A stretch of DNA of 64,000 nucleotides, taken from Gammaproteobacteria bacterium. Its GTDB lineage: Bacteria > Pseudomonadota > Gammaproteobacteria > Eutrophobiales > Eutrophobiaceae. Shown piece by piece: positions 1-64,000 of this stretch (the first letter of the stretch is position 1; each line of letters starts with the position of its first letter). The position numbers and the translations under genes are program-made. The stretch lies in contig CBDCDS010000003.1 in assembly GCA_965215365.1 (NCBI GenBank), positions 1,792,001 through 1,856,000 on the forward strand, in the 5' to 3' direction. Under the pieces are notes generated by a model. That model worked only from the letters and a program-made list of their open reading frames with translations, was not told the DNA's origin and did not search any database.

Positions 1-1774
1 AGGCATCAGCGTATATACCGGTTTGTCGTGGTTTCGGGTGCTGGACAGGACCGGTTACTATGCGTTAAGAATAGTTGAAAAAATAAATACATACAAAAAT
101 AAATTAACTGAACACTTTAATTCAGTGGAGGCTAGGAAGGAACGCGTGGAGCTGGTGCGTAAACAGCAGAAAAAAGTTCGCGAGCGGCCGCCGCCACGTA
201 TCGAACCGGTCATCAGCAAGGTGGCAACCGGCGCCCGCGTAGAGGAAGAAAAACAGGAACCGTTGTTCGATATGCCACCGGAAGCGGCGTTGCCGCCGTT
301 GAACCTGCTGGATAAACCCGGGCCGTCTCAGGGGCGTTACTCCGATGCCACGCTGGAGGCCATGTCGCGCCAGGTGGAACTGAAACTGCAGGATTTCAAT
401 ATCCAGGTGGATGTGGTCGCGGTCAATCCTGGGCCGGTCATCACCCGTTTTGAACTGCAACCGGCGCCGGGTGTCAAGGGCAGTCAAATCAGCAATCTTG
501 CCAAGGATCTGGCGCGTTCGCTGTCGGTGGTCAGCGTGCGCGTGGTGGATGTAATACCGGGCAAATCTGTGATCGGCCTGGAAATTCCCAACGCCACCCG
601 CGAACTGGTTACTCTGAATGAAATTCTGAGTTCCAGAGAGTACGAAGATCTCAACTCGGCCACGGCGCTGGCGTTGGGCAAGGACATCAGCGGCAATCCG
701 GTGGTTATGGATCTCAGCCGTATGCCACACCTGCTGGTCGCCGGCACCACCGGCTCCGGCAAGTCGGTCGCCATCAACGCCATGATCCTGAGCCTGTTGT
801 ACAAGTCGCCCTCGAAGAAAATCCGCTTGATCATGATCGACCCGAAGATGCTGGAATTGTCCGTGTATGAGGGTATCCCGCACTTGTTGACGCCAGTGGT
901 CACGGATATGAAGGAGGCTGCCAATGCGCTGCGTTGGTGCGTGGCCGAAATGGAGCGCCGCTACCGGTTGATGGCGGCCCTGGGCGTGCGCAATATCAAC
1001 GGTTATAACAAGAAGCTAAGCGAGGCCGCCAGCCGCCGCCAGCCGTTGACGGATCCGTTCCATACGCCGGCCCATGATGATGACGTAGCCCCGGCGCTGG
1101 AAGAACTGCCCTACATCGTTATTCTGATCGATGAGCTGGCGGACATGATGATGACGGTCGGAAAAAAAGTGGAAGAACTGATTGCACGTCTGGCGCAGAA
1201 GGCCAGGGCCGCCGGCATCCACCTGATCCTGGCCACCCAGCGCCCGTCTGTCGATGTGATCACCGGCCTGATCAAGGCCAACATTCCCTGCCGGATTGCC
1301 TTCCAGGTGTCTTCCAAAGTGGATTCGCGCACCATCCTAGATCAAATGGGGGCTGAGAACCTGTTGGGACACGGCGATATGCTGTTTCTGCCACCCGGCA
1401 CCAGCGTGCCGATACGGGTGCACGGCGCGTTTGTCGATGACCACGAAGTGCACAAGGTCGTCAAACATATCAAAGACCTCAGCGGCCCGAATTACCAGGA
1501 CGGTATCACCCTGGACCCGGACGCAGGCGGTGCCGCGCCGCTGCCCGGCATCGAAACCGCCGCAGACGGCATCGACCCGCTCTATGACGAAGCAGTGCGC
1601 ATCGTTACGGAAACCCGCAAGACCTCCATTTCCTATATCCAACGACGACTCAAAATCGGTTACAACCGCGCCGCTCGCATCGTCGAGGAAATGGAAGCCA
1701 GCGGCTTGATCGGGCCGCTGGAAGCCAATGGCAACCGGGAAATACTGGCCGGCCCGCCACCGCCGGTGGATTGA
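1..1774 (+). CDS. ftsK: DNA translocase FtsK, 5' part outside the window
   Basis: FtsK motor motifs ([17 protein letters not shown] Walker [17 protein letters not shown]) and C-terminal gamma domain ([19 protein letters not shown]); N-terminal membrane domain absent; synteny with lolA-rarA-serS. Confidence 0.97.
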
Positions 1775-1941
1775 TTTTATCCACAGATGACGCAGATTAA
1801 CGCAGATTGTTTTTTGAGTTTTATCCACAGATGACGCAGATTAACGCAGATGTTGGTTTGCAATGCGGCTCCCGTTCGTCAAGAAAAACTTGAAAGCTCT
1901 TCTTAAAACATCTGCGCCAATCTGCGCTATCTGCGGATTAA
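1775..1941. repeat. CGCAGAT-rich repeat: two direct 33-bp copies plus one degenerate inverted copy
   Basis: TTTTATCCACAGATGACGCAGATTAACGCAGAT at 1775-1807 and 1819-1851; inverted ATCTGCGCCAATCTGCGCTATCTGCGGATTAA at 1910-1941. Confidence 0.85.
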
Positions 1942-2534
1942 TCCTGTCCCTGACCGTTACTGCGCCGGCGGGGGGCACTGCGCTTGAGGTCTTCCTCGAC
2001 GGCCTGGACAGTTTTTCGGCGGACTTTGAGCAGGTGTTGCTGGGGCCGTCGGGAGAGGCGCTGGAGGCGAGCAAGGGCGCGTTGCAGGTGCGCCGCCCCG
2101 ACATGTTTTACTGGGGGTATGATGAACCCTATACGCAGAAGATCATCAGCGACGGTGCCAGCCTGTGGGTGTATGAGGCGGACCTGGAGCAGGTCACTAT
2201 CAGCGCCGTGAGCGCGGACCTGGAAGCTACGCCGACGCTGCTGTTCAGTAACGCTGAGGCGCTGAACGAGCATTATCTGGTGACAGAACCGGAAAATGAC
2301 GGCAGTGACGCGCTGGTGCAGTTGACGCCAAAAAATCGGGAGTCACACTACCGTTCACTGCGCCTGCTCTTCTCCGCCAGGCAACTGGCCGGCATGGTAT
2401 TGCTGGACAGCCTGGGACAGACCCTGGTGCTCACCTTTACCAATACCGTACGCAACCCGAACCTGCCGCCAGACTATTTCACCTTCATCCCTGCAGCTGA
2501 TATGGAAGTCATTGATGCCAGACCGGCGGAATAG
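1863..2534 (+). CDS. lolA: Outer membrane lipoprotein chaperone LolA
   Basis: SFSADFEQ, RPDMFYWGYDEPYTQKIISDG, LWVYEADLEQVT, FTFIP motifs; position between ftsK and rarA; exact start uncertain. Confidence 0.92.
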   Translation: MRLPFVKKNLKALLKTSAPICAICGLILSLTVTAPAGGTALEVFLDGLDSFSADFEQVLLGPSGEALEASKGALQVRRPDMFYWGYDEPYTQKIISDGASLWVYEADLEQVTISAVSADLEATPTLLFSNAEALNEHYLVTEPENDGSDALVQLTPKNRESHYRSLRLLFSARQLAGMVLLDSLGQTLVLTFTNTVRNPNLPPDYFTFIPAADMEVIDARPAE

Positions 2535-2537
2535 CGC

Positions 2538-5121
<2,584 letters not shown>

Positions 5122-5145
5122 AGAGCACCTTTCCTGCAATAGATG

Positions 5146-5174
5146 TTGCACGGCAGCAAAATGGTGTGTATAAT
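5146..5174 (+). promoter_or_regulatory. Putative sigma70 promoter of TonB-dependent receptor
   Basis: TTGCAC (5146-5151), 17 bp spacer, TATAAT (5169-5174). Confidence 0.65.
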
Positions 5175-5275
5175 GGACTTCGGACAGCAGCTCGGGGACG
5201 ATTGCCGGGCTGTTACACTCTCGAAGGTGCCCCGGCTTGCTCTAGGGTATCCTGCAACCCAATGGTAATAACATC

Positions 5276-7567
5276 ATGAACAAGTTCTACTTTATCTCCA
5301 CTCTGTTGGGTGTTGCCACTGTCCTTGCAGCTCCTGCGGTCACAGCTCAGGCACAGAGTCCCTTGTTGGAAGAGGTGATTGTGACGGCCGAGAAACGCTC
5401 TGAAAGCCTGCAAGACTTGTCTCAGGCGGTCACTGCGCTGTCGGGCGAGGATATAGACAATCGTAATCTCACCACTTTCGTGGATCTGAGCAGCATCGCC
5501 CCTGGTGTGACTGTTGCCAAGAACGAAGGCTTCAAGACCGTCATCGCTATTCGCGGCGTGGGTAATGAAGCCAACCAGAACGCCATTGCGAACCCTTCCG
5601 TTTCCTACCACCTCGACGGCATCTACGTGGCTTCGCCGTATGCTCTGCGCACGGATTTCCTGGATCTCGAACGCATCGAAGTGCTGCGCGGGCCGCAAGG
5701 CACTTTGTTCGGCCAGAACTCCACCGGCGGCGCTATCAACGTCATCACGAAGGCGCCGGATACGGAGGAATTTTCCGGCAAGGCCGACCTCACCGTGGGC
5801 AACTATAACCTGATACGGGTGCGCGGTGCAGTTAATATCCCCATCAGTGATACCCTGGCTCTGCGCGCTTCGGCTGCGTCCCACAACCATGACGGCTTCA
5901 GCCGTAATATCACCCTGGACCAGGGTCTGGACCAGGCCGACAGTTTTTCCGGGCGCGCCCGCCTGCTGTGGACACCGATGGAAAACCTGCGTTTTAATCT
6001 CACCGCCCAGTATTACGATGAAAACACCAACGGCGCCGCGCAAAAAGGCCTCCTTGACACCACCCCCAACCCGCGCCGGCTGCGGCAGGACTGGGACAAC
6101 AGCTACCAGCTGGAGAGCCAGCTCTACAGTCTGGTGGCGGAATGGGATTTGCCGCTGCTCACGGTCAAGTCATTGACCAGCTACCAGGACGATGACGTAG
6201 CCGTGGTACGCGATAACGATCGCCATGACTTCGGTGACTTAATCAGTCGGGGCACCTTTGTGCTGCCATCGATCTTCGACCCGGAGACCAACCGTCAGCA
6301 AACCTTTACCCAGGAACTCAACCTGATTTCCACCGAACCCCTGTTCGGCAAGCTGGACTGGACGACCGGTGTGTTCTACCTGGATACCGAAGTGGATATT
6401 CTCATCCGCGAATACCTGGACTTCAACACTGACGGCGTTTATGGGCCGGGCACGGTGACTGTGGAAGAAGTGCTCGCCTTTGGCGGCGAGGTCGGCTTCA
6501 TCTCCGATTCCAAGCCGGAACGGGAATCGATCTCCGTTTATGGCCAGGGCACTTGGAACTTCACCGACTCCCTGCGCCTGATCGCCGGCCTGCGCTATAC
6601 CGACGACGAGGTTTATTCCGAGGTGACCAACTTCTTCGGGCGCGGCGGCACCGCCGTACTGGAAACCAGCAGTGACAAGCTCACCGGACGCGGCGTGGTG
6701 GAAATGGATCTGAACGACACCACCATGGTGTATGCCTCTTACACGCGCGGTTTCAAGCCGGGTGGCAGCAACCTGACCTACGGTCGTGAAGATGTCATCG
6801 CCCCCATAGTCGTGCTGCCCACCTACGCCGATGAAACAATCGATGCCTGGGAGCTCGGTATCAAGACCGACTTTGCCGACAACCGGGTGCGCGTGAATGC
6901 CGCAGCCTTTTACTATGACTATAAAAATCTGCAATATCAGGCGACCGATCCCGAGCTGTTCGAGGGCGGAGTCGGCAACCTGCCGGAGTCGGAGATCTAT
7001 GGTGCCGAGCTGGAACTGTTGGCGTTAGTGACCGAAAACCTGACTCTGGACGCGCGCCTGGCCTGGCTGGAAACGGAGATCACTGCTTCACACCTGGCGC
7101 TGGATAACGTGCGTTCCGACGGTGCCACTAATGCATTGCTGGCGCAGGGTGTCAACCAGTTTTCAGATGAAGTGCAGCGCGCCCGCGCCGCCGCCGTGAC
7201 CGACGTGAAGGGTAATGAACTGGCCAAGACTCCCAATTTTACCGCCGACGTGATGCTGCGCTACCAAGGTCGCCTGGGCGATTGGGGCGGTTTCTCTGTC
7301 AGCGCGCAATACATCCACCGGGACGGTTTTCAGCACCGTATCTTCAACAACCCCAGAACCGATGACGTGCCCGGCTATAACGTCGTCAACCTGATGCTGA
7401 CCATTACCCCGGACGGGTACCCCTGGTACATCGAACTGATGGGCATGAACCTTGCTGACGAGGATGGCGTCAACGCCCGCTTCACCGACGTGTTTGGGGT
7501 CGGTGCCACCGGCGACGAGCTGATCGCCCCCCGGCAGTACATGGCGCGCTTCGGGGTTGAGTTTTAG
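5276..7567 (+). CDS. TonB-dependent receptor
   Basis: Signal peptide, TonB box LEEVIVTAEKR, plug motif IEVLRGPQGTLFGQN, C-terminal Phe. Confidence 0.95.
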   Translation: MNKFYFISTLLGVATVLAAPAVTAQAQSPLLEEVIVTAEKRSESLQDLSQAVTALSGEDIDNRNLTTFVDLSSIAPGVTVAKNEGFKTVIAIRGVGNEANQNAIANPSVSYHLDGIYVASPYALRTDFLDLERIEVLRGPQGTLFGQNSTGGAINVITKAPDTEEFSGKADLTVGNYNLIRVRGAVNIPISDTLALRASAASHNHDGFSRNITLDQGLDQADSFSGRARLLWTPMENLRFNLTAQYYDENTNGAAQKGLLDTTPNPRRLRQDWDNSYQLESQLYSLVAEWDLPLLTVKSLTSYQDDDVAVVRDNDRHDFGDLISRGTFVLPSIFDPETNRQQTFTQELNLISTEPLFGKLDWTTGVFYLDTEVDILIREYLDFNTDGVYGPGTVTVEEVLAFGGEVGFISDSKPERESISVYGQGTWNFTDSLRLIAGLRYTDDEVYSEVTNFFGRGGTAVLETSSDKLTGRGVVEMDLNDTTMVYASYTRGFKPGGSNLTYGREDVIAPIVVLPTYADETIDAWELGIKTDFADNRVRVNAAAFYYDYKNLQYQATDPELFEGGVGNLPESEIYGAELELLALVTENLTLDARLAWLETEITASHLALDNVRSDGATNALLAQGVNQFSDEVQRARAAAVTDVKGNELAKTPNFTADVMLRYQGRLGDWGGFSVSAQYIHRDGFQHRIFNNPRTDDVPGYNVVNLMLTITPDGYPWYIELMGMNLADEDGVNARFTDVFGVGATGDELIAPRQYMARFGVEF

Positions 7568-7576
7568 AGGCGCTCC

Positions 7577-8893
7577 CTACAGCTCGATAAACAAAAAACG
7601 GGCCAGGAAGAGCAGCGCCAACAACCATACCCCGGCGCTGATATCCGCGCGCTGCCCGCGTGCCAGTTTCACGCTCACATAAGTGATGAAACCCACGGCG
7701 ATGCCGTCGGCGATGGAAAAGGTCAACGGGATTGCCACGATGGTGAGCAGTGCCGGCAGCAGCTCGGTGGCATCGTCCCAGTCCAGCGCTTGCATGCCGC
7801 TCAGCATCAGCAACGCGACATAGATCAGGGCGCCGGAGGTGGCAAACTCCGGCACCATGCGCGCCAGCGGTGCCAGGAATATCGCCAGCAGGAACAGCAG
7901 GCCCACCGTCACCGCACTCAGTCCGGTGCGCCCGCCGCCGGCAATGCCGGCCACGCTTTCCACGTAGCTAGTGACCGGCGTGCAACCCAGGCCGGCGCCG
8001 ACCACGCTGGCACAACTGTCGGCCTTGAGCGCGCGTCCTAGGTTCCGCACCCGGCCTTGGGTGTCCACCATGCCGGCCCGATGAGCAACGCCCATCAAGG
8101 TGCCGGTAGTGTCGAACAGGTTGACGAACAGGAACGCCCCGATCACGCTGATCATACCCACATCCAGGGCACCGACAATATCCAGTTGTAACAGGGTTGG
8201 TGCCAGCTTCGGCGGCGCTGATACCAGTCCCTGGTAGCTGGTCAGCCCTGCGAGCAGGCCGATGCCGGTCAGCGCCAGGATGCCGAGCAGGATGGCGCCG
8301 GGTACGCCACGCACGGCCAGACCGGCGATAAGCAGAAAACCCAGTGCCGCCAGCATGGGTTCGGCTTGGGTCAGGTCACCCAGGGTCAGGATAGTGGCGG
8401 GACTGGCAACTACGATGCCGCCGTTCTGCAGGCCGATAAAGCCGATGAACAGGCCCACGCCGCAGCCCATGGCCAGACGCAGGCTCATGGGGATGCTGTT
8501 CAGCATCCAGGCGCGCAGGCGGGTGACACTGATAATGACGAACAGCACACCGGACAGGAACACCGCGCCCAGGCCCACCTGCCAGCTGTAACCCAGGCTG
8601 CCGACCACCGTGTAGGTGAAGAACGCGTTCATGCCCATGCCCGGCGCCAGCCCCACCGGCCAGTTTGCATAGAGTCCCATGATCAGACAGGCCAGCGCTG
8701 AGGCCAGACAGGTGGCGGCAAAACTGGCACCGTAGTCCATACCCGCAGCCGCCATCAACTGCGGGTTGACGAAGATAATGTAGGCCATGGTCACAAACGT
8801 GGTGCATCCGGCCAGCAGCTCTACACGCACAGTCGTGTCGTGTGCGGCAAGCCGGAAACGGCGTTCCATGAAGCCGGAGATTATGTTCGTCAT
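7577..8893 (-). CDS. NCS2/AzgA family purine permease
   Basis: LAGCTTFVTMAYIIFVNP, APGMGMNAFF, FDTTGTL, TSYVES, GGRTGL, PLTFSIADGI motifs of AzgA-like transporters. Confidence 0.92.
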   Translation of the reverse strand: MTNIISGFMERRFRLAAHDTTVRVELLAGCTTFVTMAYIIFVNPQLMAAAGMDYGASFAATCLASALACLIMGLYANWPVGLAPGMGMNAFFTYTVVGSLGYSWQVGLGAVFLSGVLFVIISVTRLRAWMLNSIPMSLRLAMGCGVGLFIGFIGLQNGGIVVASPATILTLGDLTQAEPMLAALGFLLIAGLAVRGVPGAILLGILALTGIGLLAGLTSYQGLVSAPPKLAPTLLQLDIVGALDVGMISVIGAFLFVNLFDTTGTLMGVAHRAGMVDTQGRVRNLGRALKADSCASVVGAGLGCTPVTSYVESVAGIAGGGRTGLSAVTVGLLFLLAIFLAPLARMVPEFATSGALIYVALLMLSGMQALDWDDATELLPALLTIVAIPLTFSIADGIAVGFITYVSVKLARGQRADISAGVWLLALLFLARFLFIEL

Positions 8894-8949
8894 GAGCCCA
8901 GCGCTCTTTGCAACAGCGGCAAACTACGGTGAGCGCGCTGTTCCGGTTG

Positions 8950-10314
8950 CTAGGAACTGAATTCCCGCACCAGCGCGCTGATGGATTCCTTGGCGTCGCC
9001 GAACAGCATGCGGGTGTTGTCGCCGAAGAACAGCGGGTTATCGACACCGGCGAAGCCAGAAGCCATGGAGCGTTTCAGCACGAACACGGTGCGGGCGTAG
9101 TCCACATTGATGATGGGCATACCGTAGATGGGACTGTCTTTCATTTCCCGGGCGGCCGGGTTGACCACATCGTTGGCGCCGATGACAATGGCCACATCCA
9201 TCATCTCCATGCGCGGGTTGATGTCCTCCATCTCGATGAGCAGGTCGTAGGGGACATCCGCTTCCGCCAGCAGCACGTTCATGTGTCCCGGCATCCGCCC
9301 CGCCACCGGGTGGATGGCGTAACTCACCTCGGCGCCGTTCTTCTCCAGTAACTCCTGCAACTCCTTCACCACGTGCTGAGCCTGGGCCACGGCCATGCCG
9401 TAACCGGGCACCACCACCACGCTGCTGGCGGCCTCCAGGATGTAATAAGCGTCGTCAGGCGTAATCGGTTTGACCTCGCCTTCCACCTTGGTCAGCGCGG
9501 TTTTGGCAGCGCCGAAGCCGCTGAACAGCACATTGGCCAAAGAGCGATTCATGGCCTTGCACATGATGTTGGTGAGGATGATGCCGGTGGCGCCCACCAG
9601 GGAACCGGCCACAATCAGGATGTTGTTGTTGATGGCAAATCCCGCCGCGCACGCGGCCAGGCCGGAATAACTGTTCAGCAGGGAGATCACCACCGGCATG
9701 TCGGCGCCGCCGATGGGGATGACCGCCATGATGCCGAACAGGAACGACAGGCCGATGAGCGCGTACAGCAGGGTGGTATTGGCCGGGTCCATGCAGAACA
9801 TCACGCCCACAACCACAATCGCAGCCAGCAACAGGCTGTTGCCGGCGCGTTGCCCGGTAAACAGGTAGGGGCGCCCGGAAATGATCTCACTCAGCTTGCC
9901 GTAGGCGATGAAGCTGCCGGTAAAGGTCAGCCCGCCGATGAGGATGGACAGGAAAACGGTGACTGCGGTGAAGGTGGAGATGGCATCCGTATGCAACGCG
10001 GCCCAGCCCACGAACAGGCTGGCAATACCGCCGAAGCCATTGAAGATCGCCACCATTTCCGGCATCGCGGTCATCGCCACTAGGCGCGCCGCCAGCGCGC
10101 CGATAACGCCACCGACGACCAGCCCCAGGATGATCCATTGAAACTCGACGATGGATTGATCGAGCAGGGTGACGATTACGGCAAGCAGCATACCCAACGC
10201 CGATACCAGGTTACCGTTGCGGGCGGTGGCCGGCGAGCTCAGCATCTTCAAGCCGAAGATGAACAGTACCGCCGCGGCCACATACGACAAGTTAATCCAC
10301 AGCGCGCTGCTCAT
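8950..10314 (-). CDS. pntB: NAD(P) transhydrogenase beta subunit
   Basis: MTAMPEMVA, IGGADMPVVISLLNSYSG, PGYGMAVAQAQH, IHPVAGRMPGHMNVLLAEA. Confidence 0.97.
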   Translation of the reverse strand: MSSALWINLSYVAAAVLFIFGLKMLSSPATARNGNLVSALGMLLAVIVTLLDQSIVEFQWIILGLVVGGVIGALAARLVAMTAMPEMVAIFNGFGGIASLFVGWAALHTDAISTFTAVTVFLSILIGGLTFTGSFIAYGKLSEIISGRPYLFTGQRAGNSLLLAAIVVVGVMFCMDPANTTLLYALIGLSFLFGIMAVIPIGGADMPVVISLLNSYSGLAACAAGFAINNNILIVAGSLVGATGIILTNIMCKAMNRSLANVLFSGFGAAKTALTKVEGEVKPITPDDAYYILEAASSVVVVPGYGMAVAQAQHVVKELQELLEKNGAEVSYAIHPVAGRMPGHMNVLLAEADVPYDLLIEMEDINPRMEMMDVAIVIGANDVVNPAAREMKDSPIYGMPIINVDYARTVFVLKRSMASGFAGVDNPLFFGDNTRMLFGDAKESISALVREFSS

Positions 10315-10601
10315 TGTCTTTCACCCTCCTTCTTTCTGAACATGGATAACATGCGGTGGGTCACCATATAACCGCCCACCACATTGATGGTGGCAAAGGT
10401 CACGCCCAGGGTGCCGAGCACGGTTGCCAGCTCCGCGCTACCGGCACCGGCAGAGCCGAGTGCCCCCACCAGGGTAATGCCGGAGATGGCATTGGCACCG
10501 GACATCAGTGGCGTATGCAGGGTGGCGGGTACTTTACTGATCAGCTCAAAGCCCAGGAATATGGACAAAACCAGGATGAAGGTGAGATAGACGGCTTCCA
10601 T
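10311..10601 (-). CDS. pntAB: NAD(P) transhydrogenase alpha subunit part 2 (membrane part)
   Basis: VPATLHTPLMSGANAISG, INVVGGYMVTHRML. Confidence 0.93.
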   Translation of the reverse strand: MEAVYLTFILVLSIFLGFELISKVPATLHTPLMSGANAISGITLVGALGSAGAGSAELATVLGTLGVTFATINVVGGYMVTHRMLSMFRKKEGERQ

Positions 10602-10611
10602 TGATGGTTCC

Positions 10612-11745
10612 TCAGCGTTGCAGGTTCTTGATGGTGTCGTTGACGATGGCGCCGCCGTGGGTGATCAGGCAGCCGCGGATAATGTCGTTGTCCGGGTCCA
10701 GCACCAGTGACTTATGGTCTTTGTCCCAGTATTCGTTCACCATGTTGAACAGGTTGGATGAATACATCCGGCTGGCGTCCCGGCACACGAAGTTGGGCCA
10801 GTTGCCGTGACCGATGATAGCGACCCCGTTGATGTTGACCTCCTGACCGGCCACCGAGCCTTCCACATTGCCGCCGGTTTCCGCGGCCATATCCACGATA
10901 ACACTACCCGGCTGCATGGCTTCCACCATGTCCCGGGTGACCAGCAGCGGCGCCTTGCGCCCGAATACCTGCGCGGTGGTAATGACAATATCGGATTCGG
11001 CAATAGCTGCTTTCTGCCCCAGCCGTTGTTGCTCAATTTGTTCCGGGGTCAGTTGCTGCGCGTAGCCGTCCTGGGTCTGTCCCGTTTCACCCAGGTCGAT
11101 CTCCAGGAACTTGGCGCCTACGGAGCGCACCTGCTCGGCCACCACCGGGCGAGTGTCGAACGCGGTGACCTTGGCGCCCAGGCGCTTGGCCGTGGCAATG
11201 GCTTGCAGGCCGGCCACACCGGCGCCGATGACGAACACCCGGGCCGGTTTAATGGTGCCGGCGGGTGTCATCATCATGGGCAGCAGGCGGTCCAGCCGGT
11301 TGGCGGCCATCATCACTGCCACATAACCGGCCAGATTAGCCTGCGAGCTGAGCGCGTCCATCTTCTGCGACAAGGTAGTGCGCGGAATCATTTCCATACT
11401 GATGGCACTGACCCCCTGTTGCGCCAGGGCTGTCACCAGCTCGCCTTCATTAAACGGGTCCAGGTAGCTGATATGGATGCAACCCTGCTTTATCTGTGCT
11501 ATCTCATCGGCATCCGGCTTGCGGATACGCAGGATGATGTCGGACTGCGCTAGCAGGGTGCTGCGGTCGGAACTGACCCCGGCGCCGGCGTCGGTATAGT
11601 CGGCATCGGTAAAGCCGGCGCCTTGCCCCAGCGCTGCTTCAACCGTGAGCCCCGCGCCCAGTTTGACCAGTTTCTTTACCGCATCGGGCACCAGCGCAAC
11701 CCGATTTTCTCCCGGATATGTCTCCTTCAGTACAGCAATTTGCAT
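10612..11745 (-). CDS. pntAA: NAD(P) transhydrogenase alpha subunit part 1 (NAD-binding dI)
   Basis: ENRVALVP, MDALSSQANLAGY, GAGVAGLQAIATAKRLGA, VDMAAETGGN. Confidence 0.95.
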   Translation of the reverse strand: MQIAVLKETYPGENRVALVPDAVKKLVKLGAGLTVEAALGQGAGFTDADYTDAGAGVSSDRSTLLAQSDIILRIRKPDADEIAQIKQGCIHISYLDPFNEGELVTALAQQGVSAISMEMIPRTTLSQKMDALSSQANLAGYVAVMMAANRLDRLLPMMMTPAGTIKPARVFVIGAGVAGLQAIATAKRLGAKVTAFDTRPVVAEQVRSVGAKFLEIDLGETGQTQDGYAQQLTPEQIEQQRLGQKAAIAESDIVITTAQVFGRKAPLLVTRDMVEAMQPGSVIVDMAAETGGNVEGSVAGQEVNINGVAIIGHGNWPNFVCRDASRMYSSNLFNMVNEYWDKDHKSLVLDPDNDIIRGCLITHGGAIVNDTIKNLQR

Positions 11746-11809
11746 AGTTAAGCCCCTCTGGCAGGTTTGTCGCTCATGCTATCACAGAGCAGGACGGTAA
11801 GCTACCCGT

Positions 11810-13212
11810 AGTATTTTCCAATACTGGAATGAGCCTGAAGTAGAGAGAGTCTGCCCCGATCTCAAGCCCGTTTGTATTCCTGTTCATGGATGGTGGTAAA
11901 GAGGGCCCGGCGCGCCTGTTGTAGGGCGTCCGCGGCCGCGTTGTCGCTGACTCGGTAAGCGACCTTATCCAGTATCTCAAAGCTTAAGTCCGGTTTCAAA
12001 CAGGTCTGGGCATCATCCAAGGATTTAAGTTTTTCATAGGGGGTCATGAGGTTCTTGTAGGGGTAACGCTTGCGTTGTTTCCCTTTGTTGTCGGTGATGG
12101 TTTGTGGAAACAGGCAGGGTCGGTGGTAGTTGACATAGGGGTTGAGGTGCTGGCGGTGGAAGTCGTTCAACGGGCCGGCCCAGCGGCGCGGGATGTGGGC
12201 GTGGCCTAAGAGCTTGCGCACCACGTGTCCGTTTTTGCATTCCACCAGGGCGTTGTCGTTGCTGTGCCGGGGGCGGGACTTGGTCAGTTCGATACGCAGC
12301 TTCTCTAACAGTTGGGCCACCTGTTTATTGATGTACTCCGAGCCGTTGTCGGCATGGAAGCCCAGGAGGACAAAGGGGAACGCATCAAGCAGGTATTCAA
12401 GTGCCGGGATGAGGTAGACCTCGGTGATGCGCTCGACGCTGACGACCACTTCAAACTGGGTCACCTCATCGACCGCATTGATGTGATAGACCCCTTTTTC
12501 ACCGTCTAAATCGCCCTGATGCACGGTATCGATGCGGATATAACCGCAGCGCCCGTCCGGCTGCGGTTTGCGCCGTACACCGATCTCACGCACCACCGGG
12601 CGGGTCTTGTCTATCGTGTGGCGCTGACGTTGGTAGGTCTTCGAGCGCCGTAAGTTGTACAGGTGCGAGACCGAGATCCCGGCCAAGCGTTCATACTCGA
12701 CCTGACCGAACACCTGATAGGCTCGCTCACAGAGCTTCTTTAGGGTCAACCCATTCGGGGTATTGTGGCGCTCGTCCATGGCCGCTAGCAGGCGGATATC
12801 GGCCTTCGTGTAGCGTCGGACAAAGCCCCGCGCCGTACACTGGCGCACCGCTAACGTACCGGTCTCCCGGTAGCGCCCAATCAGCCGCTTGACCTGTGCC
12901 CGGGAATACCCGCTCACCTTCATCAGGTACGCCGTGAGCGCCCCTTTGTCCGCCTTGCTGCAGCCCAGGTAATCAAACGTCACCAGGGTGCGCCGTATCC
13001 AGTCATACCGACTCTGCTTGTCGCTGGCAACCTCAAACATCACCCGCTGGGTCCCGGCCAGAAAATCGCGCACCTGCTCAATACGCGTTAAGTCATTCGC
13101 ATTCATGATCGTTTTCATCCTCGTATCATGAACGGGAATACCGGCTCGTTCAGGCTCATTTCATGTTGGAATCACACCCGCCCTTCAGGCTCATTTCATA
13201 TTGGAAAATACT
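11810..13212 (-). mobile_element. Complete single-ORF insertion sequence (ISNCY-like, integrase-core DDE)
   Basis: Imperfect ~30-bp TIRs AGTATTTTCCAATACTGGAATGAGCCTGAAG (11810-11840) and CTTCAGGCTCATTTCATATTGGAAAATACT (13183-13212); extra copy of end motif at 13149-13171; 5-bp direct repeat CCCGT at 11805-11809 and 13213-13217. Confidence 0.92.
11862..13118 (-). CDS. DDE transposase (rve/integrase core)
   Basis: IRIDTVHQGD, FHADNGSEYIN, SRPRHSNDNALVECKNG, YVNYHRPC. Confidence 0.92.
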   Translation of the reverse strand: MKTIMNANDLTRIEQVRDFLAGTQRVMFEVASDKQSRYDWIRRTLVTFDYLGCSKADKGALTAYLMKVSGYSRAQVKRLIGRYRETGTLAVRQCTARGFVRRYTKADIRLLAAMDERHNTPNGLTLKKLCERAYQVFGQVEYERLAGISVSHLYNLRRSKTYQRQRHTIDKTRPVVREIGVRRKPQPDGRCGYIRIDTVHQGDLDGEKGVYHINAVDEVTQFEVVVSVERITEVYLIPALEYLLDAFPFVLLGFHADNGSEYINKQVAQLLEKLRIELTKSRPRHSNDNALVECKNGHVVRKLLGHAHIPRRWAGPLNDFHRQHLNPYVNYHRPCLFPQTITDNKGKQRKRYPYKNLMTPYEKLKSLDDAQTCLKPDLSFEILDKVAYRVSDNAAADALQQARRALFTTIHEQEYKRA

Positions 13213-13292
13213 CCCGTGTGACTTAAGCGCGCAGCTACAGTATAATAGTCCGGTAACGCTGCTGCAGCGCCGTTTTCGATAATGAGCATGAC

Positions 13293-14348
13293 ATGAACAA
13301 AGGTACAGGAATAAGTTCTCTCCACCCGCGTTGCCTGCAAATTTCCCAGGTGCATAAGGATACGTTGCACTTCCTGTTCCTTGCCAAACACGCGCTCGGC
13401 AACGGCTTGCCCGATGCTGAAGATGGTAACCACGCAGTGTACCATTATGACATTCTACAAAAACTGCGCGGCATCGGTCTGCGGGTCACGCCGGCGAATA
13501 CGTTTGAGGCGTTGTACGGCAAGCCTGATTTTGATTTTTTGATCACGCTGTTCAACCGCGCCGGTTTCAGGAACAGCGAAATGTTTGCGCCGCTGTTCGG
13601 TGAGTATCATCGCATTCCTTACCTGGGCGGCTCCCCTATTGTGCGCGGGGTCTCCGATGATAAACATGTGACCAAACGCATCGTGCAGGCCTTAGGGATT
13701 GCTACGCTGCCGTGGAAGTATTACCCCATGGGCGGCCTGGATAATGCCGCGCCTGAGTTTGGCGCCGACTTTCACGGCCATGCGTTCATCGTCAAGCCCA
13801 ACGCCAGTTCCGGCTCCTGGGGCGTGCGCCAGCTGGCCTGCCGGAATGAAGCGGCGCGGCATATTGCGGAACTGCACGGACAGGGCCATGATGTGCTCGT
13901 CGAGCCCTGCATCGACGGCGCCGACTTTGCCATACCCGTCATCGGCGCGCGCCAGCCGTGGATGCTGCCGATCATCCAGTACCAGTACGCCCAAGGCAAC
14001 ATGCGTACCTACGAGCAGAAGCGCGGCCTGCTGCATGAACATACCCCAACCGAGTGTGTGACGCTGCATGATGAGCGTCTGGAGCAGCGGTTCCACCCGC
14101 TGTGCCGGCAGATTATCGCCGAGTTCTGGCCGTTCGACCACGCCCGCATCGAATTTCGGGTGGACGCACGCACCGGCAAGGCCTATTTCATCGAAATCAA
14201 CCTGAACTGCAACCTGGCCGCAGATAAAGCCATTGCTGTCAGTGCCGCCAGCCTGGGCGTCAGCCACGAGCAGCTGATCGAGACGGTTATCTGTAACAGC
14301 TTGCTGCGCCAAGGCGTCATTAACGAGGTTGAAACGATTGCGGCCTGA
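13293..14348 (+). CDS. ATP-grasp ligase, D-Ala-D-Ala ligase-like but divergent
   Basis: IPYLG..., DDKHVTK, FIVKPNASSGSWGV, VLVEPCIDG, ARIEFRVD, FIEINLNCNL; N-terminus lacks Ddl GGxSxE. Confidence 0.75.
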   Translation: MNKGTGISSLHPRCLQISQVHKDTLHFLFLAKHALGNGLPDAEDGNHAVYHYDILQKLRGIGLRVTPANTFEALYGKPDFDFLITLFNRAGFRNSEMFAPLFGEYHRIPYLGGSPIVRGVSDDKHVTKRIVQALGIATLPWKYYPMGGLDNAAPEFGADFHGHAFIVKPNASSGSWGVRQLACRNEAARHIAELHGQGHDVLVEPCIDGADFAIPVIGARQPWMLPIIQYQYAQGNMRTYEQKRGLLHEHTPTECVTLHDERLEQRFHPLCRQIIAEFWPFDHARIEFRVDARTGKAYFIEINLNCNLAADKAIAVSAASLGVSHEQLIETVICNSLLRQGVINEVETIAA

Positions 14349-14350
14349 AC

Positions 14351-15172
14351 ATGCCGGAACCCCCTGACCTACCCGCCGCGGCGGCTCCTCCGGCTTATAC
14401 CGTGCTGCTGCTCGCTGCGCAGCGCCGTGGCCGCGACCCGCTGTCAGCCCTGACCGGCGCTCGACACAAGTGCCTGCTCGACCTCCACGGCCGCCCCATG
14501 ATCGCCTGGGTACTGGACACCTTGCTGGCTGCGCCCATGGTCAGGCAGATACTCATATCCATTGAGGACGCCGCCGTGCTGGATGGCGTTCCCGAAGCCG
14601 CAGCTGCGCGAGTACAGGTCATCGCCAGTGCCGACAACCTCTATGCCAGCGTCGAACGTGCACTGACCGCCGCCGGCAACTATCCGGCGCTGATCACTAC
14701 GGCCGACAACCCGTTGCTCAGCGTGGAAATGTTGACGCATTTCTGCCATGAACTGGAGCGGCGTCAGTCCGATGCCGCAGCAACAATGACCCGGGCCGGA
14801 TTGATGCGGGCAAAATACCCGGAAGGTCAGCGGCGCTTCTATGCGTTCCGGGATGACGAATATTCAAACTGTAACCTCTATGCGCTGGCTAATGCCCGCG
14901 CCCTGCGCGCGGCCAGAATCTTTCAACACGGCGGGCAGTTCAGAAAAAAAATTACCCGCATCCTGCGCGCCTTCGGCCTGTCCAATTTCATCCTGTACCA
15001 ACTGCGCGCCTTGACTCTCAATGACCTCGCCGAACGCCTGTCCCGAAGTTTCGGCATCCGCGTCACCTTCATAACAATGCCCTTCCCGGAAGCCCCCATA
15101 GACGTGGACAACGAACGCACCCTTAAGGTCGCGCGTACGATTATGGGGCAACGGTTGCGGGAACCAACCTGA
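14351..15172 (+). CDS. MobA-like nucleotidyltransferase (NTP transferase)
   Basis: LLLAAQRRGRDPL..., HKCLLDLHGRPMIAWV, LITTADNPLL, PIDVDN; starts 2 bp after the ATP-grasp gene. Confidence 0.75.
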   Translation: MPEPPDLPAAAAPPAYTVLLLAAQRRGRDPLSALTGARHKCLLDLHGRPMIAWVLDTLLAAPMVRQILISIEDAAVLDGVPEAAAARVQVIASADNLYASVERALTAAGNYPALITTADNPLLSVEMLTHFCHELERRQSDAAATMTRAGLMRAKYPEGQRRFYAFRDDEYSNCNLYALANARALRAARIFQHGGQFRKKITRILRAFGLSNFILYQLRALTLNDLAERLSRSFGIRVTFITMPFPEAPIDVDNERTLKVARTIMGQRLREPT

Positions 15173-15207
15173 CCTGAGCGCACCAAATGGCCGCCGGCGC
15201 CGACCCA

Positions 15208-15585
15208 TCAAAACGGCGCAATTTTCAAGCCAAAAGTCTCAAATTGACGAAAGTCGGACACATTTGAAGTTGCGATCATCGCACCTTCAGACAGGGCAAT
15301 GGCCGCAATCATACAGTCAACAAATGTGCCACGCTGTCGTCCTGCTTCATTGAACAGGCGCGCGGCCGTAATTGCTTGCTCATCAGCGAAGTTGCTGCGG
15401 CGCCTGATGATCCCAGTTGCCAGGTTCAATTCCGAATTATTGACCGGACCGCACAGGAACTCTGCCTAGGCAACTGCGCTCATGCCGAGGGTCTCACCTG
15501 TGCCAAGCCATTCCCTGAGTTTGCGGTCTTCAGGCGAACCGCGCCTTAGCGCCCGAATCAGGAAACTGGTATCAAGGTGAATCAT
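15208..15585 (-). pseudogene. vapC: VapC/PIN toxin with in-frame amber stop at codon 40
   Basis: ATG 15585 reads MIHLDTSFLI...MSAVA-TAG(15466-15468)-AEFLCGP...VDCMIAAIA...ATSNVSDF; ATGA overlap with antitoxin. Confidence 0.88.
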
Positions 15586-15872
15586 TGGCTGCCGGGATGC
15601 AACCGCTTCCTGGTCTCTCGCCGTTCGCGTCTCAGGTTTTGTTCCCAGTCGTTGACGGTGGTTTCATCCAGGTTCAGTGCTGACTGCAAGCGCTCAAGGG
15701 CATCCAGGGCCTCACGGTCAGCAGGGGAGTGTTGCGCTGCCGTAGCCCAGATAGAGCGCTGTAATGCTTTAGACTTTGAGACGTTCCAGCGTCGCGCTAA
15801 TGCCTCCAGTGTGCGTACCGTCTCCACATCCAGCGAGTAGGTGGATTTTATAGTTGGAGTGGCCATGTTCAA
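15582..15872 (-). CDS. Ribbon-helix-helix (CopG-like) antitoxin, VapB-type
   Basis: STYSLDVETVRTLEALARRWNVSKSKAL RHH pattern; coupled to PIN gene. Confidence 0.8.
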   Translation of the reverse strand: MNMATPTIKSTYSLDVETVRTLEALARRWNVSKSKALQRSIWATAAQHSPADREALDALERLQSALNLDETTVNDWEQNLRRERRETRKRLHPGSQ

Positions 15873-16027
15873 ACTATATGGCCATATAAAAAATCTGTCA
15901 AGAGCTTACAGTCGGTCGATAAATCGTTGGTTGTTGCCACCGTATAAGGTAAGATGTGCGTAAGCTTTTTCTGTTCTGATAGACGAATCTTGAGTGCCAT
16001 GAGCAAAGATAACCACCTGCCCGATTA

Positions 16028-16087
16028 CCTCATAGAGAAATTAACGAAATACTGGCAAGATCTATTTTGAGAAGAGCAAAAAAATGA
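16028..16087 (+). pseudogene. C-terminal remnant of a HicA-like toxin
   Basis: Reads PHREINEILARSILRRAKK-stop with ATGA overlap to next gene; no in-frame HicA N-terminus upstream. Confidence 0.6.
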
Positions 16088-16503
16088 AATTTCAAGGCAA
16101 AGCATTTAAGAGTGGCAAATTCTGGTTGGCGGAAATTCCATTCCTTGAGCTGATGACCCAGGGGCGAACGAAAAAAGAACTGCTACTGATGGTCGAAGAT
16201 CTGTTTATTGCCCTGGCAGACAAAAAAGGATTTGAGGTACATGTCAAATGCTCCACCGATGGAACTCTTGAAGTCGGTTCCAATGACAATAAGGTAATGG
16301 TAGGTTTGCTGCTAAAGCGCCAGAGGCAGTCGCACAACCTGACAGTTCGGGAAGTGGCCGAGCGTCTGGGTTCGTCATCTAGGAATGCTTATGCTCGCTA
16401 TGAACAGGGCAAAACGCTGCCCAGTATAGATAAACTTCAGGAACTGTTGAAAGCAATCGGTTCAGGTTCCGATTTGGTTATTTCACCGGCCCGAGTCGCA
16501 TAA
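16084..16503 (+). CDS. HicB-like antitoxin with C-terminal XRE HTH
   Basis: WLAEIPFLELMTQGRTKKE HicB-like N-terminus; LTVREVAERLG...YARYEQGKTLPSIDKL HTH. Confidence 0.8.
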   Translation: MKFQGKAFKSGKFWLAEIPFLELMTQGRTKKELLLMVEDLFIALADKKGFEVHVKCSTDGTLEVGSNDNKVMVGLLLKRQRQSHNLTVREVAERLGSSSRNAYARYEQGKTLPSIDKLQELLKAIGSGSDLVISPARVA

Positions 16504-16508
16504 AGGCG

Positions 16509-16547
16509 CCTCTAAAAATACCACGGAGGGTATTTTTAGAGGTTACC
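16509..16547. repeat. Dispersed palindrome, CCTCTAAAAATACC family (full copy)
   Basis: CCTCTAAAAATACC-ACGGAG-GGTATTTTTAGAGG; related copies at 22482, 45685, 58242, 63896. Confidence 0.85.
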
Positions 16548-16626
16548 TCAAGTCACTTGACAGGTATTGAGCCGGAATGACAGACTGCCGCAGACTTTCA
16601 ATACACACTGACAACCGGAGGTTTGG

Positions 16627-17748
16627 ATGAGCCGAAGTGCGCCGCCGGCAAGAGTATGTTTTGTCATACCCACTTACAACGAGGCGCCGAATATTACCCT
16701 GTTGTTGCGGCAGTTGACCGAGCTCTATCCCGGCGCGGACACCCTGTTTCTGGTGGTTGACGATGGTAGCCCTGACGGCACGGCGCAACGGGTGCGGGAG
16801 TTCATGGATGGCACCGGGGGACGGGTATTCCTGCTGGAAGGGCAAAAGCGCGGACTGGGAGATGCTTACAGGCGCGGGATGAGCCACGCCTTAGCGGTGC
16901 TGCGCGCCGATATAATCGTGCAAATGGACGCCGATTTCTCTCACGACCCCGCCGCCGCCGCGCGCTTGCTGGAGCGGATTGCTGCCGGTGCTGACGTGGC
17001 CATAGGCAGCCGCTATGTGCCCGGCGGCGCGCTGGATAAACAGTGGCCGCTACGGCGGCGTTTGCAGTCCCGTTGTGCAAACCTGCTGGCCCGCCGGGTC
17101 AGCGGCTTGCGCGGAGTCGCCGACTGCACTGCGGGGTTCAAGGCCATCAAGGCCAGCACCTTGCGCAATGCCGGTCTGGAGGATATCCGTGTCAAGGGCT
17201 ACCTGTTCCAACCGGTATTGCTGGGCCGGCTGCTGCGCGCCGGCGCCCGGGTGGTGGAGGAGCCGATTCATTTTCGCGAACGCCGGCAGGGACAAACAAA
17301 ACTGGAGCTGTCGGAAGTGCTGCGCGAGCTGTGGGTGTTACGCCACGGCAGCGCCCAATGGACGGTCGCCAAGTTTGCCGTGACCGGCCTGTCCGGCGTG
17401 TTCGTCAACCTGGGCTCTTTTCACTTGTTGCTGAATCTTGGCCTGCACAGATTTCTGGCCTCGCCGCTGGCGATATTGCTCTCCATTTTTTCGAACTTCC
17501 TGGTGAATAATTTCTGGACCTTCAACGACCGGGTAGTGGCAGGGTGCTTGCCGGCGCGGGGGCTCAAGTACCTGTTTGCTGCGTTGCTGTCGCTGCTGGC
17601 GAGTTACGCGATCTTTGTCGCCGCTTCCGTGGCCTTGCCGGAAGTGGCACCATTACTGTTGCAAGCAGCCGCTATTCCCGCCGGAGCCCTGCTCAACTAC
17701 CTGCTCAGCTCACGCTGGATATTTCGTAATGAGGCGGGCCGGAAGTGA
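16627..17748 (+). CDS. Polyprenol-phosphate mannose synthase-like GT2 fused to GtrA-like domain
   Basis: VIPTYNE, VVDDGSPDGT, GLGDAY, QMDADFSHDP, GSRYVPGG, DCTAGF (DPM1-like); C-terminal 4-TM GtrA (KFAVTGLSGVFVN, SNFLVNNFWTF). Confidence 0.88.
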   Translation: MSRSAPPARVCFVIPTYNEAPNITLLLRQLTELYPGADTLFLVVDDGSPDGTAQRVREFMDGTGGRVFLLEGQKRGLGDAYRRGMSHALAVLRADIIVQMDADFSHDPAAAARLLERIAAGADVAIGSRYVPGGALDKQWPLRRRLQSRCANLLARRVSGLRGVADCTAGFKAIKASTLRNAGLEDIRVKGYLFQPVLLGRLLRAGARVVEEPIHFRERRQGQTKLELSEVLRELWVLRHGSAQWTVAKFAVTGLSGVFVNLGSFHLLLNLGLHRFLASPLAILLSIFSNFLVNNFWTFNDRVVAGCLPARGLKYLFAALLSLLASYAIFVAASVALPEVAPLLLQAAAIPAGALLNYLLSSRWIFRNEAGRK

Positions 17749-20120
17749 TGAATGCGGCAGATAAAATGAAGGAAATTTATTCTGTGCTGTCATCGAAAGA
17801 CGGGCGGGTGGCACTGGCACTGGGGCTGCTGACGGCACTCAGTTATTTTCCCGCCACGCAAGCCGGGTTTATCTGGGATGACGTGATTATCACCACGCTG
17901 CCCGCAGTGCGGGATTGGGGCGGATTGTGGCAGCTGTGGTTCAACCCCGGCGATGCCTACCTGCATAACGGTGTGGGTGAAGGCCATTACTGGCCGCTGA
18001 CCTACAGCAGCTTTTGGCTGGAACACAAGCTGTGGGGCTTCTCCCCGGTCGGTTACCATGTCGTCAATCTGCTGCTGCACTTCGTCAATACCCTGTTGCT
18101 GTGGCGCTTGTTGGCGCGTCTGGCCGCCCCGGCACCGTGGCTGGTGGCGGCGCTATTTGCCGTGCATCCCGTGCATGTGGAATCCGTAGTCTGGATCATT
18201 GGCCGTAAGGACTTGCTCTCATCCCTGTTTTATTTCATGGCAATCATGGCCTGGTTGCGTTTTGTTGAAACCGGACGAGCCGGGCGCTATGTCCTGTCGC
18301 TCGCATTGTTTGTGGCCGCCCTGTTGTGCAAGTCGTCGGTAGTGACCTTGCCGGCGGTGCTGCTGGTGCTGCACTGGTGGAAACAGGGGCACTTAGCGGC
18401 GCGCACCTTACTGCAGGTGGCGCCGTTTTTTGCCATCGGGCTGATGATGACCATGGCCGATTTATCGTTCTACCAGGGACGGGAACCGCTTGCCCTGGGC
18501 TATTCAATGATAGAACGTATGCAGATCGCCGCCGGTGCCCTGTGGTTTTATGCGGGGAAACTGTTGTGGCCGACCGGGCTGGCCGTGATCTACCCGCATT
18601 GGGACGTCGGTGCCACCGATTTGCAGGCTTGGGCTTACGTCATTGGCGTTGTCACCGTAGTCGTGCTGTGCTGGGGTTTGCGTCAACGGCTGGGCCGGGG
18701 GGCGCTGGCCGGTATTATTTATTTTGTCATCACGCTGGGGCCAGCGCTGGGCTTTATCGATTACGGCTACATGCAGTTTTCGTTCGTGGCTGATCGTTAC
18801 CAGTACCTCGCCGGCATCGGCCTCATGGCGTTGGTTGTCGGCACCGGTGTCGCCGGCGCAAAACGCCTTGACCTGTTAGCGGGCCGGCCCCCAACGGTTA
18901 TTGCCATCGCGGCGTTACCGTTGTTACTGCTGCTGGGCGCGCTGACCTGGAAACAAGCCGGCATTTACCGGGATGAAATGACATTTTTCAGCCACATCAT
19001 CGCGCTGAACCCGGATGCACGCCGGGTGTACCTGAACCTGGCCGCAGCGCTGAACGGGCAAGGGCGCGCGCAGGAGGCACTGACCGCCGCGCGCACCGCA
19101 GTGCAAAAAGAGCCCGATGCCGCCGACACACAAAGCACCCTGGGGTTGGCGTTGCTGAGGCTGGAGCGCTACGACGAAGCAGAACAACATCTGACCCGCG
19201 CACTGGATCTTAACCCGCGCTGGGCACCTGCCATGCAGAATATGGCTGACCTGCTGCGCCGGCAGGGGCGCTATGAGGCGGCGCTGGAAATGTTTCGGGA
19301 AACCCTGGCACTCAACCCTGACTCGGCCCTGATCCATGCCGGCATGGGCTACTGCCTGTTCCGGTTGGGCCGCTACGAAGAAACGATTGTCAGCGTCAAA
19401 CGGGCGTTTGCCATGCAGCCCGAGCTGGCGCAGACCCACCGCGACCTGTACCTGTTGCTGGAATGGGCGCTAAATGAGACCGGCCAAACAGGCGCGGCCG
19501 ACCGCCACCTAGCTGGCCGCCCTGGGCAGATAACGCTGAACGCCGATGATTATGTGCAGCTGGCCGATTCCTTCCGTTTGCAACAGGACTACACGCGCGC
19601 GCTGGCCGCCTATCGTCGCGCCCTAGAAATGGATCCCGAACACGGCACCGGTCACGCCGGCATGGGGGATGCGCTGTATCGTCTGCAACGCTACCAGGAG
19701 GCTGTTGAGGTCATGCAGCGCGCGCTGGAACTGCAACCCGAGCAGCCGTCGGCGCCGGCACTGCATTACCTCAGTGCTGAATCGTTGCGCGCCCTGGGGC
19801 GGCCACAGCAGGCCCTGGTGCATTATGAACAGGCGTTGCAGCTCAACCCGCAAATGGATGCAGCGGCCAATCGTTTGGCGGAATTACTGGTGGCACAAAA
19901 ACGTTATCAGCGCGCGCTCGAGCTCTATAAGGCGCTGGCCGACAGCAATCCTGATGATGCCAGCGCACATTCCAACGTCGGCGCGGTACTGTTTATGCTG
20001 AACAGAACCACAGAAGCATTGCCAGCGTTTGCGCGGGCGCTGTCCCTAGATCCCACCCATGAAAATGCACGCACCAACCTGGAACAGTCTAAATTACGCT
20101 TGCAACAAGAGGGTGAATAG
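17745..20120 (+). CDS. TMTC-like GT-C membrane glycosyltransferase with C-terminal TPR array
   Basis: GFIWDD acidic motif in first loop, YWPLTYSSF, GYHVVNLLLH, LFAVHPVHVESVVWIIGRKD, ALLCKS, ADRYQYL, then roughly ten TPR repeats. Confidence 0.85.
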   Translation: MMNAADKMKEIYSVLSSKDGRVALALGLLTALSYFPATQAGFIWDDVIITTLPAVRDWGGLWQLWFNPGDAYLHNGVGEGHYWPLTYSSFWLEHKLWGFSPVGYHVVNLLLHFVNTLLLWRLLARLAAPAPWLVAALFAVHPVHVESVVWIIGRKDLLSSLFYFMAIMAWLRFVETGRAGRYVLSLALFVAALLCKSSVVTLPAVLLVLHWWKQGHLAARTLLQVAPFFAIGLMMTMADLSFYQGREPLALGYSMIERMQIAAGALWFYAGKLLWPTGLAVIYPHWDVGATDLQAWAYVIGVVTVVVLCWGLRQRLGRGALAGIIYFVITLGPALGFIDYGYMQFSFVADRYQYLAGIGLMALVVGTGVAGAKRLDLLAGRPPTVIAIAALPLLLLLGALTWKQAGIYRDEMTFFSHIIALNPDARRVYLNLAAALNGQGRAQEALTAARTAVQKEPDAADTQSTLGLALLRLERYDEAEQHLTRALDLNPRWAPAMQNMADLLRRQGRYEAALEMFRETLALNPDSALIHAGMGYCLFRLGRYEETIVSVKRAFAMQPELAQTHRDLYLLLEWALNETGQTGAADRHLAGRPGQITLNADDYVQLADSFRLQQDYTRALAAYRRALEMDPEHGTGHAGMGDALYRLQRYQEAVEVMQRALELQPEQPSAPALHYLSAESLRALGRPQQALVHYEQALQLNPQMDAAANRLAELLVAQKRYQRALELYKALADSNPDDASAHSNVGAVLFMLNRTTEALPAFARALSLDPTHENARTNLEQSKLRLQQEGE

Positions 20121-20132
20121 AGAGAATAGAGT

Positions 20133-21620
20133 TCAGGGGCATCCTTCAGAGGCACCCCGAGCCTCGAACCGGACTATATCATCCTCGCCGAGATAATCCC
20201 CCACTTGCACTTCGATAATTTCCAGTTCAACCTCGGTTCGGTTCTCCAGCCGGTGCTTGACACCGCTGGGAATAAACGTTGATTCATTGACCGTCAGCTC
20301 GAAAGTGTCCTCGCCCCGGGTGACGGTGGCAGTCCCTGTTACCACAACCCAGTGTTCAGAGCGGCGCCGATGCAGCTGCAACGAGATTTTCCTGCCGGGT
20401 AGAATGGTCAGCCGTTTCACCTGGTGTGTGTCGCTGCATGCAAGCACCTCATACGCTCCCCATGGACGTCTGACGAGCAGGCGCTGCTCCAGCTCCGGGC
20501 GTTTCCGGTCAGCCAGTGCCGCCACCAGTTGCCGCACCTGTTGTGCTTGAGCCTGGTCCGCAACCATGACCGCATCGGCTGTTTCCACGATCACTAGGTT
20601 ATCGCAATGCAGCGCGGTGACCAGCCGCCGCTCGGAATACAGATAAGAATTGCGCGTCCCCAAAGCCAGCGCGTCCCCGCGCAGCACATTATTGTTTTCA
20701 TCCTTCACGCCCTGTTCCCATAGCTCGCTGAAGGCGCCGACATCCGACCAGCCACAGTCCAGGGGAATCACCGCGGCACCGGGGTCATCCGTTGCCGCCA
20801 GCTGCTCCAACACCGCAACATCGACGGAGGCGTCGGGGCAAGCGTCAAATGCCGTGCTGTCAAGGTGCAAGAAAAGCCCGTCTTGCGTCCCGTTGCCGCA
20901 GGCCGCCGCGCAGGCCCGATAAATATCCGGGTGTAATTTCTCCAGCGTTGCCAGCCAGACCGAAGCGCGCACCATAACCATCCCGCTGTGCCAGTAATAC
21001 TGGCCGCTAGCGATGTATTGTTGTGCCGCAGCTGTGTCAGGTTTTTCCTTAAAACCGGTCACGTGAAAGGCATTCGTCTGAGCCGACATGGCTATTTTCC
21101 GGCCCCGTTTCAGATAGCCATAACCGGTTGCCGCCGCCGGCGGGGCTATCCCGAAAGTGACGATGAGCCGATCCCGGGCGAGGACGATGCCAGCTGCAAG
21201 CGCCTGCCGGAATACGCCTTCGTTGCCAATCAGGTGGTCACTCGGCAGCATGAGCAGCAGCGGATCATCCGTAGCGGTGTGTTGCGTCAACGCAGCCGCC
21301 GTGAGCGCCGGCGCGGTATTACGCCCGGCGTTCTCCAGTATGATCAGCTGCAGCGGCCGGTCTATTGCGGCCGCTTGTTCGGCAACATGAAAACGGATAG
21401 CTTCGTTGCAGACGACCAACGGCGGCCGCGTGGCTACTCCTGCGGCTGCAATCCCGCCGCAGCGCGCCAAGGTCTGTTGTAACAGCGAGCGTTTGCCGAA
21501 GGGACGAATCAGCGGTTTCGGATAATTACGCCGGGATAGCGGCCATAACCGGCGACCTTCACCGCCAGCCAGAATGACCGGACATAATGTTGTTGCTTGC
21601 GTCACAACCCGAGCAGCCAC
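20133..21620 (-). CDS. manC: Mannose-1-phosphate guanylyltransferase / mannose-6-phosphate isomerase
   Basis: PVILAGGEGRRLWPLSR, GRNTAPA, PSDH, GWSDVG, RPWG, SLQLHRRRSEHWVVV, EVQVGDYLGEDDIVRF; start may be GTG at 21605. Confidence 0.93.
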   Translation of the reverse strand: MAARVVTQATTLCPVILAGGEGRRLWPLSRRNYPKPLIRPFGKRSLLQQTLARCGGIAAAGVATRPPLVVCNEAIRFHVAEQAAAIDRPLQLIILENAGRNTAPALTAAALTQHTATDDPLLLMLPSDHLIGNEGVFRQALAAGIVLARDRLIVTFGIAPPAAATGYGYLKRGRKIAMSAQTNAFHVTGFKEKPDTAAAQQYIASGQYYWHSGMVMVRASVWLATLEKLHPDIYRACAAACGNGTQDGLFLHLDSTAFDACPDASVDVAVLEQLAATDDPGAAVIPLDCGWSDVGAFSELWEQGVKDENNNVLRGDALALGTRNSYLYSERRLVTALHCDNLVIVETADAVMVADQAQAQQVRQLVAALADRKRPELEQRLLVRRPWGAYEVLACSDTHQVKRLTILPGRKISLQLHRRRSEHWVVVTGTATVTRGEDTFELTVNESTFIPSGVKHRLENRTEVELEIIEVQVGDYLGEDDIVRFEARGASEGCP

Positions 21621-21672
21621 CCCGCCGCCTCCGGCATCAAGGCGTTACGCCTGCCAGCGGCGGGGTGGCTGC
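21613..21672. repeat. 16-bp inverted repeat between yccA and manC
   Basis: GCAGCCACCCCGCCGC (21613-21628) / GCGGCGGGGTGGCTGC (21657-21672). Confidence 0.7.
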
Positions 21673-21699
21673 CAACGCACCGCAATTCTTTGAGGCGCG

Positions 21700-22371
21700 T
21701 TAGCGTTCCTGGCCGGCGAATGCCGCCAGCAGGTGCAGCAGGCTGGTGAACAGATTGAAGATGGCTACGTACAAGGTAATCGTCGCCATGATGTAATTGG
21801 TTTCACCGCCATGGATCATTGCGCTGGTCTGGTACAGGATCATGCCGGACATCAGCAGGATAAAGATGGCCGATACCGCCAGCGCCATGGCCGGAATGCT
21901 GAAAATGGCGGCGCAAATACCGAGTAGGAATGCCACTAGTATCCCCACCATGAGGAACCCGCCCATGAAGCTGAAGTCCTTGCGGGTGGTCAGGGCATAA
22001 CCGGACAGACCAAGAAAGATCATGCCGGTGCCGCCCAGAGCCAGCATTACCAGCTGCCCACCATTACTGAAGAACTGCAGATACGCATTCAGGAATGGCC
22101 CTAAGGTTAAGCCCATGAAACCGGTCAGGGCAAACACTGCGGCCAGTCCCCAGACGCTGTTTCTCAGCGCCGAGGTCAGGAACAACAGACCAAAATAACC
22201 GCCCAGAGTGATGAGCAAACCCATACTCGGTAGATTCATGGCCATGGCCACAGCCGCCATCAACGCGCTGAACAGCAGGGTCATGGACAGCAAGATATAA
22301 GTGTTACGAATCAGCTTGTTGGTAGCCAGCGCCGCCGGCGCCGGACTTGCGACTGCATACTGTTGACTCAT
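21700..22371 (-). CDS. yccA: Bax inhibitor-1/YccA family membrane protein
   Basis: TNKLIRNTYILLSMTL, ALTTRKDFSF, GGETNYIMATITLYV; divergent from tRNA-Ser. Confidence 0.95.
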   Translation of the reverse strand: MSQQYAVASPAPAALATNKLIRNTYILLSMTLLFSALMAAVAMAMNLPSMGLLITLGGYFGLLFLTSALRNSVWGLAAVFALTGFMGLTLGPFLNAYLQFFSNGGQLVMLALGGTGMIFLGLSGYALTTRKDFSFMGGFLMVGILVAFLLGICAAIFSIPAMALAVSAIFILLMSGMILYQTSAMIHGGETNYIMATITLYVAIFNLFTSLLHLLAAFAGQER

Positions 22372-22509
22372 TACAAACCTCCGATGGTTATTGCGATAAC
22401 CTTGATCATAGGGGCAACGGCGTTACTTTTCAAGATATTTCGGATAGAATTATCAAGAACGCCTGAAAACGCCCCATCGCAGCATTTTTAGAGGTTACCT
22501 AAAACCCCC

Positions 22510-22599
22510 GGAGAGGTGGCAGAGTGGTTAAATGCACCGGTCTTGAAAACCGGCAAGGGTTAACGCCCTTCGTGGGTTCGAATCCCACCCTCTCCGCCA
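22510..22599 (+). tRNA. tRNA-Ser (anticodon TGA)
   Basis: GGAGAGG acceptor, anticodon arm CCGGT-CTTGAAA-ACCGG, long variable arm, GTTCGAATC, encoded CCA. Confidence 0.97.
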
Positions 22600-22977
22600 A
22601 TTCCTTGAGCGGGCTGCAAGTCCGCTCAAGGAATTGGCCCTGACGCTGGATTCGAACCCACGAACATAGACAACCGGGTTCGACAAATTCGCTGGGAGCG
22701 AATTTGAACAGCGTAGCTGGCCCCGCAGGGGCAAACTACAGGGACGTAGTTTGTAATCCCACCCTCTCCGCCAATTCCTTGAGCGGGCTGCAAGTCCGCT
22801 CAAGGAATTGGCCCTGACGCTGGATTCGAACCCACGAACATAGACAACCGGGTTCGACAAATTCGCTGGGAGCGAATTTGAACAGCGTAGCTGGCCCCGC
22901 AGGGGCAAACTACAGGGACGTAGTTTGTAATCCCACCCTCTCCGCCAATTCCTTGAGCGGGCTGCAAGTCCGCTCAA
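22581..22977 (+). repeat. 174-bp tandem repeat (about 2.3 copies) beginning in the tRNA-Ser 3' end
   Basis: AATCCCACCCTCTCCGCCA recurs at 22581, 22755, 22929; units appear identical. Confidence 0.95.
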
Positions 22978-24023
22978 CCCCCTCCCAGGCCAAACAACTG
23001 CACCAGATCACGGCGGTACTGAATGGAAAACTTATCCGCAGGGATGGAGACTTCGGCGGCGGGATTAAGCGGCACCGGATAAGGTCGCTGGCTTTCCACG
23101 ACCGCGATATCTTCGGCATTGGTCACTAACTGGTATTGAGCGTAATCCTCCACGGTGGCGCCGGGGATGTTGGTCAGTGTAATCTGGTAGATGGCCGTCT
23201 CGACGGCACTCACAGGCGCGGCAATGTCATAGAAATGGCTGGTCATTTCCGCCGTATAATCAACCTTGAGGTCGGTGGCGAACGGGTAGGTCAGGTCATG
23301 GGTATAATAGACTTCGCGCTCGCCGATGTGGTCGTCGTTAAACCCTCGTTCCACCTCGATGTAAGGCAGCTCCATGTGCAGGCCGCAGGCAGTGCGTTGC
23401 AGCAAATAATCTTCCAGTTGCGGACGCTGCCGGTTGCCGAAGGTTTGCATGTGTACCCAGGACAGGTGCGCGATGTCGTTAAAATTTTCGCAATGGCGGC
23501 TGGCGGAGGTCTGCCACAAGCCTTTTGGGATCTCAATTCTGAGCCAACTTGCATCGTGGTTTTCCAGCAGCGGCCATTCGGGAAGTGGCCGTAGCGGTTT
23601 ATCCTTAAGGCAGACCCAGAGCAGGCCGTAGCGCTGCACGGTCTGGTACCGGGTCAGACGCATCTGCGCCGGGATGAGCTGGTTCGGGTCCGGGTAAGAC
23701 GGGATCCTGGTGCAGGTGCCTAGGTGGTCGTAGTGGTGGCCATGGAACGGGCAGACTATGTTGGCGCGGTCATCATCCAGCCAACCCGGACTGAGCTTGG
23801 CGCCGCGATGGGGGCACTGATCTTTGGCAACTGTCAGGCCCTGTCGGGTTTGATAGATAACCAGGTCGGTATCCAGCAATCTGGCAGCCCGCGGCTCAGC
23901 ACCAAGCTCCGAGACAAAGGCCAGCGGATGCCAGAACCCGGCGAGGATGTGCCAATCGTGCTCCGCAATAGCACTGTCAGCCGGATAATCGGTGCTATTG
24001 GTTTGAGTGGTCGGCAGGTACAT
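22974..24023 (-). CDS. Rieske non-heme iron oxygenase alpha subunit (VanA/NdmA/SxtT-like)
   Basis: CPHRG...CPFHG Rieske motif; ENFNDIAHLSWVH iron site. Confidence 0.92.
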   Translation of the reverse strand: MYLPTTQTNSTDYPADSAIAEHDWHILAGFWHPLAFVSELGAEPRAARLLDTDLVIYQTRQGLTVAKDQCPHRGAKLSPGWLDDDRANIVCPFHGHHYDHLGTCTRIPSYPDPNQLIPAQMRLTRYQTVQRYGLLWVCLKDKPLRPLPEWPLLENHDASWLRIEIPKGLWQTSASRHCENFNDIAHLSWVHMQTFGNRQRPQLEDYLLQRTACGLHMELPYIEVERGFNDDHIGEREVYYTHDLTYPFATDLKVDYTAEMTSHFYDIAAPVSAVETAIYQITLTNIPGATVEDYAQYQLVTNAEDIAVVESQRPYPVPLNPAAEVSIPADKFSIQYRRDLVQLFGLGGG

Positions 24024-24024
24024 G

Positions 24025-24993
24025 TCAAGCTACTCCGAAATCCATGCCCAGGGCTTTGAGGTGGCGGCGATATTTTGAGGTGAACAAGTCCGAACGCAGG
24101 TGCAGTTCCTCGCTTAAGTCCATGGGCAACAGTTCCGGTCGCTGGGATTCCAAGATGGGGATATCCTGGCCAATGATCAGGCTGTGAAAGTCTTCGATAT
24201 CCTGCTCAGTCAAATCCGCCGCATAATTGTACGCGGCGATGAAGTGCGCCCAGGATCGGGTTTCACTTTCCGGCCGGACAGCGAACATCAGCACAAATTT
24301 CTCCTTATTGGCGCGCCCGCCGATGTGCTTGACAAAATAGACCGTCAACGGCGCTAAGATGCCGAAGTCGTACCAGGCATCGCCGCCTTTGCCGGTGCCG
24401 TCCGGGTCCGGCTGGAAATAGCGCACATCCTTGACCAACAAGCCGTCTTCATTTTCTTCCACCTGATAGTCATCGATCACCGCGTGCGTGCGCGCTCCCA
24501 GTATGCCGTCGTGCAGGATGGGCGGGTGCGACAGGTCCAAAAAGTTCTCCACCACCCGCGGGGCGGCGGCATTGATTGAGTAGGGACCACAGGGGATGAC
24601 CCGGTAATCCGGGTCGTTGAGCTGGGGTAAATCGGGCAACGGCCGGGTGGCATTGCCCAGGTTGACCCAGATCAGGCCGGCATGTTCGCGCGCCTGATAG
24701 ACTGCGCTCGCCCGGGCCTTGGCCGGTATCCTGAGCTCAGGATGGGCGGGGATAAATTCACACTGGCCGTCCCGGTTGTATTCCCAACCGTGATAAGCGC
24801 AACGCAGGCGGTTGTTGCAGACGCGACCCAGGCTCAGCCTGACGCCGCGATGCACGCACAGGTCTTTCCAGGCACAGACCTGGTGTCCCGCCCGCCACAG
24901 CACCAGGTCTTCACCCAGCACGGTGGCCGAGTTGGGCTTGTCAGCGGCCAGGTCGCGGGCCCGACCCACCGGGTGCCAGTAGTGTTCAATCAT
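24025..24993 (-). CDS. Rieske non-heme iron oxygenase alpha subunit (VanA/NdmA/SxtT-like)
   Basis: CVHRG...CAYHGW; ENFLDLSHPPILH; start MIEHYWHP chosen. Confidence 0.92.
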   Translation of the reverse strand: MIEHYWHPVGRARDLAADKPNSATVLGEDLVLWRAGHQVCAWKDLCVHRGVRLSLGRVCNNRLRCAYHGWEYNRDGQCEFIPAHPELRIPAKARASAVYQAREHAGLIWVNLGNATRPLPDLPQLNDPDYRVIPCGPYSINAAAPRVVENFLDLSHPPILHDGILGARTHAVIDDYQVEENEDGLLVKDVRYFQPDPDGTGKGGDAWYDFGILAPLTVYFVKHIGGRANKEKFVLMFAVRPESETRSWAHFIAAYNYAADLTEQDIEDFHSLIIGQDIPILESQRPELLPMDLSEELHLRSDLFTSKYRRHLKALGMDFGVA

Positions 24994-25124
24994 CTTGGTT
25001 ACCTGACAACGAACTATCACCGACGATGGTATGAAAAGGAATAGTTGCGAGTAACGATGATATATCTGAAATTCACTTCTTCTGCGGGTTCATGCACTGT
25101 GATAGCATTTGTCCGAAGGTAACC

Positions 25125-25955
25125 ATGAATATATTTAACAAAGATCAGCCATTCAAGTTCGGCAAAGCGGCTTTTCCAAACGGCGGCCGTTATGGGCCGG
25201 TCACCCATGAACACCTGGACGTGACCGTGCTCCTGCAAGGAGAGGCGCGGGTGATTGTTGACGAGACCGAACACCGTTGTGTTGCCGGTTACTCGGTGTT
25301 TGCCTATTCCGAACAACGCTACGAAATGATTTTCCCCAAGGGAACCGGCCATTATGTCTATTGGTGCCACACCGGCGAGTTAGCCATGCCGCACCAGAAT
25401 AAAACCTGGCTTAAATCAATCCCGCGCGCAATTCCAACATCAAAATTGCTGGCGTTACTCATTGATCAGGGCATCGCCTTAGGACACAGTGAGGGGGTGA
25501 GCCTGGAGCGGCTGCGCAACTCCATGGGCGAGGCGGTTTTTAACGAGTATTTCCACCGGGCCAACCTCGAAGAGGAGGATCGCAAGTACCCGCGCGCGGT
25601 GGCGCGGGCCAAACATTATATCGACAACCATTTCACCACCCCCTGTGACCTGAACAAAATCGCCGATTTTGCCAACTTGAATCCGCGCTATCTGCTGCGC
25701 CTGTTCAAACAGCATATCGGCATTACCCCCACCCGCTATCTATGGCATTTGCGGGCCGAAAAAGGGGTTTACCTGCTGCACCAATCCCGACTGAACATCA
25801 ACCAGATAGCCGAGCAGTGCGGCTTCCAGTCGCCGCACCACTTCTCACGCCACATCAAGGAACACTACGGCAAATCCCCCACGCAACTACGTCACGTAAC
25901 AACGTCCCGCGATCCTTACCAGTTCAACCGCGACGTGCCTGATGTTCGTTATTGA
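25125..25955 (+). CDS. AraC family transcriptional regulator
   Basis: N-terminal cupin-like domain, C-terminal double HTH (YLLRLFKQHIGITP; IAEQCGFQSPHHFSR); divergent from Rieske pair. Confidence 0.92.
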   Translation: MNIFNKDQPFKFGKAAFPNGGRYGPVTHEHLDVTVLLQGEARVIVDETEHRCVAGYSVFAYSEQRYEMIFPKGTGHYVYWCHTGELAMPHQNKTWLKSIPRAIPTSKLLALLIDQGIALGHSEGVSLERLRNSMGEAVFNEYFHRANLEEEDRKYPRAVARAKHYIDNHFTTPCDLNKIADFANLNPRYLLRLFKQHIGITPTRYLWHLRAEKGVYLLHQSRLNINQIAEQCGFQSPHHFSRHIKEHYGKSPTQLRHVTTSRDPYQFNRDVPDVRY

Positions 25956-26011
25956 CCTCTGCTAGAATGACTGACAATCAGGCAACAAACAGGTCCCGGG
26001 ATGAAGCAACC

Positions 26012-29000
26012 ATGAACGCATCAATCGCGCAAAAAACCATCGACGCGGCGCTCAATAAAGCAGTTGATATGAACCCGCAGGAGACCGATGGTCAGTGGCT
26101 GGAAGTCATCACTGTGGAGGCCGGCCCATATATCAGAGAATGGGACCTCGCACAGTGCTGGCATTGGCAACAGTGGCCGCACCGGAAGGAGCACTTCCCG
26201 AACACCACCGGGCTGGATGTGGGCATAGACGCCGTCGCCAAGCGGCGCAGCGATGGGCGATACATTGCCATCCAGTGCAAGTCGCGTCAGCTTGACAGTG
26301 AGGGGTGCGGCGCGTCAATCAAAAGTGACGAGATAGCTAAATTTGCTGCTGCAGCCAATTCGGACTTCTGGGCCGAGCGCTGGGTCGTCACCAATGGTAA
26401 CAATCCGCTTGCCAGTGGCGCGGCGCAGTCAGCATCAATGCAAGGTAAGCCGCTCAAGCTCTTCAATATCACCAGCGACCTGCAGCGGCAGCGAGATGCG
26501 CATGCCGCAATGTCATATCAGCAGGAAAGCAAACAACAAAATCCCGATGATAACGATAAGGGGTTGCAGACAAAATCAGCCATGCAAGACGAAGCCGTCG
26601 CCACCAGCGTGCGCCTGCTCAAGGCACAAGTCGATTCAGACAGCGGCGGACTGCCCAAGGGCGAGGCCCGAGGGCGAATCATTCTGCCCTGCGGCACCGG
26701 CAAGACGCGCATATCACTACGCATCATAGAGAAGCTGACTCCGCCGGGCAAACTGTCCATCGTGCTGTGCCCGTCCATCGCGCTGGTAGCCCAGATCAGG
26801 CGCGAATACCTGCAACACGCGTCTGATGCAATAGACGTGTTGGCGGTCTGCTCGGATGCCACAGCCGGCTACGATCCCAAAAAGGAAGGAAGCCGTAATG
26901 CCACCCTGGATCCGACTGTCGATAACAGCAATGTCAGCGCCAGTGAGGTCAAGGGCAGGGTGACCACCGAGCCGGGAGAAATAGCCGACTGGATGCGCCA
27001 GCAGGTTTTCGATAACGGCGGCGCTCCTGCTAACAGCATCAGGGTTCTCATCGGCACTTACCAGAGCAGCGCCAAAGTATCGACAGCCCTGCTGTGCGCC
27101 GGCGTCAAGGCCTGTGTAATGATTGCCGACGAAGCGCACCGGACGGCAGGGCTGAAACGCAGAAACTCCCAATCCGCCGCTGCCAACGAGGCAGAACAGC
27201 GTCTGCGCGACTTCACTATCTGCCATGACCGCGAGCGATTTCCTGCTACGTACCGTGTCTATCAGACCGCTACGCCGCGTATTTACGATGGCAAGGCGGC
27301 CACTGACACCGGCAATCCCAACTGGATTGTCCGCTCCATGGACGATGAAACGACCTTCGGGGTGGAGCTGTACCGCAAGAGTTACCTGGAAGCCGTGCGT
27401 AACCGTTGGTTGTCGGACTATCGTATTATTGCCATGGGTATTAACGACCCCGAGGCGTATAAGACGGCGAACGCACTGGCAAAGGAGACCAAAAGTACCG
27501 GGCGTAACCAGTTGACCAGCACCGATTACCTGCGCGGGCTGGCATTCGCGCTGACGATGGGCGGCGCCACGCAGGGCAGGGAAGTGGACATACGCTCGGC
27601 TATCGCCTTTATGAACACGGTGGATAAGTCCAAAAACATGGCGGCAGACCTGCAGACTGAGACCGTGAAGGAATGGGTTTCACGCTGGCTCAGCGAAAAC
27701 ACAGACGGCAAGACCCTATCCGATTACAGCCTCGAACACCTGGACGCATCTTCCAACGCTGTGGCGCGTGACACCGCGCAGGGGCGACTGGCTGGCGCGG
27801 ACTCGGCGCATCCTCACGGCATCATCAATGTGGGCATATTCGGCGAGGGCACCGACTCGCCATCATTGAGCGCGGTAGCGTTTCTGGAAGCCCGCAAGAG
27901 CCCCATAGATGTCGTGCAAGCTGTTGGACGCGCGATGCGCACTGCACCTGGCAAGCAGCTGGGTTACATCATCTGTCCCATTCCGATTCCACCTGCTGCC
28001 GACCCCGAGAAGTGGCTGAGCACCAGCGCCCCCGAGGAAGGATGGCAGGAATTGGGACAAATACTGCTCGCGTTACGCGCCCACGACCAGCGTATTGAGG
28101 AGAACCTTGAGGAACTCCTGCACCTGTACATCCCCAAGCCACCGCCGGTAGCGCGCACCCTGGTGGCGCTCGCCACGGGAGCAGGTATGCGCATACAGTA
28201 TGGTGAGGTTAAAGGACCGCCCGGCGCCGCGCAGGCGGCGGTCGAGCAGGCGTTGGCAGGCAAGAGCCGCACCGCCGCGGGAATACAACGCTTGCACGAA
28301 CAGCCCGCCGCTGAGAGCGAGGCCGGGATATCAGGTGTGCGTGAAGAACCCGCCGACTACAGCAAGCCTGCCGCCGGCGACGCAGTGGAGTTCACGCAGC
28401 TCATTACCGGCAAGCAGCACGAGGACGGCGCCATTGAACTGCGCACCGACTCCGTAGCTCGCGACCAGCCGAAGGCCGGCGCGGCGCGAGGCATCGTGAA
28501 CATACAGAAAACCAAAGCCAAAGCCCGCAAGATGATCAATACCGGTGAAGGCGGCATTCGCTTGCCGGCGGGCAAGGCACGCAAGCCCGGCAAAACCGCC
28601 CGGCAACGAGCCGAGGAACGCGGCCAGCTGCTACTCAAGTTGAGCGGACTGGAAGACCATGGCCGCGCCATTAAGATGAACCTGTTGACCAAGTCCGGGC
28701 TGAGCGGCCAGCGCGTCATACGTGATTTGAATATACTGGAAGGCAGCGTCAACGAAGCGGCGCGTCACTTGCGCGCGGATGAGTTACAGCCGGCGCTGAA
28801 CCGCCACTTCGGGCTGGACCAGCTCAAGGAAACGAACAAGCAGCAGGCGGACGGCTGCACCACCGCCGCACTGTTGCTGATGAACGCCGCCATGCTGCAT
28901 CAGCGCGTCGCCAACGGCGGCTGGCTGCCGGGCATCAACGATCTTGCCAACATCAAAAATGAGCCTGAAGTGGTGCAAAAATTGAGCCGGGAATGGGAAC

Positions 29001-31866
29001 GCATTATGCGCCACGACTTCCGGCCGGTGCTGGAACCTGCGCTGGAAGCCATCTATGCCATTGAGGAAACCGGCAAAACAGCCGGGCTGCAACGGGCCTT
29101 ACACCACCTTGCCGCGGAGGCAGAGCGCATCGCAGAAACCTACGCAGACATGGGCGCCGACCATGCGGGGCCATTGTTTAACCGCGTCATGGGCAACCAG
29201 GCCTCAGACGGTGCCTTCTTTACCCGACCCGTGGCCGCGTCGCTGGCCGCCCGGCTGACGCTTGATGCCTGCGGCGACCAGGACTGGTCTGACCCCGAGG
29301 TATGGTGCGCGCACAAGACCGTCGATCTGGCCTGTGGCAGCGGCACGCTGCTGGCCGCCATGCTCACCGACATGAAGCGCCGGGCCAGCGCGCGCGGCGC
29401 GGACACAGAAGCCCTGACCGCCCTGCAAAAAATCGCAGTGGAAGACACCATCAAAGGGCTGGATATCAACCCGGTATCACTGCAACTGGCAGCCTCGCAA
29501 CTCACCGCCGGCAACCAGCGCGTCAGCTATCGGAGAATGGGATTGCACCTCATGCCCTACGGCCCCGACCGTCATGCCCCGGACCGAGTCTATGCCGGCA
29601 CGCTGGAACTATTGGGACAACGAGCTGTAGTGCAACGGCCGAACGAACTGGATCTGGGCGACGCCGCCATCGGTTCGCAAGCAACATGGGAGACAACGGA
29701 TGCCGCCGAACTGGAAGATGCCGTGGAGGCAGTGCAGGGCGCGCGTATTGTCATTATGAACCCGCCGTTTACCAACCGTTCAAAGATGGGCGAGAAGTTT
29801 CCTGCCGAGACGCAAAAGTCCCTGCGTCACCGCGCCGACCGGATGGAACAAATACTGGTACGCAACGATGAATTGTTGTCCGATTTTGTTGACAAGAACG
29901 CACTTGAACCATTGTTCACGGCTCTATCCGATAAGTGTGTGCAGGAGGAGAATGGCGTTCTGACAATGATCAATCCCACCGTTGCCCTTTGTGCACCGTC
30001 TGCACTGAACAAACGGCAAATCATGGCACAACGCTTTCATATCCACACCATACTGACATCGCACCAGCCTAAAAATGTCAACCTGAGCCAGCATACCGAC
30101 ATCAATGAAAGCATCGTGGTGATGCGACGGCATGACGGCAATAAACCGCGAACTCGGTTCATCAGCCTCGATAGATTGCCCGCCGATGAAAGTGAAGTTG
30201 CCGAGTTTCATCAATCCTTACTGAACTGCAAGAAAGGATTGATCCCCAACGGATGGGGGGAGGTTTCCTATTGGCCCGCGAGCCGCATGGGGGCTGGCGA
30301 TTGGACGGCCGCTATCTGGCGCTCCTCGGAGTTGGCGGAAGCCGCGTACCAGTTCGCCAATCACGAGTCACTTCTGTCAATGGAGACGCAGGACATGGTG
30401 CCGTCCGCGGTGTTAAGTGGGGGCGGACAGATGCGTGATTTTGGACAAGCCGAAATTGATGCGTTAGGTGTTTTTCCTGTCCTGTATTCCAAGAGCGCGG
30501 AGATCCAGCGGACCATTCTAGGCGTACCCGATCAGCACTGGGCACCAAGAAGACATGTTCCACGCACTGAGTGGGTTAAGGTGCCTGGAATCGACGATCT
30601 TCAACACCCTCTCACTGCTGGGCGTATCGTCCCGTCAGCCTCCTACCTGTTAGTGACAAGCGGCCAAAACTCCGCCACAGGTCGCCTAACCCAAGTTTAA
30701 CATTTTTCGCCTGTTGGGGCGGGAAATCGGGGTAATTTTGGCAGGTTTTCGGTTGTAAGTCATTGATTTATTATGGTGGTGGTGGCGGGAGGCAGCAATG
30801 TAGTGCCATAATCTTTATTTTTCTGTTGACACACCTTGTCATCGCCGGTAGGCTGTCCCGTATGTTCATCCGCCGCACCAAAACCCGTACCACCGCCACC
30901 TTCCGCCGGGACGACGGGCGCACCCTGCATGTGCGTAAGGCTACCCTCGCCGAACCGCCCCAGCAGGCACTCTACGAGGCACTCGGTATCAGCACCGCAC
31001 CGGGAGGAGTCCGAAAGAACATCGTCTGAGCCCGGCAACACGTATTCCAGTACCCACTTGTAGTGCCACTCGGCCCGCCAGAACTGCGTAACCGGCTGAT
31101 ATACAACAAGTTCGTTCAGACCTATGTTAAACTTGGGCTAACGGCTGTAGCGCAGCAGAAGCTATGTGTGGGCACCGGCTGGCTTCCCGTGCCGGGCGTG
31201 ACACTGCAACAAGCAAAGGCGCTCGCTGTCTTCCTTAACTCGACACCGGGGCGGCTACAACTCATGCGGAATGCTGGCAAAAATATAACATATCCCCAAT
31301 ACAATCCGGCAGCCTCGAAAGTCGTTCGCGTACCCAACGTTACGGATGAGCGCACTATCGAGTGGCTCGCGCGCTGCTGGGAACAGACAACCGAAACCGA
31401 AGTCCCCCAATACCGCGACGGCGACTGCGAAGTGCGCCGCCTGTGGGATGAGGCCGTCGCCGAGGCCTTATGCTGGGATGCCGCCGAGCTTGAACGCTTG
31501 CGCCGGTTGCTGCACGCCGAACCCCACGTGCGCGGTTTGGGCTACGGGCAGTACGCCGATGCAGTGGAGCTCGACCCCGCAGACCGTCAACGCTTCACAG
31601 AACTCGCCGACCGCTGGGAAATGGAAACCATGCTCGAGTCCAATACAGCACATGCGGTCGAACATCCGGCGCACAAGGAAATCATCAGCATGGGCGAATC
31701 GGTAGTGCCCCTGATACTGGAACGGATGCGAGGAGAGAGGGGGCACTGGTTTTTCGCCTTACGCGCCATCACAGGAGACAATCCTGTGAAGCCAGCCGAC
31801 AGAGGCAAGGTCGCAGTCATGGAGCAGGCCTGGCTGCAGTGGGGCGAAGTCAATGGATACGTCTGA
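26012..31866 (+). pseudogene. Type ISP-like restriction-modification enzyme (Mrr-like nuclease + SF2 helicase + N6-adenine MTase + TRD) interrupted by a mini-IS
   Basis: DVGIDAVA...IAIQCK; LPCGTGKT, DEAH, TATP, QAVGRAMR; DLACGSGT, MNPPF; removing 30690-31141 rejoins TGRL-TAVAQQ in frame with ORF 31063..31866. Confidence 0.88.
30690..31137 (+). mobile_element. 448-bp internally deleted IS1634-like element
   Basis: 14-bp TIR CCCAAGTTTAACAT / ATGTTAAACTTGGG; CTAA duplicated at 30686-30689 and 31138-31141; mini-ORF 30862-31029 fuses MFIRRTKTR to DGRTLHVRKAT..EP.Q..LY.ALGI transposase ends. Confidence 0.88.
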
Positions 31867-32248
31867 TTTCAGGCAAACGCTTATAGAGCTATTCCCAAGA
31901 CTTTCTGTATCGCGTATGCCGCCGGCGACGTGAGCCAGTGGTGGGGCACTCTGGCAGAAGAAGATTACTGGCCCGATTACGCCACGCGCTCGACAAGCAT
32001 GGGAAGCCTCATTGAAGTGTTTGCTGGTCTCGGCTATCAGCAATGCCAAGACAGCAGTCTTGAAAGCGGCTACGAAAAGGTCGCGCTGTATGAAGCACAG
32101 GAAACATGCAGCATTACAGACCCCCACTGGACGCTGGCGCAGCAAGATGGGAGTAGGTCCGCTCATTGAACACTTCAGCCCGGAGTCGCTCTCCGGTGGG
32201 GTGTACGGCAAGCCGACCATCTACATGCTCAGGTCTATAAATTCCTGA
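31853..32248 (+). pseudogene. DUF7689-like small protein, frameshifted/deleted
   Basis: Pieces across frames: ...ELFPRL / CIAYAAGD..WW....YWP...LGY..C....LE.GYEKVALY / HAALQ...GRWRSKMG....IEH.......GGVYG; family name from recall. Confidence 0.6.
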
Positions 32249-33371
32249 CCACCACCAGTAATAACACGCAGGCCAGGATGGCGGCGCTGACGGAGGCCAG
32301 GCCCAGGCCGGTGTAGTCGTACCACTCGATCAGGGTGCCGGCAAACGCCGGACCGACGGCAAAACCCAGCAAGTAGGCAGAGCCGGCTGCTGCGGCCCAG
32401 CGGCCCTGTGGGTCCAGCGCTGCGGCCAGGCCGAACAGGTAGGGGACGGAGAAATAGAAGAACAATACAGACAGTACCAGCACCACCACGAACACGACGG
32501 GATGGGTGTTGGTACATAACACCAGTGCGATGATGGAAAAGGCCGCCAGGAATACCGAGATGGGCAGTGCCCGGCCCTGGCGTACATTCAGCCAGGTGGC
32601 CAAACCGGCACCGGCAAAACCCACCACCGCGCCGGCAGTCAGCGCATAACCGACCTGGCTGGTTGACAGCCCGGCGCGTTCGCCTAACGGCGCGGTGAAT
32701 GTATAGATGGCGGCGGATGCGGTCAGATAAATAAATATCCCCGCCAGGGTAGCCAGCCCCAGCCACGGCGCGGCTGCGGGTTGGTCGGTTTTCATTGCTG
32801 TTGTCACCGCCTGACCCCCGCTCGGCAGCCAGCGGAAGCATACCATTAGCATCAGGGTCAGGCCGGCGATCATGCCGTATATACCCCGGTGGGCATACAG
32901 GTCGGTCAGGTAGCCGCCGAGGCTGAACAGAATGCTGCTCAGCACCGCCCAGGTGACCTGGATATAGCCGTATAGCTTATCGGGGTTGGCGGAGCGTGCC
33001 GCCACCGCCGCCAGAGATGCGGCGTACACCAGCCCGGCGCCGGCACCGGCAATACCTCTCATTGCCACCAGCAGGGCGAGTTCGGTGGTTACAATCGAGA
33101 GCAGCTGGGCAACTACCGCGGTGGCCGTAGCAATCAGGCACAAGCGGCGGCATGACAGTTTCGGCAAAAACGGAGCGATAACGATGGCGGTGAGCGCCAG
33201 CACGATAAACTCCGCAAACGCCACGAAACCGGCCTGTTGCTCCGTCAGTTCCAGACCGATGATGACGCCGCCCACGACCAGCGGCGACATTTGCGTGACC
33301 AACCCGCCCGCTAACTGGGCGGCGATAACGGCAAGGACAAACTTCAGCGGGTCAACCACGCGCGCCAGCAT
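32235..33371 (-). CDS. MFS transporter
   Basis: About 12 hydrophobic segments, MRGIAGAGAG, AAALDPQGRW, GPAFAG. Confidence 0.9.
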   Translation of the reverse strand: MLARVVDPLKFVLAVIAAQLAGGLVTQMSPLVVGGVIIGLELTEQQAGFVAFAEFIVLALTAIVIAPFLPKLSCRRLCLIATATAVVAQLLSIVTTELALLVAMRGIAGAGAGLVYAASLAAVAARSANPDKLYGYIQVTWAVLSSILFSLGGYLTDLYAHRGIYGMIAGLTLMLMVCFRWLPSGGQAVTTAMKTDQPAAAPWLGLATLAGIFIYLTASAAIYTFTAPLGERAGLSTSQVGYALTAGAVVGFAGAGLATWLNVRQGRALPISVFLAAFSIIALVLCTNTHPVVFVVVLVLSVLFFYFSVPYLFGLAAALDPQGRWAAAAGSAYLLGFAVGPAFAGTLIEWYDYTGLGLASVSAAILACVLLLVVVRNL

Positions 33372-34451
33372 AGGGTGTCAACATCTACCAACTATACACG
33401 ATCTCCCCACCCAGCATGCGCGGCGTATTGGGCACCAGGGTGTGCCAGCCGGAGTTCCTGAAGTCGAAGGTCTGGATGCGATAGGCGGTGTTGGACAGGT
33501 TTTTGCCCCAGAACGCGAGTTCCAGGCTGTCGTCCGCGGAAAACCAGGACACGCGCGCGCCTGCCAGCCAGTGGCTCTTGGCGCGCACATCGCTGCGGTT
33601 TTCTATGGTGTGGAACACCTCGTCGGTCCAGCTCCAGTTGAAAGAGGCGGCGATCTTGCCGCCCATCAGGGCCGGCGTCGGCCATTCGTAGCGCGCCAGA
33701 CCGGTGAACTGCCATTCCGGCGAATACACATTGCTGTTGCCGGTCAGGTCTTCCCCGGTGATGGGGCGTCCGAAGGTACCGAATTGTGTATCTAGGTGGC
33801 TCAGTCCGAACAGCAGCTCCATGCGCTCCAGCGGACTGAGCAGGAATTCCAATTCGCCGCCGTAATAATCAGCCTGGGGCGCGTTGCCGATCACGAATAT
33901 CGGGCCGAACGCGCCCTGGGTCTGGTCGAACACCTGCAAGTCCTCGTAGTCATAGTAGAACGCCGCGGCGTTGAGCCGCGCGCGTCCATCCCACCAGGTG
34001 GACTTGAAGCCACCTTCCACCGCCAGTAGTGTTTCGTCTTCATAGATGTTGAATTCCAGCGGATCTGCAAAACCGACGTTGATGCCGCCACTTTTGTAAC
34101 AGGTGCCGACGCTGGCATACACCAGCCAGTCGTCGTTGGGGGTATAGTCAATGTTCACCTTCCAGAATACATCCTCATAGGTCCGGGCGCCGCTGCTACC
34201 CGGGTCAAATGGCACCTGGGGGATGGGCGGCACGAAATCATTCGGATCAGGGTGGGTGCTGCGATGCCTCAGATCAATCTCATCCCGGGTGTAACGCAAC
34301 CCGACGCTGACCTTCCACCGTTCAGTAAACTGGTAGCCGGCATTGGCGAACACCGCCAGGGATTCCTGATTCTGGTCGAACCACTGAAACGTGGAGCCAA
34401 AAGTTCGGAACTGGTATTCGTTGTACGAATCCAGCTTATCTTTGGCAGTAA

Positions 34452-35969
34452 CTACTCGCCCCCCTTACCCTGATCTCTTGTTCTGATCTGGTTTTTCTTA
34501 ACCGTTTTATTTTTGAGCGGTTTTTCCACCATGGTGGCGGCGTCTCCCTTGAGTGCTATCTCGATGGCGGCGAGGGGATTGTAGCCCTTCAGGGTCATAG
34601 ACTGCAAGTAGCTGGAGATGCGGCAGTAGGTGTCGGCGTAGGCGGTGGTTCGGAAGCAGCCGGAGACTTTTTGTTTGACTTTAGCCATACGGATATCGCG
34701 TTCGGCGCGGTTGTTGGTGAACGGCACGTTGGGGTCGCGGGCGAAGCGGAGGACTTCGGTTTCGTACTTGACGAGGGCATCATGGAGGTTTTGTGCCTCA
34801 CATTGGGCAATCCGTCCGCGTTGGCCGGTGAGCCGTTTCGGGGGTGTGGGGAGTTCCCGTTTGGCTTGTGTCAGGATAGTCCGGTAGCGGGTGCGCAGGG
34901 ACTGGTAGTCGGTCTCGCTGAGTGCCTTGTTTTTATGTGTGCGCACCTGTCGGCAGGTCTTGAGCAGGAGGCGGCTCATACGTTGGGCCCAGGCATGGCC
35001 GTGGGCGTCCTCGATAAAGGCCAAGTTACGCAACAGGTGACTGCCGCACAGGGCATGCTCGCAGTTGTCATAGGCGAAGTAGCTGGCCCAGCGGTCGTGC
35101 ACGAGAACACCGCCGTAGCGGGGGACGATGCCGATGTCCTTGAGGGCGTCCCCGCCCCGCTTGCGGTGGCAGTGTTTCAGTACCAGGTTCCCGGCACTGG
35201 TGCTGTGCAGCCAGTGTTGTGTGCGGTCGATGCGCAAGGAGGTCTCATCGGCGTGCAGCACGGGCTCTGTGAGCAGGCGGGCGATAGCCGCCCGCTCCCA
35301 CCCGGCCAGGGCCTCATGCACCCGCGTGAGCCAGGCCAGTAAGGTCGCCTCGGCGACGGCGCGCCCGGTCAGTGCATGAAGTGTCTGCGCCGTACGTTTG
35401 AGCGAGAGCATTTGGGCCGTTAACAGGTGCGTGGCGAAAGCCACGATGCCAGGGCCGTATTGTAAAGGCCCCGGCATGTCATCGGGAAACGCCCCGTGGG
35501 TCTCAGTGCCACAGCGCGGACAGGTTTTTATCTCGGCGTCAATGGTCAACTCGGTCGTCTCGAAGACTATATCGACCTTGACTCGTCGCACATGGCCGGT
35601 GGGGGCGGTGCCTTTGAGATCATGCCCGCAGGCCCGGCAGCCGGTCACGGGCACCGTGCGGGTCTGAGCCACCACGCGCCGGGACGCGCTGGGCACCGTC
35701 CCGGTCTGCGGCCCCTTGCCCTGCTTGCCGGGCCGTGTGCGCGCACTGTCATCGGGGTCGGTGCGGGAACTGGGCAGGCTGGAGTTGTGCGCCCCCTTCG
35801 GTGTGGTCTTCTCTAAGAACACCGCCAGCAGCAACTCGAATAGCAGCAACATCGACTCGAACAGCGCACGCCCTTCGGGACTCAGCGCGCCGTCGGCGCA
35901 CAACGCCTTAAAACGCATTCGGATGGCCTCGAACTCCGCACGCAATGAGGCCTTGTTCACCGTGGCCAT
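34452..35969 (-). CDS. IS66 family transposase (TnpC-like)
   Basis: NSSLPSS, CRACG/CPRCG zinc finger, VLHADET, VHDRWASY, LCGSHLLRNL, PFTNNRAERDIRMAKVKQKVSGCFR. Confidence 0.93.
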   Translation of the reverse strand: MATVNKASLRAEFEAIRMRFKALCADGALSPEGRALFESMLLLFELLLAVFLEKTTPKGAHNSSLPSSRTDPDDSARTRPGKQGKGPQTGTVPSASRRVVAQTRTVPVTGCRACGHDLKGTAPTGHVRRVKVDIVFETTELTIDAEIKTCPRCGTETHGAFPDDMPGPLQYGPGIVAFATHLLTAQMLSLKRTAQTLHALTGRAVAEATLLAWLTRVHEALAGWERAAIARLLTEPVLHADETSLRIDRTQHWLHSTSAGNLVLKHCHRKRGGDALKDIGIVPRYGGVLVHDRWASYFAYDNCEHALCGSHLLRNLAFIEDAHGHAWAQRMSRLLLKTCRQVRTHKNKALSETDYQSLRTRYRTILTQAKRELPTPPKRLTGQRGRIAQCEAQNLHDALVKYETEVLRFARDPNVPFTNNRAERDIRMAKVKQKVSGCFRTTAYADTYCRISSYLQSMTLKGYNPLAAIEIALKGDAATMVEKPLKNKTVKKNQIRTRDQGKGGE

Positions 35970-36637
35970 GTGCACTGTGCCTCCACCGCCATCATCGCCG
36001 CCAGCACCGCCAGCCGCTCGGCCGGGGGCAAGTCACGATAACGCCGCCCCCAGTTCTCAGCCTTGCGCTTGACCTGCTGGCGGTGCGTGAAGTTGCGCCC
36101 CGCATAGCGCACCCAGTGCACCCGGTCCGGCACAAAATTGAACCAGACCCGCTCGGTCACCACCCCGCCCTGATTCATCACCTGCAAGGACACACTGCGC
36201 CAGCCCGCCAGCACCTCATCATACAAGGCCGAAGGATACCCCGACACCATCACCGCACAGGGCAGCCCCTGCAGTAACGCCAGCAGCGCCTCATGGTCTG
36301 AGTCCTCGTAGTCATACCGGTAACGGTGCCGTGACTTGCGCGTGCTGTGCAGGTAGGGCGGGTCGCTGTACACCAACTCCGTGCCGTCAAACGGAAAAGT
36401 CGCCAACCAGCGGTGACAACACCCCTGCACCAACTCCACCGGATACCCACACGTAAACCCCGCCAACGCCCGCACATCAAGATCAATCCCAATGTTGCGC
36501 AACGCCGCCGGCTTGCGCTGCATAATCGCCCCGCCGCCTAAGTGTGTCTCAATGTACACACTGTGCGGCGGCATCATCGCAATGAGCGGCTGGCACAGAC
36601 CCGTCGTGGCTTTCGACCCTCGGTACGCATTCCCCAT
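35957..36637 (-). CDS. Dam-like (D12 class) N6-adenine DNA methyltransferase
   Basis: Y.GSK, YIETHLGGGAI (motif I variant), YSDPPY (motif IV), VMVSGY, TERVWFNF. Confidence 0.85.
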   Translation of the reverse strand: MGNAYRGSKATTGLCQPLIAMMPPHSVYIETHLGGGAIMQRKPAALRNIGIDLDVRALAGFTCGYPVELVQGCCHRWLATFPFDGTELVYSDPPYLHSTRKSRHRYRYDYEDSDHEALLALLQGLPCAVMVSGYPSALYDEVLAGWRSVSLQVMNQGGVVTERVWFNFVPDRVHWVRYAGRNFTHRQQVKRKAENWGRRYRDLPPAERLAVLAAMMAVEAQCTWPR

Positions 36638-36644
36638 GACGACC

Positions 36645-36673
36645 AACATAACGCCATGACGCTATGTTGTCAA
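36645..36673 (-). promoter_or_regulatory. sigma70 promoter of IS-borne MTase/transposase, probably leaderless
   Basis: Minus strand TTGACA (36673-36668), 17 bp, TATGTT (36650-36645), ATG 7 nt later with no SD. Confidence 0.65.
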
Positions 36674-38065
36674 GGACGCCTTGACAAAAAATTCAGTAGA
36701 ATTAGAGGGAGGGGGCGAGTAGTTACCTTTGGCATAATAAAAGCCCAGCAGCCAGTCAGTCGGGCCGCCCGTGTTCGACGCGGCGCGCAACTCCTGTGAC
36801 CAGCCGTCGGTCTCGTGGCGATAAAAATTGTGCGTGAGCAGGTACGGAGAACCGTCTTCCTCACCAGGCAGGTAGCGTTGGAACTTGTTATAGGCGCTGA
36901 TGGAGGTGATAGTGAAATTCTCCAGATCCCACTCCAAACGCAAGGTCGTGCCGATGGTTTCATAATCTGCTTCGGCTTGCAAGTCGAAATCGCCGGCGGT
37001 GGGGTCGCCGCGTTCTTCCACGCCGTCCGGGTCGCGGTAGCCGAAGAAATTGACGCAGTCATCTCGTAAGGTTGCATCACACAGCTCGAAGGTTTCGGCA
37101 AAGGTTACGGGGTCAAACTCGTAAGTGCCCGGCACTGCCACGCCGGCATGCTGATAGCTGTAGGCATCGGAATGATCCTGGGAACCGTTCACCGACCAGA
37201 GTATCTGCACATTGTCCTGCGGCGTCCATTCCAGCAGGCCGCGCCAGGAATAAAAATCTACTGCATTGAAGTTATCGCCGCCAACCGTGCCCGGCAGGTC
37301 CGTCCTGCCCTTCATCCAGCCACCGCCGTGGCTGTAGGTGCCGGCGATGCGCCCGGCCAGGGTGTCGGTGAGGGGGCCGGACACGGCGCCTTCTAACTGT
37401 ACCGCGTCATAGCTGCCGTAACCGGCCTTGGTATAGCCGGAAAACTCCTGCGTGGGCTTGGCGGTGATGTAATTGATGGCGCCGCCGGTGGCGTTGCGGC
37501 CGTGCAAGGTGCCCTGGGGGCCGCGCAATACCTCAATCCGTTCTAGGTCGAAGGTTTGCATGGTGTGCATGAACGTATTGTGCAGATAGACCTCATCCAC
37601 ATAGACACCCACCGTGGTTTGCGTGTTGGCGGCAAAATCGACTGCGCCCGACCCGCGTATGAATGATTTGGCCTGCTGGTTGCCGGAGGGCGGTGCGATC
37701 ACCACGCCGGGCACGTATTGTCCCAAGTCGTTACTGCTGGTTAGCCCGACATCGCGCAGCACCTCCCTGGAAAATGCCGATACTGACAAGCTCACGTCCT
37801 GCAGGCTTTCTTCTCGTTTGCGCGCGATCACAATCACTTCTTCGAGCAGATCGGCCGCTACCGGTGCCGGTGCCAGCAACGCGGCTACGAGCAGTAACAA
37901 AATGGTGCTGGAATGCATAGTACGAAATTTGAAGTTGGGCATGGGGCCTCCTCTACTAATAGTTGCGCTACCGGAGTAACGCTGCCGGATGTTCCCATGA
38001 TCGACGAAAACGAACAATGAGTAAATCTATCCAGGTAACCAACCTGTATCTTAAATTCACTTTTC

Positions 38066-38164
38066 GTAACTACTCGCTCCCCGTTTGTCATTCCCGCTCC
38101 CCTCATCTTCACTCATTGCGTCCCCCCCTGGAAGCAATGAGTGAAGATGAGGGGGAGTAGTTAC
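38066..38164. mobile_element. 99-bp MITE with IS66-type ends
   Basis: GTAACTACTC...GAGTAGTTAC ends shared with the IS at 34448; flanks CACTTTTC / CACCTTTC (7/8 match); long internal hairpin. Confidence 0.85.
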
Positions 38165-38186
38165 CACCTTTCTTCTACGGCGGCCG

Positions 38187-39176
38187 CTAACAGGTTCCAT
38201 ACCTCAAGCCCAGTTCCTTTAACCAGTGCCGGTAGGCATTGGACGATTTGTCGGCCGGTTGATGCAGTTCGGCGGTGGGGTTCAGAGGCAGGCATTGGGG
38301 GCGTTGGGATTCCAGCACCGCCTGGTCCTGCAGGAAGATGGTGTCCTGAAAATCCCGGAAACAGGCCTCCGGTTCATCGTGGCCGTAGTTCATGGCCAGC
38401 ACGAACCAGGCACGGATGCGGGTTTCTGCCAGCGGTTGAATAGACAGCAGAATCAGGTCGGACGGCTGCTCGCCGACTGCGCCGGGTTCCTTGGTCAGCA
38501 TCACGGTCAACGGCCGCAGCACCCGGTAGGAATAAGCCACCTTGACGCCGCTGGCGCTGCTGGCGTTGGCGCGGGGTTGCCAGGCGCTGACATTGGTGAC
38601 CCGAATCTCGTTGTCCACCAGCGCCACGTCGTAGTCATCCATTTCCGTGTAAGGTTCCTCGCCCAGGTAGCCGCTATGGACAAAGGGAAAATGAGACAGA
38701 TCAAGGAAGTTTTCCACCGCGCGCGGGCCACTGGTGGCCACGTCATAAGGGCCGGTAATCACCAGGTGGTAATCCTCGTCCACACCGTGAAACTCAGGCA
38801 CCTCAGCGACGGGGTTGCCAAGACAGACCCAGACCAGACCGTATTTTTCCCGTATCCGCAAGGTGGTTGCCCGGGCCCGCCCGGAAACGGGTTGTTGCGG
38901 GTGCGCCGGCATCAGGGTGCATTGCCCGGTGCTATTGAAATGCCAGCCGTGATAGGGACAAACCAGGGTGTCGCCGCCCCTGATCTCGCCCAGTGACAGC
39001 TTGCTGCCGCGATGCGGGCAACGGTCCAGCCAGGCGTGCAGCTGGCCGTTACTGCGCCACAGCAGCAGGTCGCGCTCTAGCAGCTGTGTGGCGATCTTGC
39101 CACCTTCGGGTATCTCATTGACCTTGGCTGCTACGTGCCAGTCGTTCAGCATGATGGGGTCATCGGTCATTGTCAT
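38187..39176 (-). CDS. Rieske non-heme iron oxygenase alpha subunit (SxtT/GxtA-like)
   Basis: CPHRG...CPYHGW; ENFLDLSHFPFVH; C-terminus AYRHWLKELGLRYGTC. Confidence 0.92.
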   Translation of the reverse strand: MTMTDDPIMLNDWHVAAKVNEIPEGGKIATQLLERDLLLWRSNGQLHAWLDRCPHRGSKLSLGEIRGGDTLVCPYHGWHFNSTGQCTLMPAHPQQPVSGRARATTLRIREKYGLVWVCLGNPVAEVPEFHGVDEDYHLVITGPYDVATSGPRAVENFLDLSHFPFVHSGYLGEEPYTEMDDYDVALVDNEIRVTNVSAWQPRANASSASGVKVAYSYRVLRPLTVMLTKEPGAVGEQPSDLILLSIQPLAETRIRAWFVLAMNYGHDEPEACFRDFQDTIFLQDQAVLESQRPQCLPLNPTAELHQPADKSSNAYRHWLKELGLRYGTC

Positions 39177-40240
39177 TATGTTCCTGTTGCGGGCGCACCT
39201 AGGTTGAATTTCTCCGCCAGCGCCTTGCGGTATGCCAGCGACATACGGTCGGCGGGGATATTGATTTCTTCGCGCAAGTCCAGGGGCAGTTCCTGCGGGT
39301 ATTGCGATTCCACCAGCGGTTGGTCTTCGGCGTTGATGGCGACAGTTTCCTGCACCTGCTCTGCGGGGTTGGGGTTGCCGAAGTTATCGGCAATGATCTG
39401 AAAGATGCCGCTCTCTTGCGCGGAAATCGGACATGCCGTGTCCAGGATCACCTGGATATAATCGGATTCCTGCACCGCCACTTCCAGCAGGGTGGAGAAC
39501 GGAAACGTCAGTTCGTAGCTGTACACGACCTGCCGTTGCTGCAAGTCGTCCCTGCCGTCGGGAAAGCGATTCAGCAGTTCCAGATAAGGGATGTGGAAAC
39601 TCAGGCCGTAATCGGTGTGCTGCACTTGGTAGCGCGGATAAGCCGCGTCCGGACCGCCGCCAAACGTGGCACCGTGCACCCAGGGGAAGTGCGCCACGTC
39701 ATTGAAGTTTTCCACGTGGCGTGCGGCGGCTACCTGCCAGGTGCCCGGCGGCACATAGTTGGGTTGATATACAGGGTCTTCCAGGTGGCGCCAGTAGGGC
39801 AGCGGCCAGACCGGTTCATCCTTGAGACACACCCAGACAATGCCGTAACGCTCCTCGCTGCGGTAGGTGTGCAGGCGCAGCTTATCCGGTATCACCGCCG
39901 TGGGGTCGGCGATGGAGGGTATCTTGCGACAAACCCCGTTGCCGTCATAATGCAGGCCGTGCATGGGACAGATAAGCAGGTCATCCTGCACGCAACCGAG
40001 GCTTATTTTTACGCCCCGGTGCGGGCACTGGTCGCGGGCCACGGTGATGCCGGCGGCGGTGCGGTAGAGCGCCAGGTTCACATCCAGCAACTTTGCCGCG
40101 ACCGGTTTGTCCGTCAGTTCATGGACAAAAGCGACCGGATGCCAGAATGCAGCTAGAATGTGCCAGTCACTTTCCCGGAAGCTGCAACCGGGAGGCAGTT
40201 CGGTATCTGTGACAGTCGATTGATTGGTAGTCCGAAACAT
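39176..40240 (-). CDS. Rieske non-heme iron oxygenase alpha subunit
   Basis: CPHRG...CPMHG; ENFNDVAHFPWVH; paralogue of 22974..24023 (shared DWHILA.FWHP). Confidence 0.92.
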   Translation of the reverse strand: MFRTTNQSTVTDTELPPGCSFRESDWHILAAFWHPVAFVHELTDKPVAAKLLDVNLALYRTAAGITVARDQCPHRGVKISLGCVQDDLLICPMHGLHYDGNGVCRKIPSIADPTAVIPDKLRLHTYRSEERYGIVWVCLKDEPVWPLPYWRHLEDPVYQPNYVPPGTWQVAAARHVENFNDVAHFPWVHGATFGGGPDAAYPRYQVQHTDYGLSFHIPYLELLNRFPDGRDDLQQRQVVYSYELTFPFSTLLEVAVQESDYIQVILDTACPISAQESGIFQIIADNFGNPNPAEQVQETVAINAEDQPLVESQYPQELPLDLREEINIPADRMSLAYRKALAEKFNLGAPATGT

Positions 40241-40356
40241 CAGTGATCAAGGTTATACTGTGTGCACGGTTAATATAGCATACGTGGTTTGGCAGATCGC
40301 TTGTCGCCGATAGATGCGTGGTATACCGACGCGCACTTTATGATGAGGATAACAAC

Positions 40357-41199
40357 GTGAAAATAACAACATTACTCATTGCCCTCCTGATGTCGACCGC
40401 CGTCGGTGCGCAGGAGCGGCTCAAGCTGGCGACTACCACCAGCACCGAAAACTCCGGGCTGCTCAAAATGCTGCACCCGCCATTTGCCGCGCGCTATAAC
40501 GTCAGGGTGGATGTCATTGCCGTAGGCACCGGCAAGGCGCTGCGGCTGGGTGAGAACGGCGATGTGGATGTGTTACTGGTGCATGCGCCGGCCGCCGAGC
40601 AAGCGTTTGTGGCGCAGGGACATGGGCGCGCGCGCCTGCCGGTGATGCACAACGATTTCGTACTGCTGGGGCCGCCGGACGACCCCGCTGGCGTCAAATC
40701 TGCCGGGACTGTTACCGCAGCCATGCAGCGAATCGCCGCCGGCCGCCGCGCTTCCGTCTCAGGTGCCAGGCCAGGTTCCAGGTCAGGCTTCATATCGGGC
40801 TTCATATCAAGGGGCGATGATTCCGGCACCCACAAGAAGGAGTTGGCGTTGTGGCAGGCCGCCGGGCTGGAGCCGGGCGGTGAATGGTACCTGTCGGTGG
40901 GGCAGGGCATGGGCGCAGTAATAAAAATCGCCGATGACAAACAAGCCTACACCCTGTCGGATCGCGGCACCTACCTGGCCTTCCGCGACAAAATCAGCCT
41001 AGAGATCGTCCATGCCGGCGCCGAAGTCCTGTTCAACCCCTACCACGTCATCCTGCTGAACGAAGCAAGACACCCACACATCCGGGCCGACCTGGCGCAA
41101 CGCTACGCCGACTTCATTCGCGGTGCCGAAGGTCAGCAACTCATCGCCGACTTCAAAATAGCTGGCGAGCAGTTATTTTATCCGGCTGTTGCGCAGTAG
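40357..41199 (+). CDS. tupA: Tungstate ABC transporter substrate-binding protein
   Basis: LATTTSTENSGLL, AVGTGKAL, MHNDFV, FISRGDDSGTHKKE, YTLSDRGT; start GTG 40357 after GAGGA. Confidence 0.88.
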   Translation: MKITTLLIALLMSTAVGAQERLKLATTTSTENSGLLKMLHPPFAARYNVRVDVIAVGTGKALRLGENGDVDVLLVHAPAAEQAFVAQGHGRARLPVMHNDFVLLGPPDDPAGVKSAGTVTAAMQRIAAGRRASVSGARPGSRSGFISGFISRGDDSGTHKKELALWQAAGLEPGGEWYLSVGQGMGAVIKIADDKQAYTLSDRGTYLAFRDKISLEIVHAGAEVLFNPYHVILLNEARHPHIRADLAQRYADFIRGAEGQQLIADFKIAGEQLFYPAVAQ

Positions 41200-41419
41200 G
41201 TCGTGCGGGTCCAGGTAATTCTTCCGGTTGATTTCTAGGGCACCTCTGATTAATAGAGGTGACCATATGTAAAAGACCGGGATATGTCATTGTATATTGA
41301 TGATCTGTGAGCGCATACGGGTAACAGTTTGAAAATGCAGGGAAGACACACAACGATGTGGAACAGGTTATCAGGGATGTGAGGAAGCGCTCTTGACAAA
41401 GGTAGTTGAATCCGGGGCG

Positions 41420-42592
41420 CTAAAGCAGGCAGGCTTTCAGTTTTTCAAGGTCATGGTGGCGGCTGGGGATGTCGTTGCGGTCTGCGGCCAGGCGCAGATC
41501 GCGCAGTTTTTCCAGTGCATTGAGTAGCACCGGCAGCGGCGGGCCGCTGGCGGTAATGTTGACCAGTCCTGCCTCAGGCAGGGCCGCCGCTGGTTTTTCG
41601 ATGAACTTCTGTACCAGGTTGTCGTGGTGAGAAGCGGCAGTGGCACCGTGTAGTGCAACCACTTCCAGATAGGCCTTGAGGTTTTTTTGGAACCAGTCAC
41701 GGGTATGGTGCTGCTCTAGGTCCTGCAGGAACTCGTCCATGAAACTTTTGCGTCGCATACAATCCTTTAATAATGCCTGCTCCTCAGGCAGCATGAACAG
41801 GAACTTGTCCACCAGTACCTGTGCGTAGGACGGATTGTCGGCGCTGCACAAGCCCAGCAGCATGTCGATGGCGTTGATGCCGGCAAAGTCGCCGGCATTG
41901 GCGCCGCGATAGACATTGGGGCCGACCCGGTAGGGTTTGTAGTACGGACGCACACAGTTGAAGAAACGGTCGGTATCCAAGGCTTCGAACAGGCGCTCAT
42001 TGAAGCGGATGACATCTTCCAGGGCGGTCTTTGCCAGTTCAAACAAATGTGCAGCCAGGGGATGGGAAATCCCCAGGGGCAGAATGCGTCGCAGCGCGTC
42101 GGCTGCGCGTTGGTAGGCGAATATCCCTAGGATGTTGTAATCCAGGAACAGGAACTCATCTTGCAATGAGGTAAACGAGCGATACACGCCGTCTTTGGCC
42201 GGGTTGAAGGTCGCCATGTGGCTAGTGGCGAAGCGCGGGGTTACGCCCAGGGTGGTCGCTAAGTGCAGGGCCAGCGCCGAGGCCTCTACCAGGGGCGAGG
42301 TCGTCTCCCGTGACGGCTCGGTAATATCGTGCCGGCGGCACGCGGCCATGAAAAAGCCGACGCAACCGAGCAGGTTGTATTGCCGGTCGAACCCCTCGTC
42401 GGTGTTGCCTTCCCTGAGCAGCAGCACAATATGGCTGTTGCCTTCCGCCACCAGATTTTGCTTGATCGACTCCCCCACGCCGGCCACAGCCTGTCGGTTT
42501 TCCTGGGCGAAATACATTTCCTCCAGCTCCGTATTCATCTCCACGAAGGAAGTGCGCAGCCAGTGGTCGAACTGTTCTGTGTTGTTACTCAT
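41420..42592 (-). CDS. PrnB-like (DUF1864) heme protein, tryptophan dioxygenase superfamily
   Basis: [67 protein letters not shown]. Confidence 0.8.
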
Positions 42593-44318
42593 TTTCAGAC
42601 CGCCGCCAGTAATCGTGTACGGTCTGCTTCATATCCCGGCGCAGCAGCAGGATGCCGAACAGGTTGGGCAGCGCCATCAGGGCCAGGGTGACGGCGGAGA
42701 ACAACCAGACCATGGAAGTATCAACCACTGCGGCGATGAAGAAGGCCGCGCAATAGCACAGACGGTAGGGCAGCACCCAGCGCAGCCCGAACAGGTAGGT
42801 AATGGCGCGATCGCCGTAGTAGGACCAGGCAATGGCCGTAGTGAAGGCAAACAACATCAGCCCCAGGGTGACTGCGTACTGACCGTAATCGCCCAGGAAG
42901 CTACGCTTGAAGGCTTCGACCGTGAGCGGCACGGAATGCAGCAGAGACTTGCCGCGCAAGGACACCGTGCCGGCCTGCTCAGCGGCCAGTTTGCCATCCC
43001 GGATCAGTATGCGGCCGTTGTAGGCGGTGCCGTTGACGTGAAAATAGACCTCCTCGGCAATGGAGCGATTGTGCAGAATGGTGATGTCGCCAGCGCTGAA
43101 GTGCCCGTCTGTTACCTCGAAACTGCCGTTGGCAGGCGCTACCGGCTCGCGCCCCGGCGTCAGCGCGTTGAGATGCCGGAACAGGGCCTGCACCTGCGCC
43201 GGGTCGGCCTCGGTGTAGTGGCCGCTGATGAAGCGGGTGTCGAAAGTCTGAAAGTCATTGTCGAACTTTTCCTTCCAGACCCCGGAGGACAGGATGACCA
43301 GCCCGGTCAGGGTGCAGATGACTAGGGTATCGATAAACGGTTCCAGCAGCGAGACCATGCCTTCGGACACCGGTTCGTCGCCGCGCGCCGAGGCATGAGC
43401 GATAGGTGCCGAACCCTGACCGGCCTCGTTGGAGAACAGGCCGCGGTTGACACCGCGGTTGAACGCGTAGGCGAAGGTGGCGCCGAGAAATCCGCCGCTT
43501 GCGGCAGTGTCGGTGAAGGCGCTGCTGAACACGCTGAGAAATGCCGGGATGACATCCTCAAGATTGGCAAGGATAACCGCCAGCGCGCCGATTAAATAAA
43601 GCAGCCCCATGAGCGGCACAATGGCGGCGGTGACGCGGGCGATACGGCGGATGCCGCCGAGGATGACCAGACCGAGCAGGAACGCAAACAGCGCGCCGGT
43701 GACCCAGGTGGGGATGCCGAAGGAGGTATTCAGGCCGGCTGCCATGTTGTTGCTTTGTGGCATGTTGCCAGAGCCCAGGGTGCTGAAAATTGTCGCCACC
43801 GCAAAGAACACGGCCAGCCACTTCATGTTCAGCGCGCGTTCCATGTAGTACATGGGGCCGCCTGCTATCTCGCCGTTGTCGTCCTTCACACGGTATTTGT
43901 GCGAGAGGGTCACCTCCACGAACTTGGTTGTCATCCCGACAAAGGCCGTAGCCCACATCCAGAACAGCGCGGCCGGTCCGCCCAGATGCAGTGCCAGGGC
44001 CACGCCACCGATGTTGCCGGTGCCGACGGTGCCGGACAGGGCTGTGGACAGAGCCTGGAAGTGGGAGGTATCGCCCTCGGCCTCGCGGCGGGTATAACGC
44101 CCGGCCAACGTCGCCCAGGCGCGCTTGAAGTAGCGTATCTGCGGGAAGCCCAGATACAGGGTAAAAAATACGCCTGTTCCCAGCAGCAGCCACGGAAAAT
44201 ACCAGGCCGCCCCCAGCATGCTGTCAAGCCGGGAGAATAAATCGCTGAATACTTGCATCGTCCCGCCAGTATCCATGAGCGCCGCGCAAACATCAACCTG
44301 TAAAATCCGGTTCGCCAT
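42585..44318 (-). CDS. Alanine/glycine:cation symporter family (AGCS) transporter
   Basis: [56 protein letters not shown]; start may be 44258. Confidence 0.92.
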
Positions 44319-44417
44319 GCAACCTGTGAAAAGTTCGGATAACTCCGTTTATCTTTGCATTATGCGGGGGGACATTGTATGATACCGACCGGTCTTCAAT
44401 CTTCACAGGAGCACAAC

Positions 44418-44555
44418 ATGAACAGATTATTGATTGTCATACTCACAACGCTACTGCTGCCCGCCAGCGCATTCGCACATCACCACGACGAGGACGACAA
44501 ACAGGTTGAAAAAAAACGCCATGCTGTTCACCACTTGGTGAGCTCTGCGGGCTAA
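44418..44555 (+). other. Short signal-peptide ORF, probably a truncated exported protein
   Basis: AGGAG SD, MNRLLIVILTTLLLPASAFA-HHHDEDD, stops after 45 aa just before hflX. Confidence 0.45.
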
Positions 44556-44558
44556 CGG

Positions 44559-45656
44559 ATGCCGCACGCCGTTCTCGTTCATATCAATTTTCAAAATCCG
44601 AGTTATAACGAGGAGCTGCGCGAGTTTGTGCAGTTGACCGAATCTTCCGGGCTGCTTCCGGCCGAGACGATTACCGGCAGCCGCGCCCGCCCGGATGCAC
44701 GGTTTTTCATCGGTTCCGGCAAAATGGAGCAGATCAAGCAAGCCGCCGCTTTGCATGAAGCGGGTATCGTGATCTTCAATCATGGATTATCGCCAGCTCA
44801 GGAACGCAACTTAGAGCGGGAGATACATTGCCGGGTGCTGGATCGGGTCGGGCTGATTCTGGATATTTTCTCCCAGCGCGCCAGAACCTACGAGGGCAAG
44901 TTGCAGGTGGAGCTGGCGCAGCTGCAGCATTTGTCCACGCGTCTGGTACGAGGCTGGTCACATCTGGAGCGGCAGAAAGGCGGTATCGGGCTGAGGGGTC
45001 CCGGTGAAACCCAGCTGGAGACAGATCGACGCCTGCTCGGTAAGCGCATCAAAACGATCCGTGCCCGGCTCGACAAGGTGAAAAGCCGCCGCGAGCAGGG
45101 GCGCCGACTGCGTCAACGTAACCAGATTCCCGTGGTCTCTCTGGTAGGTTACACCAATGCCGGCAAATCCACCTTGTTCAACCGCTTGACCGGCGCTGAT
45201 GTATATTGCGCCGACCAGCTGTTTGCCACCTTGGACCCCACCATCAGGAGAGCCCGGGTCGCTGCCGACCTGTCGGTATTGTTGAGCGATACGGTAGGAT
45301 TTATCCGCCATATCCCGCACCATCTGGTGGCCTCGTTTCATGCTACCTTAGATGAGATAAAAAGCGCGAATTTATTGTTACATGTGGTTGATATAAATGA
45401 TGATCACCACACGCGCATCGACGAAGTAAACCAAGTGATAGCGGCACTGGACGCGACCTCCATCCCGCAGCTGCTGGTCTTTAACAAAACCGATCTGGTG
45501 GAAAACGGGATAAGTAACGACGCGCGGGCAGCGGGCGCGCACAATGGCATCGATGGCGCCGGCGCCCGCGCCTGGGTTTCAGCCCGCACCGGCGCCGGCC
45601 TCCCGGAGTTAAAGTGCCTGATCCGGCAGGCGTTGGTTCCTGCGGCACCCGCCTGA
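44559..45656 (+). CDS. hflX: Ribosome rescue GTPase HflX
   Basis: LSPAQERNLE, EGKLQVELAQL, RGPGETQLETDRR, GYTNAGKST, LFATLDPT, DTVGF. Confidence 0.97.
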   Translation: MPHAVLVHINFQNPSYNEELREFVQLTESSGLLPAETITGSRARPDARFFIGSGKMEQIKQAAALHEAGIVIFNHGLSPAQERNLEREIHCRVLDRVGLILDIFSQRARTYEGKLQVELAQLQHLSTRLVRGWSHLERQKGGIGLRGPGETQLETDRRLLGKRIKTIRARLDKVKSRREQGRRLRQRNQIPVVSLVGYTNAGKSTLFNRLTGADVYCADQLFATLDPTIRRARVAADLSVLLSDTVGFIRHIPHHLVASFHATLDEIKSANLLLHVVDINDDHHTRIDEVNQVIAALDATSIPQLLVFNKTDLVENGISNDARAAGAHNGIDGAGARAWVSARTGAGLPELKCLIRQALVPAAPA

Positions 45657-45770
45657 TGGCGCCTCGTTTGCAGACATACATCGCAAAAATGCCACGGAAG
45701 GCATTTTTGGAAGTTTCATCGAATCTTGTGGTAAACTGTGCCGGTTTTTTGACTACCTGAGGTAAATCGT

Positions 45771-46928
45771 ATGGCCTGGAATGAACCGCCGGACAACAAG
45801 GGGCAGGACCCTTGGGGTAACCGGAGCCGGAAAGGGGACGGCCCGCCTGACCTAGATGACATTGTGCGTAAAATGCAGGAAGGCTTTGGCAGCTTGTTTG
45901 GCGGCAAGTCCCCCAAGTCCGCCAAATCCAAATCCGAAAAAGGCGGCGGCTTTCCCTTCGCCTGGCTGATCGCAGTCATCGTCTTGGTGCTGTTGCTGTT
46001 GGTGGACATCACCTATCTGGTGGACCAGCAGGAACGCGGCGTGGTGATGCGTTTCGGGAATTATGAGAGAATCCTGCAACCGGGTCTGAATTTTACTTTC
46101 CCCAGTGTCATCGACCGCGTGGTCATCGTCAATGTCGGCCAGGTGCGTTCCATCACGCACAAGGCCGCTATGCTGACTCAGGATGAAAACATTGTGGATG
46201 TGGAAGTCGCAGTACAGTGGCGCATCAACGATCCGGCGGACTTCATTTTCAACGTCAAGGACCCGGCCTTGACCCTGCGCCAGGTGGCGGAGAGCGCAGT
46301 GCGCGCCATCATCGGGCAGAGTGTGCTGGATTACGTGCTGACCGAGGGCCGTAGCGAGATTGCCCAGACTCAACAGGAACTCATGCAGAGAATCCTGAAT
46401 GATGACTATCAGGCCGGCATTCTTATCGTCACTGTGGAAATGCAGCCGGCCAAGCCGCCGGAACAGGTCAAGGCCGCCTTTGATGACGCCATCAAGGCCC
46501 GGGAGGATGAGCAGCGTTTAGTCAACGAAGCGGAGGCTTATCGCAATGACATCCTGCCCCGGGCGCGCGGCGCCGCGGCGCGGGTACGCGAGGAGGCGAA
46601 TGCGTACAAGGCCTCGGTCATCGCCAGGTCTGAAGGTGATGCAGCCCGGTTTGAGCAACTGTTGGCCGAATATGAGCAGGCGCCGGAAATCACCCGCAAG
46701 CGGCTGTATCTGGAGTCCATCGAGGCGGTGTTGTCCAGTACGAACAAGGTGTTACTGGACGCAGAGAGCAGCAACAGCCTGATGTACCTGCCGTTGGACA
46801 AGCTCATGCAGTCACGCAGTTCCGGCTCTTTGAACCTGCCCCGGGAACTTAACAACGACGGTGCCGCGTCGCAGACGGCAAGAGAGATTGCCGAGCGCGC
46901 GGCCAACCGAGTGCGAGGAGTGAGATGA
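45771..46928 (+). CDS. hflK: FtsH modulator HflK
   Basis: MAWNEP...DPWG...GPPDLD, MLTQDENIV, AFDDAIKARED. Confidence 0.97.
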   Translation: MAWNEPPDNKGQDPWGNRSRKGDGPPDLDDIVRKMQEGFGSLFGGKSPKSAKSKSEKGGGFPFAWLIAVIVLVLLLLVDITYLVDQQERGVVMRFGNYERILQPGLNFTFPSVIDRVVIVNVGQVRSITHKAAMLTQDENIVDVEVAVQWRINDPADFIFNVKDPALTLRQVAESAVRAIIGQSVLDYVLTEGRSEIAQTQQELMQRILNDDYQAGILIVTVEMQPAKPPEQVKAAFDDAIKAREDEQRLVNEAEAYRNDILPRARGAAARVREEANAYKASVIARSEGDAARFEQLLAEYEQAPEITRKRLYLESIEAVLSSTNKVLLDAESSNSLMYLPLDKLMQSRSSGSLNLPRELNNDGAASQTAREIAERAANRVRGVR

Positions 46929-47791
46929 CCCTACTGAGAATTATTCTACCCATTGCCCTGCTGGCCATAGTCGCTTATTTCTCACTGTTCAGAGTGCAGG
47001 AGTACGAGCAGGCCATTGTGTTCCAGTTCCGGGAAATCCAGCGGTCTGACTATGAACCGGGACTGCATGTCATGATCCCTATCGTCAATACCGTGAAGAA
47101 ATTTGAGAAACGCCTGCTGAACCTGGACCAGGAACCGCAGCGTTTCCTCACGGTGGAGAAAAAGGATCTGATTGTCGATTACTATGCAAAATGGCGTATT
47201 TCCGATGTCGAGAAGTTTTACGTGGCCACGCGCGGCGGCGATATTGATTACGCCAACGGCCTGCTGGGGCAGCGCATCAACCGCGCCTTGCGTGACGAGT
47301 TCGGTAAACGCACGGTGCAGGAAGTCGTGGCCGGAGAGCGTGGCGAGATCCTGGATGTGGTTGAGAGCACCACCGAGCAGCTGCAGGATGAGCTGGGCAT
47401 CACCATTGCTGATGTCAGGACCAAGCGTATCGATCTGCCTGAAGATGTGAGTGAATCAGTTTACGACCGGATGCGCGCCGAGCGCACCCGGGTGGCCAAG
47501 GACTTCCGCGCGCGGGGGGAAGAGGCGGCTGAGAAAATTCGGGCCAATGCCGATCGAGAACGGGAAATTATCCTGGCTGACGCCTATAAAGACGCAGAGA
47601 CCGTACGCGGCGAGGGCGATGCCCGCGCCACCGAGATCTACGCCGGCGCGTACGGGAAAAACCAGGGGTTTTACACGCTGTATCGCAGTCTGAATGCGTA
47701 CCGCACCAGTTTCAGCAACAACAGCGACATTCTGCTGCTTGAACCGGATTCTGATTTTTTCAAATATTTCAACAATCCCCAGGGTGACTGA
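46925..47791 (+). CDS. hflC: FtsH modulator HflC
   Basis: SPFH domain, FLTVEKKDLIVD, VYDRMRAER, PDSDFFKYF. Confidence 0.97.
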   Translation: MTLLRIILPIALLAIVAYFSLFRVQEYEQAIVFQFREIQRSDYEPGLHVMIPIVNTVKKFEKRLLNLDQEPQRFLTVEKKDLIVDYYAKWRISDVEKFYVATRGGDIDYANGLLGQRINRALRDEFGKRTVQEVVAGERGEILDVVESTTEQLQDELGITIADVRTKRIDLPEDVSESVYDRMRAERTRVAKDFRARGEEAAEKIRANADREREIILADAYKDAETVRGEGDARATEIYAGAYGKNQGFYTLYRSLNAYRTSFSNNSDILLLEPDSDFFKYFNNPQGD

Positions 47792-47820
47792 CCGGGCGCG
47801 CCCGGCATGGAGCAGCCGCC

Positions 47821-48006
47821 ATGTGGACCGAACTGCTGAGCGCGCTTGCGCTGGTTTTGATCCTGGAAGGGCTCATGCCGTTCCTGCATCCGAACTGGAT
47901 TAAACGCATGTTCCTGGCGGCTTCACAACTGGACAATAACAGTCTGCGCTTCATCGGAGTAAGCAGTATGCTGCTGGGTGTGGCGCTGTTATACCTCGTG
48001 CGCTGA
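47821..48006 (+). CDS. DUF2065 (YjeT-like) small membrane protein
   Basis: ALALVLILEGLMPFLHP..W; conserved position after hflC. Confidence 0.9.
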   Translation: MWTELLSALALVLILEGLMPFLHPNWIKRMFLAASQLDNNSLRFIGVSSMLLGVALLYLVR

Positions 48007-48035
48007 GGCGCGGGTCAGTCTGAGGGCGGTATAAC

Positions 48036-50506
<2,471 letters not shown>

Positions 50507-50652
50507 AGTAGTGTCAACCAGAAAAGACGCCCGGCACATGACGTTAAACTTTGCAACCTGATGGGGGTAGGGTATTGAAGCGGTACGGTAGATACGGCGA
50601 TTTATCATGTTGTAAAAATGGCATCATAATGCATGTTTTACAACGTCTTATT

Positions 50653-50920
50653 GTAACTACTCCCCCCGTTCGTTATTCCTGCTCTCCTCAACGTCACTCA
50701 TTGCGTCCCTCCCTAGACGCAACCCTGCGGGCAGCTATCGCTGTGCAAATCGGCTATCTTGCCGATTTGTCCTGCGAATGCAGGAAGCCAGTCAATCAAA
50801 CAGTCGCTTGCGACACCTTATAAAGTATCCCTTCGGGACTTTATCTGTTTCGGACAGATTTGTAAGGCGCCTTTATGCCATTCGCTTCAGCGTAAAGTCC
50901 CGGCGGGGACTTTGACTGAA
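50653..50920. repeat. Composite hairpin region: IS66-type MITE left end, four-hairpin module, UUCG hairpin cluster
   Basis: GTAACTACTCCCCCC at 50653 resembling the 38066 MITE; module at 50701-50771; further stems at 50811-50920. Confidence 0.7.
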
Positions 50921-51007
50921 CGGAGAGTTGACAAAGTATTGGACAAGGAGTAATATTGTTGTCCTTTATGAGTAAACGCTTGCACAAACCACCACGAGGA
51001 ATTTCCA

Positions 51008-51786
51008 ATGACTTTACCACGTAGCGTTCTCATTCTGTTACTCACTTCTGTCGCGCTCATTACCGCAAGCTACGGCGACCCCGTTGAAGGGGGTGCCACT
51101 GGGCTGATGGAAATGGTTGACATCCCCGCTGGCACGTTTCGGATGGGGGGGATAAGCTTTCCAGTCAGAAACCCACCCATAGCGTCACGGTGCCGGCTTT
51201 CAAGCTCAGCAAGCACGAAGTCACCTTTGCCCAATGGGATGCCTGTGTGGCGGATGGGGGCTGTAACGGTTACAGCCCGGATGATGAAGGCTGGGGTCGT
51301 AGCAACCGCCCGGTTATCAATGTCTCTTGGAATGATGTGCAATCCTTCATAGTCTGGCTGAACGCCAGAACCGGCGGCAATTACCGCCTGCCCACGGAGG
51401 CGGAGTGGGAACATGCGGCCCGAGCCGGCGCAATCACGGCGTACAGCTGGGGAAACAACATCGGCAGCAACCGGGCGAACTGTGATGATGATTGCGGCGA
51501 CTTGCATGAATACACCGCCCCGGTAGGCAGCTTCCCGGTCAATCCTTGGGGTCTGCACGACATGCACGGCAACGTGTGGGAGTGGGTGCAGGATTGCTGG
51601 AATGGTAGTTATAAAGGCGCCCCGACGGACGGCAGCGCCTGGATAAGCGGCGATTGTAGCCGGCGCGTGATTCGGGGCGGCTCCTGGGGTATCGGTGCGT
51701 GGGACCTGCGTTCCGCCTACCGCTACGGGGACGTCCGCACATTCCGCGGCAACGACATCGGCTTTCGTTTGGTCCAGTACAAGTAG
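51008..51786 (+). pseudogene. Secreted FGE-sulfatase (SUMF1/CLec-fold) protein, frameshifted at a G7 tract
   Basis: Signal peptide + MVDIPAGTFRMG in frame of 51008; EVTFAQW, RPVINVSW, RLPTEAEWE, GLHDMHGNVWEW, RGGSW, IGFRL in frame of 51190; one extra G at 51145-51151 joins them. Confidence 0.85.
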
Positions 51787-52091
51787 AACGAGCACAGGAC
51801 GCCTGTCAGTTGCTTCGGGTTACTCATATCACCCGGTGGCGTTGTCTATGTCTTGGAGTGTGTGACACGTTTCGATGACGGTTGTCGGAGTTACCCTGGG
51901 TAATACCTGATAGGCCGACAATTCGGGTTGTCCGGATGCCTGTAGGTTAAAAAAGCTGACGCTGGCGCCGGTGTCGGCGGGCCGGTTGACACGCCAGAAT
52001 TCAAGTATTCCCAAGTCACCATTATAACAAATTGCCACTGTGGCATGGGTGTTGTTGAGGTGGGCATGTATTTCCCTTCGCTCAGGGGAAA

Positions 52092-52178
52092 TGGTGCCGA
52101 GGAAAGGACTTGAACCTTCACGGGGTTACCCCCACTAGCACCTGAAGCTAGCGCGTCTACCAATTCCGCCACCTCGGC
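52092..52178 (-). tRNA. tRNA-Leu (anticodon CAG)
   Basis: Reverse complement GCCGAGG..., anticodon arm CTAGC-TTCAGGT-GCTAG, variable arm, GTTCAAGTC, CCA. Confidence 0.97.
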
Positions 52179-52293
52179 AGGGTGGTGACTGTTGCAGGGA
52201 ATGTTATCACCTGCAAGCAGTACTGGTGTAGAATCAGATTTTTGAAGATGACGGACTTTACCGCTAGCGGCGAGGGCTGTCAATGGATCTTGC

Positions 52294-54429
52294 ATGGGAA
52301 AGAAAAAAAGTAGCGAGAAGTACCTAGTCTCAATCCCCGAACGAGCTGAGATCTTAGAGTTTTTACAACGTTCGGGCGTGCCGCTGCAACTTGTGGACAT
52401 CGCCCAGGCGCTTGACGTGAACAGCTCAGCCGAGCGTGCGGCATTGAGCAAGCGCCTCAAGGCCATGTTGCGGGACGGGCAGCTGGTCCGCAACCGCCGC
52501 GAGGGTTACGGCCTGTTGGACAAGATGGACCTGGTGGCCGGGCGCGTCATCGGTCATGCCGACGGCTATGGTTTCTTCCGCCCCGAGCAAGGCGGTGATG
52601 ACCTGTTCCTGTCCACGCAGCAGATGCGCCGGGTGTTGCATGGCGACCACGTGGTGGTGCGTTACGGCGGCTACGACCGGCGCAATCGCCGCGAAGCGGT
52701 CATTGTGGAGGTGCTTGAACATGTCAACCACAAGGTCGTGGGGCGCTTTTACAAGGAAGGTGGCGTTGCCTTTGTCGTTCCTGACAACAAACATCTGCAT
52801 CAGGACATTCTGGTGCCGCCGCAGCGGCGCAAAAAGGCAAAATCCGGTCAATTTGTCGTGGTTGAGATCACGCATCAACCCGATAAGCATACCCAGCCGC
52901 AGGGTAAGGTCGTCGAGGTGCTGGGTCATGCCGGTTCCGTTGATATGGCCACGGAAATTGCCCTACGCGCCTATCAGATTCCCCATCAGTGGCCGGACGA
53001 AGTCACCGCGGAACTGGCGGCGCTGAAGAGGAAACCGACGCCAAAGGGGCGGCAAAACCTGCGTAACCTGCCACTGGTGACCATAGACGGTGAGGACGCC
53101 CGGGATTTTGACGACGCAGTCTATTGCGAAAAACAGGCGCGGCAGTGGCGCCTGGTGGTCGCCATCGCCGATGTGTCGCACTACGTAAAACCCGGCACGG
53201 CCCTGGACCGGGCCGCCCATGAACGGGGCAACTCCGTCTATTTTCCCAACCGCGTCGTGCCCATGCTGCCGGAACTGCTTTCCAACGACCTTTGTTCTCT
53301 TAAACCGAACACCGATCGGCTGGCCATGGTCTGCGATCTGCGTATCGGCAAAGCCGGGCAAATCAAAAAATATTACCTGTACCCGGCTGTTATCCGCTCC
53401 CGAGCCAGACTCACCTACAATCAGGTCAGCGCTATCCTGAACGGCAATGATAGCACCAACAACGACCCTGCCGGCAACCTTGCCACCCTTGCGCCCCACC
53501 TTAAGGACCTGCACGAGTTGTTTCGTATCATGCGTGCCCATCGGCAGCAGCAGGGACTGCTGGACTTTTCCTCCAGTGAAATCAGGATGTATTTTGATGA
53601 GCAGGGCAACGTCAGCGATATCCGTGCGCTGGAGCGCAATGATGCCCACAAAATCATCGAGGAATTCATGCTTGCGGCCAATGTTTCGGTGGCACAGTTT
53701 CTGCTGGAGCAGAAGCTCCCCTGTGTGTTCCGCAACCACGGCGCGCCCAACCAGGAAAAGCTCAACGACCTGGGCCGCTTCCTGGCTGATTTTAACCTGG
53801 AACTGGGGGGCGGGCTGGACCCCACCGCCAAGGATTATGCCGATTTGTTGGCGCTGGTCGCCACCCGGGAAGATCGCCACCTGATCGAGACAGTGTTGTT
53901 GCGCAGTATGCCGCTGGCCGTGTACGAAGGCAGAAATCTGGGTCATTTCGGGTTGGCATTTGCGCACTACGCGCATTTTACCTCACCGATCCGACGCTAT
54001 CCTGACCTGCTGGTGCACCGCGCCCTGCGCCACCTCCTGGAAAATGCTGACTACGGCTACAATAACAGCGACGCACACCAGCTCGGCGCGCATTTTTCCA
54101 TGACTGAACGCCGCGCCGAGGAGGCGGTGCGCGACGTTATCGCGCGCATGAAGTGTGAGTTTATGCAGGACAAGACCGGCGGTGTTTATGATGGCATTAT
54201 CTCCGGCGTGACCGGTTTCGGCCTGTTTGTGGAACTCGACGGTATTTATGTTGAAGGCCTGCTGCATATCTCCGCGCTGCCCACCGATTACTATCACTTT
54301 GATCCCATTGCGCATTCACTGGCAGGAGAACGTTCGGGCCGAAAGTTCTTTCTGGGAGACCGGCTCAGAATCAGTGTGCTGAGCGTCAGGGTGGATGAGA
54401 AAAAAATCGACTTTGAATACGTTGCCTGA
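52294..54429 (+). CDS. rnr: Ribonuclease R
   Basis: GHADGYGF, VTIDGEDARDFDDAV, VAIADVSHYV, IEEFMLAAN, HFTSPIRRYPDL, S1 domain. Confidence 0.97.
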   Translation: MGKKKSSEKYLVSIPERAEILEFLQRSGVPLQLVDIAQALDVNSSAERAALSKRLKAMLRDGQLVRNRREGYGLLDKMDLVAGRVIGHADGYGFFRPEQGGDDLFLSTQQMRRVLHGDHVVVRYGGYDRRNRREAVIVEVLEHVNHKVVGRFYKEGGVAFVVPDNKHLHQDILVPPQRRKKAKSGQFVVVEITHQPDKHTQPQGKVVEVLGHAGSVDMATEIALRAYQIPHQWPDEVTAELAALKRKPTPKGRQNLRNLPLVTIDGEDARDFDDAVYCEKQARQWRLVVAIADVSHYVKPGTALDRAAHERGNSVYFPNRVVPMLPELLSNDLCSLKPNTDRLAMVCDLRIGKAGQIKKYYLYPAVIRSRARLTYNQVSAILNGNDSTNNDPAGNLATLAPHLKDLHELFRIMRAHRQQQGLLDFSSSEIRMYFDEQGNVSDIRALERNDAHKIIEEFMLAANVSVAQFLLEQKLPCVFRNHGAPNQEKLNDLGRFLADFNLELGGGLDPTAKDYADLLALVATREDRHLIETVLLRSMPLAVYEGRNLGHFGLAFAHYAHFTSPIRRYPDLLVHRALRHLLENADYGYNNSDAHQLGAHFSMTERRAEEAVRDVIARMKCEFMQDKTGGVYDGIISGVTGFGLFVELDGIYVEGLLHISALPTDYYHFDPIAHSLAGERSGRKFFLGDRLRISVLSVRVDEKKIDFEYVA

Positions 54430-55196
54430 TGCCCGGGAAAAAAATAGAGACCATTTTTGGTTATCACGCCGTCAGGCATGTCTTGTCCAAACGACCCCAT
54501 GACGTACTGGAAATTTTTATCGCAGATAACAAACTGCGTTCAGTCAGGATGGATGTTCTATTGCGTGCCGTTGACGCTGCCTCAATTTCAATCCAATATA
54601 TCTCACCCCGGAAATTAAACCGGTTGACCGGAATAAATAATCATCAGGGAATCGCGGCAAGATGCCGCGCAGTCAGTGCAGACAAACAGATGACGATCGA
54701 TGATTTATGCGCAGGAAATCTGGATGAATCTTCAGTTATACTGGTGTTGGACAGAGTCACGGACCCGCATAACCTGGGCGCATGCATCAGGACGGCAGAC
54801 GCAGCTGGTGTCAATGCGGTGGTTTTGCCGAGAGACCATAGCGCGCCGTTAAATGCAACAGTTAATAAAGTGGCCAGCGGTGCGCTGGAGAGTATGGACG
54901 TCATTACAGTAACAAACCTTGCGCGCTGCCTGAGACAACTGCGCGCAGCAGGCTGTGAGGTAATCGGCGCTGCCGACGATGCGGATACAAGCATTTACAA
55001 GATTGAAGTGACGTTTCCACTGGCGCTGGTCATGGGGTCAGAAGAAGAAGGAATGCGTCAGAATACCCGTAATCATTGCGATCAGCTTGTGAAAATTCCG
55101 ATGTATGGCTCAGTCGAAAGTCTGAACCTCTCAGTGGCCGCCGGCGTGTGCTTGTATGGACTCCGGCGACATACAGCTGATTTATTGATCACTTGA
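54429..55196 (+). CDS. rlmB: 23S rRNA G2251 2'-O-methyltransferase
   Basis: GYHAV, HQGI, LDRVTDPHNLGACIR, MGSEEEG, VESLNLSVA. Confidence 0.95.
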   Translation: MPGKKIETIFGYHAVRHVLSKRPHDVLEIFIADNKLRSVRMDVLLRAVDAASISIQYISPRKLNRLTGINNHQGIAARCRAVSADKQMTIDDLCAGNLDESSVILVLDRVTDPHNLGACIRTADAAGVNAVVLPRDHSAPLNATVNKVASGALESMDVITVTNLARCLRQLRAAGCEVIGAADDADTSIYKIEVTFPLALVMGSEEEGMRQNTRNHCDQLVKIPMYGSVESLNLSVAAGVCLYGLRRHTADLLIT

Positions 55197-55627
55197 AACC
55201 ACAACTGACAATTGAAAAGCTGAGGGATATGGCAGCTATATTTGCCGAAGATGAATCTTGTCATGACGAAGCTTCCCTTTACGGCGTAACTGACGGAAAA
55301 GCTGTGGGAACGTATCTTGAGCAGAAATTTACTATATATCTGTCAGAGAGCTATAGTTTTAAAGCGGGAAGTTCTGCCTATCAAACCACTAAAGGATTGT
55401 TGGAAATTCTTCAACGAGATGGCAATAAAGATGACATTATTGCTTTTATTGTCGATAGGAATTTACCTGTGGACGAGATAGTGGCGCGTCAGCTTGCCGA
55501 CAAAATTTTAGATACTCCGCCTAATCAAGGATATTTGACAATATCGAACGCCTTGCAATGGAGATTGCAATACAGCAGAGTCATAAAAGAAGCAGGGCAG
55601 CTGACAGGTATCTCCAAGGTTCGTTAA
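55193..55627 (+). pseudogene. Type II restriction endonuclease with apparent internal deletion
   Basis: YGVTDGKAVGTYLE and GYLTISNALQWRLQY ends of an NspV-like REase (recall); the central PD-(D/E)xK region is not visible; AT-rich. Confidence 0.6.
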
Positions 55628-55630
55628 AAA

Positions 55631-56601
55631 GTGGCCGGTAAATCATTAAATAAATGGCAGTTTGGTGACTTTCAGACACCCGCCGAGTTGGCAAATAAAG
55701 TTGTTCGAGTTCTAAAACAGAATCATAAGCTCAACCCTGATGTCATTATTGAACCGACTTGTGGAAAAGGCGCCTTCGTTCTGGCGTCTTGCAATGAGTT
55801 TAAGAGCTCTCGTATTCTTGGCTTTGACATAAATCCCAATTATAAGGACAAGACCCAAGGAGCGTTTGGCGTTCAGGAATTAAACATGATTGTGCAAAAG
55901 TTATGGAGCTGGAACCGGTCAATGGTGGCTATAAAAATGGCTTGGACGAGTTCATCAAGTGTGAAGATGATTATCTATACCCACTTCTGAAAGGTTCGGA
56001 CATAGGAAACGGAAGAATCTCTTCCTATAGGAAAGTAGCTCTGGTAACTCAAAGAGCTATTGGGGAGGATACTTCACAGATAGAGGATATAGCTCCTAAG
56101 ACCTGGCAGTATTTAATTGAACACAAGGAATACTTGGATAGAAGAAGAAGTTCAATATACAAAAACAAACCGGATTTCTCTGTATTCGGGGTCGGACCTT
56201 ATTCGTTCAAGCAATGGAAAATTGTTATATCCGGGTTATATAAAAGATTAAAATTTAATGTTGTCGGGCTATTAGACGGAAAGGCTGTGGTTTTTGATGA
56301 TACCGTGAACTTTCTGTCTTTCGATTCGGAAGAAGAAGCAAGGTTTATTTATCGTCTTATCAGCTCTGTTCCTGCTACAGAGTTTCTGGAGTCGATGATA
56401 TTCTGGGATGAGAAAAGGCCTGTTACAGTGGAAATTCTAAGAAGGCTGTCACTAAAAGAAGTGGCGAGAGAACTGGGTGAAATTGAACAGTACAGAGGGT
56501 GGGTACAGCCAGCCAACCATATTGGGCAGGTGGAGCTTGCAATCGCTGAAAGAAGAGCAACGTATAAAACTGAAGAAGTCTGTCGGCGTGAATTGAAATG
56601 A
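55631..56601 (+). pseudogene. N6-adenine DNA methyltransferase (NspV-like) with internal deletion and frameshift
   Basis: GDFQTP and IEPTCGKGAF, GFDIN in 55631 frame; YPLLKGSD, RRSSIY, FSVFGVGPYSF, WKIVISGLYK in 55903 frame; no NPPW/NPPY motif left. Confidence 0.72.
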
Positions 56602-56683
56602 CAGAAGATTCTCATTGTTCTTGTCTGATATTGGAGTATGTCACATAATCTCGTAACACGACCAACGAACAGGAGAAAAGATC

Positions 56684-56920
56684 ATGACTGAACCGGATTG
56701 CCCGCAGAAGTATCCATATCCGATTGAGCTTGAGCCCGGGGTTTATTACTGGTGCAAGTGCGGCCGTTCTGCCAATCAGCCATTTTGTGACGGGTCTCAC
56801 GCCGGCACCGATTTTGTGCCGCTGCGCTTTGACGTGACAGAGACACAGCAGCAATGGTTGTGCGGTTGCAAGCGCAGCAACAATGGCCATCTCTGTGACG
56901 GCTCGCACAAAGCGCTGTGA
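56684..56920 (+). CDS. CDGSH iron-sulfur domain protein (two motifs)
   Basis: WCKCGRSANQPFCDGSH and LCGCKRSNNGHLCDGSH. Confidence 0.95.
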   Translation: MTEPDCPQKYPYPIELEPGVYYWCKCGRSANQPFCDGSHAGTDFVPLRFDVTETQQQWLCGCKRSNNGHLCDGSHKAL

Positions 56921-58015
56921 ATGCCTCCCAGCCAACGCTATCAGTCCGAGCTTGACCGGGGGCGGCTCAGTCCCGATGCGGCGCAGGCGGCGGCCGTGGC
57001 GCGGATGCAGTCATTGTACGATGAGCTGGTGGCTGCACAATCGCAAAGCCGCAGCCGCCGGTTGCTGGCCCGGCTGGCCGGGCGGGCGGGGCAGCCGCTG
57101 ACGGGTCTCTACCTGTGGGGCAGCGTTGGCAGTGGCAAGACCTGTCTGGTGGACCTGTTGTATGAGTGCCTGCCGTTCGATAACAAGTTGCGGGTACATT
57201 TTCACCGCTATATGCAGTGGGTGCACGCGGAATTGAAGCAGCTTGCCGGGGTGAAGGCACCACTCAAGCGAGTGGCGCGCAAACTGGCCGGTAATGCCGC
57301 AGTACTTTGTCTTGATGAGTTCCATGTCGCCGACATTACCGATGCGATGCTGCTCAGCGGCCTGTTGCAGGAGCTGTTCAGTCTGAACGTGACCCTTATC
57401 ACCACGTCCAACGAACATCCTGACAAGCTGTATTGGAACGGGCTGCAAAGGGAACGTTTATTGCCGGCGATCGAGTTACTCAAGCAGCGCACGCACGTGC
57501 TGAACCTCGATACCGGCACGGATTACCGCTTGCGTTACCTAGATCAGGCTCGGGTCTATCACTGTCCGGCAGATGCCGCTAGCGCGCAAAAACTGGCGCA
57601 GAGCTTTGCCAGAATTGCCTCCGGGTCGGTTGCAACCGACACTGTGGTTGCGAGCGCAGGTCGGGAACTCAAGTGCAAGCGCGTAGCGTCTGGCGTGGTC
57701 TGGTTCGACTTCACCGAACTCTGCGACGGCCCTCGGGGTGTGGCCGATTACATCGAGCTCGCCCGGCAGTTTCAAACGGTGCTGGTGGAAGGCATTCCCC
57801 GTCTGGGCGATACGGATAATGACCGCGCAAAACGCTTTATTACCATGGTGGACGAATTCTATGATCGTAACGTCAAATTGATCATAAGCGCCCAGGCACA
57901 GGCGCCGGCGTTATACCGGGGGCAACGGCTGGCGCGGCAATTTGCGCGCACCGCCAGCCGGCTGATTGAAATGCAGTCGCACGAGTACCTGGGTCGTCCG
58001 CACTTGTGTGGCTGA
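56921..58015 (+). CDS. zapE: Cell division ATPase ZapE (AFG1 family)
   Basis: GLYLWGSVGSGKT, RVHFHRYM, DEFHVADITDAM, RFITMVDEFYD, RTASRLIEMQS. Confidence 0.95.
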   Translation: MPPSQRYQSELDRGRLSPDAAQAAAVARMQSLYDELVAAQSQSRSRRLLARLAGRAGQPLTGLYLWGSVGSGKTCLVDLLYECLPFDNKLRVHFHRYMQWVHAELKQLAGVKAPLKRVARKLAGNAAVLCLDEFHVADITDAMLLSGLLQELFSLNVTLITTSNEHPDKLYWNGLQRERLLPAIELLKQRTHVLNLDTGTDYRLRYLDQARVYHCPADAASAQKLAQSFARIASGSVATDTVVASAGRELKCKRVASGVVWFDFTELCDGPRGVADYIELARQFQTVLVEGIPRLGDTDNDRAKRFITMVDEFYDRNVKLIISAQAQAPALYRGQRLARQFARTASRLIEMQSHEYLGRPHLCG

Positions 58016-58167
58016 CAGCACCTTTCCCACCATGTATGATAGCATGAGGGCACCTCTCACAAACACGAGGTGCCCGTGCAGCACAGGGACGTGCTGCCAG
58101 TAACGGCAAGCACGTAAGTGCTTAAAAATGAAGGAAATGAAAAATCATACTTTTTCATTTCCGTCTC

Positions 58168-58274
58168 ACAAATCCGCCCGGAGCGGATTTGGACGTCCGC
58201 AGGACGCCCGCAGGGGGCGTCCCAAGGATGGGACGCATCACAAAATACCACGGAGGGTATTTTTAGAGGTTACC
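58168..58274 (+). repeat. Four-hairpin module joined to CCTCTAAAAATACC-family palindrome
   Basis: ACAAATCCGC-CCGGA-GCGGATTTG...GCCCGCAGGG...GGGACGC (58168-58236) then AAAATACCACGGAGGGTATTTTTAGAGGTTACC. Confidence 0.8.
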
Positions 58275-58313
58275 ATGAGTTCAGGTGGAGGCGATAAATA
58301 ACAAGCCGAGGAG

Positions 58314-60374
58314 GTGTCATTGGTGTCCTATACAACTGAAGATATCCGTAATATTGCTATCACCGGCCAGAGTGGCGCGGGTAAAACGACACTGGTGGAG
58401 GCATTGCTGCATCAGGCCGGCGCCATCAATCAGGTCGGAACGGTGGCGCAGGGGACGACAGTCTGCGATTTTGACCCGCAGGAAAAGAGCCACCAGCATT
58501 CATTGGACAGCGCCGTAGTGAGCCTGACCCATGACGGCCGCCATGTGAACCTGATCGACACGCCCGGCTACCCCGACTTTATCGGCCGCGCCTTGTCGGC
58601 GCTGCCGGCGGTGGAAACCTGCGCGGTCGTCATCAATGCCCAGTCCGGGGTAGAGCTGGTGACGCGCAAGATGATGGAACAGGCGGCAGCGCGGGGCATG
58701 GAGCGCCTGCTGATCGTTAATCGGATCGATGCCGATGAGGTGGACCTCGAAGACATCTTACAGCAACTCAAAGATACCTACGGCAGCGCCTGCCTGCCCT
58801 TGAACCTGCCGGCTGAGGGTGGCAAGGCGGTGATAGATTGCTTTTTTCAGGCCACGGGTGGCGCCACCGACTTTCTCTCCGTGGCGGAGGCGCACGTCAA
58901 CATCATTGATCAGGTAGTGGAACTTGATGAGGAACTGATGGAGCAATACCTGGAAGGAGCGGATATCAGCCCGGAACAACTGCATGAACCGTTTGAGCAG
59001 GCGTTACGCGAAGGTCATCTCATTCCGATTTGCTTTGTTTCTGCGGAAACCGGCGCCGGCCTGCGCGAATTGTTGGATGTGTTCGCCCGACTGATGCCGA
59101 ATCCGGGTGAAGGCAACCCGCCTCCCGTGTTCAAGGGCGAGGGCGAGACGGCGGCGCCTCTGGCAATTTCCCCGGACCCGGATGGGCACGTGATTGCTCA
59201 TGTGTTCAAGGTCAACATCGATCCGTTTGTCGGCAAGTTGGGCCTGTTCAGGATTCACCAGGGGACCATCACTAAAGACAGTCAGTTATATATCGACGAC
59301 AACCGCAAGCCGTTCAAGGTGGGACACCTGCTGCAACTGCAAGGCAAGGAGCATAAGGAAATCGACCGCGGCGTGCCCGGTGATATCTGCGGCGTTGCCA
59401 AAATTGACGACATTCGTTTCGATGCGTTGCTGCACGATTCCCATGATGAAGACCAGGTGCGCCTGCAAGCCGTGACTCTACCAGCCCCCATGTACGGGCT
59501 GGCGATACAAGCGCAGAGCAGGGGCGACGAGCAGAAAATCTCCGATGCCTTGCGCAAGCTGGAAGCGGAAGATCAGAGCTTTTTAATGGAGCACAATGCC
59601 AGCACCAACGAAACCGTGATTCGGGGCATGGGAGAACTGCATCTGCGCGTTATACTGGAGAAGCTGAAAGACCGCTATCACGTCGAGGTCACCACCCGAC
59701 CGCCGAAGATAGCCTACAAGGAAACCATCAGCGCCAGGGCGGAGGGTCATCATCGGCATAAGAAACAGACCGGCGGTGCCGGCCAGTTCGGTGAAGTGTT
59801 CCTGAAAGTTGAACCGTTGGCCCGCGGCGCGGGGTTTGAGTTTGTGGACGCGGTGGTCGGGGGCGTGATCCCCAAACCCCTGATCCCGGCAGTGGAAAAG
59901 GGTATCAGACAGGCGCTGGACGAGGGCGCTTTGTCCGGCAACCCCATGCAGGATCTCAGAGTGACGGTGTATGACGGCAAGCATCACCCGGTCGATTCCA
60001 AGGAAGTGGCATTCATTGCCGCCGGCAAGAAGGCGTTTTTAGAAGCGTTTCACAAGGCCCGGCCGGTGGTGCTGGAGCCGCTCGTGGATATCCATGTCAC
60101 CGCGCCCAATGCCGCCATGGGCGATATCAATGCGGACATCTCCGGCAAGCGCGGGCGTATCAGCAATACCCTGTCCCTGGCCGGCGGCCTGTCCACCATT
60201 ACTGCCACCGTGCCGCTGAGTGAACTGGACAACTACCAGTCGCAACTGAAGTCCATGACTGGCGGCGCCGGCTCCTATTCGCTCAGCTTCAGCCACTATG
60301 ACCCGGTCCCGGCCAAGACCCAGAAAGAATTGATCGCAGCCTACAAGCCTAGTACTCTTTCCATTGAATTCTGA
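58314..60374 (+). CDS. Elongation factor G paralogue (EF-G II type)
   Basis: IRNIAITGQSGAGKTT, NLIDTPGY, GMGELHL, HKKQTGGAGQFGEV, DGKHHPVDSKE; stand-alone, not in an rpsL-rpsG operon. Confidence 0.92.
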   Translation: MSLVSYTTEDIRNIAITGQSGAGKTTLVEALLHQAGAINQVGTVAQGTTVCDFDPQEKSHQHSLDSAVVSLTHDGRHVNLIDTPGYPDFIGRALSALPAVETCAVVINAQSGVELVTRKMMEQAAARGMERLLIVNRIDADEVDLEDILQQLKDTYGSACLPLNLPAEGGKAVIDCFFQATGGATDFLSVAEAHVNIIDQVVELDEELMEQYLEGADISPEQLHEPFEQALREGHLIPICFVSAETGAGLRELLDVFARLMPNPGEGNPPPVFKGEGETAAPLAISPDPDGHVIAHVFKVNIDPFVGKLGLFRIHQGTITKDSQLYIDDNRKPFKVGHLLQLQGKEHKEIDRGVPGDICGVAKIDDIRFDALLHDSHDEDQVRLQAVTLPAPMYGLAIQAQSRGDEQKISDALRKLEAEDQSFLMEHNASTNETVIRGMGELHLRVILEKLKDRYHVEVTTRPPKIAYKETISARAEGHHRHKKQTGGAGQFGEVFLKVEPLARGAGFEFVDAVVGGVIPKPLIPAVEKGIRQALDEGALSGNPMQDLRVTVYDGKHHPVDSKEVAFIAAGKKAFLEAFHKARPVVLEPLVDIHVTAPNAAMGDINADISGKRGRISNTLSLAGGLSTITATVPLSELDNYQSQLKSMTGGAGSYSLSFSHYDPVPAKTQKELIAAYKPSTLSIEF

Positions 60375-60509
60375 CCGGTTCAGAGCTCACCTGCGCCGCC
60401 AAGACAAGGCGCAGCCCGCAGGGAATGGCGCGCCATTCCCTGCGCGGCGTGCCTTGCGTGCAACCGCTTCCCGACCCGCTGAACCGGTCAGAATTCAATG
60501 GAAAGAGTA
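60353..60509. mobile_element. 157-bp MITE inserted in the 3' end of the EF-G paralogue
   Basis: 31-bp perfect TIR TACTCTTTCCATTGAATTCTGACCGGTTCAG; flanks CTAG (60349-60352) and CCAG (60510-60513). Confidence 0.88.
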
Positions 60510-60649
60510 CCAGGGATGATGAGGACTGAGTTTGAGCGGCATCTTTATAGCTATAAGTCATATAGATAGTCAAATTAAGCACTTTTCTTCATAAGCCTGC
60601 TCTGTTACCCTTGCCAGCCTTTTGTCATCTCAGGGCTGTTTGCAGCGTT

Positions 60650-62332
60650 ATGTACCAGTATGACCAATACGACCAGCAGATTGTAAACGAGCGGGTTGCT
60701 CAGTTTCGCGAGCAGACGCGACGCTATCTGGCCGGTAAACTCAGTGAAGACGAGTACCGCCCGTTACGGCTGATGAACGGTTTGTATATCCAGCGGCATG
60801 CGCCCATGTTGCGCGTGTCCATTCCCTATGGTCTGCTGTCTTCCACGCAGTTGCGTATGTTGGCTTATATTGCCGAGACCTACGATAAGGGCTACGGTCA
60901 TTTCAGCACCCGCCAGAATATCCAGTTCAACTGGCCGCGGCTGGAAACCGTGCCTGATATCCTGGCAGACCTGGCCAGTGTGCAGATGCATGCGATCCAG
61001 ACCAGTGGCAACTGCATTCGTAACATTACTTCCGACCACTTTGCCGGCATTGCCGAGGATGAGCGGGAAGACCCGCGCCCGTATTGTGAAATTATCCGTC
61101 AGTGGTCCACCTTCCATCCGGAATTTTCCTTCCTGCCGCGCAAATTCAAAATTGCGATTTCCGGTTCGCAGAACGACCGTGCCGCAGTGCAGATACATGA
61201 TATCGGCATCTATCTGGTGCCCAACGAAGCTGGCGCAATCGGTTGCCGGATACTGGTGGGCGGCGGGCTGGGGCGCACCCCGTATCTGGGCGTGTGTATC
61301 CGGGAATACCTGGAGAAAAAACACCTGTTGTCCTACCTCGAAGCCATCTTGCGGGTTTACAATCAGTTGGGACGGCGTGACAACATACACAAGGCCCGCA
61401 TCAAGATCCTGCTCAACGCGGTGGGCGCTGAGACTTTCACGGCCATGGTGGAAACGGAATGGGAACACCTCAAGGATAGCGCGCTGTTGCTGGATCAGGC
61501 GGAGATAGATCGGGTCAGCGCCTTCTTCACAGCCCCGGAATTTGATCCTGACGCCGCCGAAGATGCCACGTTCGCCAGACGCCTGACGCTGCAAAAAAAT
61601 TTCAATCTGTGGGTGCAGCGCAACGTCAAGGCGCACAAGGCACCCGGTTATCGCGCCGTGTGTATATCGCTGAAACACCCCGAGGTGGCACCGGGTGATG
61701 CGACCCATACCCAGATGAATTACATCGCCGAACTCGCGGACCGGTTCAGCCATGCGGAAATACGGGTGACCCATGACCAGAATCTGGTGCTGCCCCATGT
61801 CCGGCAGGCTGATCTGTATCCGCTCTGGAATGCCTTGCAGAAGGAACGTCTGGCTACCCCCAACATCGGTTTGTTGACCGACCTGATTTGCTGCCCCGGC
61901 CTGGATTTCTGCAATCTGGCGAATGCCGGGTCCATCGACGTGGCCAGCCAGATCAATGCCCGCTTTACAGAACTGGATTACCTGCATGACATAGGCGATT
62001 TCCAGATCAAGATGTCCGGTTGCATGAACGCCTGTGGCCATCACCACGTGGGTCATATCGGCATTCTGGGCGTGGACAAAAAGGGCGAGGAATTCTATCA
62101 ACTCACCCTGGGCGGTTCTGCCGGTAGCAATGCCCGCTTAGGTGATCGTCTGGGGCCAGCCATCGCCAAGCAGGATGTGGCCGAGACTATCGACAGTATC
62201 CTGCAGGTTTATCTTGAACAACGCGAAGGGGATGAGCAGTTCCTGGACACTTACCTGCGCGTGGGCTTAAAACCGTTCAAGCAACGGGTCTATAAGCCGC
62301 TGACGGAGCGGGCAGCAGTTGCGGGTTATTAA
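60650..62332 (+). CDS. cysI: Nitrite/sulfite reductase hemoprotein (Pseudomonas CysI type)
   Basis: MYQYDQYDQ start, HFSTRQNIQ, QTSGNCIRN, FLPRKFKIA, CCPGLDFC..., SGCMNACGHHH; followed by DUF934. Confidence 0.88.
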   Translation: MYQYDQYDQQIVNERVAQFREQTRRYLAGKLSEDEYRPLRLMNGLYIQRHAPMLRVSIPYGLLSSTQLRMLAYIAETYDKGYGHFSTRQNIQFNWPRLETVPDILADLASVQMHAIQTSGNCIRNITSDHFAGIAEDEREDPRPYCEIIRQWSTFHPEFSFLPRKFKIAISGSQNDRAAVQIHDIGIYLVPNEAGAIGCRILVGGGLGRTPYLGVCIREYLEKKHLLSYLEAILRVYNQLGRRDNIHKARIKILLNAVGAETFTAMVETEWEHLKDSALLLDQAEIDRVSAFFTAPEFDPDAAEDATFARRLTLQKNFNLWVQRNVKAHKAPGYRAVCISLKHPEVAPGDATHTQMNYIAELADRFSHAEIRVTHDQNLVLPHVRQADLYPLWNALQKERLATPNIGLLTDLICCPGLDFCNLANAGSIDVASQINARFTELDYLHDIGDFQIKMSGCMNACGHHHVGHIGILGVDKKGEEFYQLTLGGSAGSNARLGDRLGPAIAKQDVAETIDSILQVYLEQREGDEQFLDTYLRVGLKPFKQRVYKPLTERAAVAGY

Positions 62333-62825
62333 GCAGGGCACAGTGCTGGAGGATGCCTGGCAACGCCTCCCGACACCGGCACCGGCACTGCCGTTGCCGG
62401 CGGGCGACTGGATTGTACCGCTGGATTACTGGGGGTGTCACAGGGAACAGCTGGGCGCACATAACGGGCGGGTTGCTGTTTGTCTGAATGGCGCCGACAA
62501 GCTGGATGACTTGTTGCAAGTTCTCGATACGTTTGACCTGATCGCGTTGGAATTCCCGAAGTTTACCGACGGGCGCGGTTACAGCCACGCGCGCCTGTTA
62601 CGCACGCGTCATGGTTACCGGGGAGAACTGCGCGCAGTGGGTGAGGTGTTGCAGGACCAGTTGTTCTTCATGCAGCGCTGCGGCATAGACTCCTTTGAAC
62701 TGGCGCATGGCAAGGATGCAGACGAGGTGCTGCAAGGGTTATCGGGCTTCAGCGTGAAATACCAAAGCAGCACGGACGGCGCGCCGCCCATCTACCAGCT
62801 CAGGAGAAAACAAGGCCGCCTCTGA
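62319..62825 (+). CDS. DUF934 protein (sulfite reduction associated)
   Basis: IALEFPKFTDGRGYSHARLLR, ELRAVGEVLQDQLFFMQRCG. Confidence 0.92.
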   Translation: MRVIKQGTVLEDAWQRLPTPAPALPLPAGDWIVPLDYWGCHREQLGAHNGRVAVCLNGADKLDDLLQVLDTFDLIALEFPKFTDGRGYSHARLLRTRHGYRGELRAVGEVLQDQLFFMQRCGIDSFELAHGKDADEVLQGLSGFSVKYQSSTDGAPPIYQLRRKQGRL

Positions 62826-62854
62826 AAACCAGAGGTTCCCAAAAATAAAACCGC

Positions 62855-63196
62855 TCAGCTCTTGAGCGAGTTGAGTCCGGTTTCCAGATCGGCGTGGATG
62901 GTGAACAGATTCATCAAACCGCTGATCTCGAATATTTTCATGATGTTCTCGTTCAGCGAGCACACCGAGAACGAGCCCGAGCTCTTGGCAAAACTTTTTG
63001 TGGCGAAGATGAGCACGCGCAAGCCAGCACTGGAAATGTAGTTCACGTCGACAAAGTTGATAATCATGTCGCTGCAACCGTTTTTAATTTCTTCCATGAC
63101 TTTGTCATGCACCTGCCCGGAATTGGTTGCGTCAACCCGACCTTTCAGATTAAGGATGACAATATCATCCTGCCTGACTGTTTCTATATCGCTCAT
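62855..63196 (-). CDS. STAS anti-sigma factor antagonist (RsbV/SpoIIAA-like)
   Basis: GRVDATNS, VNYISSAGLRVL, IFEISG; start MSDIET chosen. Confidence 0.92.
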   Translation of the reverse strand: MSDIETVRQDDIVILNLKGRVDATNSGQVHDKVMEEIKNGCSDMIINFVDVNYISSAGLRVLIFATKSFAKSSGSFSVCSLNENIMKIFEISGLMNLFTIHADLETGLNSLKS

Positions 63197-63380
63197 TATT
63201 TGCTCTCCAGCTGTGGTTACTGGCTCTCGTCCAGACAATTACGCGTTACAGCGTATTGTAATTTACTTGCAGATATTATACAATACCTTCAGAAGTGGTA
63301 AAGCGGTTTAATATTTTCGATCTGCAGGTCGCTTCTGAAAACTGCAGGTGACCTGAGTATCTTACCCGGTGTGCAGCGTG

Positions 63381-63869
63381 ATGAAAACAACTGAACAGAC
63401 CCAAAAATGGGTGTTGACCGATGTTTCCGGCCTGACTGATTTTTCCGCCGACTTCAGGAACTACTGTGAAGAGAAGCAGCTCGATGATGGGAAAATTTTT
63501 GAACTGGAGCTGTCGCTCGAGGAACTCATAGTCAATTCCTTTACGCACGGTTACAAGAATCGTGGAGCTGGCACCGTTACCGTTGAAGTGGAAGATACCG
63601 GCCCTGAGATAAAGATCAGCCTGCAAGACCAGGCCCCGCCGTTTGATCTGGTCAGGCAGGCACCGGCGCCGCGGCTTGGAGGAGAAGACGGACAACCGGA
63701 ACCCGGGGACGAAGCGGAGGCCGCGCCGGACCTGGAGGCAGAGGCGGGAGAAAACGAGGAAAAAGTAGGTGGGTTGGGCATACACCTGGTAAAAAGCCTC
63801 AATGACCGGGTTGAGTATTATGGTTCCAAGGATGGCAACATCGTGGTGATTATCAAGTCAAAGTCGTAA
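63381..63869 (+). CDS. Anti-sigma factor Ser kinase (RsbW/SpoIIAB-like HATPase)
   Basis: LSLEELIVNSFTHGY, LQDQAPPFD, GGLGIHLVKSLND. Confidence 0.9.
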   Translation: MKTTEQTQKWVLTDVSGLTDFSADFRNYCEEKQLDDGKIFELELSLEELIVNSFTHGYKNRGAGTVTVEVEDTGPEIKISLQDQAPPFDLVRQAPAPRLGGEDGQPEPGDEAEAAPDLEAEAGENEEKVGGLGIHLVKSLNDRVEYYGSKDGNIVVIIKSKS

Positions 63870-63870
63870 C

Positions 63871-63927
63871 TTTCAGGAACTCCTGAAATTTAGGGAACCT
63901 CTAAAAATACCCTCCGTGGTATTTTTA
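63871..63927. terminator. Hairpin plus CCTCTAAAAATACC-family palindrome between convergent genes
   Basis: TTTCAGGA-AC-TCCTGAAA (63871-63888); AACCTCTAAAAATACCCTCCGTGGTATTTTTA (63896-63927). Confidence 0.6.
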
Positions 63928-63934
63928 CAGCCCG

Positions 63935-64000
63935 TTATTTCCCCGTGTACTGAAAGGACAGGATGGTAATGTCGTCGAACTGTTCGGCCCGGCCGATGAA
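63935..64000 (-). CDS. C-terminus of a SpoIIE/RsbU PP2C phosphatase (rest outside window)
   Basis: Minus strand reads FIGRAEQFDDITILSFQYTGK-stop; DDIT motif; next to RsbV/RsbW-like genes. Confidence 0.82.
   Translation of the reverse strand, partial: FIGRAEQFDDITILSFQYTGK

Follow-up and report, generated by a model that had tools for sequence, protein, structure and literature searches.

The window analysed here, a 64,000-nucleotide stretch of DNA, carries an IS66-family element whose first gene, ORF1, is more likely to encode the element's own off-switch than an ordinary DNA methylase, as judged from its closest tested relative and from a conserved promoter palindrome. We consider it probable that ORF1 autorepresses the orf1-tnpC operon and thereby throttles transposition. 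Pointing this way are the homology of ORF1 to the plasmid protein Upf31, an invariant dyad in the promoter, the recurrence of that dyad at homologues outside insertion sequences (IS), its absence from sister elements that lack ORF1, a missing target-recognition domain (TRD) region, and the sharing of ORF1 across transposase lineages. Among the roles for this gene raised in a preliminary description of the DNA, regulation of transposition appears the best supported. To our knowledge, a gene dedicated to transcriptional repression is missing from most simple IS, and we know of hardly anything on the regulation of ISBst12-type IS66 elements.

A two-gene variant of the ISBst12 group

The element spans 34448..36726 (2279 bp) and has an ISBst12-type transposase, perfect terminal inverted repeats (TIRs) and a target-site duplication (TSD). 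The TIRs, IRL (36711..36726) and IRR (34448..34463, with the tnpC stop codon inside), are 16 nt each and 100% complementary, and an identical 8-bp sequence lies beside the right end (34440..34447) and the left end (36727..36734), so that the exact ends first described around two ORFs hold. The insertion splits a host TonB-dependent receptor gene (33385..38017, minus strand), identified from its ORFs, from matches of the two halves to the Plug and TonB-barrel families, and from the rejoined frame: deleting the element and one TSD copy in silico leaves a single open frame of 782 codons.

Both real ORFs are on the minus strand and overlap by 13 nt. tnpC (34452..35969) encodes a 505-aa DDE transposase with D241, D292 and E423 motifs and CxxC pairs at 111 and 150; its product matches PF03050 (E 2e-42) and, at 249 bits, lies above the NF033517 cut-off of 180. 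ORF1 (35957..36637) encodes a 226-aa Upf31-family protein, a probable autorepressor, with an alpha-class adenine-methyltransferase core (residues ~3-170) from which the TRD region is absent and a two-helix C-terminal domain (183-221). The only promoter match found (shuffle mean 0.6) is the sigma70-type TTGACA-17-TATGTT at 36645..36673 on the minus strand; as first reported, its -10 box ends 7 nt before the ORF1 ATG, and the mRNA of this clade is predicted to be leaderless.

A TnpC-type DDE transposase, TIRs that begin with GTAA and an 8-bp TSD place the element in the IS66 family. It is not a classical tnpA-tnpB-tnpC member, as ORF1 is the only ORF upstream of tnpC and matches PF02086 weakly and nothing else. 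The accessible text of PMC12898284 describes the ISBst12 group (e.g. ISBst12, ISDge4) as single-ORF IS66 elements without tnpA/tnpB, and the present element shares with it a lone TnpC-type DDE transposase, GTAACT-type TIRs and 8-bp direct repeats (values for ISDge4). Because it has two ORFs instead of one, we class it as a variant within this group; between IRL and tnpC it has an additional conserved gene, under a promoter and a putative operator of its own. The view that ORF1 occupies the place of tnpA/tnpB does not hold, since the closest transposases are those of single-ORF ISBst12-type elements, which have neither gene. An extra gene between the TIRs of one IS is also the mark of transporter IS (tIS) with passenger genes (PMC9330008). 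Here, however, that gene looks as if it regulates the very element that carries it, and gene and operator turn up together in an unrelated IS as well. Reviews by Siguier and Chandler are said to describe methylase passengers in other IS families; literature searches, judged by their result lists, found no publication on the present layout.

Recent multiplication in the host genome

The host genome contains 13 full-length copies, 99.9-100% identical. Ten have their own perfect 8-bp TSD, two have moved as 3.6-kb composites, each bracketed by perfect 8-bp TSDs, and one has no TSD. These copies, duplications and composites rule out chance or an assembly artefact: this is a genuine, recently multiplying IS. 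Summed read depth on the element was ~13-24x that of the flanks in three runs. The contigs of four runs held no end-to-end joint of a circular form, a result that cannot exclude a circle. One other assembly has 50 loci. The IS-type ORF1 clade was not found in 400 other genomes searched (a phylum sample), two of which have full-length homologues at 43%.

The preliminary description also proposed that the methyltransferase-like gene is integral to the element, and suggested a search for other copies with the two-gene layout as a check. The proposal stands: besides the 13 copies, a transposase lies directly downstream at 71 of 78 ORF1 loci, and dN/dS for ORF1 is 0.11-0.33 in nine pairs.

ORF1 has a Dam-like fold but no TRD

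ORF1 scores below the Pfam cut-off for PF02086 (E 0.0016) and likewise below that for TIGR00571, and a single-sequence PDB search gave no match. Profile search and fold comparison lead to Dam/DpnM (VIA Z 16.7, rmsd 3.2 Å, 154 aligned). As in the alpha-class adenine methyltransferases (E. coli Dam, T4 Dam, DpnM; PF02086), a SAM-binding motif I precedes a DPPY motif IV (residues 92-95) in the catalytic core fold. Unlike them, ORF1 has no TRD between motifs III and IV and is ~85-90 residues shorter there: profile positions 65-83 span DpnM 76-184 (18 profile positions against 108 residues), and 16 positions face 100 residues of E. coli Dam. Its two-helix C-terminal domain falls outside the Dam alignments. 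Within the family the motifs are strongly conserved (DPP and G34 59/59 each, Y95 57/59, E30 56/59).

The closest tested relative is Upf31 (upf31.0), found on IncP-1beta plasmids such as pBP136 and R751 (Elg et al. 2025; PMC11997246). ORF1 is 44% identical to pBP136 Upf31 over 220 aa (E 1e-66), with homology over the full length including the C-terminal domain. According to that study, Upf31 represses its own promoter, with reporter activity falling from 4.76 to 0.09 units; repression is abolished by Y180A, F185A and W198A, and ORF1 has Y178, F183 and W196 at these positions. Upf31 keeps DPPY, yet the assays described there, with DpnI/MboI and by SMRT sequencing of E. coli ER2796 carrying the expression vector, gave no methylation, and its operator was proposed, not mapped (PMC11997246). 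The two proteins share length, domain layout, DPPY and the three aromatics needed for repression, and both promoters have an 8-10-8 dyad that starts inside the TTGACA box. The dyad of ORF1 is an inverted repeat of the CAGCATCG type, its left half-site matching at 6/8 positions; the right half-site of the pBP136 upf31 promoter has two mismatches. They differ in that ORF1 is the first gene of a transposase operon carried by an IS, in the half-site core (ATAG here, ATCG in Upf31), and in that a KorB partner is known for Upf31 only. ORF1 may serve as a second natural case, with a well-defined candidate operator, for studying what Upf31 binds and why the active site is kept.

A conserved dyad across the promoter

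We aligned 17 promoters, anchored on TTGAC...TA only and not on any dyad motif. ATAG was invariant at its spacer positions (17/17) and the mirrored C was present in 15/17, whilst the ten bases between were shared by only 7-11/17. The conserved candidate control site is an 8-10-8 dyad, ATAG-N10-CTAT, across the -35/-10 region. The putative operator of the present element (36644..36669, minus strand; core ATAG-N10-[C/T]TAT) overlaps the -35 box, spacer and -10 box, and its geometry is that proposed for the Upf31 operator. Because the right half-site runs into the -10 box, part of its conservation is explained by the promoter.

A matrix built from the IS promoters alone, with p determined against shuffles, found the same 8-10-8 dyad upstream of 7/13 homologues outside IS, which lie on plasmids, phages and genomes (p <= 0.015), three of the seven being the same IncP-1beta type; other spacings scored lower. 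At these homologues ATAG/CTAT has become ATCG/CGAT, with both sides changed. The scan gave no dyad upstream of the other six, which include both P2-like phages and one locus (L163) where visual inspection shows a dyad slightly beyond the region scanned. Full dyads flank the homologue gene on both sides in one Xanthomonas plasmid. Sister elements lacking ORF1 provide a natural control: in 49/75 such loci the TIR comes 125-272 nt ahead of tnpC, too close for an intervening ORF1, and the dyad was absent (50 loci; best score 8.3, median -0.3). In the host genome 16/17 full matches lie inside element copies and one weak match lies outside, and we rejected a role for ORF1 as a host-wide regulator on this basis.

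Probable autorepression and its alternatives

If ORF1 acts as Upf31 does, this would be an active single-transposase (ISBst12-type) IS66 element with a portable control cassette of promoter, dyad operator and Upf31-family gene. A single transcript, started at the promoter close to the left end, would span ORF1 and tnpC. The ORF1 protein would dimerise via its C-terminal helices, and the dimer would bind the dyad over the -35/-10 region and shut off both genes. With a diffusible repressor and an identical operator in every copy, a burst of transposase would be expected in a naïve cell, followed by damping as copy number rises. The 13 near-identical copies here and the 50 loci in another assembly show that large bursts take place in spite of any repression.

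The conserved catalytic and SAM-binding motifs count against a plain repressor, since an enzyme that had lost its activity would have no need of them. ORF1 might instead be an active methylase of very narrow specificity, acting on adenines of its own operator or of single-stranded or circular intermediates; control would then run through a methylation switch, whether or not plain repression is also at work. Motifs I and IV hardly vary among homologues that are 36-90% identical, adenines lie within the invariant ATAG/CTAT core, and the SMRT test of Upf31 would presumably overlook a target that is bipartite over 26 bp or single-stranded. We nevertheless think this unlikely: for Upf31 no methylation was detected, and mutations outside the catalytic domain abolish repression (PMC11997246, whose accessible text reports no DPPY mutant). 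A conventional methylase, Dam-like or non-specific, that guards the element against restriction or changes the host methylome, the alternatives raised in the preliminary description, is very improbable. The Dam/DpnM fold, the intact DPPY, the database name 'DNA methylase', homologues on plasmids and P2-like phages, and the host's avoidance of many 6-bp palindromes would suit such an enzyme, but the TRD region is absent, the DPPY-bearing Upf31 gave neither GATC protection nor a SMRT signal in the experiments described (PMC11997246), and protection from restriction would be of little gain to an IS moving inside a genome.

Alternatively, ORF1 and its promoter could be a hitch-hiking cassette. All that the element would gain from it is a strong promoter and the delivery of ribosomes to tnpC, and autoregulation would benefit the cassette and hardly affect transposition. 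Sister elements with the same TIR but lacking ORF1 are common: none of 80 close TnpC loci carries it. Two deep clades of a quick midpoint-rooted TnpC tree (54 rows, with every second ORF1-less metagenome row and excluding L072 and L009) each contain elements with and elements without ORF1, and a 1215-bp unit with TIRs and TSD (L069) has ORF1 without a TnpC match. Against this, ORF1 is under purifying selection and sits tight against the transposase start, at the same position, in four lineages; if both genes share one transcript, repression would extend to tnpC. We therefore judge a mere hitch-hiker improbable.

Its distribution also speaks for autorepression by ORF1: the protein keeps 65-78% identity between four lineages whose transposases are 23-33% identical or unrelated, and the cassette with its operator also heads other IS66 lineages and an unrelated IS. 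More tentatively, the methyltransferase-fold repressor and its operator might be a plug-in copy-number throttle, recruited repeatedly by unrelated IS families, that allows a burst of transposase in a new host and, as copy number grows, represses every copy in trans; its retained SAM/adenine pocket might tie transposition to cell state, by ligand sensing or own-operator methylation. If ORF1 is indeed an autorepressor, the cassette would be an IS-borne negative-feedback module derived from a methylase fold and exchanged between IS families and plasmids, and would offer a sharp test of self-limitation by a high-copy IS. Many 'DNA adenine methylase' annotations (2985 homologues at the 90% level) might then be regulators.

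Variation around the promoter and gene junction

The palindrome around the -35 box named in the preliminary description is present (36667..36687), but we rejected it as the control site: inverted TGTCAA upstream of -35 occurs in 0/16 related promoters, making it a local feature. In most of the 12 longer leaders folded, a GGGAG-type ribosome site lies in a hairpin, as seen without a shuffle control; folding of windows that started too late gave z-scores of -1.2 to +0.7, and we make no claim for a leader hairpin. The leaderless start proposed earlier applies here and to 4/17 promoters in all, but 13/17 have leaders of 26-44 nt, and we rejected it as a family trait. Similarly, the ORF1/transposase overlap is real here, but in most relatives ORF1 stops a few nt before the transposase start. 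Both the leaderless start and the gene overlap are clade-specific.

A live IS66 element with two genes

The element inside the TonB-dependent receptor gene is genuine. It spans 34448-36726 (2279 bp) between 16-nt perfect terminal inverted repeats (TIRs) and an 8-bp target-site duplication (TSD), and its excision restores a 782-codon receptor frame. ORF1 (36637-35957, - strand, 226 aa) and tnpC (35969-34452, - strand, 505 aa) overlap by 13 nt. TnpC scored above the IS66 model thresholds in a profile search. The family, exact TIRs, TSD and two-ORF content given in the preliminary description all stand; the PF02086 match of ORF1 was weak and confined to the surroundings of DPPY. A single sigma70-type promoter was detected in the element, with the ORF1 ATG 7 nt further on.

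The IS is live. The 2.73-Mb host genome (G000) holds 13 full-length copies, 99.9-100% identical, besides truncated and interrupted ones, and a perfect 8-bp TSD flanks 10 of the 13. Further copies with the same two-gene layout were thus found: every full copy has an intact ORF1, with two variants differing by one substitution. Two more of the 13 travelled as 3.6-kb composites (contig C3:1921378-1924986 and contig C1:65622-69229; donor C3:879837-883439), which have perfect 8-bp TSDs at their outer ends. In each, the IS is joined by a MITE-type end and by 1.3 kb of captured DNA, in which an open frame covers ~278 codons. Short non-coding elements of 99-344 bp, one with a perfect 8-bp TSD, share the TIR (window 38066-38164 and 50653 onward; C1:60047-60390, C3:130224-130399). 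These are probably MITEs mobilised by the element's TnpC; the internal palindromes of some resemble REP/dRS3-type repeats. A 175-bp derivative (C3:584454-584628), which could titrate the repressor, runs from the left end through promoter and operator into the start of ORF1, where a second left-end repeat follows.

ORF1 is an Upf31-type protein

In the AlphaFold model of ORF1 (pLDDT 91), residues 3-170 match DpnM, Dam and T4 Dam (VIA Z 16.4-16.7; Foldseek agrees), and two C-terminal helices extend beyond this part. Alpha-class enzymes have their TRD between motifs III and IV, whereas ORF1 is without this segment of ~85-90 residues. Motif I precedes motif IV in our alignments, as in Dam, in contrast to the beta order given for the IncP-1beta plasmid protein Upf31 by Elg et al. 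(PMC11997246).

Plasmid and phage searches returned full-length homologues at 38-53% identity, including IncP-1beta Upf31, whose tested allele (plasmid pBP136) is 44% identical to ORF1. Elg et al. report that Upf31 represses its own promoter, whose activity of 4.76 units drops to 0.09, and that Y180A, F185A or W198A each abolishes this effect (PMC11997246); these residues correspond to ORF1 Y178, F183 and W196.

A conserved dyad overlies the promoter

The operator that Elg et al. proposed for Upf31 consists of CAGCATCG inverted repeats (PMC11997246), and a dyad of this type overlies the sole promoter upstream of ORF1 and tnpC. We aligned 17 promoter rows, anchored solely on the promoter hexamers: that of the window plus 16 others from distinct upstream regions, some of them close kin, leaving out L011, L020 (disrupted promoter), L025, L075, L078 (5'-truncated ORF1) and duplicates. 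ATAG in the spacer was invariant (17/17); its mirror image, (C)TAT, falls at the -10, and the ten bases separating the halves vary. The different palindrome around the -35, pointed out in the preliminary description, was missing from 16/16 other rows; the leaderless start held in 4/17 rows and failed in the rest, so it is no general feature.

A matrix built from the IS rows, whose own scores of 12-24 are therefore in-sample, recovered the same 8-10-8 dyad ahead of 7/13 non-IS homologues (p <= 0.015), three of the seven being of the same IncP-1beta type. In these positives ATAG/CTAT has become ATCG/CGAT, changed on both sides; the right half-site of the pBP136 dyad is imperfect. The scan gave no dyad for the other 6/13, one of which shows it by eye. 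Best scores reached <=8.3 in ORF1-less sisters (50 loci) versus 10.0-22.7 in the non-IS positives, and 16/17 full dyads in the host genome lay within element copies. Most ORF1-less sisters have a TTGAC(A) box ~25-55 nt inside the left TIR (L082-L161 left ends), without the dyad. On a Xanthomonas plasmid (NZ_CP101720.1), full dyads stand before and directly after a upf31-like gene (L081:2920 and 3665).

Distribution and exchange of the cassette

In a scan limited to one genome per species, 78 ORF1 loci turned up in 16 assemblies, 50 of them in a single assembly. The assemblies are MAGs from Gammaproteobacteria, Alphaproteobacteria and Chloroflexota, and include lineage names that we take to be sponge-associated. 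Four transposase lineages lie behind ORF1: the window's own, IS66 at 33% and at 23% identity, and a DDE_Tnp_1 type. The last, a complete IS of another family (L009:3845-6065, 2221 bp, differing 16-bp TIRs, 9-bp TSD), carries the same promoter-operator-ORF1 cassette. Since ORF1 is 65-78% identical between these lineages, the cassette has been exchanged between them. A 1215-bp unit (L069:3853-5067), bounded by IS66 TIRs and flanked by a perfect TSD, has ORF1 and no TnpC match. On two plasmids (L186, L192), a upf31-like gene with dyad and very short leader precedes an annotated 8-oxoguanine DNA glycosylase gene; the cassette may control other cargo too.

In the reverse direction, 80 metagenome loci whose TnpC is 47-55% identical, many on short contigs, all lacked ORF1. 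The same TIR type lies 125-272 nt ahead of tnpC in 49/75 ORF1-less metagenome loci. These sisters are single-ORF ISBst12-type elements, as defined in PMC12898284; ORF1 is therefore an addition rather than a replacement of tnpA/tnpB. ORF1-plus and ORF1-minus elements are mixed within each of both deep TnpC clades in a quick tree. The component parts are known: ISBst12-type IS66, Upf31 and transporter IS (PMC9330008). Literature searches, with ISfinder and the main IS66 reviews outside their coverage, did not find ISBst12-type IS66 combined with a Upf31-type gene.

Proposed regulation and alternatives

The likeness to Upf31 and the position of the dyad make autorepression the probable role of ORF1. 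A single transcript would span ORF1 and tnpC, and an ORF1 dimer would bind the dyad, occlude RNA polymerase and repress all copies in trans; transposition would therefore burst on entry and be damped afterwards. Given the high copy numbers, any such brake must be leaky.

A protective role as an ordinary methylase, one proposal of the preliminary description, is the least probable alternative. Upf31 retains DPPY as ORF1 does, so the motif is no proof of methylase activity, and Elg et al. report neither GATC methylation nor SMRT signal for Upf31 (PMC11997246). The catalytic motifs are near-invariant among 59 homologues, which speaks against a simply dead enzyme; a narrow methyl-switch acting on its own operator is unlikely, yet the foremost of the alternatives. 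That ORF1 hitch-hikes as a cassette is more doubtful still: ORF1 is under selection (dN/dS 0.11-0.33, 9 pairs). A transposase lies <=900 nt downstream in 71/78 loci (two reach a contig edge, five have none), in keeping with the earlier view of the gene as integral to the element. The ORF1 gene and dyad are present or absent together.

Other features of the window and genome

A 1582-aa Mrr-like nuclease/helicase/methylase fusion is encoded at 25952-30700 (+), its 3' end cut by an apparent transposase remnant (30763-31029). Several 6-bp palindromes are strongly avoided in the host genome (observed/expected 0.09-0.4), and GATC is mildly depleted (0.73).
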